From the NCBI GenBank assembly GCA_951406725.2, contig OX597829.1, forward strand, positions 27,466,001 through 27,530,000: a stretch of 64,000 nucleotides of DNA, read 5' to 3'. The stretch comes from Octopus vulgaris (Eukaryota). Shown in pieces: positions 1 to 64,000 of this stretch. The notes under the pieces were generated by a model. That model was not told where the DNA came from. It saw only the letters and a program-made list of their open reading frames with translations, and searched no databases. The translations under genes and the position numbers were made by a program. Position 1 is the first letter of the stretch; each line of letters begins with the position of its first letter.

Positions 1-374
1 ATTGACCCCGAAGAATTCTTAAACACTCCAAGAGCCAACAGTGTGGGACATTAAAACACTTTTTTGCAACCAACAGTTAACTTCTTTCTATTCGTACATC
101 GTTTAATAAGCGATAAATATACAAGGGAACAGCAGTTCCCCTTATTTCTGCATACCATTTCGTGGTCTGCTTGTAGATTATCCCTCTTGAGAAAGCTATA
201 CAATTCATCTAGTATAAGAATAATGGTAAGCATGTGATAAGCATGTTGATTTACCCTCTTTTCATTCTCCCTCGGTAATGACATACTTTCTCTCTCTCTC
301 TCTCGTGTCGTGCACACTTGTATTACATTTTCTATAATGTCAGTAAGAAACAGTTGTATTTAGTTACTGTTTTA

Positions 375-600
375 CTGTTTTATTTCTTTCAGTCATTTGA
401 CTGCGGTCATGCTGGAGCACTGCCTTTAGTCGAGCAAATCGACCCCGGGATTTATTCTTTGTAAGCCTAGTACTTATTCTATCGGTCTCTTTTGCCGAAC
501 CGCTAGGTTACAGGGACGTAAACATACCATCATCGGTTGTCAAGCGATGTTGGGGGGACGAACACAGACACACAAACATATACACACACACATACATATA
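375..600 (-). mobile_element. 3' part of abundant CORE-like tRNA-derived SINE (family S1)
   Basis: Reverse complement matches the 3' half of the full copies at 47565-47975 and 52140-52550 (gactaaaggcagtgctccagcatgaccgcagtcaaatgactgaaa). Confidence 0.85.
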
Positions 601-622
601 TATATATATACATATATATATA

Positions 623-1299
623 TACAACTTATAAATAAGGGCAACAGAAAAAAATTCTAATGCCAAATATGCCGAAACCAGACACATTGTCCATAACCAT
701 ATAATTTATTACAATAAGCACGTTACTCGAAGAAAGCCGACAGAAATTTCTAAAAAATTCCGTTATTACCATATCAGACCCATTTCAGAGTTAGTTCATA
801 AGAACCTTCCCATCGTCAGTGATAAATGCGGCAAAGAAATAAATGAAATACTTACTTATACCCATGGAAGAAGCAAACACTTCGAGTAACGTGCTTATTG
901 TGATAAATTATATGGTTATGGACAATGTGTCTAGTTTCGGCATGTTTGGCATTAGAAATTTTTTTCTTTTGACCTTATTTATAAGTTGTTTATAAATTTA
1001 ACCTTTAAGGTATTTTTTAATATGCTGGCCATCGATAAAACTTTTTTCGAAAAATTTTATCCTATATTAGATGTAAATTTAATAGTGTTCACTTCCGGAC
1101 TCTCTCACTCTGTGAGAGTTTCAGTTCGAATCGCACGTGTCTCGAATGGGCTGGAGAATTTATATTGTGGATATATTTAGGGTACTTAATTGTGCTCATG
1201 ACTTAGTGTTTGTTTCTTCCATGGGTATAAGTAAGTATTTCATTTATTTCTTTGCCGCATTTTTCACTGACGAAGGGAAGGTTCTTATGAACTAACTCT
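623..1299. mobile_element. Penelope-like/retrozyme-like terminal repeat with double inversion
   Basis: 623-733 is the reverse complement of 881-991, and 787-881 is the reverse complement of 1205-1299. A hammerhead-like motif lies on the - strand at 772-824. Confidence 0.55.
772..824 (-). ncRNA. Degenerate minimal type I hammerhead ribozyme motif
   Basis: - strand reads TATCA-CTGACGA-TGGG...CTCT-GAAA-TGGG-TC-TGATA. Stem I is TATCA/TGATA and the CTGANGA and GAAA cores are intact. Stems II and III are imperfect. Confidence 0.55.
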
Positions 1300-1718
1300 A
1301 TTGTTACATCCACACCCTTTTTTCCCTCCCTATGCAATGTAAAATTCACTGAAGGGCAAAAGGTAGTCCTGTAAAAGTATGAGGTGGTCACGACTGGAAC
1401 ATACTTGATCATACATCTGGTCGATGTAACGCCACCGACAACATTGTCACACACACACAAAAACAAACCACTGTTCCTTCCTTAAATCTCCATAATTCCA
1501 TCTCCAATCTCACCTTTTTCTACAAGGATTTATTTCTTCGATGAGTTATATTTTTCTTTTAATTAAATATTTATTTATTTGTTTATTTGTATCTGCTGAT
1601 GATGTTAGACTTTTCGTATCTTTCGCATTTCGTTGCTATGGTACTTGGAGATGTCTTTCTAGATATCGGTCAAAGTATAATGTAATGTAAAAGATATGTG
1701 TGTATGCGTGTATGTGTG

Positions 1719-1752
<34 letters not shown>

Positions 1753-1916
1753 CATGTATGTATGTTTATAAAACATTACATGCAAATATATACGTGTATA
1801 TATACATATATAATACACAAACATGTATTTGTATATATATATATATACATATATGTATTCATGCATGTGCATATATACATATATAATGCAGAGATATGTA
1901 TATCAATTTAGACACA

Positions 1917-1969
<53 letters not shown>

Positions 1970-2124
1970 ATATATATATGAGTGTGTGTGAGTGTGTGTG
2001 TGTGTGTGTGTGTGTATTTATATGTATTATATATCTTATTTTATCCTCACTAATCATCCTTTCTCGATCCTATCCAGCATATCTTAAACCCTATCTCCAT
2101 TACTGATTATCTCACCATAACCAC

Positions 2125-2174
<50 letters not shown>

Positions 2175-2867
2175 TTCTCTCTCTCTCGTTTTCTCTCTCA
2201 CATTCTCTTTCACTTCTTCGCATATTACTTATAAATGTCATATTGCATATAAATGTCATTCGGATTTCGCTATTCGATATAAAAAGAAAACTGCATCTAT
2301 ATTCTCGGGGTTAATGCAGAGGGTTACACTTCCAAAGTTGCAGATAAACATCTAATGCGAGGCAGGAACTTCGACTAACCTCTCTGGATTAACGTTTTCA
2401 GTCTAGGTATGACTTTTCACTGGTAGAGGCATGGTTCGAGTCCCGGCATCAGTCATCAAATTTATGATTGTATTTACACACAACTCTCACACACATACAC
2501 ACATATTGTAAATATTATTTTGGCTTCAAATTTTGGCACAAGACCTGTAGTTTTGGAGGAGGGTGTAAGTCGATTACATCAGCCCCAGTGTTCAACGAGT
2601 ATTTATTTTATCGACCCGGAAAAGATAAAAGGCAAAGTCGACCAGAGGAATTTGCACCCAGAACATGAAGACGGACGTTCTTGCGATTCTGTCAGCTCGC
2701 CGTCCTTAAATTATAAATGTACACATATTTTACGTGTGTGTGTGTGTGTGTGTGTGTGTATGCGTGATTCAAATGTCCAAAGAGCAAAAGACAGATGACA
2801 GGTGAGGGAACAACAAGCAAGTTGTATTAATATGATGCTTTGAGAAAATGGAAGAGTCTTTGACGTG

Positions 2868-2887
<20 letters not shown>

Positions 2888-2908
<21 letters not shown>

Positions 2909-3075
2909 GGAGTAAACACATAAATGTGAAACAAGGTGGAAATAAGAGTACTCAAATACCAGTGGTAGAGTAATAAGCTTTATTTAAAAGCGGCAGAAAA
3001 TTCAACAAAACTGTTACTCTGAGTTTCACGTTCCCGCTCGTCGGACAGTTTTTGCTAGCAAAAACTGTCCGACGA
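2888..3075 (-). mobile_element. Penelope-like terminal fragment in a (TA)n tract, ending in a 38-bp perfect palindrome
   Basis: Shares sequence with 44900-44980. Hammerhead-like CCGACGA-gcgggaacgt-GAAA-c-TC on the - strand. Palindrome tcgtcggacagtttttgctagcaaaaactgtccgacga at 3038-3075. Confidence 0.5.
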
Positions 3076-3125
3076 ATGTTTGTATGTATGTATATATGTA
3101 TAGATATACATATATGTATATTTGT

Positions 3126-3476
3126 GAAGGCGCGTGGCTCAGTGGTTAGAGCATCGAGCTTACGATCGTGAGGTTGTGAGCTCGAATCCCGGACCGGGCT
3201 GCGTGTTGTGTTCTTGAGCAAGACACTTTATTTCACGTTGCTCCAGTTCACTCAGCTGTAGAAATGAGTTGCGACGTCACAGGTGCCAAGCTGTATCGGC
3301 CCTTGCCTTTCCCTTGGACAACATCGGTGACGTGGAGAGGGGAGGCCGGTATGCATGGGCGACTGCTGGCCTTCCATAAAAAAAAGATAACCTTGCCCAG
3401 ACTTGTTCCTCAGAAGGTAACTCTCCAGGTGCAAACCCATGGTCAGTGTCTGACCGAAGGGGGTCACCACCATATT

Positions 3477-3478
<2 letters not shown>
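3126..3478 (+). mobile_element. tRNA-derived SINE (family S4)
   Basis: A box (tggctcagtgg) and B-box-like gagctcgaatcc, then gttcttgagcaagacacttta...gctccagttcactcagctg. A related copy lies on the - strand at 23170-23436. Confidence 0.8.
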
Positions 3479-3536
<58 letters not shown>

Positions 3537-4065
3537 CACACACGTGAAGAAGTGGCGCTATATGAAAACACACTTGCATGAAGTTACATGATTTTGCATA
3601 ATGTTATATGTCAAGTCTCATAATGTACCTGTGTTCTAAATAAATCGCCACAGAAACATGTATAGTAGTAGCCAAAATGTATATTCGTTTTGTTCTTGTT
3701 TGCTATATAAATTACACCGTATGAAAATGCATGTTTTTTTCTCTGATAAATACTTGAATTTTCAGAACACTCGGCACCAGTGAACTATTCTTTCAATTAT
3801 GCACCGATCATAATGTTTAAATGATCTGAAAAGATGATGACCAGATGAAGTAAAGTCAGGAGACTAAAGAGGATGCGGTAAAGCTTCGATGTTTAGTACC
3901 ATAATCTTTCCCTGACTAACTTGGGCAATATGTGGTTTTGCATTATCCTTTAAAAACAAAAACCCTTTACGACTGACTAACTATGAACACTTTTTCTACC
4001 AATTTTTGTGCAACGCTTCCAACTGAGAACAATACTTTTCCGGATTAACTGCTTATGTATGCATA

Positions 4066-4575
4066 TCTATATATATAAAACTGTAGTTGTGTGAGTGTCT
4101 GTCCCCTTCGATTTAGATTCCTAACTACTCCCACATTTTGCGGTGCAGTTTAACCAAATTCGGGTATCTTATAGTCGTGATTCATATCGAGCCCGTCTGG
4201 CTATTAGCGCGTGTCAACGATGAGTCTACGATTTTAAAAATAATTTAACATCATTTTTTATTCCATTTTAATGCACAATTTTTCGTGTGTCGATGGCGGC
4301 GGAGTTGGCGTTCACGCTCACAGCTGCACCTGTTTGCTTCTCCCCCTTCCCTCCCTCGTGAAGTTGTGGGGAAGGGAGTGTAAAGAAATCAACGTCGTAA
4401 TGCGTTGTCAAGGAGACCAGCGTTCTTTTAGAACAACGACTTCATGGCTTGAAGACACCAAAACAGAAATGGCTAAGAAAGCCCGAATTGGCATCTATAA
4501 GGGAAGTAACTCTCTAAAAATGCTTATATAGTTATTTCCCTTACAAACCCGAGCAACGCCGGGCGATACTGCTAG
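4066..4575 (+). mobile_element. Non-autonomous Helitron, copy 1
   Basis: A|TC 5' end (TCTATATATATAAAA). 3' hairpin cccgagcaacgccggg followed by CTAG. Confidence 0.85.
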
Positions 4576-4876
4576 TCTTTATATATAAAAGTGAAGTTGT
4601 GTGTCTGTCTCCTACGATTTAGATTCCTAACTACTCCCACATTTTGCTGTGCAGTTTAACCAAAACCGGGTATCTTATAGTCGTGATTCATATCGAGCCC
4701 TTCTGGGTATTAGTGCGCGTCTACGATGAGTCTACGATTTAAAAAAAAAATTTACCATCATTTTTTCCCATTTTTAATGCATTTTTTTTGCTATTATATA
4801 AGGGAAGTACCTCTCTAAAATGCTTATATAGTTATTTCCCTTACAAACCCCGGGCAACGCCGGGCGATACTGCTAG
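4576..4876 (+). mobile_element. Non-autonomous Helitron, copy 2 (head-to-tail, internally shorter)
   Basis: Starts TC immediately after the CTAG of copy 1. Same body minus ~200 bp, same hairpin, ends CTAG|T. Confidence 0.85.
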
Positions 4877-5519
4877 TATATACATATATACAAAATAGGA
4901 CGAGAACGCAAAACATCCAGACAGTTAGGTGATGCAAAAAAGGGGAAACAAAACATCCAGATAGACGATACAAAAAAAAACAAGAACGAGTCATTCGGAG
5001 TTTTCTTTCCTCGGTCGAGTTCCAGATTATCTTTGCAATTTCGGCTGGTTATACTCGAGATTGCTTCAACCTGGCCAGCCCCAAGGAAAAACTAAGCTAA
5101 GAACATTAGATTCCTTGGAAGAAAGCAGCGAATGTATACGAAAACAAGGATAGAAAAAAAAACGGAGAATTTTACACAAATACAAATAACATGACATAGC
5201 AACAGATGTCTTTCGAATAAGGAAGAATTAAATTAAGCTGGTGTGTGTGGAAATAAAGCCTTACGGCAGGTATAAAGATTTTGCAGGTAGTGGGAGGAAT
5301 ATAGACGTTGCACTGACGACGGCCGAACCAAGAAAGAAAAATCAGGCTTGGCCGAACACCGGTCACGTGGGGAGAGAAGAGAGAGAGGTAGAGGCAGAGA
5401 GACAGAAGAATTAAGGAGGGGCAAGAAAAAATGACAGGGACGCAGTGAAGTGGAAAGAGGAGGGAAAGTGAGCAAGAAGAGAAAGCAGGGAAATGTGAGA
5501 GAGGGGGAATATATGTATA

Positions 5520-5535
5520 TATGTATATGAGTGTC

Positions 5536-5569
<34 letters not shown>

Positions 5570-5785
5570 TGTATGTATGTATGTATGTATGTATGTATGT
5601 ATGTATGTATGTATGTGTGTATGTGTGTATGTATGTATGTATGTATGTATGTATGTGTGTATGTGTGTGTGTATGTATGTATGTATGTATGTATGTGTGT
5701 GTATGTATGTATGTATGTATGTGTGTATGTATGTATGTATGTATGTATGTATGTATGTATGTATGTATGTATGTATGTATGCATG
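5520..5785. repeat. (TATG)n microsatellite
   Basis: Direct reading. Confidence 0.95.
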
Positions 5786-5960
5786 TTATTATTCAGTTTT
5801 ATATCAAGATTTCTTGCCAAAAGAGAAAGAGCCGATTTCTAACCTAGATCCAAGGCTCCTTCATTGGAATTTCAAAAATACCAACAGGATATTTTTGTAT
5901 GTATGTATATATGCAGATTTGTATGTATTCTTATGCATATAGTTGCATATCTAAATGAGT
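5785..5960 (-). mobile_element. 3' UTR fragment of RLE-type (R4/Dong-like) LINE
   Basis: Reverse complement matches 61500-61680 plus 61920-61945, which follow an RLE C-terminal coding remnant. Abuts a (TACA)n tract. Confidence 0.6.
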
Positions 5961-6442
5961 TTTGTAGTTACGGTTTCTTCTATAACTGAAGTGAGAGAAA
6001 AATCTGTTTACCAGTTGAGCTGTTTTCATTATGTTCTTCGATTGTGTTGTTGATGCTGTGTCCAGCCATGTTGTTTGTAGTAACTCTTTGCATAGTAAAT
6101 TCAAGTTTCAGTCGAAAGTTACTACAATCTTGTATAAAAGACTCCTTCAGTTAATTCATCTGAAGGTTAACCAGTTATTTAACAAGGCTGATAGTTGTAG
6201 CTTCATATGTATGTATGTACGTATGTATGTATGTATGTACGTACTATGTATGTATGTGTATGTATGTATGTATGTATGTATGTATGTATGTATGTATGTA
6301 TGTATGTATGCATGCATGTATGTATGTATGTATGTATGTATGTATGTATGTATGTATGTATGTATGTATGTTTATATATATTTTTTTTTCTAGTTTCAGC
6401 TCAGAGCTGCGGCCATGCTGATGCACCGCCGTTTTAAAGTAA

Positions 6443-6494
<52 letters not shown>

Positions 6495-6619
6495 TAAAAG
6501 AATAGAACATATGCATATATATAAACATATATGTGCGTACCTACCTCTACATGTACATATACACGCATATATGTGTACAGGACACCAAAAAGACGTCGAA
6601 CACATAGAGAGACATATAT

Positions 6620-6913
6620 ATCACGTGATCACGTGACTGACCAGACCATCAGATGTAGTTACACATTGCTGGTCACAATGCCTTCGCATTGTTTTAGCCT
6701 TCGAATGACGCCATCCCGCTGGCTAAGTGAGCAGGCCAACAGAAGAAAGAGTGGTGAAAGAGTACAGCAGGGATCACCACCCACTGCCGGAGCCTCGTGG
6801 AGCTTTTTAGGTGTTTTCGCTCAATAAACACTCACAACGCCCGGTCTGGGAATCGAAACCGCGATCCTACGACCGCGAGTCCGCTGCCCTAACCACTGGG
6901 CCATTGCGCCTCC
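6620..6913 (-). mobile_element. tRNA-derived SINE (family S3)
   Basis: - strand starts ggaggcgcaatggcccagtggttagggcagcggactcgcggtcgtaggatcgcggtttcgattccc (tRNA-like A and B boxes). Near-identical to 45046-45343. Confidence 0.9.
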
Positions 6914-6922
6914 ATACACACA

Positions 6923-6985
<63 letters not shown>

Positions 6986-7004
6986 GATTGACTGATAAAT
7001 ATAT

Positions 7005-7087
<83 letters not shown>

Positions 7088-8739
7088 TAGAAAGATGCGT
7101 AGATAGCTATTATACTTTCGGAGATCATTTTGCCAGTAAAATAATGCACTTGATGCAGTCCACTTTTGTTTTATTATCAATTAACTAAATAATTAATAAC
7201 TAAATAATTAACCAATGAATTACAAATTAATGAGTTAGTCGAAGTCTCCCATCTCACAAATAAAATTATATTGCTGCATAGATGGCTACTTTAATTAATT
7301 TCTGCTTCTATTACATGTAAAAGGTTTTTATTCAACCGGATGGCTATTCGCAATACCAGTGATTCAGTATTCACTGTTTCCTGTATAGTGGAGGCGACAA
7401 ATCTCATTCGTTTGGCTGTGAGTACAAGTCATTCATAAGATCCGACAAGACCAAAATGCATCTCACACACTCGTTAGTTGCTGCTGGGTTCTTATTCGTC
7501 TCCATCTGAGGAATTTCAACCATGTTTCGTGGTCTGCTACCACAACAGCTCCTTTATAGGATCCAGTTAGCTCAAGACGTCATCAGGAGGAACCACGTCC
7601 GGTTTCGGCCCCTAGTCCTCTACCGTTTTGACGTGGCGCCCCTCCCCCTTTCGGAGCTGTCTTCAGCTCTGGTGTTGGGTGCATGTCTTCTTTCTCCTTC
7701 TTTCTTCTGTTCCCTGGCCTCTTCGATGTAGCGTCAACGAGTGTCAGATGGAAGGGATACTGGGAGCTGGCCACGGATCTGGAAAGACTATTAATATTTC
7801 CACTCATAAAAACGACAAAAAGTCCAGACTTAGTTCTATGGGACAAAGAAGGGAGAATAGGAATTTTGTTTTCTAAACACTGCACGTCCGTAAGACGTGT
7901 TATCTTGGACGAATACTGCAGTAATTTACATGCTGACAATCTATATACATTAACTATGATACATTCATGGCTACAGTATATTGTTTTGCTTTTCCCCTTC
8001 AGTTGCTGTCAGTTTCTCAAACATAGAGGATCTAAAACTATTCAGTTTCTTATATTTTTCTTCTGTCGCCTTTTGAAGAAGGACTCTATCTGAAATAATC
8101 TAATAACTTTAGAAAATACCTATCCACTGAAGTCCCCATTTTGTAACCCTAAACCCAGAAGCTAAATGAGCATGTGCAACAATTGCTTAGCACGCACACA
8201 CTAGTACAATACGATGTGCAAAACCAAATATATGACACCCTAGGCTTAATACCAACTAGAACGTCTAATTTGTTGCCCCTTGAGGTCTCTGGGTGAGACA
8301 TGTACTAAATGTTATAAAATTCACGACTGAATGAATGTCACGGTGAAGAAAGTGAAAGTCCAAGAAAATTCTTAATTTAATTTTTCATGGAAAAATTATT
8401 TATTTTACAATTTTGAAACAAACGCTGAACCAAGTGTATATAAAGGAAGATGCTGTTGTTGTGAACGCTAATCTAAAATATTTGCTGAAGGATGTATTTA
8501 GCATGGTATAAATTAATTTGTCATTACAATATATTTTTAATGTGTAACGTTATAGAGTGTGGAATATTTATTCTACACCCTATAACGTTACATATTAAAA
8601 ACTTACTAACGCAGTAAAAAGGTTGTGTGACGTTGATACTCGCAGTGATGAAAAAATATAGGAGGAATACAAGGACTGTTAAAAAAACATTATCTTGAAA
8701 CTGGTTAGGAGTGGAATAACATTTCTGTAAGTATATTGA

Positions 8740-9520
8740 AAGAGCCGCTGAAGCTCTCTTTAGAATATTCCAGTTTAACACATTGAAGCTACGAGTAACA
8801 ACCAGGACTGCGTTTAGCTCAGATTTTAGAACTGCTCGAACTCTGCTATAACATTCCACGCTGATATCTTTCATGCTTGCGTGCTGAATGCCAGAGTCTT
8901 CATTTATTCATAGATATTTGTTGGTTTGTTCCTGCTTAATTTCTTTTATAACTGTGTCGACATCAAATACGACTGAATTGTCCCTTTCTTAATTTCCCTT
9001 TCTGATAAGTGGCCTTGGCACACTTATCAAGACCAAACTCCATCCCAATCTCATCACTGAATGCCCTGCTTTCGGTTGATATCAATTCTAGGTGTAACTG
9101 TCCATCTAGTTACTCGAACAGTTTTTTTTTTTTTATTTGATTTGCTTCAAGCAATCTGTTCTGCCTGAATTGTTTTGTTCTGCTGTCAATTTTTCCAGTT
9201 TTGCCTTGATTGCTTGCTACTACTCTTTGCTTCAATTCTTCCGATATCATTTACCCTTTATCTTCTATTTTATACGTTATTTCCAGTCTTATTCTTAAGC
9301 TTTGCATTTCAATTCGCCTCTTTTCAATCTATCAACTTGTCCCAAGTGTCTTTTTTAACTTTGTTTATCACAAATTCGTCTACCCTAGTATGGTTCCTTA
9401 CCTTCTCTTTGTTCACTTCTTTCGTATCCAAATCTTTTCATGACAATCTTAGCTGCAGCCTTGATAATCTTGTTGGTTTCAGTTATATCTCCCGTCTGGA
9501 ATAGTCCAAAGACAGAATCT
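8740..9520 (-). pseudogene. Degraded R4/Dong-like non-LTR retrotransposon ORF remnant
   Basis: Translation YSRVRAVLKSELNA...SFNVLNWNI, plus an upstream IGMEFGLDKCAK-like segment near 9015-9050. Confidence 0.65.
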
Positions 9521-10418
9521 ATCTTTTCGACTTAAGCTTTTAGCTTACATGGAGGCGGGGGGGGGGTAGTGATCCTGGTCTTCTCTAATATATCGGTACA
9601 TCATCCCTACCATGTCTTGATCATCGTCGTATTTTTGTAATATAACTATTATCTACCACAAAAAATGTCTGGTCTCCGACCATCGATTAGCGAGTCACAC
9701 TTATATTCACTGTTTTCAGTGACGCCCTCTGATTCATGTTTGTACCATTTCCGTGTTCAACCTAGACCGTAATTTTCATACAGTCTCTAGTGAACAAATT
9801 TATCCACATTATCGTGCTATCTTTTCTGGTGCTTTTGGGCCAGCTTGTCACACTCACTCACAGTATGTGAGATTGTTTCATTTTGCTGCTGCACATCCTA
9901 CAAAAAGGCGATTCGCTGCTCTTATCTATTTGGAACTTAATGTAATTAATTCTCAGACATTTTCCCTCGGTTCTGCATATCAGTGCCTCAGTATATCATT
10001 TCAGATCACTTTTTCTTAGCTATCACCAGGTGTTGGTTTTGTTTTTCCCTTAGATTTCTCTGAGGTATTGCCTATGCATTGTTTTCATTTTCCAGTTGTT
10101 TATACTTCCTTCTCCATTTTGTTTCTTAAATGCTTTTGGTGGGGGGCATCACATTTTCGATATTATTATTATTGTTGTTGTTGTTGCTGTTGCTATTATC
10201 ATTAGTTTTATGACCGCTATCACAACAGCTACCATCATCATCATCATTATTCGATAGAGGTCGACTCTGCTTTCATTCTTTTGGGGTCGATAAAATAAGC
10301 ACTAGTTGAGCACTGGAGTCGATGTATTCGACAGGAGCCGTTGCCACAAAATGTCACGCCTTGTGCCTATTGTAGAAAAGAATATTATTACTATTATTAC
10401 TATGAGTGCTGTTATTTT

Positions 10419-10468
<50 letters not shown>

Positions 10469-10994
10469 TCATTATTAACATGGTTGTTCGTTCGTCTCGT
10501 TGACATTATGAGTATACACACAGAGAAAATAGAAAAAGAAAAAGCGACCGCCTGGTGGAATTTATTTAAAACTTGTAATTTAACATTTGCTCACATCCCA
10601 CTGTTAAAAATAAATGACCAGAGCAAGTATTTAGACGACCTTACGTTTTGCTGTATTTATACAGTTTTACTTATTCTAGTTTTGTTAGTAAATCTTCTAA
10701 ATCATCAGGTCAAAGTCAACACACGTACATGAACTTAAACTATACACTCACGCCTTCGAGGCTAAAACACATATTTTTTAAAAACCTTTATATTCCTTAC
10801 AAAACCAAATACACATGTTTAATTTCTGCGTATAAACTGAGTTCTGGGGTCGACTTTGTGTATCATACCCCTGATATCGATAAAATAAAGTACCAATTAA
10901 GTACTGGGGTCGAGGCCATCAAATAACCCTCTCCGCTCAAAATAGTTTGTGTGCCTAAATCAGAAACCATTATTATTATTATTATTATTATTGA

Positions 10995-11530
10995 GTAAGG
11001 GAGCAATGCATGCCATCAAAGTGACACTGGGTACAAATGTACGAAGCTCAGTATACCCATCATGACTACCCATCTGATAAGGGTACACTAGGCACATGCA
11101 TCACAACCATATGTGCGCGACATGGTGATCTCATATCAAGATAAACAGCACATGACCTTGCAGGTGGAGCCCAGTTAGAATTTTATTCTGGTCGAGTAAC
11201 CCATCCCGCTCAAAAGGTCCCTGAATAAGGGTTGTTTAAGGATGTTGAACGAAACACCCATGTTTCCAAAGGTGAATTATCAAAACTCCAAAGAATCCCT
11301 CTCAACACATGGCTATGATGCTCCCCCACTACTTCAGCTTGTGATAAGAGATGCACATATCGTCAGCCACTAAGGGACATGCTCAACTACCTGAGGTCAA
11401 ACAACTGACAAGCAAATCTGTGGTATTGAGCAGAATATTTGCTGTAGCCCATCTTTTATACCAAGACAAAACAATGTACATGATAACACTTCCAATCAGT
11501 TAAGATCAGAAGCCATGAAAGTCACTGCCT
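10995..11530. mobile_element. Interspersed repeat (probable LINE-derived fragment) between (ATT)n and (GTT)n tracts
   Basis: A second partial copy at 39565-39730 (ctcaacacatggctatgat...gagcagaatatttgct). Confidence 0.55.
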
Positions 11531-11561
11531 GTATTGTTGTTGTTGTTGTTGTTGTTATATA

Positions 11562-11814
11562 AGGCGATGAGCTGGCAGAATAGTTAGTACATCGGACATA
11601 ATGCTTACAAGTATTTCTTCCGTCTTTACGTTCTGAGTTCAAATGCAGCCGAGGTTGACTTTGCCTTTCATCCTTTCGGACTCGTTGAAATAAGTACCAG
11701 TTTAAAACTCCACCAAAATTTCAGGCCTTATGCCTACGATAGAAAGATTTATTGTTGTTGTCGTCATCATTATCCTCTTCATTATCCTCCTCCTCCTCCT
11801 CCTCCTCCTCCTCC

Positions 11815-11874
<60 letters not shown>

Positions 11875-12060
11875 ACAAGGCGAGTTGGCAGAATCGTTAG
11901 CACCAGGGTGCAATGCTTAGCGACATTTCGTCCGTCTTCGTGTTCTGAGTTCAAATTCCACCGAAGTCCTTTTTAGGTCGATAACATAAGTACCCGTTGA
12001 GTACGGTAGTCAATGTAATCGACTTACCACACCTTCAGAATCGCTGGCTTTGTGCGAAAT
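11562..12060 (+). mobile_element. Two older S2-type SINE copies separated by (TCC)n/(TCA)n
   Basis: Both start ggcga(t)gagctggcagaat and carry the gttctgagttcaaat B box. The first has the ctttgcctttcatcctttcgg core. Confidence 0.75.
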
Positions 12061-12604
12061 TATTATTGTTGTTGTAGCTTTCTTTTAACACTAGCTAGAT
12101 AACAAATATCTTCCGAGCGACAACCAGTAACCCAGGGCAAGCACTACAACGCAATGTCATTCTTCAACACAGCTTCCGGTCGTGTTAGGGTTTTAGTTGT
12201 GGAAGCGATGATGTGGGTGGGAATAAAAAAAAAACCCTACAAATCAGTCTTTGACAGATCAGGATGGACGCATGCTGTTTCTAGCAAATATCTGCGGTTT
12301 TTCCAGCAGCACTAGATAACACAGAATGAGATTGCATTTACATGGAGAAGAATTTACATAAAATATGTCAAGTACCCATAAGTATAATCTTTTGCATTTC
12401 ACTTATTTTGGGGGCTGCTAGGTCTGCGTGTTTATTTGCTCCTTTTGATATTATTCCAAATGATATTATTCCAAATGTTTCAGTAAAAACGGATAACGTT
12501 GCTTTCAGATTGCAAAGTAAACAAAAAATCTTTTGTGATTTCTATCTCCAAGTCCTTATATTAACTCACTGTTGTTGTTGTTGCTGTTTTTCATCATCAC
12601 CATT

Positions 12605-12639
<35 letters not shown>

Positions 12640-12892
12640 TATTTATCCTTAACACAGTGTAGGTAAAAATGCACCGGAGTCTTTAGTCATCTGCGAAGTC
12701 ACAAGGACCCCGGGCAAAAAGCTTTGCGGCATTTCTCCCGTTTTACGGTTCTGAGTTCAAATTCCGCCAGGGTCGATAAAATAAGTACCAGCTGAGTACT
12801 GGGGTCGATGTAATCAACTAAACTCCTCCCCAGAAATTTCTGGCCTTGCGCCAAAATTTGAAACTATTATTATTATCATTATTATATCACTG

Positions 12893-14447
12893 ACTCTCGA
12901 ACCACTCCTACACAAACTGGAGGCGTTGAGAGGCATCCCGCGTGACATAGGATGTGGGAGATGCGTGCCGGCATATGCCAACGACGTCACCGTAGTGGTA
13001 TAATCGGCACCGCTCTCAGAGACTACGAGACGGTTTCAGGAGTATCAATTAACCAGGAAAAATCAGTGGGACGAGGTAACGAGCAGGGTGACTATTCTCA
13101 CCCAGCAATGGGCCGAGAGAAAGATGTTCCTGAAATGTCGAGAAGAGGTGAGTAACGCGTATATCCCGTCTGTCATCTACTATCGCTTGACCATCGTGCC
13201 TTGTCCTGGTCACCGTCTGATTATGTTGGAAGGTATACTCTTCCGCTTCTTGTGGAAGGAACGTATCCCGATGGTCAGGCGGTCTATCTGCTGTTAACAC
13301 CCGCCTGGTGACCTGGGCACGCCGTGGTTGATGATGTGTAGACATGCGCTGAGGCTACGACACCTCCAGTGCTTCCTTGGCGGTGAACAGGTGTGATCAC
13401 TGTTTGCCAGACACGTATTTCCGCAGCTAGTTTCTTTAACGGAGCTGCCGTCCTGGGTAAAACAGACACCGAGAGGGAGCATTTGGAAAGTGGAATGTCT
13501 TCAAGCACTCACAACTCTCAGCTAATTGGACACTGCGATAGGTGGTACGTCCACTTTAGCTTTTTATAGAGGTTTAGTGGAGGGAAAGTGTTACGATGTT
13601 CTTGGGCATCGAAGATGAACAGCTGGCTGCTCTTTTCCGGAGAACTTTCGACCCGGGACCGATGGATAATTTCCAAAAATCTCTGGCCTGGCAGTGCTAC
13701 CGGGGAGCTTTGCCTGTTCGAGATAAACTTTAGGGAGTGCCGTCAGCCAAGTATGTCCGAGATGCGCGCAGGACGACAAGACGGTCCTGTATGCATTCAT
13801 CCAGTGCCCAAGCATTGCTGACCTGTGGGTTTATGTCGAACACCTGCTGTCGCGTGTGAGACGGGCCGATGGTCAACCCGCCACCTTCCGAAGATCGCCC
13901 CGCCACCTTCCTTTAACCAGGAAGGAAAGGCTGTGTCTATATGCCTGGTGGCCATGGCGAAAGAGGTTGTATGATGGACGAGATTGAAGGGGCTGAAGAC
14001 AAACACTTTTCTCTTTGGCCAATCCCTGATCAACTTTTTCAAGTTCCACTTGAAAAAGAAAATAAGGGCAGAGGGAAATGTTGTCTTCTAGCCAGTTGGC
14101 TAGAAAGGTGGATGAAAGTGGTGAGAATGGTGCGAGTGAACAGGCCTGACCTGAGCATACGTCTGTAGTTGACAAAAAAAAAAACGAAAGGAAAAAAAGG
14201 CACTTACCCCAAAAGTCAGGCTACCCGTGGTTTTTTATGGGGTTTTTCCATGCGCAACCCTCGAACGTTTCCTCCCTATTGAGAATTACACATTGTTGAT
14301 TTTTAAAAAAATTGTTAGCCTTGTTTACAAGCAAAACCTTCACAACAACACACACTCACACAGATACACACAAACATTCTTTTGTTTCGTCCTGTGCTGT
14401 CCATAATGTTTTTCTTAATGTAAACCTTTGTGGTTAATAAAGAAATC
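12893..14447 (+). mobile_element. Old 5'-truncated Tx1-like LINE (3' half of ORF2 plus 3' UTR)
   Basis: Frameshifted translation LEPLLHKL...INQEKSVG...SVIYYRLTIVPCP...FLWK...MMCRHALRL is colinear with ORF2 at 31260-32679. Ends cctttgtggttaataaagaaat, like the young element. Confidence 0.9.
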
Positions 14448-16206
14448 ATTATCATCATCATCATCATCATCAGTAGTAGTAGTAGTAGTAGTGGTAGTGG
14501 CAGTAGCAGTAGCAGCAACAGCAGCAACGACACTTGAAAAGAGAAGATGCATGATCGAAATCCTAGAAGGTATTTGTTGCCGTTCTTGCAATACATACCA
14601 ACACATACATCTAAAGCAAAAATTTTTCAGAGGCCCTTAAAATAATACTATTTCGGATCCCCAATTTACTGTCTTGTTACGTGGATTCCCGGGGACCATA
14701 TGGAACACCCAGTTGAGAACCACTGGCGTAGAAGACTGACAATTACTCGTGTTATACAAATGTGTTCTCCTCCTCATGCCGATGTTGTCAAAAGGGAAGG
14801 AGGCTGCCTTAGGACCGATACAGCTCAACATCAGTGATTTCACAAGAGGCTGCTGTGAGAACGTAAGGCATCTCGTCCGACGTTCTTTCAATTTCGCTAA
14901 TCCATCGTTCTAGATTGACATATTTTAAATTTTATTAATCAACGCTGAAACACTGAAAGTTGAAGATGGCGAGATTTGAACGCAGCGACCAGAGGTTTCA
15001 GAACAAATGCCGTAAGACATTAATTTTCACCAACGTTTTAATGTCCCTGCGCAGTCACCACTTTAGCTGAATTTAAGAATATATTACTAAATGTGTACTT
15101 CCATTTATTTCCTCTCTTTCCCTTCTTTTTGTTTTTAAGATAGTATGTGTGAATTGGGTAGAATTTCAAGCTTTCCACCTGGTCGAACGCCTACTACAGA
15201 AACTGTTCCCTCGTTGGCCCGTGCAAACTCATTTTAACTCGACGATGTTCGCCACAGGATATTACAAAATGATCGTGTAACACTTCACACCATAATTCTC
15301 CGGCTGGCAGCAGTGGTACATTCCCCACTCCGATGCTTCAAGCAGGGTCTCATATATTTTAACCCTTGATTTACGCAATTCATACCCTGCATCTGTTACA
15401 CTTACACGATATAAAACAACTTGTATGATTTAGAAGTAACTCTCTTCGGGACGGAAATTACTAGCTCATACATTTACTTTTGTAAACCATGTTTATTTTC
15501 CTCTTTCATTATTATCTTCCTTTATTTCTTCATATATACGACGTATATTTACATATATATAATCCATTTGTAATTTCTATATTTTAGTTGGGCCTGTTTT
15601 TCATTTCTTTCCAACGTATTCACGGTCACCTTCACTTTTTATTCCTTCTTAGTTCCTTTCCACATTCAATTTTCTTTCTACCTTCCTTACGCTTGTTCTT
15701 TCTCATATCTAATAAGGACAGCAACCTCTAATACTACAACTACCACCATTACCATTACTACTAATAGTACAACTACTACCACCCCACCACAACTACTATG
15801 GCGGCTGCTGTAGAAGAAAAGGTTTACTTTGCAATCTTGTGTGGCTATGTAAATTGAGGTGTCTTAGGGTTACTCACTCACTCACTATATATATATATAT
15901 ATATATATGAACACAAATGCACAGCTTAAAGTAACAACTAATTCTTCTTCAAATACATCCCTGAAGTATAATATATATAGAAATTGGTATTGGCATCCTT
16001 TCTGTCTCGGGAGACAATGGAGTTGCGCATGAAGTAGTCTAGTCCGGCTTTTATATTTCATGTCCTGATACATTTCCTGCTGTGGCTGTGTAGTCCTATC
16101 CTGGACAAACACTCCCTCTGGCAGGTACCGTAAATGTAGCGAAGACTGTTCCTGGCTGGTTGTGGTGCCATAGTCTCTTGTTTACGTCTCTTCCTTTCTT
16201 TCCATT

Positions 16207-16290
<84 letters not shown>

Positions 16291-18559
16291 TACTCCTTTG
16301 TATTCCCTCTTTTACGGTACGTAAACATATAGAAATAATGTTCTAATATATACGTATATAAGCATATATGAGCTAGATCTGTTAGAAAATAGCAGCCGAA
16401 TCCCTCAAATTACCACACGAACTTGTGAATATGTGTATTTGTATGAATACGCCTATGACTGGGTATGCGGGTATGTATGCATAACAGCATACATATATGT
16501 GTAAGCTAACGAAAGAGTCTTTACAAAGTAGCTATGTGAGTAGGAATGACAAAATCTCCTTTGAGCTACATTGTAGATAATCTCAGAATAGGCTACCATT
16601 AAGTGTATGGAGGGAGGAACTGAAAAGTGCAATGTCGGCGCGAAAGAAGTTTGTTAGTGATTACGTGAAAGTGTGTTGAAACCGAATCTCAGTATAATTG
16701 CTTTTTAGCTGGCAGAAGGAAATTGTCTAAAGGTAAAAGGAGTAAACTGACAAAAGGACACAGATGGAACTGACGTTTATGGCGAATATATACCTGTGAT
16801 TAAACTGAACCAGGTCACTGAAATTGAGTTGAATTTGGCTTGTCTAATTTCACCTCTGTTTCCACTGTGGTAATGGAGTATTTATGGCAGATCAAACAAC
16901 TGAATTTTAAACGCATAATCAGGGAACAGTTTCGATGTTCTGTTGCGAATCTGTTATACATCCCACACAACCACCATACTGCCTTACACACACATCACGC
17001 GCGCGTTTCTTTTTTCTCTTTCCCTTTTTAATTTAGATTAAATTTGACCGGCTACCTACTTAGTAGCAAGGTTGTGAAAGAAAGCATCTTGCATTGCTCA
17101 TCATCCTTTAAATCTTAAAAAGGTCTTCCAGATTTTTATAGTCCCAGATCGTGAACATTTGTAGAGTATGAATTAAGGATTTACGTTCTCTCTCCAAGAT
17201 CCCAAGTTCATCCATACTTTGCTCTAGGCGGGTTGGTATGTACCCTGTTTCTTCAATAATAATAGGTATGAAGCTGAAAGTGTGTCTTGGGTAGGGATTT
17301 GCAAACTCCTCATTAATGGTCTACGGATGTCCTATTCGAACCATAAAGTTCCACCAGAGGCGGCTCGTGTACAAGAACTGCAGAACTGCAGCATCCCTTA
17401 TTTCCACTCGATATAATCGATAACATTCAATACAATGTATCCTTTTTTCTTTAATTCTTTCTTTATATTCGTACATTATATAATCCTTAAGCTTAATGCC
17501 AGTAGCCATCCCCTAGTTTATGAAAAACAAATAAAAAAATCCTTGTATAAAACTGTGCGCTTCACAGTTCCAGCGACGCGGTGTTTGGTTGTTGCGAGCA
17601 TGCTCACATGTCCGAGATAGGAAGTTTCACACAAGGGAGAGATAGAGAACTACGTGAACGACAGTGCCGGGTGCAAGGTAGTGTCTTTTGTTTTTACTCC
17701 GCGTGCGTTGTGCTTAAAAACGTGTTTATATTCTTCAATGTGATAAAGTGTAGAATTAGATTATTATCCTGCTTCCAGCTTCAGTGTCGCTGCCAGGATT
17801 TGAAAGATAGGGCACATTCTCTACCCGCCCCCACCTATTTTGTGATTTAGTGGGGATTTTTGAAAAACAAGAGGGAATTCGTGTTCAGTGAACAAATTAA
17901 ACACACTACCCGGCAGTGGCTAAAACGCGAACCGATCAACTTTATGTATAAGTTTTCTTCTTATCTGTTTGTTTCCTTTTACACAATATTAAAGCAATGG
18001 CTAAAAATTTTCGCCACTAATTTTATCTACGGGCTGCCACTGTGTTCCAACAAAATTCTTTTGACTCATTGGTCTCAATATGGACAACTTTGTCTGTAGG
18101 TGTTTTTTTCTTTTGTTATCCTTTTCGAGACTATTTTGGCCACTGCATCATGCTTCATGGGAAGATAATATCTGGAAGACATTCTCTGACAGTTGGCCAT
18201 AATGTGGTTGATGCCTTCAGTCTTGGTCTTGCACAACCTTACATTTGTTGTCTGTCAACGTTTTCTACTTTTTATGCTTTAAACACTTGGTGGGGATCTA
18301 TTGTTCTTGGATTACATGGATGTATCCTTCAAAGCGGGATGTCATAAACATGTCGGTACTCCACACCAAGCTTTTGACATGATCAGTTCTTTCTATGGTT
18401 CGTGTTTTCCGTGCCAAGTACCCATGTACCATCTTCTCCGTGAACTGCTCCATTGTTTTTCTTTATTTTGTTCTGATAAATAGATTTTTACCAATGCTTC
18501 TTGGGGAGAGATCTGTATCAGATCTTATTCCACACTTCTCCTCAAGTTAATTAGCTATC

Positions 18560-18835
18560 CTAGTTATGTTGTTGAATTAATGGCCACAAATCTGGGCAAG
18601 ATAGTCACTGATCGCTTCATCTGCTTCAAACGTTATTTCAGTGTCACAATATGTGCCTCATATGACATCAATACAGATATGAGACTATGACCATCATCCT
18701 TCCATGGGAAGTACAGCCTGTCTACAGCTCCATCGATGCTGAAGCTTCCTGTAACACTGAGCAGCTTGCGAGCTCGAACATCTATCTCATTTAGTTCTTG
18801 TAGTGACCAGTTCAGAAGACCATACAGGGTCGACC
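18560..18835 (-). pseudogene. R4/Dong-like LINE ORF remnant
   Basis: YGLLNWSLQELNEIDVRARKLLSVTGSF...AVDRLYFPWKDDGHSLISV resembles the post-RT region of RLE non-LTR elements. Confidence 0.7.
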
Positions 18836-19011
18836 TTAGGGTTGCTGGCGCCCTGGGCAAGCTGAACTTCGGCGTGTACAAGCTGACGGTCGTGGAAATT
18901 TCCTTGTCTTTGTAACGTCCTCCTTGGTGCCCCTAGCACATGGAGCCCTGGGCGACCACCCGAGTTGTCGATGCCTTATTCTCTTTGCTCTCCTAAGGTG
19001 TCAATTCCAGC

Positions 19012-19220
19012 ATGTATGTATGTTTGTATGTATGTATGTATGTATGTATGTATGTGTATGTATGTATGTATGTATGTATGTATGTATGTATGTATGTATG
19101 TATGCTTGTATATATGAATGTAATTGTTTGGATGTATGCGTGTGTGTATGTATATTTGTATGTGTGTATATTTGCATGCATTTATATATGTATGAATGAA
19201 TGTATGTATATGTATGTAGG

Positions 19221-19252
<32 letters not shown>

Positions 19253-19354
19253 TGTATGTATGTATGTATGTATGTATGTATGTATATATAAATGTAATTG
19301 TTTGGATGTATGTGTGTGTATGTATATTTGTATGTATGTATATTTGCATGCATT

Positions 19355-19388
<34 letters not shown>

Positions 19389-19488
19389 TGTATGTATGAA
19401 TGTAATTGTTTGGATGTATGCGTGTGTGTATGTATATTTGTATGTGTGTATATTTGCATGCATTTATATATGTATGAATGAATGTATG

Positions 19489-19520
<32 letters not shown>

Positions 19521-19622
19521 TGTATGTATGTATGTATGTATGTATGCTTGTATATATAAATGTAATTGTTTGGATGTATGTGTGTGTATGTATATTTGTA
19601 TGTATGTATATTTGCATGCATT

Positions 19623-19656
<34 letters not shown>

Positions 19657-19678
19657 TGTATGTACGTACGTATGTATG
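19012..19678. repeat. Compound (TATG)n satellite with higher-order unit
   Basis: aatgtaattgtttggatgtatg...tttgcatgcatttata recurs 4 times among TATG runs. Confidence 0.9.
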
Positions 19679-19951
19679 AAATAGTTTCTGTATGCTTACC
19701 TACAATGCTTGACTGGTAGTCTAAACAACTACGACGATGACGATAACGATAGCAGCAGGAAAAAAGAACTACTACTACTATTGCTGCTGCTGCTGCTGCT
19801 GTAATGACATCAATGACAAACTTGGTGGAAAATATGTGTACTTTATCCTATAGTTTCTTTCGCCTTTCAACAATTGCAGGCTTAAGGTTAGCAAGGAAGA
19901 ACCTGTCTTGCCGGTGGATGAACCAGTAATTTGGAAGGGAAGGTCATGTGC

Positions 19952-19991
<40 letters not shown>

Positions 19992-20196
19992 ATGTTTGCT
20001 TTTTATGTATGCATGTGTGTAGGTATGTGTGCATTATGTGTTTTTATGTATGTATGTAATTGCGTACGTATGAATACATGTGTATGCGTCTATGTATGTA
20101 TGTTTGCATACAAATGTTGTATTATGTATATATTATATATATATACATATGTGTATGTATGTATATATATATGTATATATACATACATATATATAT

Positions 20197-20231
<35 letters not shown>

Positions 20232-20690
20232 CACAGGTATGTATATATATAATATATAATATATAATATATATGTATGTGTGTGTCGGTGAGTGTATCTG
20301 TGAGAGTGAGAGTTGACAATCAGGCAGACAGACCATGTATTGAGTGCATGAATGTATATGTCGTCATAGGGGAACAAAGGACAAAAGTCTTAACCAAAGT
20401 GAGAGAGAGATAGAGTAAGAGAAAGAGAAAGAGAGAGAGCGTGAGAACGAAGACAATAATAGATATAGAAGTGTTAGATATAGGAAATGAGAAAATAGTG
20501 CGTGGGGCGAACAAATAATACAAAGAGAGAATAGAAGAGGTGGACGTAAAGAACGAGACACCGACCAGTTTATGCCTTGTCTTTTAAAAGCCGAATTGTC
20601 TTTAATGTTTTACTTTGTACAATCATTGTCCTACGATCATGCTGGTGCACTGCCTTGAAGAGTTTAGTCAAACAAATCGACCGTAGTACC

Positions 20691-21290
20691 TGTAGTGATC
20701 CTATATAACGGTGCGCGCTCGCGCACCGTCCATTTCTGTTTCGCGCGTGCGGTGTTGGTGCTTTCACCAAGGCTGAGAGGAAGGGCCCTCTCGCGCATGC
20801 GCGAAGCCCGGAAGTAGGAACATTTGCCTACGTGGCAGTTTAGCCGCGAGGCAAGGGGATCGTAAGACGTTGACTACCAGCGTCCAGCAAGCAGTGACTT
20901 GAGACACAGCCTTCGAAGGAACAGGACGTGAATTCTTTCTCTCTCCGGACTTGACATAGCAGCAGCCTTTACCAAAAGACTTTAACCAGCATTTGTTGCC
21001 GACCTCCTCATCTTCCTTTCTCCGGACGCCATCTTTGACCAGTGTCGTTAGCATTTGAACACTGTAAATTCTACAGCGATAAAGTTCAGCTGAGACACAT
21101 CCATACCAAAGGGATACCAGATACACCACATATTTGTTACTGTCATAAGAGAATAAAGTAGATATATATTTTTTACGTCTGCGTCTTGTTTGTTTCTGAC
21201 TGGTAGAATCTGGATTATTAAAGCAACGGAAAGTGATTGCACCAACTTGCACCCCAAAAGTGCAAGAGAAGCCGTTCACATTTCGTTACA
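20691..21290 (+). mobile_element. Solo LTR (600 bp), Gypsy-like
   Basis: TGT...ACA termini and a 4-bp TSD TACC (20687-20690 and 21291-21294). AATAAA near 21152. It interrupts a - strand S1-type SINE whose halves rejoin across it. Confidence 0.8.
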
Positions 21291-21924
21291 TACCTATTTT
21301 TAAAGTCTGACACTTATTCTATCGACTCTGTCTTGCTGAACTGCTTGTTAACTTACGGGGGACGCAAACAAACCCAACAAGACCTGTTGTCAAACGTTGG
21401 GCTAGGGGGACAAACACATACACGAGAACTTCCACACAGCTTCTGTCAAGCAATTTCACTCAGAAGGCATTGAGCAAAATCAACAGACAACTACGTGATT
21501 GAAACGTGATGTTGGAGAGTATTAGGCATTGCGTTGCGATGTTTCATTCTTTGTCTCCTTGTATCTTTTTGGGGGGTGGGGGGGATAACTTTGCTATAAC
21601 TATTGCATATCATTACCACAGTCTTCTTCAGACTTACGTTAGCATTGTTTCATGATTTCTATTAATTACGCTGCTCAAGAAAAAGAAAGAACATAGATTT
21701 CACATATATTTCATACTTGATCGTCCCCTACAGCTGTTTCAGTGGCATAAAATGTCGTTATATAATTACATAATTAAATACACAGTTTATTTAAAAGTGA
21801 TATGTTACCCATCTCGTCGAGATGTGTAACACATCACTGTTAAACGTTTCTTCCTCGAATTTTGATATATGTTCTGTTTAGTTTCTTCCTTATTGCTTTC
21901 GAAATTTTCCAGCTCTCAAATATG

Positions 21925-22007
<83 letters not shown>

Positions 22008-22009
<2 letters not shown>

Positions 22010-22450
22010 CGGGAAGCTTTATGAAAATAAACAAAAGACGAAGGCAGGTGGAAAACAAACGAACAATTGTATTAGTATGGCGCTCAGGAAATATAAATAA
22101 AACAAGTCTTTAACGTTTCGAGCCTACGCTCTCCAACAGAAAGATACACAGAGAGAGAAAAACACAGAAAGAAGGAGAGAAAAAAAATGCGTGCAGTAGC
22201 TAACGAATCAAGAGAGCGACCAATATATATATATAGTTAATCCAAACATGAACAAAAAGAAAACACAACAATGCGAAGACGTGGAACATGTATAGTTTTT
22301 ATTGGACGCTCAGGAAAGGAAAGAAAGAAGGAGGATTTAACGTTTCGAACGGAGCTCTTCGTCAGAAATATAGAAAAAAGGAAAAGTCCAAGGAAGGGAA
22401 GACGGAGAAAGAAAATCGCCAACGATACACACGCGGTCACATATTGAAAT
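22008..22450 (-). mobile_element. Two Penelope-like terminal fragments in (TA)n, each with a hammerhead-like motif
   Basis: - strand CTTT-CTGTTGG-AGAGCGTAGGCTC-GAAACGTT-AAAG (22108-22143) and ATTT-CTGACGA-AGAGCTCCGTTC-GAAACGTT-AAAT (22335-22369). Confidence 0.6.
22335..22369 (-). ncRNA. Minimal type I hammerhead ribozyme motif
   Basis: Stem I ATTT/AAAT, core CTGACGA, stem II GAGC/GTTC, GAAA, and a palindromic ACGT stem III as in Penelope-associated minimal hammerheads. Confidence 0.65.
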
Positions 22451-23169
22451 ATACCAATATGATTCCTATTGCAACAAAAATGTGCTTTGCGTTCATTTAA
22501 TAAATTTGTTTTACATACGGTCGACATTTTGTTCATTGTTGATCAAGCTAATTCGGTCCTTACTTTGCTACGTTTCTTGGAGCTTTCTATCTACATTGAG
22601 ATATCTCTGTTCTTGAATAGAAAGCTCGAAGAAATACTGTTATCTAATCGATAGTGTTGCTGCACGTAAAATATATAAAATATAAAAAGTAATAATACTT
22701 TATGAGGTGAACGCAGAACAGCGAGAACCCAAGCAATAGCTTAACTATTAATTCATAATACATTCTGTCAGGTTCGAGTGTGAATATCTGATCGCTATTG
22801 TTTTTCTATGTAGGAGAACTCACGCCTAGTAGAGTCGATGTGTTTTCATAATACGTGTTATTCACTGGTGTTCTCCGAGGATGAAAACAACAGCAATTCA
22901 CGTTCACGTGAATTCATATTCACGTTCGAAACTATCAGAACGTATTAAGAGCGAGCGAACAAATACGTTATATTAATAATGCTGTTTAGTCGAAAAAGAA
23001 AATTCTCCCGTGATCGAGAGAGAGAGAGAGAGAGAGAGGAGGGGAGGGGAGAGAAAGAGAAAGACAGACAGAGAACACGTCGGTGAGAAACACATAAAAA
23101 GATTGCACCCTTTTACTATGAAAGGTACAATTTGAAATACCAAAAATTGGATGAAATAAGCATTATACG

Positions 23170-23436
23170 CTCCAAGTTACAAAACATATGCAAGTGGCTG
23201 AGCAATCCACAGACACATGTACCCTTAATGTACTACTCGGGGAGATTCAGCGTGACACAAAGTGTGACAATGCTGGCCCTTTGAAATACAGGTACTACTC
23301 ATTTTGCCAGCTGAGTGGACTGGAGCAACATGAAAATAAAGTGTCTTGCTCAAGGACACAACGCGTGACCGGGAATTGAACTCACGACCTTACGCTCGTA
23401 ATCTGAATGCTCTAACCACTAAGCTACACGCCTTCA
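23170..23436 (-). mobile_element. tRNA-derived SINE (S4-related)
   Basis: - strand gtgaaggcgtgtagcttagtggttagagcattcagattacgagcgtaaggtcgtgagttcaattccc, followed by the gtccttgagcaagacac core. Confidence 0.8.
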
Positions 23437-23786
23437 CAAACCATGTACATAGTAAACACATAAATGCGATAAACGTTTCGTTTATTAATGAAAAGAGAAA
23501 ATTTTTGATTCTCCTCTGACGAGTGGTCAACAAACGATGAAATGATTCGTCAAGAGACTCTCCCCCACCCCTGTTTTTTTCGCACATCAAAAGTTTAGAA
23601 TACTTACATTCTAGGAATCTTAGTATTCATTTTTTCTTTATCCTTCTGATCCACTCTGTGTTATATATAATATATATTGTTTAAATTAATAGCAAGCGAT
23701 GAAAAGTACAAATATGTAAATTTAGTTAACCATTATGGTGATAACTTAAATTATGACTTGTATGCGCGCGCGCACACCTACACATT

Positions 23787-23839
<53 letters not shown>

Positions 23840-23938
23840 TATGTATATATGTATACACACACACGCACACACCCACACCGGTCGCCAAGCGGTAGTTGTG
23901 GAGACAAACACAGACACAAAGACACACACACACATACA

Positions 23939-23970
<32 letters not shown>

Positions 23971-23977
23971 CATATAC

Positions 23978-24025
<48 letters not shown>

Positions 24026-24029
24026 ATAT

Positions 24030-24078
<49 letters not shown>

Positions 24079-24439
24079 AAATTAGAAACCCTGATTACCG
24101 CAAAATACCGGTCAGCGGACACATAGATAGATGTGCTGGAAATGTAAATCCGAAATTTACAACTAACCCGCTCTATAAATTCAGTGACAACGCAACCTTC
24201 ACACAACGCCAAAATAAGAACTATATTTCATAAAAAAATTTAGACCAAGTTTAAACACCCTGGGCCAGGAATACTAAAACAAAAGATAAGTCCTCCGAAA
24301 AGGAGAACCAAATTTCACCACGGCCGCTACTTCAAACAGACACTCACTCTGACGGAAATATGCCTTAGTAAAAAAGGAAAAAAATTATTTCGTGCAAATC
24401 TGACCCTGATACATACGATACAGCTAAGGGTCAGACCCG

Positions 24440-24910
24440 ATTCTGATTGGTCAACAAGTTGATGACGTCTAGCTCTGCTAGAATGGACAGGATACAAACA
24501 GGGGACAGTCATTAGTCAGAATATTGATGACGTCCTTTTCTGCTTGAATAGTCACCTAACAAGTACAGACAGGGGGCAGATCTAATGTAGCGATAAGTCG
24601 TGATTGGGCAGAATCTGGATAACGTCCCGCTCTGCTTGACTAACGAAGCGACTGGTCAAAACAGGAAACAAACAAGAGGCAGATATAATGCAGCGATTGG
24701 TCAAAATAATGATGATGTCCCGTTCTACTTGACTAACGAAGCGACTGGTCAAAACAGGAAACAAACAAGAGGGAGTTATAATGCAGTGATTGGTCAAAAT
24801 AATGATGACGTCCCGTTCTACTTGATTAAAGCCACCTAACGAAACGATTGGTCAAAACATTGATGACGTCACGCTACGCTAGATTGACCACCTAACAGGC
24901 ATTATAAAAC
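24440..24910. repeat. ~93-bp tandem repeat rich in CCAAT and TGACGTC motifs, followed by TATAAAA
   Basis: tgactaacgaagcgactggtcaaaacaggaaacaaacaagagg at ~24637 and ~24730. GATTGG and GATGACGTC recur. TATAAAA at ~24903. Confidence 0.75.
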
Positions 24911-25452
24911 CGAGCATTTCACAAAAACTCACTAGAACCACCCAGCGAACTTCCACCATGGGTCATCACAATTGCTTAAGGTAAAAATGAATTCCTCGCT
25001 CTTTCGGAAACATCAATCTTCTGTATTGACCGCTTTCCACCACTTTGATCTGTTTTTTGTATTGAATACGTATCGCCACCGTGGGCCACTGCATCGAACA
25101 CTTTGAACATATACTTCAAACTATATATCAACTATACATGAACTATATATCAACTATACATGAACTCTAAGATGTCTGACTCCGTTGTGTATTATAAATG
25201 AATTTCTTGTGTTTGACGGCATGAGCTGTCTTTTTTTATATATAACTTTTTTTGATAAGGTTCATTTCAGGAACTGAAACATGTTATAATGTATATATAA
25301 AAATTAAAAATTGTATAATACAGCAGCATTTTCGAACTTCATTTTTTACAAATATATATATCCAAATATATATATGTCCAAGGTGCCATACAGTGGGACT
25401 GAACCCGGAACCATGTGGTTGGAAAGTAAGCTTTTTACCGACCACATACGCC

Positions 25453-25483
<31 letters not shown>

Positions 25484-25939
25484 TGTATGTATGTATGTAT
25501 GTATGTATGTATGTATGTATGTATGTATGTATGGATGGATGGATGGATGGATGGATGGATGTTGAGGTTTGTGTGTGTGTATTTCCTTTCATTCAAGCGT
25601 TCTTGCCTAGAGCGAGCCCATAGCAATATCATATTTTCTCCACTATTTCAGTATTACGTGTTAAAAGTGAAACAAAAACATTTCTCTATTTTATGTCAGA
25701 TACTTTCACTTTAACAATAAAAACAATAATAACAATTGAATTATATGTAGTAAGTAATAATTAAAATCAAACTAAAGTATAATATAATCGTAACATAACA
25801 AAAGTAAAAATAGCAATTGGTATAAAATTGCATCAATGACTTGAACTTGAATAAGTGGTTTCACATGAATGGGAATAAATTAAAAATAAAATTAGCGTGC
25901 AGAAATGGAATAGTCCAGATGGATAATAAAAAATTAAAT

Positions 25940-25986
25940 TAAAGAAAAGACTATTGTCTATAAAGTATACAATGTAGAGAAAAAAG
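25940..25986 (+). pseudogene. 5' piece of decayed Tx1-type ORF1 (host element C)
   Basis: aaa gaa aag act att gtc tat aaa gta tac aat gta gag aaa aaa = KEKTIVYKVYNVEKK. Aligns to RRTIKYKVF (A) and RRIIYKTF (B), just N-terminal to the part that resumes at 32928. Confidence 0.55.
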
Positions 25987-27662
25987 GTCGCGTTTTTTTG
26001 CGCTCTGTAAAATTCGGTTAAAAAAGAAAAAACAACAAAAAGTGAATTGTGGTTGCGGAATTGGAACGTCGGTTGGTGCGGTTTCGCGTCGCACTGGTTC
26101 TGTGCGTCGCACGTTTTCTGTTCGGGAGGCCGTTTTTCGGTCTGAGGCGACTATGAGCCGCCTCTACCAAACGGATGAGATGGAAGGAGAAATTTCTCTG
26201 AAAATTCGTCGACATCTGAGGAGGAGTTGGCGGTGAAAAAAATGGAAAGCACCTATGCAGGTATAACGAAGAAGTCAACAGAAAAAGAGATAGACCTGGC
26301 TAAGTTGACGGACTTCCAGGAGTTCATGAAGGAGGAGGAGAACGGAGAGGTTGAGCTGTTGCCTCTAGCAGGGCGCGGAGACTGGTTCCATCGTAGAACC
26401 ATTAAATATAAAGTATTTATGAATGGAGGTAGAAAAATGGAAGTGATTAACATGGAAGCAATTGAAGAGGCTTTCAAACGGACAGGAGAAGAAATTGTGT
26501 ACATGACAAAAGGATTAGAATATGGAACCATAACGGTACAATTTAAAAGTGAGAAAGCAGCCAGGAATATAGCAGCCAAGGTGGTGAGTACAGAAAAGTT
26601 TTACTTGTTCCCCTCGTATTTGAATAGAAGGACCACCAGAATTAGGGTGGAAGGAATACCTCCACACCTAGAGGGCGAATTAATAACGGCTGCGGTTATC
26701 AAAGGAAATGAAGATAAAGTGGACATCCTCCACGCCATTATGAAATATGAAGGCGTGAGAGGTGCCACACTAGTAATGAACATACAGACGGAGGCGGAAG
26801 TTATAGAAAAGCTTACGGACAGTATAAAAACTGGAAATATTATTATGAGAGTGTGGGTGGAGGGTAGGGCGCCCAGGTGCTACAAGTGTGGCCTGAGGGG
26901 TCACATAAGAGCCTACTGCCCTCCCCCACTAAAGGAAAAAGAAAAGGAAATCGTCGCGGAAGCCCCAAAAGAGGAAGAAACCAAAGAGAACCAAAGGGAA
27001 AAAGAAACGACAGAAGAAGAGGAGATGCAACAAGAGTGGGAAGAAGGAAGAAAAAAGAGAAAAAGAAAGAAAAAGAAAAACTGTGCGAAGCCCCAACCCA
27101 CCCCAACACCACCCGCACCCTCTGAATCCCACCCTTCCCCTGCAGACAGTGAACCCACCCGCTCCCCTCCAACAAGAAAACAAAAGAAAAATAACAATAC
27201 AGACAGACAAGAGTTTGAAAACGAACCCAGGCCGAACATTTATATTGTGACTGAACAGAAAGAGGTTGAAAGGGTAATGGAGGAGTATGAATGGTATGAA
27301 ATGGATGGGACCAGATATGCAGTGCTGGAAAAGAAGAATATAGATGAGTTTGTGTTGAGGTGTGAAAGGGAGAATTGGGAGGTGAAAGATACAAGAATGA
27401 GCGATGAATTCGTGGAATATATGGAGGACAGTTTCGGAGTAAGAATGGATATGGATGGTCTTCGTATTGGGAATGAACATTCAGGTGACAGTGAAAACAA
27501 AAGGACAGGTAAGTGATGCTGGCGGAGGGGGCCGTTAGCATCGCTTTCATATTATCATTTTTTCATTTTCATTTGCTCATAAATTTAATCATATTGTTCT
27601 ATGTCCCCCATGTTTTGTTATGTCCGCCATTCTTCGTAGCCCCTGGTGGGTAATAAAGAAAT
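25987..27662 (+). mobile_element. ORF1-only non-autonomous Tx1/L1-derived element (half-L1-like), element A
   Basis: GC-richer 5' UTR, one intact ORF1 and a ~145-bp 3' UTR ending gcccctggtgggtaataaagaaat. No endonuclease or RT sequence. The 5' boundary is approximate. Confidence 0.75.
26242..27516 (+). CDS. ORF1p (gag-like nucleic-acid-binding protein): RRM-like region, CCHC zinc knuckle, charged/Pro-rich linker, C-terminal domain
   Basis: Uninterrupted ~424-aa ORF from ATG 26242 (track 26227). Knuckle VEGRAPRCYKCGLRGHIRAYC. TTRIRVEGIPP motif typical of Tx1/L1-clade ORF1. Confidence 0.88.
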   Translation: MESTYAGITKKSTEKEIDLAKLTDFQEFMKEEENGEVELLPLAGRGDWFHRRTIKYKVFMNGGRKMEVINMEAIEEAFKRTGEEIVYMTKGLEYGTITVQFKSEKAARNIAAKVVSTEKFYLFPSYLNRRTTRIRVEGIPPHLEGELITAAVIKGNEDKVDILHAIMKYEGVRGATLVMNIQTEAEVIEKLTDSIKTGNIIMRVWVEGRAPRCYKCGLRGHIRAYCPPPLKEKEKEIVAEAPKEEETKENQREKETTEEEEMQQEWEEGRKKRKRKKKKNCAKPQPTPTPPAPSESHPSPADSEPTRSPPTRKQKKNNNTDRQEFENEPRPNIYIVTEQKEVERVMEEYEWYEMDGTRYAVLEKKNIDEFVLRCERENWEVKDTRMSDEFVEYMEDSFGVRMDMDGLRIGNEHSGDSENKRTGK

Positions 27663-27675
27663 AACATGGAGGAAA
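27663..27675 (+). repeat. Target-site duplication, left copy (AACATGGAGGAAA)
   Basis: Identical 13-mer at 32925-32937. Confidence 0.85.
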
Positions 27676-27893
27676 TCAATTTATTGCGTTATTAGTAAGT
27701 TGATATATATTTTTGCTCTCATACTACTTATCTCTGTTATTATATACTGTTGGTCTACCTTTTTTTGTCCATTGTTGTCTAACGGACGAAGTCAACCTTC
27801 GCGCGAAGACTTCGCGTTGGTGTTCCCCCCTCAGTGGGGGAAAACTACAATCAATTTAGATTACCAAAGGTTTGTTAAAGCCATTTGTTCAAA

Positions 27894-29277
27894 ATGGAGT
27901 CCCCCATCACTTATTCGCCCGTGACGAGCGAGGAGGAATACCCGGCGTTGTCGCCAAGTAAAAAAGAGGCGTTGTCGCCAAGAAAAAAAGAGGCGCTGTC
28001 GCCGAAGAAAAAAGAGGCGGCGTCGCCCAAGAAAATGGTAAAACCAGTACCAGCATCAACTCCAGCAAAAAAATTCGCTGAAGTGGCTGGGAAGAAAATT
28101 AAAAAAATTAACGTGGACAACCTGGGAAAACATGCGGACTGTGTGTCAAAAGAGGGCACGGAAGTAACCGTGGCTTCAAACGCCAAAATACAAGGAGGAT
28201 ATTTCGAATAGGAGAATAATCTATAAGACATTCAGTATAACAAACAGAGCAATCCAAAAAATAGAGGAAAAAAAGATTGAAAACTGCTTAAAGCCAATAA
28301 TGGATAAAATTACGTATATCAATCGAGGGAAGAAATACGGCACAGTGGAGGTGAGATTCACGTCAGAGGAGGTAGCAAAGAAGCTATCCATGGAACCCAT
28401 AAAAGCAGAGGATATTGTTCTCCTACCCCTGTATAAAGGCAAGAGAACTTCCAAGATCACTATGAACAACATCCCGCCAGAAGCGGATGCCGAAGTCCTA
28501 GTGGCAGCAGTTATGGTAGGCCTGGAGGAAAAAATAAACATCCTCCAGGCCACCGTAGAAGAAGAAGAATTCTGGAAAGGGCAAAAGATAATAATAGCCA
28601 TACAAGCAGAAGTACAAACCCTGGAAGAGATCCCAGAGACTCTTAGGATAAGCGAAGATGAAAGAGTCACAGTCTTCGTAGAGGGCAGAAAGCCGAGGTG
28701 CTTCGGCTGCGGTAAGAAGGGGCATGTAAGGGCGGAATGCCAGCCCCAACCCAAACCGCAGGAAGCACCTAAGCCAAAAGGAAAAGAAGACAATGTGTCA
28801 TCAGAAGCAGCGTCAGACGGCCCAGATGGGAAGACTGAAGGTGTGGAGGTGATGGTAACAGCAGAACCAGCGGCGGAGAAAAAAAAGAGCGAGGAAAAGA
28901 TAAATGAGGAGGGGTGGGCAAAAATTATCGGAAAAAAAAAAGAAAAACGGAAACCACCCCTCCCAGAGTAATTTTAAAAAAGAAAAAAGAGTCAATAAAC
29001 TCATATATGGCCGTAAAAGCATCAAATAGCAGACTCGGAAACGTGTTGGCAGCCATGGCCAATGTGAAGAGAGTAGAGAGAAAAAAAAAATGACTTTGTA
29101 ATTTACAAAATAGACCGGAAGGATTACGGGCGGATAAAGTCAGATTTCTTCCATGACGTAGGCCCACTTAGGTTGGATGTAACATCTCCACATATATTCG
29201 AGGGCCTACGTCAGACTCCCCCACGAGGCCCAGAAAAAGAGAAGGAAGAAGAAGAAAAAACCGAACCACTGATATAA
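27894..29277 (+). CDS. ORF1p of LINE B (3 apparent frameshifts)
   Basis: Track ORFs 27885-28211 and 28300-28971 join via a shift near 28208 (..YFE/RRIIYKTF). Knuckle CFGCGKKGHVRAEC. Reading continues through shifts in A-runs near 28940 and 29090 to TAA at 29275-29277. Confidence 0.8.
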
Positions 29278-29286
29278 AGGTAAGTA

Positions 29287-32200
29287 ATGGATTACATTTA
29301 TGTTGGTTGTTTAAATGTGCGCGGCCTGGGAGCAGGCTGGAAGCAAGGTCGCTTCCTGCATGATATCAGGTCGCGTAATTTAGATGTTATTGTTGCTACA
29401 GAAACCCGGCTAGAGGGGCCAAGAGGTCTACTCCCGCTGTTTGACGGCTACGAGAGTTTTTCTCTCCTGGCAGTCCTACAGGCGGGAGTGGGGTGTTGGT
29501 CCTATTAAAAAGAAACCGGGTTTCTGAGAAAAAGTTAATTTTTGCAGATCCAGAAGGTAGGCTGGTCGTCATGGATTTGACGTTCAGTAATGGTAAAGTT
29601 ATCAGACTGGTTGCAATTTACGCACCCAACCATACAGGGCAAAGTGATTATTTTCGTGAACTAGAAAACTTTCTTGGTACTTCGCATTCATTAGTGGTGC
29701 TAGGAGACTTTAACACAATTTGCAAAGCGGATGTAGATTATGTTGGCTCGTGTCCAGATAGAAAAGGCAACAGTGGCTTCATGGAACTGCTAAGCCGCTT
29801 TGAGCTAGCAGATCCTTATAGGCTGGAATTTCCGAACGCTCCATTGTGGACATGGTCAAACAGCGACGGATCTTCCAGGTCGTATCTAGATAGAATACTA
29901 ATTAGAAAAGTAGACAGTAAAATAGCTAAGTGTCCACAGTTTTACCCGATCAGCTACAGTGATCATAAAATGGTCACTTGTAAGCTTGACATAGATAAGG
30001 TTAAAAATAGAGGATCCGGTTACTGGAAACTTAATACGTCCCTTTTGGCGATTAAGGAGTACAAAGACCGGATTAGGAATATAATTCAGAGGGCACTATC
30101 TGGTACCATCATTAATAACAAATGGTGGTACGCCCTCAAACGAGCCATCAAGTTTGAGTCTATTAGATATAGCATAGGAGTAGTGGCTAGAGAGGCTAGA
30201 AGGGAAACTACTCTAGTTAAGGAATTAGAGGAAGCCATGAAAACTGGCTCTGCGGCTCAGGTGGCGGCCAAGAGACTGGTGTTAAACCAGCACCTCGAGG
30301 CCAAACACATGGGCTGCATTGTCAGGGCTAGAATCCGTCATATGGGATGTGAAGGAATCAACGCCGTGAGATGGGCCCGAGTGGTGGAAGCTCAGCATGG
30401 TAACGATGCCACGATTCGATCTTTGACGAACCAACAAGGTGAGTTGATAAACGAACCCGAGGAGATGTGTGAGGCCTTTCAGGAGCACTTCGCTCAGCTT
30501 TTCGGTGAGTGCGGCGGACTGGATAGGAGGAGGGCCTTTACGGACCTACTCGACGGTCTGCCGCGCTTATCGGGGCGAGATGCGGAGGGCTGTGAAGGGC
30601 CAATCACGCCTGAGGAGGTGGTTGAGGCAATGGCGGACTGCGGCGCGGGCAAGGCGCCGGGTTTGGATGGTCTACCCTATGAGTTATATAAGAGTATGCC
30701 AGACTTGTTCGGGCACCTACTGGCGGAGGTCTACGCGAACTGGCAGCAGAACGGGCTTATACCCAGATCTGTGCGCCGGGGAGTAGTGACTCTCGTCAGA
30801 AAGGACCCGAGCAAGGGGAGTGCATTGATAATTTCAGGCCCATCACTCTGCTAAACACAGAGTTGAAGATTTTGGCCAAAGTGTTATCGAAAAGATTGGC
30901 GCGTGTCGCGGATGGTCTGATCGGAGGGGCACAGACATGTGCCGTTCCGGGCAGATCCATTCAGGATAATCTCCATCTAATGCGGTACACTATAGAGGGG
31001 TTTAATAGTGATTCTGGCAAGGGTGGGGCACTGGTCCATTTAGACCAATCTAAAGCTTTTGATAGGGTCGACCATCGTTACCTGGTATCTGCCCTGGCAC
31101 AGTTCGGGCTGAGCCTTGGATTCCTCAGGTGGATTATCGAAATTTATGATAACATCGACTCGGTAGTTCGGGTGAACGGCTTCTTGTCGAAGCCGTTCAA
31201 AATCAAACGCTCGGTTCGTCAAGGGTGTCCGCTCTCCCCGCTTTTGTACGTGATGGCTCTTGAGCCATTACTGCGAAAACTGAGCGGCATCCCGAGACAG
31301 CCAGGTAATGGAAAATCAGTGTCAGCGTACGCGGATGACATCACCATCATCGTAACCGAAATGGACCACCTATGTAAAGTAGGCAAGGCCATAGAGGTGT
31401 ACGAGACGGTGACAGGAGCAAAAGTTAATCGCGAAAAGTCAGTCGGCTTGCAACTCGGCACCTGGAGAGGCAAGTCGATGCCTCCTGACAGCGTCGTGGG
31501 ACGTTGGACGGAGGGTCCGATTAAACTGCTAGGGGTCTGGTTCGGTCCAGACCTCCAAATAGAGAAGAATTGGGGCGAGGTAACGAGCAAGGTGGCTGCA
31601 GTAGCCAAGACCTGGTCTTGGCGGTGGCTATCCCTGAAAGGGAGGGCGGAGGTGGCCAATGTGTTTATCGCATCGGTTATCACCTACCGCCTTTCCGTCG
31701 TTCCTTGCCCTGATTCGTGGTTGATCAAGTTGGAAAGACAGCTCTTCTACTTCTTGTGGAAGGGCGGGAAACCACTTGTGAAACGCTCTACTTGCTGTCA
31801 ACAACCGTTAAAGGGGGGCTAGGGATGCCTTGGCTGATGATGCGCAGACATGCGCTGAGGTTAAGACATCTGTGGCTCTACCTGGATGGTGAACGGGTGT
31901 GGTCTTCGCTAGCAAAACTGATGTTTCCCAAGTTCACTAGTTTCGGTGGATGGGAAACCTGGCTGAGTCGTAGATCGAAACTTGGTACTTGGTACACGGA
32001 GTGTCGCAAGGCTCTCCTGCTATTCCGTCGCTCGGGCAACGCCTGCGGTGGGGGTTCCACCACTTTCTTCTATAGAGGGTTGGTAGAGGCGGAATGTGAA
32101 GATACCTTGGGGGAAACCCTAGGTCTCGACGATAATCAGCTGGCCAGTCTGTTCCGACGTACGTTCGAGCCAAGGACACTGGACAACTTCCAGAAGTCTC

Positions 32201-32679
32201 TGGCATGGCAATGCTACAGAGGAGCTCTACCTGTTCGGGATAAACTCGCAAGGCACGGTGGCCAAGACAGTCCGATATGTCCAAGATGCGGGCGGGATAG
32301 GGAAACCGTCCCGCACGCGATTGTTCATTGTCCGGACGTGTCTGAGGTGTGGGTTTATGCCGAACACCTGTTGTCAGGTACACGAAGAGTACAGCTGTCG
32401 ACTGAGTCGATTACAAAAATTGACCCACCGGATTTCCTCGTGAATGAAGGTAAGTTTCGTTTTCTCGTTGTAGTAGCAATCGCGAAAGAGGTGATATGGA
32501 AGACGAGAATGAAAGGTTTACAGTCAGGCAAGTTCATCTCCGGCCCTGGTTTGATGAATTATTTCATCTTTCACCTGAAAAGGAAGATAGGGCTGGAGAG
32601 AATATGCCTGACTAGGAGAGCGTATGAAGAACGATGGATGGATGTAGCACGGAAGTTGCGAATGAAAGTTACAACATAA
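29287..32679 (+). CDS. ORF2p: AP endonuclease + reverse transcriptase + C-terminal zinc-binding domain (3 apparent frameshifts)
   Basis: APE motifs LNVRGL, IYAPN, GDFN, SYLDRI, SDH. RT motifs KAPGLDGLP, NFRPITLLN, LDQSKAFDRV, VRQGCPLSP, YADD. C-terminal CPRC...HAIVHC. Shifts near 29460, 30820 and 31815. Confidence 0.93.
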
Positions 32680-32924
32680 ATGTAATACCAAGTGCAACCA
32701 AAAGTATCAGTGGGGAGGCGGGGCTCGTGGGGTCCGAGCTAAACCCGCACCCACTCCACCCGTAATGTCTTCCGGTCTGTCCTATCACTCGATTTTTGTC
32801 CATTTATTGTTATTCATGAAAATTTTTAAACCCGATTTATTGTAAAAACCCATTCGTTTGTCTGACCCCATCATCAGAATGTATTGTCCCATCTGTGTTC
32901 GCCCCTTGTGGGTAATAATAAAAC

Positions 32925-32937
32925 AACATGGAGGAAA
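32925..32937 (+). repeat. Target-site duplication, right copy (AACATGGAGGAAA)
   Basis: Identical to 27663-27675. Confidence 0.85.
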
Positions 32938-33222
32938 GCACCTTCGAAAAGTGTTTTGGTGCGACTATGAAAGATATCTAATCAGAGGCGGTAAATTCGC
33001 CACAATAGAAGCAAGGTTCGAGTCAATGGAGCGTGCAAGGGAGTACTCGACTCGAACTTGCAAAGTGGAAATATTTTATTTTTACCTTACGTAGGACGTC
33101 CCAGAAAAATTTTTAAAATGCCCCCTCCCCAGAAGTAGAGGTAGGCTGGATTGTAGCCACACTTCTATACAAGAGGGAGGACAAGATACAATTGATCGAA
33201 ATTACAAGAGACGGGCTAACAA
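32928..33222 (+). pseudogene. 3' piece of decayed Tx1-type ORF1 (host element C)
   Basis: Frameshifted translation MEESTFEKCFGATMKDI/YLIRGGKFATIEARFES...PPEVEVGWIVATLLYKREDKIQLIE. Aligns to B IEEKKIENCLKPIMDKITYINRGKKYGTVEVRFTS...PPEADAEVLVAAVMVGLEEKINIL. Confidence 0.8.
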
Positions 33223-33367
33223 TTCCAGTCTGTTATATATTTTGAGTATTGTTATCACTAGCGATATCAAGATATAACTTTGTATTTTGTATTTTATGTG
33301 TAGATGTATATATATATAGATGTACATGTAATATGTAGATATATATATATACACATATATACATGCA

Positions 33368-33406
33368 CTAGCACTATGACCCGGCAACGACGTGTCTTTA
33401 ATGCTA

Positions 33407-33450
<44 letters not shown>

Positions 33451-33762
33451 ACTTACTACATATAATTCAATTGTTATTATTGTTTTTATTGTTAAAGTGA
33501 AAGTATCTGACATAAAATAGAGAAATGTTTTTGTTTCACTTTTAACACGTAATACTGAAATAGTGGAGAAAATATGATATTGCTATGGGCTCGCTCTAGG
33601 CAAGAAGTTGAACATTTTTTTTTTGCCCATGGAACTACATGGACCCTAAGTAAGGCATGTGTAAAATTTGAATGAAATTGGTGGTGTAGTTCTCAAGTTT
33701 TAGGGAAACACACAGACAGACAGACAGACAGACACATATTCTCAGTTTTATATATATAAAGA
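33368..33762 (-). mobile_element. Non-autonomous Helitron-like element
   Basis: - strand A|TCTTTATATATATAAAA 5' end with (TCTG)n. 3' hairpin gtcgttgccgggtc then CTAG|T. Confidence 0.7.
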
Positions 33763-33981
33763 TATATATACATATATATTTAAAACAAGCAAATTAGATA
33801 GTTAGAAAACCGTTATATGACATATATTCGACGGGCTTCTTTCAGTTTCCGTCTTACCAAATTCACTCCCAAGGCTTTGGTCGAAGTGATAGTAAAAGAC
33901 ACTTGTCCAAGGTGCCATACAGTGGGACTGAACCCGGAACCATGTGGTTGGAAAGTAAGCTTTTTACCGACCACATACGCC

Positions 33982-33984
<3 letters not shown>

Positions 33985-34012
<28 letters not shown>

Positions 34013-34285
34013 TGTATGTATGTATGTATGTATGTATGTATGTATGTATGTATGTATGTATGTATGTATGTATGGATGGATGGATGGATGGATGGATGGA
34101 TGGATGGATGGATGGATGGATGGATGGATGGATGGATGGATGGATGGATGGATGGATGGATGGATGGATGGATGGATGGATGGATGGATGGATGGATGGA
34201 TGGATGGATGGATGGATGGATGGATGGATGGATGGATGGATGGATGGATGGATGGATGGATGGATGGATGGATGGATGGATGGAT
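33985..34285. repeat. (TATG)n-(GGAT)n microsatellite
   Basis: Direct reading. Confidence 0.95.
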
Positions 34286-34961
34286 GTTGAGGTTTGTGTG
34301 TGTGTATTTCCTTTCATTCAAGCGTGTTGCGTAGATACTCATTGTGAACGCGCCGTTAATTCGTCCCTTCCCTACAAAGACTCGACTTTGCACGTTAGAC
34401 AGGTGGTAGCAACATCTCTATACTTCAGTACCAAGGTAATAACTGAAGTCCAATGTCCAGAAATGTATTACAGACTTCCTACGGCTGTGATGGCGGACGA
34501 TAACTGCAGCAGCTTGAAAAAACAATTCAGTCGTGCTGGTCTTCTTTGACCTCTTACAGTGAGCATTCTGGGATACGATGTGAAACAGTACCTTGTACAT
34601 AAAACCATATTTCTAGAAGAACTCGAATAACAGAAGTAGAATTAAAAATAGGCTTTAAGAATACTATTTATTGAAGTTCAGTTGTCTGTAACTCAGAATA
34701 GCTGTCTGTGAAGGTTTTTCAGCTTTGATGAAAGTATATATATATATATATATATATATAGTACACACACACACACGCACATACACGCATATATGTATAT
34801 ATGTATAGAATATATATGTATATTTTCTTTTCTCTGTATATCATAACTAGTATTACAATTCAGTATAGAAGTTCCTTATCAACTATACAGGAAGTAGACT
34901 GGAATATGATAATCTACGAAGTACTCTAAATGAAACAATAGCAGTCATACATCTATATATA

Positions 34962-34997
<36 letters not shown>

Positions 34998-35154
34998 TGT
35001 ATGTATGTATGTATGTACGTAGGTATAAATATATGTTTATATATGTACACGCATATGTATAAATAAATATGTATGCATATATATATGTATGTGTATGTAT
35101 ATATATAAAATATTTGTATATATTTGTGCGTGTATGTATATATATATGTATGTA

Positions 35155-35204
<50 letters not shown>

Positions 35205-35264
35205 GTATATATTTGTGCGTGTAATGTATGTGTATGTGTGTGTGTGCGGGTGCGTATGTGTGAG

Positions 35265-35300
<36 letters not shown>

Positions 35301-36027
35301 TAGGCAGACAGACAGATTGATAGATAGATACATACATACGTACGTACATACATAGACACACACCCACGCAAGTATATACATATACACACATTAGGATGGG
35401 TGTGTAGTAAATGTGATTATATGCTGCCTGAAGTGGTATTCCTTCTTTCTATTAAATATCTCTGCTCTATGAGAGTTTAGTAAACTAAACAAGAGACAGG
35501 TGGAAAGAAGTGTGCTCAGAAGAAAGCTTAAGAATAGTTTCTTACATAGACAAGAGTGCTACCAGCAGTAGTAGCTAAATTATGGTTGAATAAAGAAATG
35601 CTTTGTGTCGGATATAATCACAATAGGACTTGGGTTTCTGATTCACAACCGTTCTACTTTTCAGAAGTCATAGCAGCTGTAGTCCTTGCTATCCAGCTGA
35701 ACTGTTAAGCATTCATGAGCGAATTTGCTAAACAGCAAAAATTTTAGACCATCCACTGAAACAGTGATGGAAGGTATCTTTCTATAAAATGATTTGTTCA
35801 AACAAAAGAGTTTGCATATTTTACAGGAGAGCTTGCATATTTCTATTTTGTAAGTTTCGGCCGACGACCAACTGTTTGTCATCTGTATGGGCAAAATTTC
35901 ATTAAATTGGTTTCATCTAGAAAAAGAATTGAATATTTTTGCTTAATTAGATAGTAATTTGATTAATTGAACAGATAAAAAAGACCTAGGGACAATAGCA
36001 GATATATCGCAGTATCGAATGTATTGA

Positions 36028-36089
<62 letters not shown>

Positions 36090-36272
36090 GTTTTCCTATA
36101 TGGCACTCCATCATCATATGTCTGATAAGACATAAAAAAAAAGAGATAAAAAAAACTGTAGATGAAGAATACTGCTACAAAAAAAATAATGCGCTACAAT
36201 AAAATTATTTTCATGTTAACTCAAATAACATGGGAAAGAAACAGAAAAATATATGTGACAACCCTACAGATA

Positions 36273-36348
<76 letters not shown>

Positions 36349-36365
36349 ATGTATATATGTGTATA

Positions 36366-36416
<51 letters not shown>

Positions 36417-36455
36417 ATGTATGTATATATGTGTATATATATATATATATATACG

Positions 36456-36501
<46 letters not shown>

Positions 36502-36845
36502 AGGAAAGAGAGAGACGACAGACAGCAGAAAATGGAATTAACGACATTCTTTATTTAAAAACACTACATTTGTTTCGGCACATTGTGGCACCTTCATAGG
36601 TGCGATGTTGTATAGTCATTATTTTACATCCCAGGTGTAGATTGCACTTCTTCAGGTGATTGCTTAAGATATGTCCTTCGTTAGATACTCTTGTCATTTC
36701 ACTCATTTTTAATAATGTATATCAAGAGTGATGTGTCTTTCCAGCAGTTCGTAAACTGTATGATACATCATTCTAGGTATGTATATGTAGATATGTCAGT
36801 AGGTGGATATATATGTATATATGTATGCATGTGTGCATGTGTGTA

Positions 36846-36893
<48 letters not shown>

Positions 36894-37561
36894 GGATTGT
36901 CAGATGAATTTGCTTTGTTTTTTTTCTTCTTCTTTTCCTACTTGGCATTGTCATGTGTCTGAAAAGAGATAGAATTTATTTAAATTAAAAATATACGAAA
37001 ATCGTTTTATGTTGAGTTTCAGAGCGTAAACGTTATCAATTTATTATGAAATGATTCCTACATCAAATATGTAAACACTAATGAATTGTTAGACTGTTGG
37101 ATAGAATTCTTTTTTTTTTTTGCCACTCACTGTTCTGAGATCAAATCCTGTCGATATCAACTTTACCTTTTCATCCTTTCGGGGTCGATAAAATGCTGCA
37201 ATCAATCGTAGTGGATTGATGGAGCTGTTTTGAAGGTCGGGAAAGAAGTTTTGCAGTATCTGCATAGGCTCTTCGCCTTCTGAAAAAAATGTTTGTGATG
37301 ACCCTTCTAGCAAGCTGTATAGGCCCAAGTTACCGGCCCTTATCTTGGATAAAATTCGGTGATGTGTAGAAAGGTGATTTGCGCGCATGGCCCATTTTCT
37401 TCCTTATAAAAATCATGTGGTTCAGTCCCACTGTGTGACACCTCGGACTAGTTTCTTCTGCAATGGCTCCAGCCCGACCGTTGCTTTGTGAGTTAAATTC
37501 GTTGACGGCAACAGTGTGTGTCTTTGAATTCGTAGTTTGTTTACGTCCCGTAATTTTGTCG

Positions 37562-37603
<42 letters not shown>

Positions 37604-38150
37604 TGCGTGTGTGTATGTGTGCGTGTGTGCGTATGTGCGTGTGTGCATGTGTGCGTGCGCGCGCGTGTGTGTGTACGTATACATATCTATACAGATAGCT
37701 ATATGTGTTTGAGTATATGTTAGTATACATATGTGTGTACGCACGAGGCAATGACTAATAGTATTTTAATTAAGTTCAGGCGTGTTTCAGTATTATTAAA
37801 ACCTCAGTTTAAGCAAAACCTTTACCATACTTGTCAAAGTAAACTAATTGGGGAATAAAACCCCACTGATTGGCATAGAAAAATCCATTTGTTTATTAAT
37901 CCAATATCTCAGAGACCTCATCTGCATGAAAAAATAGCAAAGATGATGTTAACATATTTAGTCCTGTAAACATTTAAAACCTAATCAAAAATAATTATTA
38001 GAGTATTAAGAACTAAATTTTTTCTAATCCTCAGCTATTGACCGTAAGTATAATGTTCAAACCCATTTTTCTTTCCTTTTTCATAAAAATTTTTTTTACT
38101 TTTTGTAAAAATTCACCTAAATCGATTCTACATTATTTTTTGCTTATCTT

Positions 38151-38750
38151 ATTTCTTTACTGCCCACAAGGGGCTATACACAGAGGGAACAAACAAGGAC
38201 AGTCAAATGGATTAAGTCGATTACATCGACCACAGTGCGTGAACTGGTACTTATTTAATCGACCCCGAAAGGATGAAAGGCAAAGTCGATCTCGGCGCAA
38301 TTTGAACTCAGAACGTGACGGCAGACGAAATACCTATTTCTTAACTACCCACAAGGGGCTAAACACAGAGAGGACAAACAAGGACAGTCAAATGGATTAA
38401 GTCGATTACATCGACCACAGTGCGTGAACTGGTACTTATTTAATCGACCCCGAAAGGATGAAAGGCAAAGTCGATCTCGGCGCAATTTGAACTCAGAACG
38501 TGACGGCAGACGAAATACCTATTTCTTAACTACCCACAAGGGGCTAAACACAGAGAGGACAGACAAGGACAGACAAACGGATTAAGTTGATCATATCGAC
38601 CCCAGTGCGTAACTGGTACTTATTTAATCGACCCCGAAAGGATGAAAGGCAAAGTCGACCTCGGCGGAATTTGAACTCAGAACGTAGCGGCAGACGAAAT
38701 ACCGCTAAGCATTTCGCCCGGCGTACTAGCGTTTCTGCCAGCTCATCGCC
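38151..38750 (-). mobile_element. S2 SINE with triplicated 185-bp 3' unit
   Basis: Unit starts at ~38151, 38336 and 38521. A single head lies at 38750. TSD ttttgcttatctta on both sides. Confidence 0.9.
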
Positions 38751-38948
38751 TTTTGCTTATCTTATGTATCGCATGGAATACATAGAACATACTTCTTGAA
38801 GTCTATGCATCATATATGACACACATTACCAATTTATATTCAGCCACAAGAGAAAATATATGAAACAAAAGCTAACAAGCATGGACGTTTAGGAGAAACA
38901 TGAAAATTCTTTGGTCAGGAAAAGGGTTAACGGTATATCTTCGGTAAC

Positions 38949-39182
38949 CAAGGCGGCGAGCTGGCAGAATCGTTAGCACGTCGGGCGAAATGCTTAGCGG
39001 TATTTCGGCTGCCGTTACGTTGTGAGTTCAAATTCCGCCGAGGTCGACTTTGCCTTTCATCCTTTCGGGATCGATAAATTAAGTACCAGTTACGCACTGG
39101 GGTCGATGTAATCGACTTAATACCTATGTCTGTCCTTGTTTGTCCCCTCTGTGTTTAGCCCCTTGTGGGTAATAAAGAAATA
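38949..39182 (+). mobile_element. Full-length S2 SINE (tRNA-like head, Meta-like core, Tx1-like tail)
   Basis: ggcggcgagctggcagaatcg...gagttcaaattcc...gcctttcatcctttcgggatcgataaa...gccccttgtgggtaataaagaaata. 17-bp TSD ggtatatcttcggtaac. Confidence 0.92.
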
Positions 39183-40029
39183 GGTATATCTTCGGTAACT
39201 GAAATTATTATGCAATTGAACTTTAGTATTCAATTAACCGATTCCTCATAGTAGACTATAAACTGCGACATTTCATTATATTGTCAGTAAAATATTGCTA
39301 CATATATGTATGAATTTATATAATAAAAGCAGTATAAAAATGGAGTTTTATGTACAGTACTGATATTTTTTTTTATCTTCTCCCATCGACATGAAAATCC
39401 CTTTTTCCCTTTAATTTTTTTTCTTTCCTCTTTCATTCTTTCAGTTACAGTGTAACAGATTTTTTTGTCATTTGGTTGGCAACTGTTATTTCCTATTTGC
39501 TTACCCCTAGAAAGCATGAAAAACGGCTAATATTTTCTTTAAAGTTTGCTTTAGTTACATTTATTCAAACCCCAACGAATCCTTCTCAACACATGGCTAT
39601 GATACACCTCCACTACTTCTGCTCGTGATCAGAGATGCACATATTGTCGGCCACTAAGGAACATGCTCAACTGGTTAAGGTCAAGCAACTGACAAGCAAA
39701 CCTATGGTATTGAGCAGAATATTTGCTATAATGATATTTCTGTTTCAGAAACCCAAAACTAGATCTATCTAAAATGTAATGGAAAATAGGTAAATTTCAA
39801 AACATTGATGTTCAGATGACAAAAGCAAATTTTGAGGGGAATAGTAGTCATTCCCTTTGATTTCTACATGGAAGCAAGTAGGATATAACACTTACTGACC
39901 AAAGACAAAAAGAAATAAAAAATTTATTACATGGTGTTATCCAAGATAAAAACAAGGTTAGTAAATTTCGAGAACGACTATCCAGTTATTTTCTTAATTA
40001 TTCCATATCTTAATTTCTTAATTATTCCA

Positions 40030-40202
40030 CAGGCGGAGGAGTGGCTGTGTGGTAAGTAGCTTGCTTACCAACCACATGGTTCCGGGTTCAGTCCCACTGC
40101 GTGGCACCTTGGGCAAGTGTCTTCTATTGTGGCCTCGGGCCGACCAAAGCCTTATGAGTGGATTTGGTAGACAGAAACTGAAAGAAGCCAGTCGTATATA
40201 TG

Positions 40203-40234
<32 letters not shown>

Positions 40235-40405
40235 AGTTTGTATGTCTGTGTTTGTCCCCCCAACATCGCTTGACAGCCGATGTGTTTATGTCCCTGTCAC
40301 TTAGGCTTACAAAGAACAAGTCCCGGGGTCGAGTTGCTCGATTAAAAGGCGGTACTCCAGCATGGCCGCAGTCAAAATGACTGAAACAAGTAAGAGAGTA
40401 AAGAG
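40030..40405 (+). mobile_element. S1 SINE
   Basis: ggagtggctgtgtggtaag head, ggttcagtccc B box, gtggcaccttgggcaagtg core, (GAGTAAA)n-like tail. Confidence 0.9.
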
Positions 40406-41317
40406 TATATCATAAAGGAAAATGTTGAAAGGAAAACCTGACCTCGTCATAATTTCGACTTAGATTGTAAACAGCCGGAACAAATACCATAAGGCTTTTC
40501 TTCCCCCGATGCGCTAACGATTATGTCAACTTGCTTCGAAAGTGTTACTCCAAACACTTGTTTTTTGGGGTTTTTTTAATTCTGCAGCTCACAGCCGTAA
40601 TTTGACACAAAGCCAACAATTTTACGTGTTCAGTTGGTACTTATTTCATCGACACTGTCCGAAAGAATGAATGACAAAGCCGACCGCAGCTACATTTAAA
40701 CTCAGAGCGTAAAGCCAGAAGAAATGTTGCTAAGATTGCTCACGATTTTGTCGTCTTGTCGCCTTTAGTGTAATCATTTATGTAAACATCAGCGTCCATT
40801 CGTCACTTGATTCAAACAATCTTTTTACTAATTTCATCTACAATGACTGGTTTATTTATTTATCGATGATATTATTCACACAATTAAAAATAAGATAGTG
40901 TTACACCGGAATCTCAACATCGATAGTCTTTAATTCATAGAAATGTTTGCAATAATTTAGATCGATGTCTCTATTGATATTGGTTTATCGGTTGTTCGTA
41001 AACACGAAATTGTGCCTAGTCATTTTAGCTCATGAAAACAAAAGCATCCAGAATCATCTTATTCATATCAAGTCATATCAAATGTTCATTTTATGCTTCA
41101 TTTCTCCATTTTCCTTTTTTTTTACAGAAAATGATAATAAATTGGTGGAAAAAGATCATGCAGTTAACCGAAGTAATTGATTCTTTTTTGCATACGCTAT
41201 CAACCAACGGATTTTAGAGATTTGAAGCGAAACTGTTCTGTATTTTTACAAAGTTATGTAAATAACAAAACTATTCAACTGTCTAGTTCGCAGTTAAGCA
41301 GCACCAGTTGTAATAAT

Positions 41318-41495
41318 CTGGCAGAAACGTTAGCACGCTGGGCGAAATACTTAGCGGTGTTTTGTCTGCCGCTACGTTCTGAGTTCAAGTTCCGCCGAGG
41401 TCGACTTTGCCTTTCATCCTTTCGGGGCCGAAAAATTAAGTACCAATTGCGTACCCCCAAAATTTCAGGCCTTGTGCCTAGAGGAGAAAAGAATA
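41318..41495 (+). mobile_element. S2-related SINE with alternative tail
   Basis: Same head and core as 38949, but the 3' end is aaaatttcaggccttgtgcctag. Confidence 0.75.
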
Positions 41496-41678
41496 ATGCT
41501 ACAGCTCGCGCCCGTATGGCTATGAGGTTTATGGCTAAGAACAATGAAAGATGAAAGTGGAATTAAGTGAAAAAAAGTTATAAATTACCTTCTAAGTAAA
41601 ATGTTTTGCCCCGGATCTCCAGTCTCTCTACCATAATCAAAGATAAATCTGATTTCGATTTCATATTTATTCATCACG

Positions 41679-41970
41679 GAGGCGCAATGGCCCAGTGGTT
41701 AGGGCAGCGGACTGGCGATCGGAGGATCGCGGTTTCTATTCACAGACCGGGCGTTGTGTGTTTATTGAGTAAAAACACCTAAAGCTCTACGAGGCTCCAG
41801 CAGCGGGTGGTGGCAACCCCTTTTGTACGCTTTCGCCCCAGCTTTCTCTCACACTTTCTTCCTGTTTCTTGGATAACGCTGCGATGGACTGGTCCAGCTG
41901 GGGGGAACACATACGCTACAGAAACCGGGAAGCCGGGCTAGGCTTGAAAAAGGGCGCATAAATAAATAAT
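41679..41970 (+). mobile_element. S3-type SINE
   Basis: ggaggcgcaatggcccagtggttagggcagcgg head. Confidence 0.8.
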
Positions 41971-42369
41971 TTATTTATCACAAGTCTTTTCATTTTTTAC
42001 TTTTATTTTATCATCGAAAGTAACTGAAGACATTCGTGATATTACTGTGATCGATCGTGTGGCTGGGACGTTAGATAGCCAAGCATCCTGACACTTCGGC
42101 TAGACGAAACACCAAAGAAATCAAACAGTTTGTACTTAGTGATTCAGCTTCTCTGAACAGCTCAAATGCCTTAAGTTGGGAAAAGTAATATACAAATAAT
42201 TCTGCACGACAACTTCTGTATCTTATTGTTCAACCTCAGACGGTCTGTCCAGTTATTTGATATGTAGTTTATCGGAATCAGCAGTGTTATTAGAAATGAA
42301 TAAAGAAGCATAATAAACAATGTATGTGAATGTCTTAATTACTACGAAGCAATGGACAACTAAAACCGT

Positions 42370-42690
42370 CCAAAGCCTTGTAAGTGGATTTCGTACACGG
42401 AAACTGAAAGAAGAGCGTCGTATATATATGTATATCTGTGTGTGTGTGTGTGTGTGTGTGTGTCAAAGTGTGTGTGTGTGTGTGTGTGTCTGAGTGTGTG
42501 TGCTTGTATCGCCACCATTGCTTGACAACCGATGTTGCTGTGTTTACGTTCCCATAATTTAGCGGTTCGGCAAAAGACACTGATAGAATAAGTATTAGGT
42601 TTACAAAGAATAAATCCTGTGGTGATTTCTTCGACCAAATGCGGTGCTCCAGCATGGCCGCAGTTACATGACTGAAACAAGTAAAACAAT
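42370..42690 (+). mobile_element. 5'-truncated S1 SINE
   Basis: Matches the S1 body and tail. Confidence 0.8.
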
Positions 42691-42759
42691 AAAAAAAACT
42701 ATGCCATGTTATTCCCGAGCAAAGCCGGGTTTCTCTGCTAGTGCATATATATATATATC

Positions 42760-43068
42760 ATCGTGATCACCGTGAGTGACCAGGCTATCAGATGTTGCTA
42801 CACATCGCTGGTCACAATGCGCTTCGCGTTGTTTTAGCCTTCAAATGACGCCACCCCGCTGGCTAAGCGAACAGGCCAACAGAATAAAGAGTGAGAGAAA
42901 GTTGTGGCGAAAGAGTACAGCAGGGATCGCCAACACCCCCCAATGCCGGAGCTTCGTGGAGCTTTAGGTGTTTTCGTTCAATAAACACTCACAACGCCCG
43001 GTCTGGAAATCGAAACCGTGATCCTACGACCGCGAGTCCACTGCCCTAACCACTGGGCCATTGCGCCT
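42760..43068 (-). mobile_element. S3 SINE
   Basis: Near-identical to 6620-6913. Confidence 0.88.
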
Positions 43069-43114
43069 CACACACACACACACGCACACACACACACACA
43101 CACATATATGAGTG

Positions 43115-44757
43115 TAGGACAAAAGCCCCTCAGTTAAAGTGTAAAAGTGGACAAAAGCCCCACGGTTATATTTTTTGATTATTTTTTCGTTTTTTTCAAC
43201 CTTTAGTTGTTACAGTCTTTAGACTGCGGCCATGATGGGGCACCATCTTGAAGAAGTTTTGGTCGAATGTAATGACCACAGAATTTTTAAATAATTGTCA
43301 ACCAGCACATGAAGTTAAGCCTAGAAGGTATCTCCACATGCTAGAAATAACAGCCAAATGTCTTGAAATTTTTTTATAACACCCTCGGTTTAATTTATTT
43401 TCTAAAAATCTTTTTACTTGTTTCAGACATTGGACTGCGGCCATGCTGGGGCACCTGCTTGAAGAAATTTTGGCTGCAGAAAAATCAGCATTTTAAAATA
43501 TACATTTAAAGTCTTTTGGGTTTTTTTTTTCTCTCAGCACTTACAGATTAATGAGAACAAGTTGACCTTTTGAACTTTCTCCGGTCGTTGAAGATCTAAC
43601 AGCCATTCAAACATAACTTCTTATCGTTTGCCTAAATAGGGAAATGGGTGTTTCTCCATAAAAATGACAAATTTTGGTTTTTGTGAAGAAAAGACATGTC
43701 AGAGACGTGTAATATTTACTTTCATTTTATCTGTGTATATACATAGTCATTCAAACATACTTCTTATCGTTGTTATCTTTCTACACAATTCTTGAAGTAA
43801 ATGCTTTCCCTTTAGTTAGAACTCTGACAATATGTAAATTGAGTAGCAAAGTCTTGCATTCTGTTATTCTATTATTAATGTTAAGGTTGATTTATTTTCA
43901 TTTTCAAACTTTAAATTTATTCCAAAAACGAGGGAAATAATTGAAACACGGAACATACCATTGTGAGGGACATAGATATTTTGACACCGTTTTTCGATTG
44001 AATATATTTTGTTTATTTAAAAATTGGAATTTTGGAAAATAATTTTTTTTTTTACATCCGTGATTTCCGTTTCTGTTTACGTGAAATTATATTTAAAAAT
44101 TGTAAGATTTGGCTGTTATTTCTAGCATGCGGAGAGACCTTTATGTGCTGGTTTAAAATAATCTAAAAAGGATTCTGGGTCGATACATTTGACTAAAAAT
44201 TCCTCAAGACGCTGCCCCAGCATGGCCGCAGTCCAGTGACTGAAACAAGTAAAAAGATTTTTAGAAAATTAAAAAAAACGATGAATAGCTAAAAAAAGTA
44301 TAACCGATGTGGGTGGGGTATAAAGAAATTTCAAGGGATTTGGCTGTTATTTCTAGCATATCGAGATACCTTCTAGGCTTAACTTCATTCACTGGTTGAA
44401 AATCATCTAAAAAAATTCTGGGGTCGATACAATCGACTAAAATTTCCTCAAGGTAGTGCCCCAGCATGGCCGCAGGCTAATGACTGCAAGAAATGAAAAG
44501 TAAAACAAAAATGAATTATATCACAGAAGTAGTTTTGATCAAGCCCAAAAACATTTCTGGGTCCCATACATCCATCTAGAAATTCTTCAAGGTGGTGCCC
44601 CAGCATGGCCGGCCGCAGCCTAATAACTGCAACAAGTAAAACAAAATTCTGGGGTCAATACATTAAACTAAAAATTCTCAAAACGAAAAAATAACCGAAA
44701 AATATAACCGTGGGGCTTTTGTCCTGGCGTGCTTTTGTCCTTGGGGGCTTTTTCCTA
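43115..44757. mobile_element. Foldback-type DNA element with long imperfect inverted arms containing SINE pieces
   Basis: Left taggacaaaagcccc...ggacaaaagccccacggttatattttt pairs with right aaaaatataaccgtggggcttttgtcc...ccta. Inner arm 43311-43358 inverts 44338-44387. Confidence 0.65.
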
Positions 44758-44823
44758 GGTGTGTGTATATATATATATATATATACACATCTAGGAAAAA
44801 GCCCCCAGTGACAAAAGCACGCC

Positions 44824-44872
<49 letters not shown>

Positions 44873-45010
44873 CCTGGCGTGCTTATATATATATATATAT
44901 ACCGGAGTAAACACATAAATGTGAAACAAGGTGGAAAAAAAGAGTACTCAAATACCAGTGGTAGAGTAATATGCTTTATTTTGTTGAATGTTCTGCTGCT
45001 TTAAATAAAG

Positions 45011-45045
<35 letters not shown>

Positions 45046-45046
<1 letters not shown>

Positions 45047-45336
45047 GAGGCGCAATGGCCTAGTGGTTAGGGCAGCGGACTCGCGGTCGTAGGATCGCGG
45101 TTTCGATTCCCAGACCGGGCGTTGTGAGTGTTTATTGAGCGAAAACACCTAAAAGCTCCACAATGCTCCGGCAGGGGTGGTGATCCCTGCTGTACTCTTT
45201 CACCACTCTTTCTCTCACTCTTCTGTTGGCCTGCTCGCTTAGCCAGCGGGGTGGCGTCATTCGAAGGCTAAAACAATGCGAACGCATTGTGACCAGCGAT
45301 GTATAAAACATCTGATGGTCTGGTCGGTCACGTGAT

Positions 45337-45343
<7 letters not shown>
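45046..45343 (+). mobile_element. S3 SINE
   Basis: Full head, ends in cacgtgat repeats and (TA)n. Confidence 0.9.
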
Positions 45344-45385
<42 letters not shown>

Positions 45386-45879
45386 AGATGTACCCACCGT
45401 GAACTGTCGGGTCATAACCACTCCAAGTTGAAAATGTCGATGTGTGGCAGGAAAGGAAAAAATACTATTTCAAAAATTTCTTAAATAATCTTTTCTACTC
45501 TGGGAACAAGGCACGAAATTTTGGGGGTGAGGTTGTTGATTAGATCGACCCAGCACGTAACTGGTAGTTAATTTATTGACCCCAAAAGGATGAAAGGCAA
45601 ACTCGACCTCGGTGGAATTTGAACTCAGACCGTAAAGACAGATGAAATACCACGAAGCACTTCGCCTTAAAATTCTTAAATAATACAGTTCTCCTAGCTT
45701 TGGTGTGACAACATAAGCACGATCAAGTATTTCTATTTTTGAAAACGTTCAAATGGCCTTCAACTTTTTTACTCGCTTTCTTCTTTGCCATTCTTTGTTA
45801 TACATGGGTACTTTAGCATAAAGTAATGTTTTTGCAAAATCATCATTGATGCACATTGAAGAGAATTCTGTCAATGTTG

Positions 45880-46300
45880 TTCTCATATGTCATTCATTGA
45901 CAACCATATATATTCTCATTATTTCTGAGCAATATTCTCTGTTCATCTGGTAGATAAACTTGCAGTCTCACTATTGCAGGTGCTCTTTCATGAATTGAAA
46001 ATCTTTAAATGGATGCAACTGCTTTAGAAGGTTCAATATACCTACCCATAAGATATTGACTAATTGTGTTATCATTGTTTATTTGAACAGCAGCTTGGTC
46101 ATTTCCTTTCAACGTGTACTTAATGACATACTTAATTGACCTCACTGAGGCAATGATTTCAATGTTGCAGTGACATCTGAACGCTCTTAAAAGAGTTTCA
46201 TTATAAGGTACAACCCATTTGTTGTTGTTTGTTTTTCCATTCTTATGAGATTCAACTTCTCCCATTGAAACTGATCTTCATCTATAAAGAGGTAGTCCTC
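45880..46300 (-). pseudogene. Helitron RepHel coding remnant
   Basis: NKWVVPYNETLLRAFRCHCNIEIIASVRSIKYVIKYTLKGND...YLMGRYI, continuing RFSIHERAPAIVRLQVYLPDEQ. This is the conserved Rep-helicase linker region. Confidence 0.85.
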
Positions 46301-46833
46301 TGTCTGTTTTTCTACCATTTGATTAAGATGATAAAGAGTAATATTTTATTTTAAATAAAATAGTAATTTTCCCCTTTATGAGAAAAAAAAATCAAGTACC
46401 CATGATTCAAAAAATGTCTAAAAAATATCGGGAGAATTTCTATCTTTTGATCCACGGGACACGAAAGTTGTATCAATGATTAAGGGAAGAAAAATCAAAG
46501 TGAGGAAAAAAGAAGTACGGTGGTAGCTGCGGCAACTCTTTGAAGTGTCGACATTTTTAATTTCATTTTTTTCTTTTTTTCTTAAAGGGGAAAATGACTA
46601 TTTTATTTGTAATCTTTATCATCTCAATCAAATGGCCGGAAAACAACCTTTGAGTTTTAATGTGTGTGTGTGTGTGTAATATTTTGAACTAATGGGTATA
46701 TGTCGATTAGCGTGTTGAAGTGTTGAGTAGAGCACTGGCACAGGTTGGACTACCTGGTGTCATCTCCAGTCGAGGTATATTTCCGTTGGAGCTACTTCAA
46801 GAACTCCGGGCTATTTCGTACTTAAGAGGGTTA

Positions 46834-47062
<229 letters not shown>

Positions 47063-47564
47063 TTTTACATTCGTTCTTGGTTATTCGTGGGTCAAAGGGG
47101 CATGCAACGTGAACTACATAGCATATGTGATGCACCATGCCCACCACCACTAGGTCCGGTTTGTTATGCTCTATAGTAACCTGATATGTTTAGATTAGGA
47201 AATCCCAGAGGATCTTGATAGTCTCTGACTCTGCCACTCTATGCAGTTTGTTCTCATATCACGTCTTGCCTCACTCTAGCCCCAACTTTTTGCACAGTTT
47301 CCATTATTATTATTATCATCATCATCATCATCATCATCATCATATCATTATTGTATGCATTCGATCGAATCTCCTGCGAGTTAACATGTGATCCCTTGAC
47401 GACAGTGTAAACTCCATTTGATTAAGGTATCTTTGGTCCGTCGAGCAGCTAGCGGATTACTTCTCGTTTGGGTAATTACTATTTCCGAGGTTCTGCTAGC
47501 TATGAAACATATGTAGTCTGGATTTTATCTACTCCATTCCCTAATTTTGGATTTTTATTCGCAT

Positions 47565-47975
47565 AGGCGCAGGAGTGGCTGTGTGGTAAGCAGCTTGCTT
47601 ACCAACCACATGGTTCCGGGTTCAGTCCCACTGCGTGGCACCTTGGGCAAGTGTCTTCTGCTATAGCCCCGGGCCGACCAATGCCTTGTGAGTGGATTTG
47701 GTAGACGGAAACTGAAAGAAGCCTGTCGTATATATGTATATGTATATATGTGTGTGTCTTTGTGTGTCTGTGTTTGTCCCCCCAACATAGCTTGACAACC
47801 GATGCTGGTGTGTTTATGTCCCCGTCACTTAGCGGTTTGGCAAAAGAGACCGATAGAATAAGTACTGGGCTTACAAAGAATAAGTCCCGGGGTCGATTTG
47901 CTCGTCTAAAGGCGGTGCTCCAGCATGGCCGCAGTCAAATGACTGAAACAAGTAAAAGAGTAAAGAGTAAAGAGT
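47565..47975 (+). mobile_element. Full-length S1 SINE
   Basis: Head aggcgcaggagtggctgtgtggtaag, internal (TA/TG)n, tail (AGAGTAA)n. Confidence 0.92.
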
Positions 47976-48009
47976 ATACACACCAACACCAGCTGCTAAC
48001 CGTGAATTA

Positions 48010-48414
48010 TAGGAGTGACTGTGTAGTAAGTAGCTTGCTTACGAACAACATGGTTCCGGGTTCAGTCCCACTGCGTAGCACCTTCTACTATAGCCTCGGG
48101 CCGATCAAAGCTTTGTGAGTGGATTTGGTAGACGGAAACTGAAAGAAGCCTGTTGTATATATGTGTGTATATATACATACATGCGTGTGTGTTTATATGT
48201 TTGTGTGTCTGTATTTGTCCCCCCCCCCAACATCGCTTGACAACCGATGCTGGTGTGTTTATGTCCCTGTAGCTTAGCAGTTCGGCAAAAGAGACCGATA
48301 GAATTAGTACTAGGCTTACAAAGTATAAGTCCTGGGGTCGATTTGCTCGACTAAAGGCGGTGCTCCAGTATGGCCACATTCAAATGACTGAAACAAGTAA
48401 AAGAGTAAAAGAGT
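48010..48414 (+). mobile_element. S1 SINE, adjacent copy
   Basis: Second copy directly downstream of 47565-47975. Confidence 0.9.
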
Positions 48415-48914
48415 AACCTTCTGCATCAATAAAGCACTATTGTTCCTGAAAGTTATTTTTTTTATACCTTCTTCGGACTACTCGAAGCTTACTAATTTCC
48501 TACACCTTGATCCTTGGATCTTACCTTTACATATATAGATATATAATTTCTAAGGTAAATATTTTCCCCCAGATCTCCAATCCCCCTACCACCTCCACTG
48601 TATTATTTAGAATATACAAGAGAACAAAAGAATCCGTTACTGAAAAGCCCTGTATAATGACAATTACTTCTAACCCAGGGATAAAGGATAAATCTATCGG
48701 ACCTATTCCAACTATCTCAAGATAATCCCATGGGTTTCAGGGCTGAAGCTAAGAAGATGGTTAAATCAGACTAGGATGAAACCATCTGCCACAGATTTAA
48801 CAATCCCAGATATTATTCATCCTGCAGTTGAGTGTTTCTTTTGTCGCACATCATTTGGCATGGAACTGATTGTTTTCTTTAGAAGAGCTATTATCTCAAG
48901 TTGTGGTAATTGTA

Positions 48915-49481
48915 TTGGGTTGTCCGGAAAGTTCATGCCGATTTTTGAAGGAAAGAAAAAGGTCAATAAATACTTGCCATTATATTTTTAATCAACCAAA
49001 TATGAACCATTTTGTTTCACAATGCGTCTCCATCTTTCCTTGAACTTGAAAATACCCTCTTCCCAGAACTGAGGTGGTTTCATGGCAAAGAGTTCATCAA
49101 GGTATTTTTTTACGTCATCCAAGGAATTGAAATTTTTACCATTAAGACTATTCTGCAGAGACCTGAATAAGTGGAAATCCGAAGGAGCAATATCTGGTGA
49201 ATATGGAGGGTGAGGTAACACATCCCAGCCGAACTGCAGCAATTTTTCTCTGGTTCCCAAAGCATCAAATGCTGAAAATGAACTTTCTTATCTTCCATTT
49301 TAAAGGGTAACAGAATTAACGCAGGTTATAGGAACATAAACCTTCTTCCACGAAAAGATAGCTTAAACTGTGCTCTAAATTGACGTGTAGTCAAATCCTA
49401 TTTTATGGACTCAACCATGTTCTAAAATAAGTCGAAAGGTAAAGCTCCTATAAATCGGCACGAACTTTCCAGACAACCCAA
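48915..49481 (-). mobile_element. Internally deleted mariner transposon
   Basis: 30-bp TIRs ttgggttgtccggaaagttcatgccgattt / aaatcggcacgaactttccagacaacccaa, with TA on both sides. N-terminus MEDKKVHFQHLML is joined to a C-terminal LPHPPYSPDIAPSDFHLFRSLQN segment. Confidence 0.95.
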
Positions 49482-50342
49482 TAATTTGATTCTATCTTCT
49501 TTAAAGTTTAACTCTAATATTGGCTAAAGTTTTTTCTGAATTAATTTTCAAAATATTTCTCCGCTGGCGACAATTTGTACAAACTTGCTTTCCCTCTACG
49601 ACGATACCATTATCATTAACAGTAACCACGCTAATTCACAGTGTGTAATCAACAATCAAGTACTTTGCGTCTTAGAAGGGACCTGACCTCACAGCAAGAG
49701 CACGGTGACCAGCCATCTATTACCAATAATAAAATGGTAGATAAGCTACGAGACATCTAAACATGCAGTCGTAAAATCATTGAATTACGTGCCGTTTACT
49801 GAGGTGTCATATCTTTTTATTGAGGTTTAGAATAGATTAAATCATATGTAAAAATGTGTCAGGGGGCACTGAAGAACCATTATGCAACCTTTCAGTTTTC
49901 AAGTATGAATAGTGCAACAACTCTATCAAAATACATATGACAGCTGCAGGAGAAACACACAATTAAAATTTCATGGCCGATTTTATTCACAGTATCAAGT
50001 ACTTTCCGTAGTTTCTGTTGAGAGGAAAATTTTCAATTGTTAACTAAATGTAAATAGAAACAGTTCAGACGTTGACTGAAGCAGTGGACACTTTTTAACA
50101 GGAAATTCACTGTTAAGATCCAAATGCTGACGTCTTTTATTTTTAATTCTATGAGCCATTGGACTGCAGACATGCTGGGGGTACCGCCTTGAAGGATTCA
50201 ACCGGGTAAATTGTTCTCAGTCCGTATTTTAAAGTCTGGTGCTTATTCTATCGGTATCTTTTGCTACACTAGTGAGCTAGTGGATGTAAACAAACCACGA
50301 ACTCAAACACACACACACACACACACACATACACACACACAT

Positions 50343-50404
<62 letters not shown>

Positions 50405-50610
50405 GCACACACACACGCACAGACACACACATTGGATCACTGAACTGAACACGTTTTTTTTTTCATTCTCTCTCTGTTTATTTCCTCTGTCGAAGAGCGT
50501 AGGCTCAAATCGTAAAAGACTTTTCCATTTTCCCCGAGCATCAAACTATTACATTTGCTTGTTGTTCCTCCTACACCCGTTTTCAGCTTTGTTTTTCTAT
50601 AAATTTGAAC

Positions 50611-50749
<139 letters not shown>

Positions 50750-50831
50750 TTACTTGTTTCAGTCATTTGGCTGCGGCTATGCTGGAACACCGCCTTTAGT
50801 CGACCAAATCGACCTCAGGACTGATTCTATC

Positions 50832-50886
<55 letters not shown>

Positions 50887-51473
50887 GTGTGTGTGTAGTG
50901 ACTTCATTTAGGCATAGAGTAGATTCGAGCCTGAATCTGCCAATTTCCTTTAACATTTCAACAGCACTTTTGTCACAGACAAAACAATAGTAACAGTTAT
51001 AATGAACACATGGCTTTGCCAAACCGATTTATGTTTTTTCCACTTGACCCTCTTAACCTCTTGTGAGAGTTTGTGAGAACCGAGTCTGGTTGACCGTTTC
51101 TGAACGAAAAGGTATAGAGATAGAGAAACAACTATGGTAACTCACCAACGAAGCAGTTGTTTCGTCCCACTACTGTCACTTTCACTCGCTCACTTTCTCT
51201 TCTCTATAACATTACTCAATCTCTGTCTGTGTTTTACAGCTACACATGGCGAGAACACAAACACACCTATTCAAGGAAAGTCTACGATATCTCTCTTCAT
51301 CTCGCATGCTTAACGAATTGTTTTATACATGCCAGCCCGTTGTGGTTTTGGCTACAACAATATGTAACGGTAAATAAACGTTTGTTTACTACTTCGATCA
51401 CTGTTCTTCTTTTCACGTTGCACATCTGCAACATCAACACCCGTTACACACACACACGCGCGCACGCACACAC

Positions 51474-51555
<82 letters not shown>

Positions 51556-52139
51556 ATATATATATATACGACAGGCTTCCACAAAGTTACCTCTACGAAT
51601 TTCACTCACTAAGCAGTGGTGGGCCCAGGGCCATAGCAGTAGACAGCTACCCAAAGTACTACTGAGTGGGGCTGAATCACGTACCCACATGGCTGCAAAA
51701 CAAGACAGCCATGCTCTGGCGCCTATACGACTTGAGAATATACTTAACTTTTTCCGATAACAGAAAAACTCCAACATGATAAATTTCCCTAATACACATC
51801 TTTGCCTGGCTAGAACTTTATCAAATCAAATAACGGTTAAAATCAACCAAAAACCTGAAACAATTGATCTCATTCCTGATGTGCATTTCAACCCTACAAA
51901 GGCTTTCACGATTGTGTTAAATAACTAAGACGACCAGTTATCAATTAGGTACTCATAGAGTGAACATGTCATATTATGTATCACTACAATTGTTTCAACA
52001 GATCACAACCAGCTGTTCATTGCTGAATGCTTCATATATAATAAACAAAACTGTGTAAATTAATACTATTCAACAATACCGAACCATTTCATCAAGTGAG
52101 TATAGGACAAAAACTCTGTTAAGTCAGATTCTGATTTTT

Positions 52140-52550
52140 TAGGAGTGGCTGTATGGTAAGTAGCTTGCTTACCAACCACATGGTTCCGGGTTCATTCCCA
52201 TTGCGTGGCACCTAGGGTAAGTGTCTTCTACTATAGCTTCGGGCCGACCAAAGCCTTGTGAGTGGATTTGGTAGACGGAAACTGAAAGAAGCCCGTCGTG
52301 TGTGTGTGTATGTGTGTGTGTGCGTGTGTGCGTGCGTGTATGTTTGTGTGTCTGTGTTTGTCCCCCAACATCGCTTGACAACCGATGCTGGTGTGTTTAC
52401 GTCCTCGTAACTTAGCGGTTCGGCAAAAGAGACCGATAGAATAAGTACTAGGCTTACAAACAATAAGTCCTGGGGTCGATTTGCTCAACTAAAGGCGGTG
52501 CTCCAGCATCGCCGCAGTCAAGTGACTGAAACAAGTAAAAGAGTAAAGAG
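52140..52550 (+). mobile_element. Full-length S1 SINE
   Basis: Matches 47565-47975. Confidence 0.92.
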
Positions 52551-53104
52551 TATAATTAAAAGATCAAACGGCAGAAAAATGCAAAGAACAAAGAAAAAGA
52601 AACAAAATAAAGAACGAAGAAACATCATACTCATTCAACGATAAACAACAAACACATTTCCTGTTGTAATTTTGGGGAAAAAAATAAGAATAAACGTTTA
52701 CAGATAATAATGTAAAAGGAAAAAATTTATCACTTAACCATCTCTTATACTTTTCACGGTTCCACTTCAAAGAAAGCCAATGACATTCCCTCTCTTCCTC
52801 AACACAAGATGTCTATTCTACACTAAAATCTGTCACTTTGCAGCTTTAACTTACACTACAGTTTTCATTTCAAACCAATAAGAAATGCTATTGAAGCAAC
52901 AAATGCACACACACACACAAGCATATAAAATAATCCCGAAAATACGACAAAGAAATATTTTAACGCATCTCTAATGATCAGTTATAATGGTTTCCGTACC
53001 AACACCAAATTGTAACTGATCATGAAGGATGTGTTAAAGTATTTCTTTGTCTTATTACTTGGAATATATTTTGCTCTTCGTCACCCTACCAAGACCTTAC
53101 CTAT

Positions 53105-53263
<159 letters not shown>

Positions 53264-53351
53264 AAAACAAGTGGATGTATTCCACTGAAACTAGGTAAAT
53301 AGATTCTTTGAACAGGGACAGTCAGTAGCGACACCTGCTGGGTCTGACTAC

Positions 53352-53394
53352 GCTGCATTGATAAAGGGCAAATACCCTGAAACATGTCTGCAGC
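53352..53394 (+). ncRNA. Degenerate minimal hammerhead motif in a Penelope-like fragment
   Basis: GCTGCA-TTGATAA-AGGG caaata CCCT-GAAA-CATG-TC-TGCAGC. All stems are intact, but the core is mutated from CTGATGA. Confidence 0.6.
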
Positions 53395-53650
53395 TGTCTA
53401 ACTGGCAGGATGAAGCGGCTGACCTCCCCTGTTCGAAGGTTTATAATGGACGCAGGTTGTGTGTCAAATAGCTAGCTTGAGGCGGTGGCCTCTTGGAGTT
53501 AATCAGCGACAGCTTTAGTCTTATATTTATAAGACTGCCATATAAGTATGGCGATAACTATTAATTTCCAGTAACGCTGCCGTAATCTCCTTTAGAGAGA
53601 CTTAGTAATTTTAATATTTCTATTATATATATATATATATACATATAGAT

Positions 53651-53681
<31 letters not shown>

Positions 53682-54959
53682 TACACACACACATATATAT
53701 ATATGCATACACAACATATTTATCCTCACTAATGTACATGCGTTTGTATGTACATATATTTAGCCATATATACACGCATACCTTTTATTCTCTATAATTT
53801 GTACACTTTCTTTTATACCAACGTAGGTATAGAACCTACATTCACACTCATGTATTGATAATTCATTTAGAATAAATCTATAAAAAATTGAAATACACTA
53901 TAGGATTAACTGGTAAGACTTGCTAGCATAGACATACATAGTTTTACACATAAGGGCAATATATTCACACACAATAATAAGGACATAGCTATATACTCCC
54001 TATTCGTTCTATAATTACACATCTCAAATGTATAGACATATTAGTAATAACAAATACATCTACAGTATGCTAGCTGCCATCATATTACATAACAAAGGTG
54101 CACATCAATAAAATTGAAAGTAAATAGATAAATAAACAATATTATGTTGAATATCAAAAGTTTTTCCCAAATTCCAAAAACGAGCTTTTGAGTGTATGGT
54201 TACACTTTTGAACGATTTCGGAAGGTCTGCTAATGACTTTACCAATGAACAATAGAATGCATAATGTCTCTGCTAAGCAGAAGTTAGATGATTTTGAATA
54301 TGCATTGTATGGGTACGCATTCCGTACCACTGATCTTATCAATGCTGTAATGTACCTTTGTTTCTTTGAGGTTCCAGATCAGGTTTGCGAGTGATGTGCA
54401 TTGTCTTTTGCAGATGCTTTTAATTTATGCAATGTGACTGCGCCAACGATATTTGAAATGATTATTGGTTGCACCTATATATGCACAGACGCTTGTACTC
54501 ATTCTGACAGTATATTTGCATATAATGTTTTTGGGGAGACACTCGTCTGCCAGAGGACAAGCTTTCTTGTCTCTACAATTATATCTTTTAATATACTATT
54601 TTCAACTTGATTAATTGTCTTATTCCTGTTTCCCTTTTCTTCTTAACAGTACTGTTGTGGTTATTATTGTTGTAGTTACTATTGTCCCAATCATTATTAA
54701 TACTGTTGTTATACCCAATGTCATTATTATTATTATATATATATATATATATACATATGTCACAGAACCTCCCAAAACCAATATCAATGTAAGTAATCTC
54801 CACAAACCATAGATCCATAAACACTTTCCACTTTTCTAGACTGAAGAACAATTCAGATATAATGAAATCAAGATATGTATTCCCAGCATCGGCTGTTACG
54901 AAATGATAGAACAATTTTTATTCCGCAAAGAAATTCATTCGCACTCTGGGGACGGGTAT

Positions 54960-55963
54960 AATGACGGAAAGCATGAAATATTTATAAGCTTATAATAAAT
55001 TAATTAAGTTGTTGTGTGCAGTGATGGAGTTTATGCAAGATTTACTTAGTTAAAATATGAAAAAATAAATGACGCGTTGTCTTCTGCAACTCAAAGAATA
55101 TTAGTATTAACCCAAATCGACATCTGTTCTAGAGAACAATCGTTCTTAGGGTGAAGGTTACTAAAAGACAAACCTTTTAAATTACGGTTATTCGTGAAAA
55201 TGAAGGAAGATTTGTTGTCAAAAACGCGAAAAGCTTATTTTGAAGACTGTAATGTAGTAGATATAACGAGGTGGGTGGCGTGTTATGTCATATATAAATT
55301 CGAAGAACACAATACAGGATTTAAAAAAAGGATTTGATTATTTGCTGCAAGAACTCTGGTATACAAAGCTGGTTTCTTGCAGAAGATTTTTTTCTTTTTC
55401 TTTTTTTCTTTTTTATCAGTTGAACTGAATGAATGCAAGGAAAAAGAGAAAACCATTCAAAAGTCAACATATAGAATTAGAGCGTTTAAAAGACAAAATA
55501 ATTAGAAAAAAATAATGAAACCTTTGAACCTGCATCAAAAATAGTGACAAAAGGTTCTATTGGTAAGAATTTAATTTTACTGCATGAAAAAAAAAAAAGA
55601 AGTAAATGTCTATTCTCCTACAATAGAAGAATATGATTGGATAAGAAATCCTTTTGTTACTATTGAAAATAATGTCCTCCGCTTTTCGAAATCGGATAAC
55701 AACGGTCGTCATTGTTTTAAAAGATGATCGATGCTTGTTATTGAAATTTAAAGAAACTAACTTGCACAGATTTTGGATTTCAATGGGAAGATAAATATCA
55801 GAATTTATTCAAAACAGCTTTGACGACTTTGATGCAATTTTCAGTTTTCAACAATCAATACTTGCAAAGCATTTTCTGTTATAGGTAACAAAATGTCGGA
55901 AAAGCGTTTAGGTTTTTAAGAGCCTTGAATTCAAAATGAATCTGTTTTATTTTAAACTTCTCC

Positions 55964-56034
<71 letters not shown>

Positions 56035-56318
56035 ACGTAAAAAGGAAAATAGGCATTTCAGCTTGACCCAAATATTTCATTAACAAACGGGAATTTCAAA
56101 TATATCGTTCTATTTACTCGCTGCTGTAAAATAGGATTAAATTTGTGTTATGTTGATTTTCAACTTTAAATATGTCTTGCTTGTTTTGCATTGCTTTTTC
56201 TTTTAAATTTTAAGACATATTTCTAATGGGACATCTCGTTTTTTGTTGGGTTTTTTTTTTTTTTTTTTTTTGTGAAACAAAAGGGTGCTGCCATTTTTCA
56301 AAGACTGGAAAGCACTAG
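54960..56318 (+). pseudogene. Highly degraded hAT (Buster-like) transposase 3' remnant
   Basis: EYDWIRNPF motif at ~55630, FWI downstream, and a terminal gactggaaagcactag resembling a Buster-type TIR. Boundaries are approximate. Confidence 0.5.
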
Positions 56319-56414
56319 ATCAAATACCTGACCAACATCAAGTAAAAAAAAAAAAATAGCCTTTTGATGCTGCTGCTGTTTGAAACAATTTTAGATTCGC
56401 CTGGAGTTCTCTTT

Positions 56415-56878
56415 TATCTCTTTTATTTGTTTCGGTTATTTGATTGCGGCCATGCTGGAGCACCGCCTTTAGTCAAACAAATCAACCCCCAGAACTTATT
56501 CTTTGTAAACACAGTACTTATTCTATCGGTCTCTTTTGCCGAACCGCTAAGTTACGAAGACCTAATCACACCAGCATCGGTTATCAAGTGATGGTGGGGG
56601 GAACAAACACAGACACACAAATATATATATATATATATATATATACATACATACATACATACATACATACATACATACATACATACATACATACATACAT
56701 ACATACATACATACGACGGTTTATCTTTCAGTTTCCGTCTACCAAATCCATTCACAACGCTTTGGTCGGCCCGAGGCTATAGAAGAAGACACTTGCTGGA
56801 GTTGCCACGCAGTGGGACTGAACCCAGAACCATGTGGTTGGTAAGCAAGCTATTTACCACACAGCTACTCCTGCGCCT
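56415..56878 (-). mobile_element. Full-length S1 SINE
   Basis: Reverse complement of the S1 sequence with internal (TATG)n. Confidence 0.9.
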
Positions 56879-57124
56879 TGTTGTTTTATTGTTGTTTTAT
56901 TTTTATTTATTTCTCTTTTGTATTTTGTTTTTTCTTAGTCCCCACTCTCGGTCAACCCTGGACCATCATCGCTAGGTGGGATTATAAAATTTTAAAATGA
57001 TCGTATATTATTCCTTATTAATAATCTCTTTAAATGCTGGAGTTCAAAGAGAAGGCCATCAGTCCGGTCATTGATTCTTATTTATTTATTTATTTGCTTT
57101 TCATTTTGGCCTAAACCGTTTAAC

Positions 57125-57460
57125 TAAATCGTTTTCCCATGACATGAAGACCTTCCGAATGGATTTTCCAATCTCTTCGATACCATTCCGCTACTACACT
57201 GGTTCATCTGTTGTCTATGAACTTTGTGACATGTGCAGCCCAGTGGAACCTGTTGTCTTTTCGTTATTCTGCGATCAAATCGTTCACTCTGCTCCGTTTT
57301 TTGTATTGCCTCATGTCGAATATGCTCTCGCATTGATATTCCTAGAATGGATCTTTCCAAGTCCCTTTGTGTCGTAGTCAACCGATGTTCTTTTCTCTTC
57401 GTACTCTTCACAGAGCTCCACGTATAAGAGCGCATAGGTAAAACAATGCAATTGAAGAGA
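57125..57460 (-). pseudogene. RTE-clade LINE 3' coding remnant
   Basis: SYTWS...EHRLTTTQRDLERSILGISMREHIRHEAI, followed by frameshifted HWAAHV...VVEWY. Confidence 0.7.
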
Positions 57461-57540
57461 CTAGCACGGATATATAAATTCATACAGCAGAGACACACAC
57501 AGATACAAACACACAAACACACTTTTATGTATACATATGA

Positions 57541-57642
<102 letters not shown>

Positions 57643-58259
57643 GTGTTTGTGTTGTTTTTAACAGTGGAACTTCAAGAAGATAAAGCTATAAATAATAGTG
57701 CATTGAATACTCAGCTAAAAAAAAGACTGTTCTTGAGACACAAACTCGCATCTCCTATTTACATGACAGACGTTCTGCCATTAAATCAAAGCAATACTTC
57801 GGATTTTCTACAACCATTTTAAAGTATTCTTCTTACCAACGAAAATTGTATGTTGTTTACGTCATAAGAATGTAAAAACTTCGAAGCATGTGAAATAATT
57901 CGTTTTCAACAATGGAACGCGAAGTAGATGAAGCTAAATATGTCGAAGCCCTGGGCTTTTCCAGTCCAATGGTTATTTTTTAGCCCAATATTCTGCATAA
58001 TGATAGAGCTGTTATTTATTGCTAGTGGGGCGAAAAAGATTAAGTGAAGCTATTTAAGAAAGAAAGGATGATTTGCATTTTTTATGTTTCATTTTGCTAA
58101 GTATTTCACTTCCAGTCAAAATAATACATTATATTTTTAAATTTCACTCTACTAAGCACTTTATATTTATCTCTTTCTCTCTACCTCTTCAACAAACTTG
58201 TAATTCCTGTCTTCATATCTTTAACATTCCTCTCTTTCTTTTCATCTCTCACTTCCAAT

Positions 58260-58322
<63 letters not shown>

Positions 58323-58457
58323 CGTAACTGCCTCCCCTTCCCATCTCTCTTTTATCTGCCATTCTGTAACCTCACCACAAGAACATTACCCTCCGCTAAA
58401 TATTATATCCGAAACATACCTCTTTCTCTTTACCTTTCTCTCTCCACCGTACAGCAC

Positions 58458-58531
<74 letters not shown>

Positions 58532-59039
58532 CGATGATGATAGTTTTCCCCTTGTGACCCAGGAAAACAATGAATGACCACTGCCCATACAAAATGCCAG
58601 CAATGCCCATGCACAAGGTTATTGCACCACATCGTTTTCACCCGGGTTCGCCTCCGCAGCTTCCATGTTCGCCGCAGCGCACTCCTTAGTCGCTTCGCCG
58701 GCAATTGCACAGACTTTCACCGCATCTCATAGACCTTCTCCACCCTACTGACATGATCCAGAGACAAGCCAGGGCAAAATATTCTGTACCAATATGAATT
58801 GCAGGCCCAGGAATGTAGGAAAGCCATGATTTCAAGCGCAAGTAAAAGATTCCCAAAATGTTCAATGTCACTCCGTGCATATCTGGTTTTATATCTAAGT
58901 GAGTTGCTGGAGCCATGCTTTAGCAAAATCTAAGGGGTACCTCAGAACCTGTGGTCTTCCAGCGCGCCGGACACCAGCCCGGAATTTCTGAGGGCTCATG
59001 CTAGATAGTCGTTGAACCTTTACTGAGTTCATCCGTTCG

Positions 59040-59287
59040 TTTGTACGTACGTACATACATACATACATACATACATACATACATACATTCATACATACAT
59101 ACATACATACATACATACATACATACATACATACATACATACATACATACATACATACATACGTACGTACATACGTACGTACGTACATACATACATACAT
59201 ACATGCATGCACATATACATACATACATACGTACATACATACATACATACATACATACATACGTACGTACGTACGTACGTACATACA

Positions 59288-59321
<34 letters not shown>

Positions 59322-60478
59322 CATACATACATGCATGCACATATACATACATACATACGTACATACATACATACATACATACATACATACATACATACAT
59401 ACATACATACATACATACATACATACATACATAGTGACTGCTTTCTCGTACACGAACAAAGCCATTGCTAGAAAGAATCATTGAAATGAATCGTTGATAA
59501 TGCAATGTGAGGCCCATATACGACTCTTGAGCCCCGCCAAAGATTTGCACATTCTATTGCATAATGCACAGTTGTGCTGGTTGGCAGAAGGGACCGTTGT
59601 CATAGTATGAAGTCTTTCGACATGTCTTTTCAATTCGACGACTGAACAGGACACACCTTTCCACAGATTGCACATATTCTGTTGTGAACAATACATGTAT
59701 CACAATTTACAAGGGTTCGATTCCTGTGGCTTATTTGATGGCTGACCAGGCCTGTATGACTTAAAGCATTTCCCCCTACAAAAATTACTCGTAAAAATCA
59801 ATACTCCTTCATTCTTTCTAAGCTTTCTCCTGATTTTCTCGTGTTTCATTCTTTCTTTCAAACTTCCAGCAACCACATAAATACATACATGCATGTATGC
59901 ATGCATACATACATACATACATACATACATACATACATACATACATACATACATACATACATACATGCATGCATGCATGCATGCATACATACATACATAC
60001 ATACATACATACATACATACATACATACATACATGCATGCATGCATGCATACATACATGCATGCATGCATACATACATACATACATACATACATACATGC
60101 ATGCATGCATACATACATACATACATACATACATGCATGCATGCATGCATGCTTGCATACATGCATACATACATACATACATACATACATACATGCATGC
60201 ATGCATGCTTGCATACATGCATACATACATACATACATGCATGCATGCATGCATGCTTGCATACATGCATACATACATACATACATACATACATGCATGC
60301 ATGCATGCTTGCATACATGCATACATACATACATACATACATACATACATGCATGCATGCATGCATGCATGCTTGCATACATGCATACATACATACATAC
60401 ATACATACATACATACATACATACATACATACATACATACATACATACATACATACATACATACGTACGTACGTACGA
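59040..60478. repeat. Long (ATAC)n/(ATGC)n microsatellite blocks
   Basis: Direct reading of 59040-59432 and 59880-60478. Confidence 0.95.
59470..59700 (-). pseudogene. RTE/BovB-like LINE C-terminal remnant
   Basis: HNCALCNRMCKSLAGLKS C2H2-like terminus typical of RTE ORF ends. Confidence 0.6.
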
Positions 60479-60571
60479 AATGTGTTCTCATATATAACCC
60501 GAGATTCGCTTATTCGATTCAATGGAGATTTCGAGTACATATAAAGAAACGGACAGTTTAGGCAGAACAAT

Positions 60572-60636
<65 letters not shown>

Positions 60637-61309
60637 ATGATATTAGACATTATATATTGTATATATATTGATGCAATGAATTGCATTCTAAAATAAACCT
60701 TCTCAAGTAGAATGGAAAGAAACAAAACTATTTATAAACTTGAGACATATGTTACGAATTACACGTATTAAGACACAACTCCAGACGATGGAATTCAATA
60801 TACTATTAACAGTGCCGAATTTGCTTACCAAAGAAACAGAAGTCCATATCGTTTACTCGCTGGTTCGATGGTTTGTTTATTATAGCTGACGATCAAAATT
60901 TGCTTAAAATGTAAACACGACATACTGATCGTGTTTGTTTTCTTGCAGCTGGTGACATTTAAAGAAATATATTTTCTAGATCTTTGAACGAGTAACCAGT
61001 AATAGTGAATTCCGCTTTTAAAAGCTGATAATTATTGAATATCGTGTTTATTAATTTATATAAATTCAGAGCAGACATCAGTTCGGAGATTCTTTTCCTT
61101 TTCATTCTACTTAACAGTGGTTATTCTCCCGAGGGATGATAGATTGTTACACAAACACACACTTCGTCTTTGTCACTAGCACCAATATGCATCCCCTTGA
61201 GCTGTTGCAGGAAGACAGAGGGCATTGGTAGAAGAGGTAGGGCGTTCTGCCTATATGCACACTTATACATACATACATACATACATACATACATACATAC
61301 ATACATACA

Positions 61310-61945
61310 ATTACAGGTTTGTACTTGTAATCATTGGAGCACTGGAATATTTGACTAGGTACCAATCTTGAGAAATTAAGCTTCTCAAAACCAGAATGGA
61401 GAAAGCTCATTCGAAGACTACAGATCAAAGCCATCACTAGAACTGTAAAAACCTGTAAAGCTCTCCAGAAGTTTATCATTTGAGTATATATGCGCATGTC
61501 TAGATATGCAAATACATGCATGAGAAAACATAAAACGAAACATACAGATCTGCGCTGCTTCTAAATACTGCACATATACTCACATGCAAACAAAATACCC
61601 TATTAAAGTTGAAATTCCAATGACGTAGCCTTGGATCTAGGTGAGAAACCGATTCTTTCTCTATTGGTAAGATTTCTTGAAACAAAGGCGGCGAGCTGGC
61701 AGAAATGTTAGCACGCCGGGCGAAATGTGTAGCCGTATTTCGTCTGCTGTTACGTTCTGAGTTCAAATTCCGCCGAGGTCGACTTTGCCTTTCATCCTTT
61801 CGAGATCGATAAATTAAGTACCAGTTACGCACTGGGATCGATGTAATCGACTTAATCTGTTTGTCTGTCCTTGTTTGTCCTCTCTGTGTTTAGCCCCTTG
61901 TGTGCAGTTAAGAAATAAGAAATCTTGAAATAAAACTGAATAATG
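61310..61945 (+). mobile_element. 5'-truncated R4/Dong-like LINE end, interrupted by an S2 SINE
   Basis: VIIGAL...RKLIRRLQIKAITRTVKTCKALQKFII* follows a (TACA)n tract. The 3' UTR matches 5785-5960. Confidence 0.65.
61684..61917 (+). mobile_element. Full-length S2 SINE
   Basis: Matches 38949-39182. Imperfect TSD aagatttcttgaaa / aagaaatcttgaaa. Confidence 0.9.
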
Positions 61946-62608
61946 ACACATACATATATCGCAAGTGTTTGTTCTTCTATTATGGTTGTTGGATTGTTGG
62001 CTGCATGTAAAATGATAAACAACACTCACAAACAATTAACAGAATCTTTATTTACTGCACATAGTGTTTTCTGTGTTCGTCTTTGAATGAAGAATAAAAA
62101 CTACAATTTATACACACTGGGAGAGAAAAAACTCTAAGGTTTACGACAAAATATCTTATACATATCGATCTGTAACTAGGCCGTCACAATTGAGGAAGTA
62201 TTGTACTAAATTAATGGCGGCAAATATGTACATTCAACCTGGATGGCTGGAGAATGAAAACAAGAGTTTGTATTTGTTAAAACAACTGTCTGACATATTG
62301 AATCTGTCCTTTCAATCTGCACGAATGGAGAATGAAAACGTGAGTATGAAATATTTGAAACTATTGTCTCGGCATTCCGAAGCTGTCGCTAAAAATCCGC
62401 CTTTTTATAGGCCTTCTAAAAAGTCGAATTACGTGATGGCTTGACACTGATTTGTTGGTTAGGCAGCCGACCTCGTGAAACAATAGTTAATTCAATGTGA
62501 CATTTCTATGGCTGTCCAGCGATTCGATTTCGAATCTGCTGCACATAAATACATATATGAATATATAAAAATTCCATTACAAAAACCAAAAAAAAAAATA
62601 GCAGACTA

Positions 62609-63336
62609 GGATCTTTTCGGTTTGAACGGCAGTTTTTAACATAATTTCTAGGTAACTAAAAAATTTTAAACTTCGTGTACTGGTATGATGTGTTTATAAA
62701 ACATCTTTTTCTCTTGGCTTTATTGAGAAAATTCTATAGTTTGTAAGATATTTGGTCTTTAATTTCTTGCATCTCTGCAATTCAACCAATCACTGGCGTC
62801 TATTGAGTTAAAAAGCATTCTGTGCCGTATGAATATGTCCCTCGTTTAAGAATCAGATTGGGTTTATTTAATTTTGTGAAGAAAAAAGATACCCTCCCCC
62901 CACCCCTAATCCTAACCCTAACCCTAACTAACCCTAAATCTAGCGGTGTCATATGAAATTGTCACCCATAATTATGACCCTAGTATCGATCTATTGCATT
63001 TCAATCTATTTAGGATTTAGGGTTAGTTAGGGTTAGGGGTGGGGGAAGGGTATCTTTTTTTTCTTCACAAATGTAAATAAACCCAATCTGTTTCTTAAAC
63101 GAGGGACATATTCATGCGGCACAGAATGTTTTCACCTCAATAGACGGTCATTGATTGGTTGAAATTGCCGAAATGCAAGTAATTAAAGACCAAATATCTT
63201 ACAAACTATAGAATTTTCTCAATAAAGCCAAGAGAAGAAGATGTTTTATAAACACATTCTACCAGTATACGAAGTTTAAAATTTTTTAGTTACATAGAAA
63301 TTATGTTACAAAGTACAGTTCAAACCGAAAAGATCC
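62609..63336. mobile_element. Foldback MITE with ~330-bp inverted arms and inner telomere-like repeats
   Basis: ggatcttttcggtttgaac ... gttcaaaccgaaaagatcc. Flanks gcagacta / gcagactc (7/8 TSD match). (CCCTAA)n and (TTAGGG)n at the inner ends of the arms. Confidence 0.88.
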
Positions 63337-63664
63337 GCAGACTCACCCAATTACTAAAGTTTTAAAATGCTGGACTAAACTCTGAAATTTGGTCTAAACA
63401 TCGTCAAAGCGGAAGTATTAAATCCAATAAAACTGACTAAAATCCAATAAAATAACTAAAACTAGTGATGCATCCGCTGACCAAAAGACCTCCCTCTACC
63501 TACCAGCATCTTTTTTTCTGAACCACCAAAAAACAATCCCATCGCCTGAAACCAATAGAACTAAATCCTCACACCTGTTTATGTGACACATTTAAGTAAC
63601 GTTTTGCACTTGTGCCTTTTGATTTTAAATTGCGTCTAGCCACTTTAATAAATGATGTGTGTTG

Positions 63665-63666
63665 TA

Positions 63667-63718
<52 letters not shown>

Positions 63719-63917
63719 TGTGTTTGTCCCCAACATCGCTTGACAACCGATGCTGGTGTGTTTACGTCCCCGTAATTTAGCGGTTCGTCAAAATAAACCG
63801 ATAGAATAAGTACTAGGCTTACAAAGAATAAGTCCTGGGATCGATTTCCTCGACTTAAGGCGGTGCTCCAGCATGGCCTCAGTCAAATAACTGAAACAAA
63901 TAAAAGAATAAAAGAAT
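63665..63917 (+). mobile_element. 3' half of S1 SINE
   Basis: Matches the S1 body and tail. Confidence 0.85.
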
Positions 63918-64000
63918 ACGTGGTTTCATATATAAAATTCAGTTTTCTTGTATAGCATGAACACCTTCTGCATCACTGCAGCAATAAATGATGTGTATAT

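Follow-up and report, generated by a model that had tools for sequence, protein, structure and literature searches.

The window analysed here is a 64,000-nt stretch of the Octopus vulgaris genome (contig OX597829.1, positions 27,466,001 to 27,530,000, forward strand), and coordinates count from its first letter. Two young related retrotransposons, A and B, lie in it end to end at one base inside an ORF1 relic, C, which is carried by a host repeat. The features are as follows.

25375..25599, + strand: direct duplicate of 33904-~34324 (SINE piece and ATGT/ATGG repeat; 98% over 187 nt, 86% over 157 nt)
25600..25761, + strand: 162-bp part of the host repeat, an inverted copy of 33445-33606 (100% identity)
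25762..25928, + strand: internal AT-rich part of the host repeat, in the depth class of the arm and C
25929..25986, + strand: C-left, ORF1 relic, profile positions 14-32 (HMM; 13/15 identical to protein P0241)
25987..27662, + strand: element A, ORF1-only LINE derivative, 1,676 bp (5′ UTR, ORF1, ~145-bp 3′ UTR, tail)
26153..27516, + strand: A ORF1; the window copy has a single 1-bp frame break near 26185
26875-26922, + strand: candidate CCHC knuckle in A ORF1, below the Pfam cut-off
27515..27542, + strand: predicted 11-bp stem-loop at the start of the A 3′ UTR (folding)
27640..27662, + strand: A tail, common to B, a decayed LINE at 12890-14446 and the window SINEs
27663..27675, + strand: 13-bp AACATGGAGGAAA, read as the left target-site duplication of B (exact match to 32925-32937)
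27676..32924, + strand: element B, full-length L1-group (Tx1-like) LINE, 5,249 bp (Pfam domains, PDB matches, junctions)
27894..29287, + strand: B ORF1, frame-broken in the window copy, putative end position
29287..32679, + strand: B ORF2 (APE endonuclease, RT, zf-RVT), four stop-free pieces with three 1-bp breaks
32925..33212, + strand: C-right, frame-broken ORF1 relic matching profile positions 36-136 (HMM); starts with the 13-bp target
33213..33407, + strand: 3′ part of the host repeat, imperfect hairpin, CTAG then T at the end (sequence; depth to 33290)
33445..33762, - strand: 5′ part of the host repeat, inverted locally (begins A|TC at 33762; then (CTGT)n and the 162-bp arm)

The flanks of the nest were compared with an ORF1 profile HMM of 45 homologues from which window sequences were excluded. 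C-left translates over 25941-25985 as KEKTIVYKVYNVEKK, and C-right reads NMEESTFEKCF from 32925, followed in shifted frames by YLIRGGKFATIEARF and ..PEVEVGWIVA. The pieces are collinear on the profile, at positions 14-32 (E 0.013), 54-86 (E 6.6e-8) and 108-136 (E 2e-4), together with a piece at 35-54 that is weak when taken alone (E 4.6); the rest of the window, with A, B and C set aside, gives 2.4 bits at best. Single unbroken proteins align to both flanks; P0241, for example, matches the left one at 13/15 and the right one at 52%. Contigs in which C-left is joined to C-right with neither A nor B between them are present in all four runs: joints from 25984-25986 to 32925-32929 make up five of the 15 listed among 472, and their shorter side measures up to 38-43 letters. 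The three-layer nest proposed in the initial annotation, with A and B at one site in the ORF1 of C, is borne out by both the HMM order and these empty-site contigs, as is the contiguity of the two flanks; a codon gap between them exists as well, although the profile puts it at three codons and not at about four.

The identity of the sequences following the 3′ ends of A and B, also noted from the start, is confirmed as an exact, non-extendable string of 13 nt at 27663 and 32925. These are the only two exact copies of AACATGGAGGAAA in the 64 kb, and this 13-mer would occur by chance at a given position with a probability of 6e-8; the window holds ten matches to it in all, eight of them with two mismatches, where shuffles lead one to expect 2.2. 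The two copies read as a target-site duplication flanking B, and a duplication on both sides is a feature of insertion by target-primed reverse transcription. No target-site duplication accompanies A at its 5′ junction, where ~7-8 bp of target have been lost; other host copies carry 7-10 letters at the empty site that are missing at this junction.

The ORF2 of B contains domains PF03372, PF00078 and PF13966 above their cut-offs. Its RT matches the solved structure of LINE-1 ORF2p (E 3e-25) ahead of that of R2 (E 7e-16), and each of the eight PDB matches of its endonuclease carries a LINE-1 or LINE-1-like name, apart from one chain called LR1. To judge from its two ORFs, its APE, RT and zinc-binding C-terminus and its closest relationship to LINE-1, B belongs to the L1 group; Atlas and cluster names gave it no clade, and its place in the Tx1 clade is putative. 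A CCHC knuckle in ORF1 is a feature of the Tx1 clade. The first Atlas match of ORF1 is CCHC-type (0.93), and the zf-CCHC matches score 13.6 bits in A and 14.4 bits in B (cut-off 20.8). The B ORF1 is 96% identical over 171 aa to Octopus sinensis XP_036361568.1. The R1 endonuclease is likewise of the APE type.

Element A shows no match to EN or RT (ORF2). It shares almost no DNA similarity with B outside the tail, and the two ORF1 proteins are 35% identical. With ORF1 alone, multiple copies and a tail common to an autonomous LINE, A has the features of a HAL1-like element; its depth is in the thousands in three DNA runs, and contigs of three of the four runs differ by one base at the frame break near 26185. 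The 3′ UTRs fold no better than shuffles (z -0.8 for the whole A 3′ UTR), and an Rfam search returned 12 weak matches, all below gathering scores. An exhaustive HMM search yielded 702 ORF1 relatives, 150 of which were listed. A word-index protein search with A ORF1 and the frame across the B|C junction returned nothing, and no locus came out of metagenome, viral and prokaryote collections, which were scanned at both the DNA and the protein level.

The description of C as a third decayed ORF1 holds in so far as C is a relic; its standing as a lone decayed LINE does not, because both halves have the read depth of the abundant repeat around them. This depth is even over the arm, C-left and C-right, reaching 2.7e5 (X1), 2.3e5 (X10) and 8.1e5 (X13) at position 33056, and amounts to 60-75 times that of A ORF1 and 59-217 times that of B ORF1 in three DNA runs, summed contig depth not being equivalent to copy number. 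The host repeat, ~1 kb long with C included, is likely to be a non-autonomous Helitron. Ends of Helitron type (A|TC at 33762 on the minus strand, CTAG|T at 33404-33407) are found in this single copy, their pairing resting on loose ends at 25600, which in three of four runs run on with the reverse complement of 33607 onward. The 3′ sub-terminal hairpin has an imperfect stem whose stability is not significant (-6.7 kcal/mol, z -1.46). The 162-bp inverted repeat was considered as a pair of DNA transposon TIRs and rejected: other copies continue past 25600 as the right arm does, so that it represents a local inverted duplication. The duplicate at 25375..25599 lies outside the nest and belongs to a local rearrangement or an assembly error.

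Junctions of A and B with the host recur beyond the window copy. A B-type tail joined to 33218 is found at depth 971 in X1 and 628 in X13, and a tail joined to the A 5′ end at depth 247 in X1, single pieces in many cases having depths of ~40-90 (X1) and 45-55 (X13). The joint at 33218 shows five letters of microhomology and extends for 20-21 letters on one side, and because of this microhomology and the short side it may be a deletion. An X2 contig with majority-type A reaches 30 letters into C-left, one letter short of the bridging rule. Relative to the window copy, X13 differs at 1/188 positions in a piece of A and at 14/257 and 17/192 in pieces of B ORF1; A and B seem not to travel strictly together.

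We consider that A and B share the same base of C most likely because the B endonuclease prefers that site, B having inserted first and A then into the left duplication of B, as in R1 arrays (probability roughly 0.55). According to this reading, a ~0.3-0.35 kb piece of the ORF1 of an older relative would have been acquired by a non-autonomous Helitron and dispersed to what we roughly estimate as thousands of copies. In one of them B would have made its nick immediately ahead of AACATGG and integrated by target-primed reverse transcription, duplicating 13 bp. The target, made up of the native left flank and the 13 bp, would thereby have remained intact on the left side of B. A, which lacks ORF2 and carries the tail of B, would have borrowed a B-type ORF2 protein and entered at the same nick site, deleting a few upstream bases. 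What is preferred would be this sequence of the host repeat, not the ORF1 gene in general, and the preference could be less than strict. The C-carrying repeat is thus likely to serve as a common landing site for A and B. More tentatively, an octopus LINE ORF1 fragment spread by a Helitron may have become a genome-wide landing pad, or decoy, on which a Tx1-like LINE and its ORF1-only parasite home at a single base. Against the preferred reading stands an X2 contig (27639-28135), which spans the junction of the 13 bp with B and in which the tail and the 13 bp, instead of C-left, come before the B 5′ end; independent B insertions into many empty sites would not predict such a tail-preceded end.

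That contig would be explained if B had landed only once in the host and the founding nest had then been copied as a unit, by multiplication of the filled Helitron or of A-B read-through RNA, with A primed from the unsealed nick of B or added by a template jump; the shared base would then require no sequence recognition. We regard this as the chief alternative, less likely than the preferred reading. Repair-linked insertions often lack a duplication and show target loss, as A does. The A and B 5′ ends each have one upstream neighbour in X2 contigs and are of similar depth, and the X2 depth climbs from 11.5 to 46 along A-B; both depth patterns fit one copied unit. X2 may derive from the RNA of a single locus; none of the runs listed is recorded as RNA. 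The mean length of recently active O. vulgaris Helitrons is ~4.3 kb (178 insertions, 765,802 bp; PMC13282606, Table 1), which makes large cargo plausible, and template jumps in vivo have been reported for R2 (PMC3414825). A single copied unit is, however, difficult to reconcile with the X13 divergence, where A is near-identical to the window copy and B ORF1 5-9% different, with an A 5′ depth that, at the positions listed for X1 and X10, is ~1.5-2 times that of B ORF1, or with a B 3′ part several-fold deeper than B ORF1, as expected from independent 5′-truncated insertions (relatives at 85% or more also contribute to this 3′ depth). The same X2 contig and the tail-to-A joint would equally suit an A-first order, in which A arrived alone or as Helitron cargo and the resulting tail|AACATGG became the preferred site of B, giving rise to tandem arrays. 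The window sequence fits this order just as well, and regeneration of a hot target at each 3′ junction, as initially suggested, is possible in light of that contig, yet not needed, the left duplication of B being sufficient. We hold A-first targeting to be quite improbable, since it requires cleavage next to a foreign left flank, new copies in the R1 precedent go into the 5′ duplication, and window SINE tails have no B after them. AACATGG follows none of the six other tail-bearing ends in the window, among them that of a LINE 64-68% similar to B in ORF2 and ending in (ATC)n; this counts against the preferred reading and upholds the early objection that the SINE TSDs argue against strict specificity.

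The least probable of the readings, in our judgement, is that these LINEs attack living sisters at a conserved ORF1 site, C being one victim. In its favour, B matches the 13-mer at 11/13 positions at the homologous codons (28258, KIEE), and algal Zepp L1 elements are described as inserting into existing copies (PMC8226300). The resemblance in A on which the initial annotation drew, AACATGGAAGCAA at 26449, turned out to be displaced downstream by two codons; at the homologous position itself, A agrees with the 13-mer at only 3/13. The site codons are, moreover, among the more variable ones: in the 58 homologues that span the site unbroken among the 150 listed of 702, residues vary widely and the commonest at position 36 occurs in 8/58. 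Protein ends do not pile up there, with 1/150 listed homologues ending at position 37. The off-site motif in A and the variable codons thus leave targeting of relatives’ ORF1 as a general rule unsupported, and the abundance of the target is due to the Helitron-like repeat that carries C. The ORF1s of A and B have no insertions inside them in the window copies. An X13 joint of 28015-28255, near the homologous site of B, lies between A-rich look-alike words and was set aside. Self-targeting of the Zepp type does not describe the locus, where the insertions sit in the remnant of a different subfamily within a host repeat.

If the site preference is true, the octopus would offer a young and probably still intact LINE of the APE type, for which a ~20-bp target is defined and which has a natural cargo element of non-autonomous kind, and a test of how target choice originates, by initial recognition of the ORF1 of kin or by adaptation to a Helitron-amplified sequence. 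If a single nest was copied instead, the locus would clearly illustrate how a Helitron can amplify retrotransposons that it carries, and would caution against reading recurrent junctions as recurrent targeting. Our literature search found no description of a target-specific LINE in the octopus lineage; the A, B or host families may already stand in the Zenodo repeat library of PMC13282606.

The A/B case would be a variation on the known Tx1-type targeting of DNA transposons. Tx1 families are described as favouring DNA transposons, a single host having two hot spots, and as target-specific when >20% of flanks lie in one target type (PMC4494074; for general Tx1 context, PMC9004415 and PMC3747384). 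As in Tx1L within Tx1D of Xenopus and the crocodilian Tx1-Mar and SINEU within Mariner-N4_AMi, described in PMC4494074, an L1-group LINE and a non-autonomous partner occupy a fixed spot in an abundant non-autonomous DNA transposon. Unlike in Tx1L and Tx1-Mar, the octopus host looks like a Helitron and insertion took place within an ORF1 relic captured from the LINEs’ own kin; unlike SINEU, partner A encodes ORF1, and the preference is read from one nest and contig junctions. In its ORF1-only, non-autonomous constitution A is comparable to HAL1 half-L1 elements, which are mammalian and L1-derived (PMC5753468), whereas A comes from octopus and has a putatively CCHC-type ORF1. Zepp and ZeppL of green algae likewise form nests by L1-group insertion into LINE-derived sequence, but target their own copies and build large clusters (PMC8226300), whereas in the octopus a different element dispersed the dead fragment that serves as target. 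The host repeat resembles Hel-2-type insect Helitrons (PMC4344730) in structural features, sharing 5′-TC and 3′-CTRR termini between A and T, a (CTGT)n run close to the 5′ terminus and acquired internal DNA, while its 3′ hairpin is imperfect and its 5′ part locally inverted in the window copy. The arrangement of the nest itself recalls the R1 arrays of Drosophila 28S rDNA, where head-to-tail copies at one site are separated by a 13-14 bp duplication and later ones go into the 5′ duplication (PMC2718515), although the octopus nest belongs to another clade, its target is not rDNA and its two families are divergent.

The two stretches bordering the A and B insertions, C-left (25929-25986) and C-right (32925-33212), are successive parts of a single ORF1 belonging to a third related element (C), as proposed in the initial annotation. 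Aligned with a profile of 45 homologues, built without any window sequence, the flanks occupied positions 14-32, 35-54, 54-86 and 108-136, in that order. Of 150 listed relatives, 45 gave tblastn matches to the right flank and 4 to the left, and the ORF1 homologues P0241, P0167 and P0149 matched both in one chain. The gap at the break is three codons in the profile alignment, rather than the roughly 4 estimated previously. Copy-level evidence came from contigs of four read runs (X1, X2, X10 and X13) and from protein relatives. Contigs with the flanks joined without A and B were present in all four runs, and 5 of the 15 listed joints (out of 472) ran directly from flank to flank; where letters were listed, the break in other copies mostly comprised 7-10 of them.

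C belongs to an abundant host repeat, which the first reading missed. Depth is even across the host's 162-bp arm (25600-25761; inverted copy at 33445-33606), C-left and C-right, at about 8e5 in X1, 3e5 in X10 and 7-9e5 in X13. This corresponds to 60-75 times the depth of A ORF1 and 59-217 times that of B ORF1 (33-53 and 29-47 times, respectively, in X2); summed contig depth does not equal copy number, yet even as an order of magnitude it makes C part of an abundant repeat. The host is likely a Helitron, judging from the following features:

33762, minus strand: host 5' start, between A and TC, then (CTGT)n
33407: host 3' end, between CTAG and T
near the host 3' end: putative imperfect hairpin

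The two ends agree with Hel-2-type Helitrons, for which PMC4344730 lists a TC start with (CTGT)n and a CTRR end. In three runs, contigs with loose ends at 25600 connect the left arm with the inverted 5' part, giving a host of ~1 kb; the read comparison covered positions up to 33290, and we infer that the 3' end past this point is linked to the same repeat. According to the supplement of PMC13282606, O. vulgaris Helitrons span 28.6 Mb in 84 families, a total into which a 1-kb family with copies in the thousands would fit. Shorter host forms were also found, one without C-right (25986 joined to 33215, three runs) and one without any C (25916 joined to 33219, depth 2,274 in X1), which may represent a pre-capture state or a later deletion. 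The latter junction lies across a short imperfect palindrome. Around the host, 25375-25761 and 33445-34335 reflect a local rearrangement or assembly error, in which 162 bp are duplicated exactly in inverted orientation and a SINE piece is duplicated directly, its ATGT/ATGG repeats differing in length between copies; short look-alike words lie at the junctions. A degenerate ~103-bp tandem repeat (24445-24886; about 80% between units) contains CCAAT-like and TGACGT words.

B (27676-32924), a complete LINE of the L1 group, encodes an ORF1 as well as endonuclease, RT and zf-RVT domains, and is closest among solved structures to LINE-1 ORF2p; from this architecture, we take membership in Tx1 to be likely. 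Its ORF1 shares 96% identity over 171 residues with an Octopus sinensis protein and 76% with an O. vulgaris protein. A (25987-27662) encodes only an ORF1, 35% identical to that of B, and has little DNA in common with B apart from the tail, a shared ~23-nt 3' end; it works in the manner of HAL1, an ORF1-only element (PMC5753468). Both elements are young: eight X2 contigs of 352-643 nt match the window with 0-7 differing letters each. The single frame break in A ORF1 and the three in B ORF2 lie where other contigs differ by 1 bp, mostly within short homopolymer runs, and may therefore be assembly errors; the additional stops in the 3' part of B ORF1 are not explained in this way. At the ORF1 end, both elements carry AGGTAAGT(G/A)ATG (A 27507-27517, B 29277-29289), a stop-start overlap also readable as a splice donor and kept in A despite its having no ORF2. 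A 27195-27268 is several-fold deeper than the 5' part of A in the read-run contigs and carries linked differences, suggesting either that a sister subfamily is more abundant or that many copies are 5'-truncated.

The nest is genuine and beyond chance: A and B do share one site in C, although C lies within an abundant repeat and is not the lone LINE of the three-layer scheme first put forward. A follows C-left directly, 13 bp separate A from B, and 13 bp come after B again where C resumes. The 13-mer (beginning AACATGG, at 27663 and 32925) is exact after both elements, confirming that their 3' ends run into the same sequence; it is not extendable and has no further occurrence within the window. 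The similar motif reported at the homologous codons of A is actually placed two codons past the homologous site, and at that site A matches the 13-mer at only 3/13 letters and B at 11/13. Two insertions at one base require a sequence preference or a coupled event. In the simplest reading, the 13 bp would be B's target-site duplication and A would have come in at the same nick: with B inserted first, the target ahead of it would remain native, and A could enter there. By analogy, this order would follow the route proposed for R1 arrays, insertion into the 5' duplication (PMC2718515).

Repeated targeting of the host site by A and B is the reading we prefer (probability roughly 0.55), and site preference itself is likely. 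It is favoured by a joint between a B-type tail and host position 33218, whose depth indicates multiple copies in two runs labelled as different organisms, by an X2 contig in which majority-type A extends 30 letters into C-left, by the unequal divergence of A and B in X13 contigs, and by the preference of Tx1 families for DNA transposons, as stated in PMC4494074. Against it, the AACATGG flank follows 0/6 other tail-bearing ends in the window, and the joint at 33218 has a 5-letter microhomology, at which it may have arisen by deletion. Also against it, an X2 contig through the B 5' end has a tail upstream, and X2 depth along A-B climbs from 11.5 to 46, which a copied A-B unit or a single transcribed locus would produce. 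A single founding nest, afterwards copied as a unit, is a less probable origin; the unequal divergence in X13 speaks against it. Tail-adjacent targeting seems improbable, and family-wide targeting of relatives' ORF1 genes, originally suggested, very much so, because the 58 of 150 listed relatives that span the site differ widely in their residues there.

The ~23-nt tail of A and B also occurs on SINEs in the window, so that the A/B group of LINEs may mobilise them:

38151-38543, minus strand: SINE with the tail
39159-39181: SINE with the tail
61894-61916: SINE with the tail

Two tail-bearing SINEs are bordered by degenerate duplications, matching at 11/12 and 10/12 positions, of flanks unrelated to the A/B site. 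A decayed 5'-truncated LINE at 12890-14446, whose ORF2 resembles that of B at 64-68% in parts, has the same tail, terminates in an (ATC)n repeat and may represent a sister family that uses a different target.

Each component has precedents: Tx1-type LINEs that target a DNA transposon, duplication-spaced arrays, derivatives with ORF1 only, and Helitrons that capture fragments. Neither their combination nor any octopus case was found in the open-licence literature. The novelty lies in the target, a LINE ORF1 relic that a likely Helitron has made abundant.

Follow-up and report, generated by a model that had tools for sequence, protein, structure and literature searches.

An ORF1-only unit adjoining a two-ORF LINE

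The window, that is, the whole stretch of 64,000 nucleotides of Octopus vulgaris DNA that we analyzed, holds two retrotransposon units, A and B, which lie end to end between the two halves of a Helitron-like repeat (Table 1).

Table 1 Features of the locus, with positions counted from the first nucleotide of the window
Feature	Position	Strand	Remarks
Upstream half of target repeat (Helitron-like, here 5′-truncated)	25600..25986	+	TATA-like TATAAAG at 25959; 8 nt ATTTGAAC of the empty site absent
Unit A, ORF1-only non-autonomous non-LTR retrotransposon (family F1)	25987..27663	+	About 1.68 kb; head GTCGCG-T7; 148-nt 3′ UTR
ORF1 of unit A	26153..27516	+	454 aa in intact sisters; here frameshifted at 26185; predicted tandem RRM core, CCHC knuckle, charged low-complexity region
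Shared 3′ tail of unit A	27639..27663	+	GCCCC-(T/A/G)3-4-GGGTAATAA...; AATAAA at 27652; no poly(A)
Unit B, two-ORF Tx1-like LINE	27664..32925	+	ORF1 and APE-RT-zinc finger ORF2 (1131 aa in intact sisters); broken here; head ACATGGAGGAAA target-like
Downstream half of target repeat	32926..33407	+	Begins ACATGGAGGAAAGCAC; decayed ORF1 fragment of the same clade; hairpin and CTAG at end
Second copy of Helitron-like repeat, 5′ part, inverted	33445..33762	-	Makes a 162-nt perfect inverted repeat with 25600-25761

In a preliminary description made from the letters alone, unit A was a unit of about 1.7 kb with an intact ORF1 of about 424 amino acids. The size and the one long frame with its CCHC knuckle stand, but the gene is not intact. 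The long frame of this copy (26242-27516, 424 aa) begins at an internal ATG, and the ORF1 of the family starts at the ATG at 26153 and encodes 454 aa. The G run at 26185 is one base shorter here than in sister copies and in the contigs of four out of four sequencing runs, and because of this missing base the 424-aa frame is the downstream remainder of the 454-aa ORF1; the base may have been lost by a true mutation or by a slip in the assembly. Contigs of four runs presumed to be RNA cover both A and B, a coverage that speaks neither for nor against expression. A full ORF of 453-454 aa is present in 14 of 39 A copies, and the other 25, this copy included, are without it, which counts against the explanation that we favor below.

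The ORF1 of A carries the motif CxxCxxxGHxxxxC, whose match to the Pfam zf-CCHC model is under the cut-off (E 0.07). As had been noted, neither APE nor RT was found within unit A by domain search and sequence comparison of the unit. Two likenesses to B that had been read from the letters were also confirmed: the ORF1 of A is homologous to that of B and very divergent from it (33% identity over 253 aligned positions, E 1e-39), and the 3′ ends of A (GCCCCTGGTGGGTAATAAAGAAATA) and B (GCCCCTTGTGGGTAATAATAAAACA) match at 87.5% over 40 nt. Splice-donor-like AG/GTAAGT sequences were observed at 27506-27520, at the ORF1 stop, and at 29278-29289, just ahead of the ATG of B ORF2; the one at the ORF1 stop is conserved in A and in the families F4, F0 and F7 described below, and not in F3, F5 and F6.

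Unit B as candidate autonomous partner

Unit B, 5.26 kb long, directly adjoins the 3′ end of A and is frameshifted at this locus in both ORF1 and ORF2. It shows two features of the Tx1 clade, namely two ORFs with an APE-RT-zinc finger ORF2 and a preference for a target sequence. The nearest match to its RT is an Argonauta protein (64%), and the sole clade-named match among the 120 listed is "Transposon TX1 uncharacterized 149 kDa protein" (38%). These matches fit an octopus-type host and a Tx1-like element, an assignment to the clade that they do not prove. At least 150 B-like RT copies are present, many with open frames of 1132 codons; the scoring covered just 150 of 36,070 RT candidates, so an autonomous partner or parent more remote than B may exist.

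The preliminary description also had a TSD of B starting exactly where A ends, and this did not hold. The sequence ACATGGAGGAAA is found at 27664 and at 32926, and its agreement with the target extends over 12 nt only. In 5′-truncated copies the duplications are 15-18 nt long (with 16-bp TSDs in two truncated B copies), and the unit head differs from the canonical sequence behind the unit in 16 of 35 units. Because of the 12-nt match and these head mismatches, we take the repeat around B for the target-like head of B itself rather than for a TSD; that A is a unit separate from B holds by other evidence. Three units of different family share a non-canonical head of 13-17 nt with the next unit, as a true duplication would. 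Unit heads are thus mostly element-borne and target-like, and sometimes duplicated. The target-like heads of B, F5 and F6 (27664-27680; L105, L110, L127) vary chiefly at positions 3-9, and the variants ACATGGAGG, ACATGTCCG, ACATGGCGG, ACATGGCTC and ACATCGAGG are swapped between families; ACATGGCGG resembles a YY1 site.

Other B subfamilies (L143-L147, L149, L152-L154; C27, C22, C30, C58, C3, C24, C2) have a near-identical RT (about 98%) and an ORF1 that is mostly 55-62% identical to that of B, or 90% in L149. They use other targets, and several form B-only tandem arrays with a 5.3-kb period. In these subfamilies, ORF1 and the 5′ end appear to have been swapped with the RT unchanged. At one further locus (L161, C9:119.2 Mb) the open frame that holds a B-like RT runs to 2499 codons, far longer than ORF2, possibly owing to an in-frame nested insertion.

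The insertion site and the shared tail

A, B and several other ORF1-only families have a common insertion point, ^ACATGG, in a Helitron-like repeat of about 1.07 kb. The empty target reads ...GAGAAAAAAG(AAG)ATTTGAAC^ACATGGAGGAAAGCAC, and at the junction of full-length A copies 8 nt of target are missing. Searching the genome with one pattern each, we counted 77 exact empty sites and 108 tail-plus-target junctions, with 0 for the controls; both counts are lower bounds rather than measures of occupancy. The TATA-like TATAAAG of the target lies 30 nt upstream of the CGCG head of A.

Non-autonomous Helitrons are marked by a 5′ TC, a 3′ hairpin followed by CTAG, insertion between A and T, and no TSD. 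The target shows these marks, completely at one locus and at the 3′ end elsewhere too: the empty copy followed from end to end is about 1.07 kb long, begins TCTTTATATATATAAAA, contains a (CTGT)n stretch, and ends in the hairpin and CTAG, between A and T. The insertion site lies inside a decayed ORF1 fragment of the very clade of A and B (tblastn E 2e-10 to 1e-2 at four out of four empty loci). A search of the target against Rfam for known structured RNAs returned just sub-threshold microsatellite matches.

The same tail is carried by a SINE, with 9,737 exact 34-mer matches (GCCCCTTGTGGGTAATAAAGAAATA) dispersed in the genome, and this SINE is likely mobilized by the same enzyme lineage. Because so abundant an element carries the tail too, the shared tail does not tie A to B alone; and because the SINE matches are dispersed, the tail, even together with the B enzyme, does not by itself confer targeting to the Helitron-like repeat. 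Minimum free energy folds of the 3′ ends revealed no common structure. From the shared tail, the shared site and the TSD length, A likely uses the endonuclease and RT (ORF2p) of B in trans.

Unit A belongs to a young family inserted at one site

A DNA search of the octopus's own 2.8 Gb genome recovered at least 34 full-length A copies with 96-100% identity on many contigs (40 of 594 candidates scored), and an ORF2 after the ORF1 was seen in none of the A copies examined. Among the best 30 copies, the 3′ end falls on the identical base and is followed by AACAT in all 30, and the 5′ side is target flank in 11 and the tail of another element in 19. The exact A-type tail, common to A, F4 and F7, occurs 51 times in the genome, with AACAT next in 42. 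Of these 51, all of which we examined, 47 sit at the target or adjoin a sister element, and 4 are elsewhere. These four off-target copies are all 5′-truncated, with a TSD of 15-18 bp in three and of 6-7 bp in one. Full-length A copies carry no individual TSDs. Among 39 near-full copies, 12 stand alone, with a target half on either side, and B comes next after 8.

The retrotransposon family to which unit A belongs is young and multicopy and codes only for ORF1. With its many copies, its defined ends and an ORF1 without ORF2, the family has the makeup of an ORF1-present non-autonomous LINE, and its copies are interstitial, on many contigs and inside the repeat, rather than telomeric as in HeT-A. 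The earlier proposal of a protein-coding non-autonomous family is thus borne out by the multiple copies, by the lack of a continuation into ORF2, by the copies that stand alone and by the purifying selection on ORF1 reported below; none of the three findings named beforehand as refuting it was made. Dispersed copies with the same two ends and their own TSDs had been expected; the copies are indeed multiple and have a fixed 3′ end, but they are site-specific in the Helitron-like repeat and, when full-length, free of TSDs.

ORF1-only families stack in a biased order

We segmented 39 stretches chosen via A together with 40 further occupied sites taken in listing order, which yielded 189 near-full units in nine clusters: F0 (79 units), A (39), B (30), F6 (17), F3 (9), F4 (5), F5 (5), F7 (4) and F8 (1). 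ORF2 is present in B only (30 units), and F0, A and F3-F8 are ORF1-only units of 1.6-1.9 kb with the same tail. At the 40 sites that had not been picked through A, an ORF1-only unit was found in 25, and no B lay within 10 kb in 13.

Neighboring units follow one another unevenly. F0 stands before A 21 times and before another F0 52 times, and A stands before neither F0 nor another A; at variance with this order, one contig of run X1 joins an A tail to a CG-type head. An ACAT-type start follows A in 36 of 39 units, after F0 comes a CG-T-run head in 47 of 79 units and an ACATG start in 10 of 79, and B is nearly always last. Overall, one site serves A, B and at least five further ORF1-only lineages, which stack there head to tail in the biased order F3/F0, A, F5/F6, B, target. 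Such stacking arises because the target site survives each insertion.

As to the side on which arrays grow, the evidence points both ways. Three duplicates of flank sequence inside arrays have local variants in common with their own flank, which argues for insertion in front of an older unit, and the three non-canonical head duplications likewise point to upstream insertion. Two truncated B copies, in contrast, sit downstream of older units. A single internal fragment (C5) is unlike its own flank. A test for F0 heads as TSDs was null (p 1.0), and the ages of F0 and A neighbors showed no difference (p 0.84), dating by private changes having little power.

Two further origins of the adjacent units were considered and rejected. 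Tandem duplication of F0 does not fit adjacent F0 copies, none of which lie within 0.2% of each other (0 of 42), and co-mobilized F0+A dimers do not fit a haplotype correlation between F0 and A that drops from r 0.51 to r 0.00 after centering.

Selection, descent and predicted fold of ORF1

The dN/dS check put forward in the preliminary description gave 0.10-0.14 between ORF1-only families, using the Nei-Gojobori method on a core of 177-179 codons with one representative per family: 0.14 for A/F4 (CI 0.07-0.27), 0.13 for A/F0, 0.11 for F0/F7 and 0.10 for F5/F6. The ratio between B subfamilies was 0.06, and two F0 subfamilies (0.64) were too close to test. These ratios indicate purifying selection on ORF1 among the ORF1-only sister families.

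A, F4, F0 and F7 have a common junction between ORF1 stop and 3′ UTR, AGGTAAGTGATG, with a UTR of 147-154 nt, where B has AGGTAAGTAATG at the start of ORF2. The end of A ORF1, AGGTAAGT-(G/A)ATG, equals the ORF1/ORF2 junction of B, and therefore the A lineage arose by loss of ORF2. Since the junction is common to all four families, one old deletion of ORF2 preceded their split, and the selection on ORF1 continued after that loss. An A-type ORF1 in cis with an RT was found in 0 of 30 near-full B units and in 0 of 20 further RT loci; 18 of the latter have a B-type ORF1 at 55-90% identity and 2 are truncated. An ORF1 tree separates A/F4 with F0/F7, F5 with F6, F3, and the B lineage; it is unrooted and gives no order of origin, and two of its rows are artefacts of an inverted segment in L096.

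Among 421 candidates, no homologue of the A ORF1 core was found at E<=0.001. A single-sequence fold was poor (pLDDT 42), and a model of the core from 16 sequences reached a pLDDT of 84, with tandem RRM proteins as its structural matches (Foldseek E 3e-6; Z 9.2, rmsd 2.5 over 82 residues). On this model, A ORF1 is predicted to be an RNA-binding protein with two RRMs and a CCHC knuckle.

Movement through RNA and signs of editing

Across 30 core copies, A differs by 1.2% and its downstream flank by 6.7%, and in 0 of 435 pairs is the flank distance equal to or smaller than the A distance. The two distances correlate weakly (Mantel r 0.35, p 0.01), which counts against the explanation that we favor. 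One A haplotype was found beside different neighbors. Six of 174 copies, one of them an A copy, carry 12-45 private A>G changes and no T>C changes; these are clustered on the sense strand, with 5′ neighbors mostly A or T, and they make up 23 of the 27 private changes of the edited A copy. Such clusters look as A-to-I editing of RNA would leave them. A flank older than the insert, 5′-truncated copies with TSDs of about 16 bp, and the sense A>G clusters together show that A moved via RNA, the intermediate expected of an ORF1-present non-autonomous LINE. In an array at C14:65.43 Mb (L084), adjacent F0 and A units are both A>G hyper-edited, and a piece of local flank of about 60 nt is duplicated between them.

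A proposed mechanism and its alternatives

We consider it probable that A is a young ORF1-only family which inserts at one site in a Helitron-like repeat, with endonuclease and RT likely supplied by the Tx1-like B through the shared 3′ tail. The family without ORF2 is RNA-borne, with its ORF1 under purifying selection, and enters the same site as B and at least five other ORF1-only lineages, with which it stacks in a biased order. A ORF1p would then package its own RNA, and ORF2p would be supplied by B in trans. The AATAAA of the A tail lies 12 nt ahead of the 3′ junction, and poly(A) cleavage usually occurs 10-30 nt after the signal, so A transcripts would end inside the next sequence. Transcripts that overrun the tail by a few bases in this manner could pair with nicked DNA and thereby pick the neighbor of their source anew, which would generate the order; we put this step somewhat short of an even chance. 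The TATA-like box 30 nt upstream in the target may drive transcription of the first unit of an array. A model for the pairing step, and only that, is offered by SART1Bm and R1Bm of the R1 clade, in which 3′ bases of the RNA were proposed to anneal to the nicked target and so to set the insertion point (PMC7265360).

More tentatively, the ORF1-only families may be Tx1 parasites that make up a self-organizing guild, every family inheriting its slot from the few bases gained when its RNA continues beyond the poly(A) signal and into the downstream neighbor. One enzyme would then serve address-coded families (ACATG for A, CG-T-run heads for F0 and F3, its own head for the SINE), building ordered interstitial arrays at a TATA-primed site which is itself a scrap of retrotransposon ORF1 spread by a Helitron. 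If this were true, a natural APE-type LINE would have its choice of target programmed by RNA.

Instead of RNA-target pairing, family-specific targeting by ORF1 proteins (as with HeT-A ORF1p at telomeres) or successive bursts of families at one site might set the order, a possible if doubtful explanation. It would suit ORF1 lineages that are just 29-42% identical in the core, each conserved, and the slot that every family has of its own. However, the off-target truncated A copies begin mostly at ACA(T), which points to a preference of the nuclease or of the RNA end, and the similar ages of F0 and A neighbors are a poor fit to bursts.

It is rather unlikely that the arrays form in single events, in which RT would start on one RNA (often B) and jump end to end to co-packaged ORF1-only RNAs, or would copy read-through multimers, so that order would reflect junction compatibility. 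B is nearly always last, the junctions are precise and lack TSDs, two adjacent units of one array are both edited, and copies are mosaics, all as such events would have it, and end-to-end jumping for R2 is cited by title in the reference list of PMC4494074. Against this stand the A copies found alone (12 of 39), the private divergences of neighbors, which are uncorrelated (rho 0.06, n 90), the F0-A haplotype correlation that vanishes on centering, and the adjacent F0 copies, which are not near-identical. This alternative alters the mechanism of the arrays and leaves the identity of A as it is.

We regard it as improbable that a recent internal deletion produced A from an autonomous Tx1 family, so far unseen, whose ORF1 is of the A type; the selection signal would then have been earned while the family was autonomous, and A would now move as an inert, SINE-like RNA. 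The match of the A ORF1 end to the B ORF1/ORF2 junction does derive the lineage from ORF2 loss, divergent RT families lie outside the 150 of 36,070 candidates scored, and many A copies are frameshifted; yet four ORF1-only families with one deletion junction have diverged to a dS of 0.2-2 with dN/dS of 0.11-0.14, and an A-type ORF1 occurs in 0 of 50 RT-bearing copies. Multiplication of a single A insertion by rolling-circle Helitron transposition or segmental duplication is highly improbable and largely refuted: nearly all A copies do lie in the same repeat with the same junctions, A and flank distances correlate weakly, and C17_1097400 shows a duplicated flank plus unit, but the flanks are five times more divergent than A, with no pair among the 435 fitting co-duplication, the same A haplotype has different neighbors, and the off-target truncated copies with TSDs and the edited copies require an RNA step.

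Relation to known systems

A works like HAL1 and HeT-A and shares the testable features of their category; it belongs to neither family proper and is part of an array system that is site-specific and comprises several families. The ORF1-present non-autonomous LINEs named in the literature include HAL1, HeT-A and Ag-Sponge (PMC5786205, PMC5753468), and the list given in PMC5786205 covers L1, Jockey and CR1, with no Tx1-derived case in it. As described there, HAL1 and Ag-Sponge resemble A in consisting of a 5′ part, ORF1 and a 3′ tail with no ORF2, in having arisen by internal deletion, and in an ORF1p that is thought to aid transposition (PMC5753468, PMC5786205). They derive from the L1 and CR1 clades, whereas A is site-specific and arrayed, has an RRM-CCHC ORF1 and lacks poly(A); its ORF1, with the CCHC knuckle, is related to that of B and does not have the mammalian L1 origin of HAL1 proper.

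According to PMC13534243, Drosophila telomeres commonly carry head-to-tail arrays of ORF1-only families; there, as is likely in the A system, several families lean on the ORF2 of related families and spawn new ORF1-only families. HeT-A and the telomeric Jockey elements occupy chromosome ends and have a telomere role, whereas the octopus system is Tx1-like and interstitial, at more than 100 sites inside a transposon. Tx1 families that target DNA transposons are described in PMC4494074, namely Xenopus Tx1 in Tx1D, and crocodilian Tx1-Mar and SINEU-3 in Mariner-N4_AMi. Similarly to A and B, these show sequence-specific insertion in a non-autonomous DNA transposon, sequential tandem insertions and a non-autonomous partner, with a 16-nt TSD for SINEU-3. 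Compared with these elements as portrayed there (PMC4494074), the target here is Helitron-like, insertion is into a scrap of ORF1 captured from the same clade, the partners code for a protein, different families mix within the arrays in a biased order, and no exact TSDs flank the full-length units.

An octopus repeat annotation reports 13 active L1-Tx1 families and, in its main text, mentions neither ORF1 nor nesting (PMC13282606); its repeat library, or Repbase, may already contain the consensus sequences of these families. The ingredients are individually known from HAL1, HeT-A and Tx1 in DNA transposons. Their combination, and Tx1-derived ORF1-only families or such arrays in Helitrons, were not found in the literature searched, which held few subscription journals and Repbase reports.

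With the octopus families, the range of ORF1-only non-autonomous LINEs comes to include a Tx1-like lineage, in which several families are long-lived and under selection. They also provide a non-telomeric parallel to the HeT-A arrays, by which the link between site-specific stacking and ORF2 loss becomes testable outside flies. Young families that share one enzyme and occupy different slots would allow a direct test of whether the nuclease, ORF1p or the RNA end decides where a LINE inserts, and of the reason for keeping ORF1p in cis. The edited copies, in turn, would be a record of ADAR-type activity on retrotransposon RNA in the octopus germ line.

Other repeats in the window

The surroundings of the two units, at 25375-25761 and 33445-34335, are rearranged, with a 162-nt perfect inverted repeat (25600-25761 and 33445-33606) and a near-identical direct repeat (25375-25611 and 33904-34335). 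The target copy has lost its 5′ end at this locus. We considered the inverted repeat as the termini of a DNA transposon around A and B and rejected this, as it is a second, inverted copy of the 5′ part of the target and is absent at other loci. Upstream of the target, at 24445-24890, lies a repeat with a period of 58-93 nt and the motifs GATTGGTCAA and GATGACGTC.

The SINE with the shared tail is present on both strands. The plus-strand copy at 38949-39182 is flanked by a 17-bp TSD (38932-38948 and 39183-39199), and the minus-strand copies at 38150-38750 form a head-to-tail array with a 185-nt period, in which each tail is joined to a fixed point in the SINE head. At 13067-13851, a diverged RT-like stretch, 64% identical to the RT region of B, represents an older related LINE fragment.
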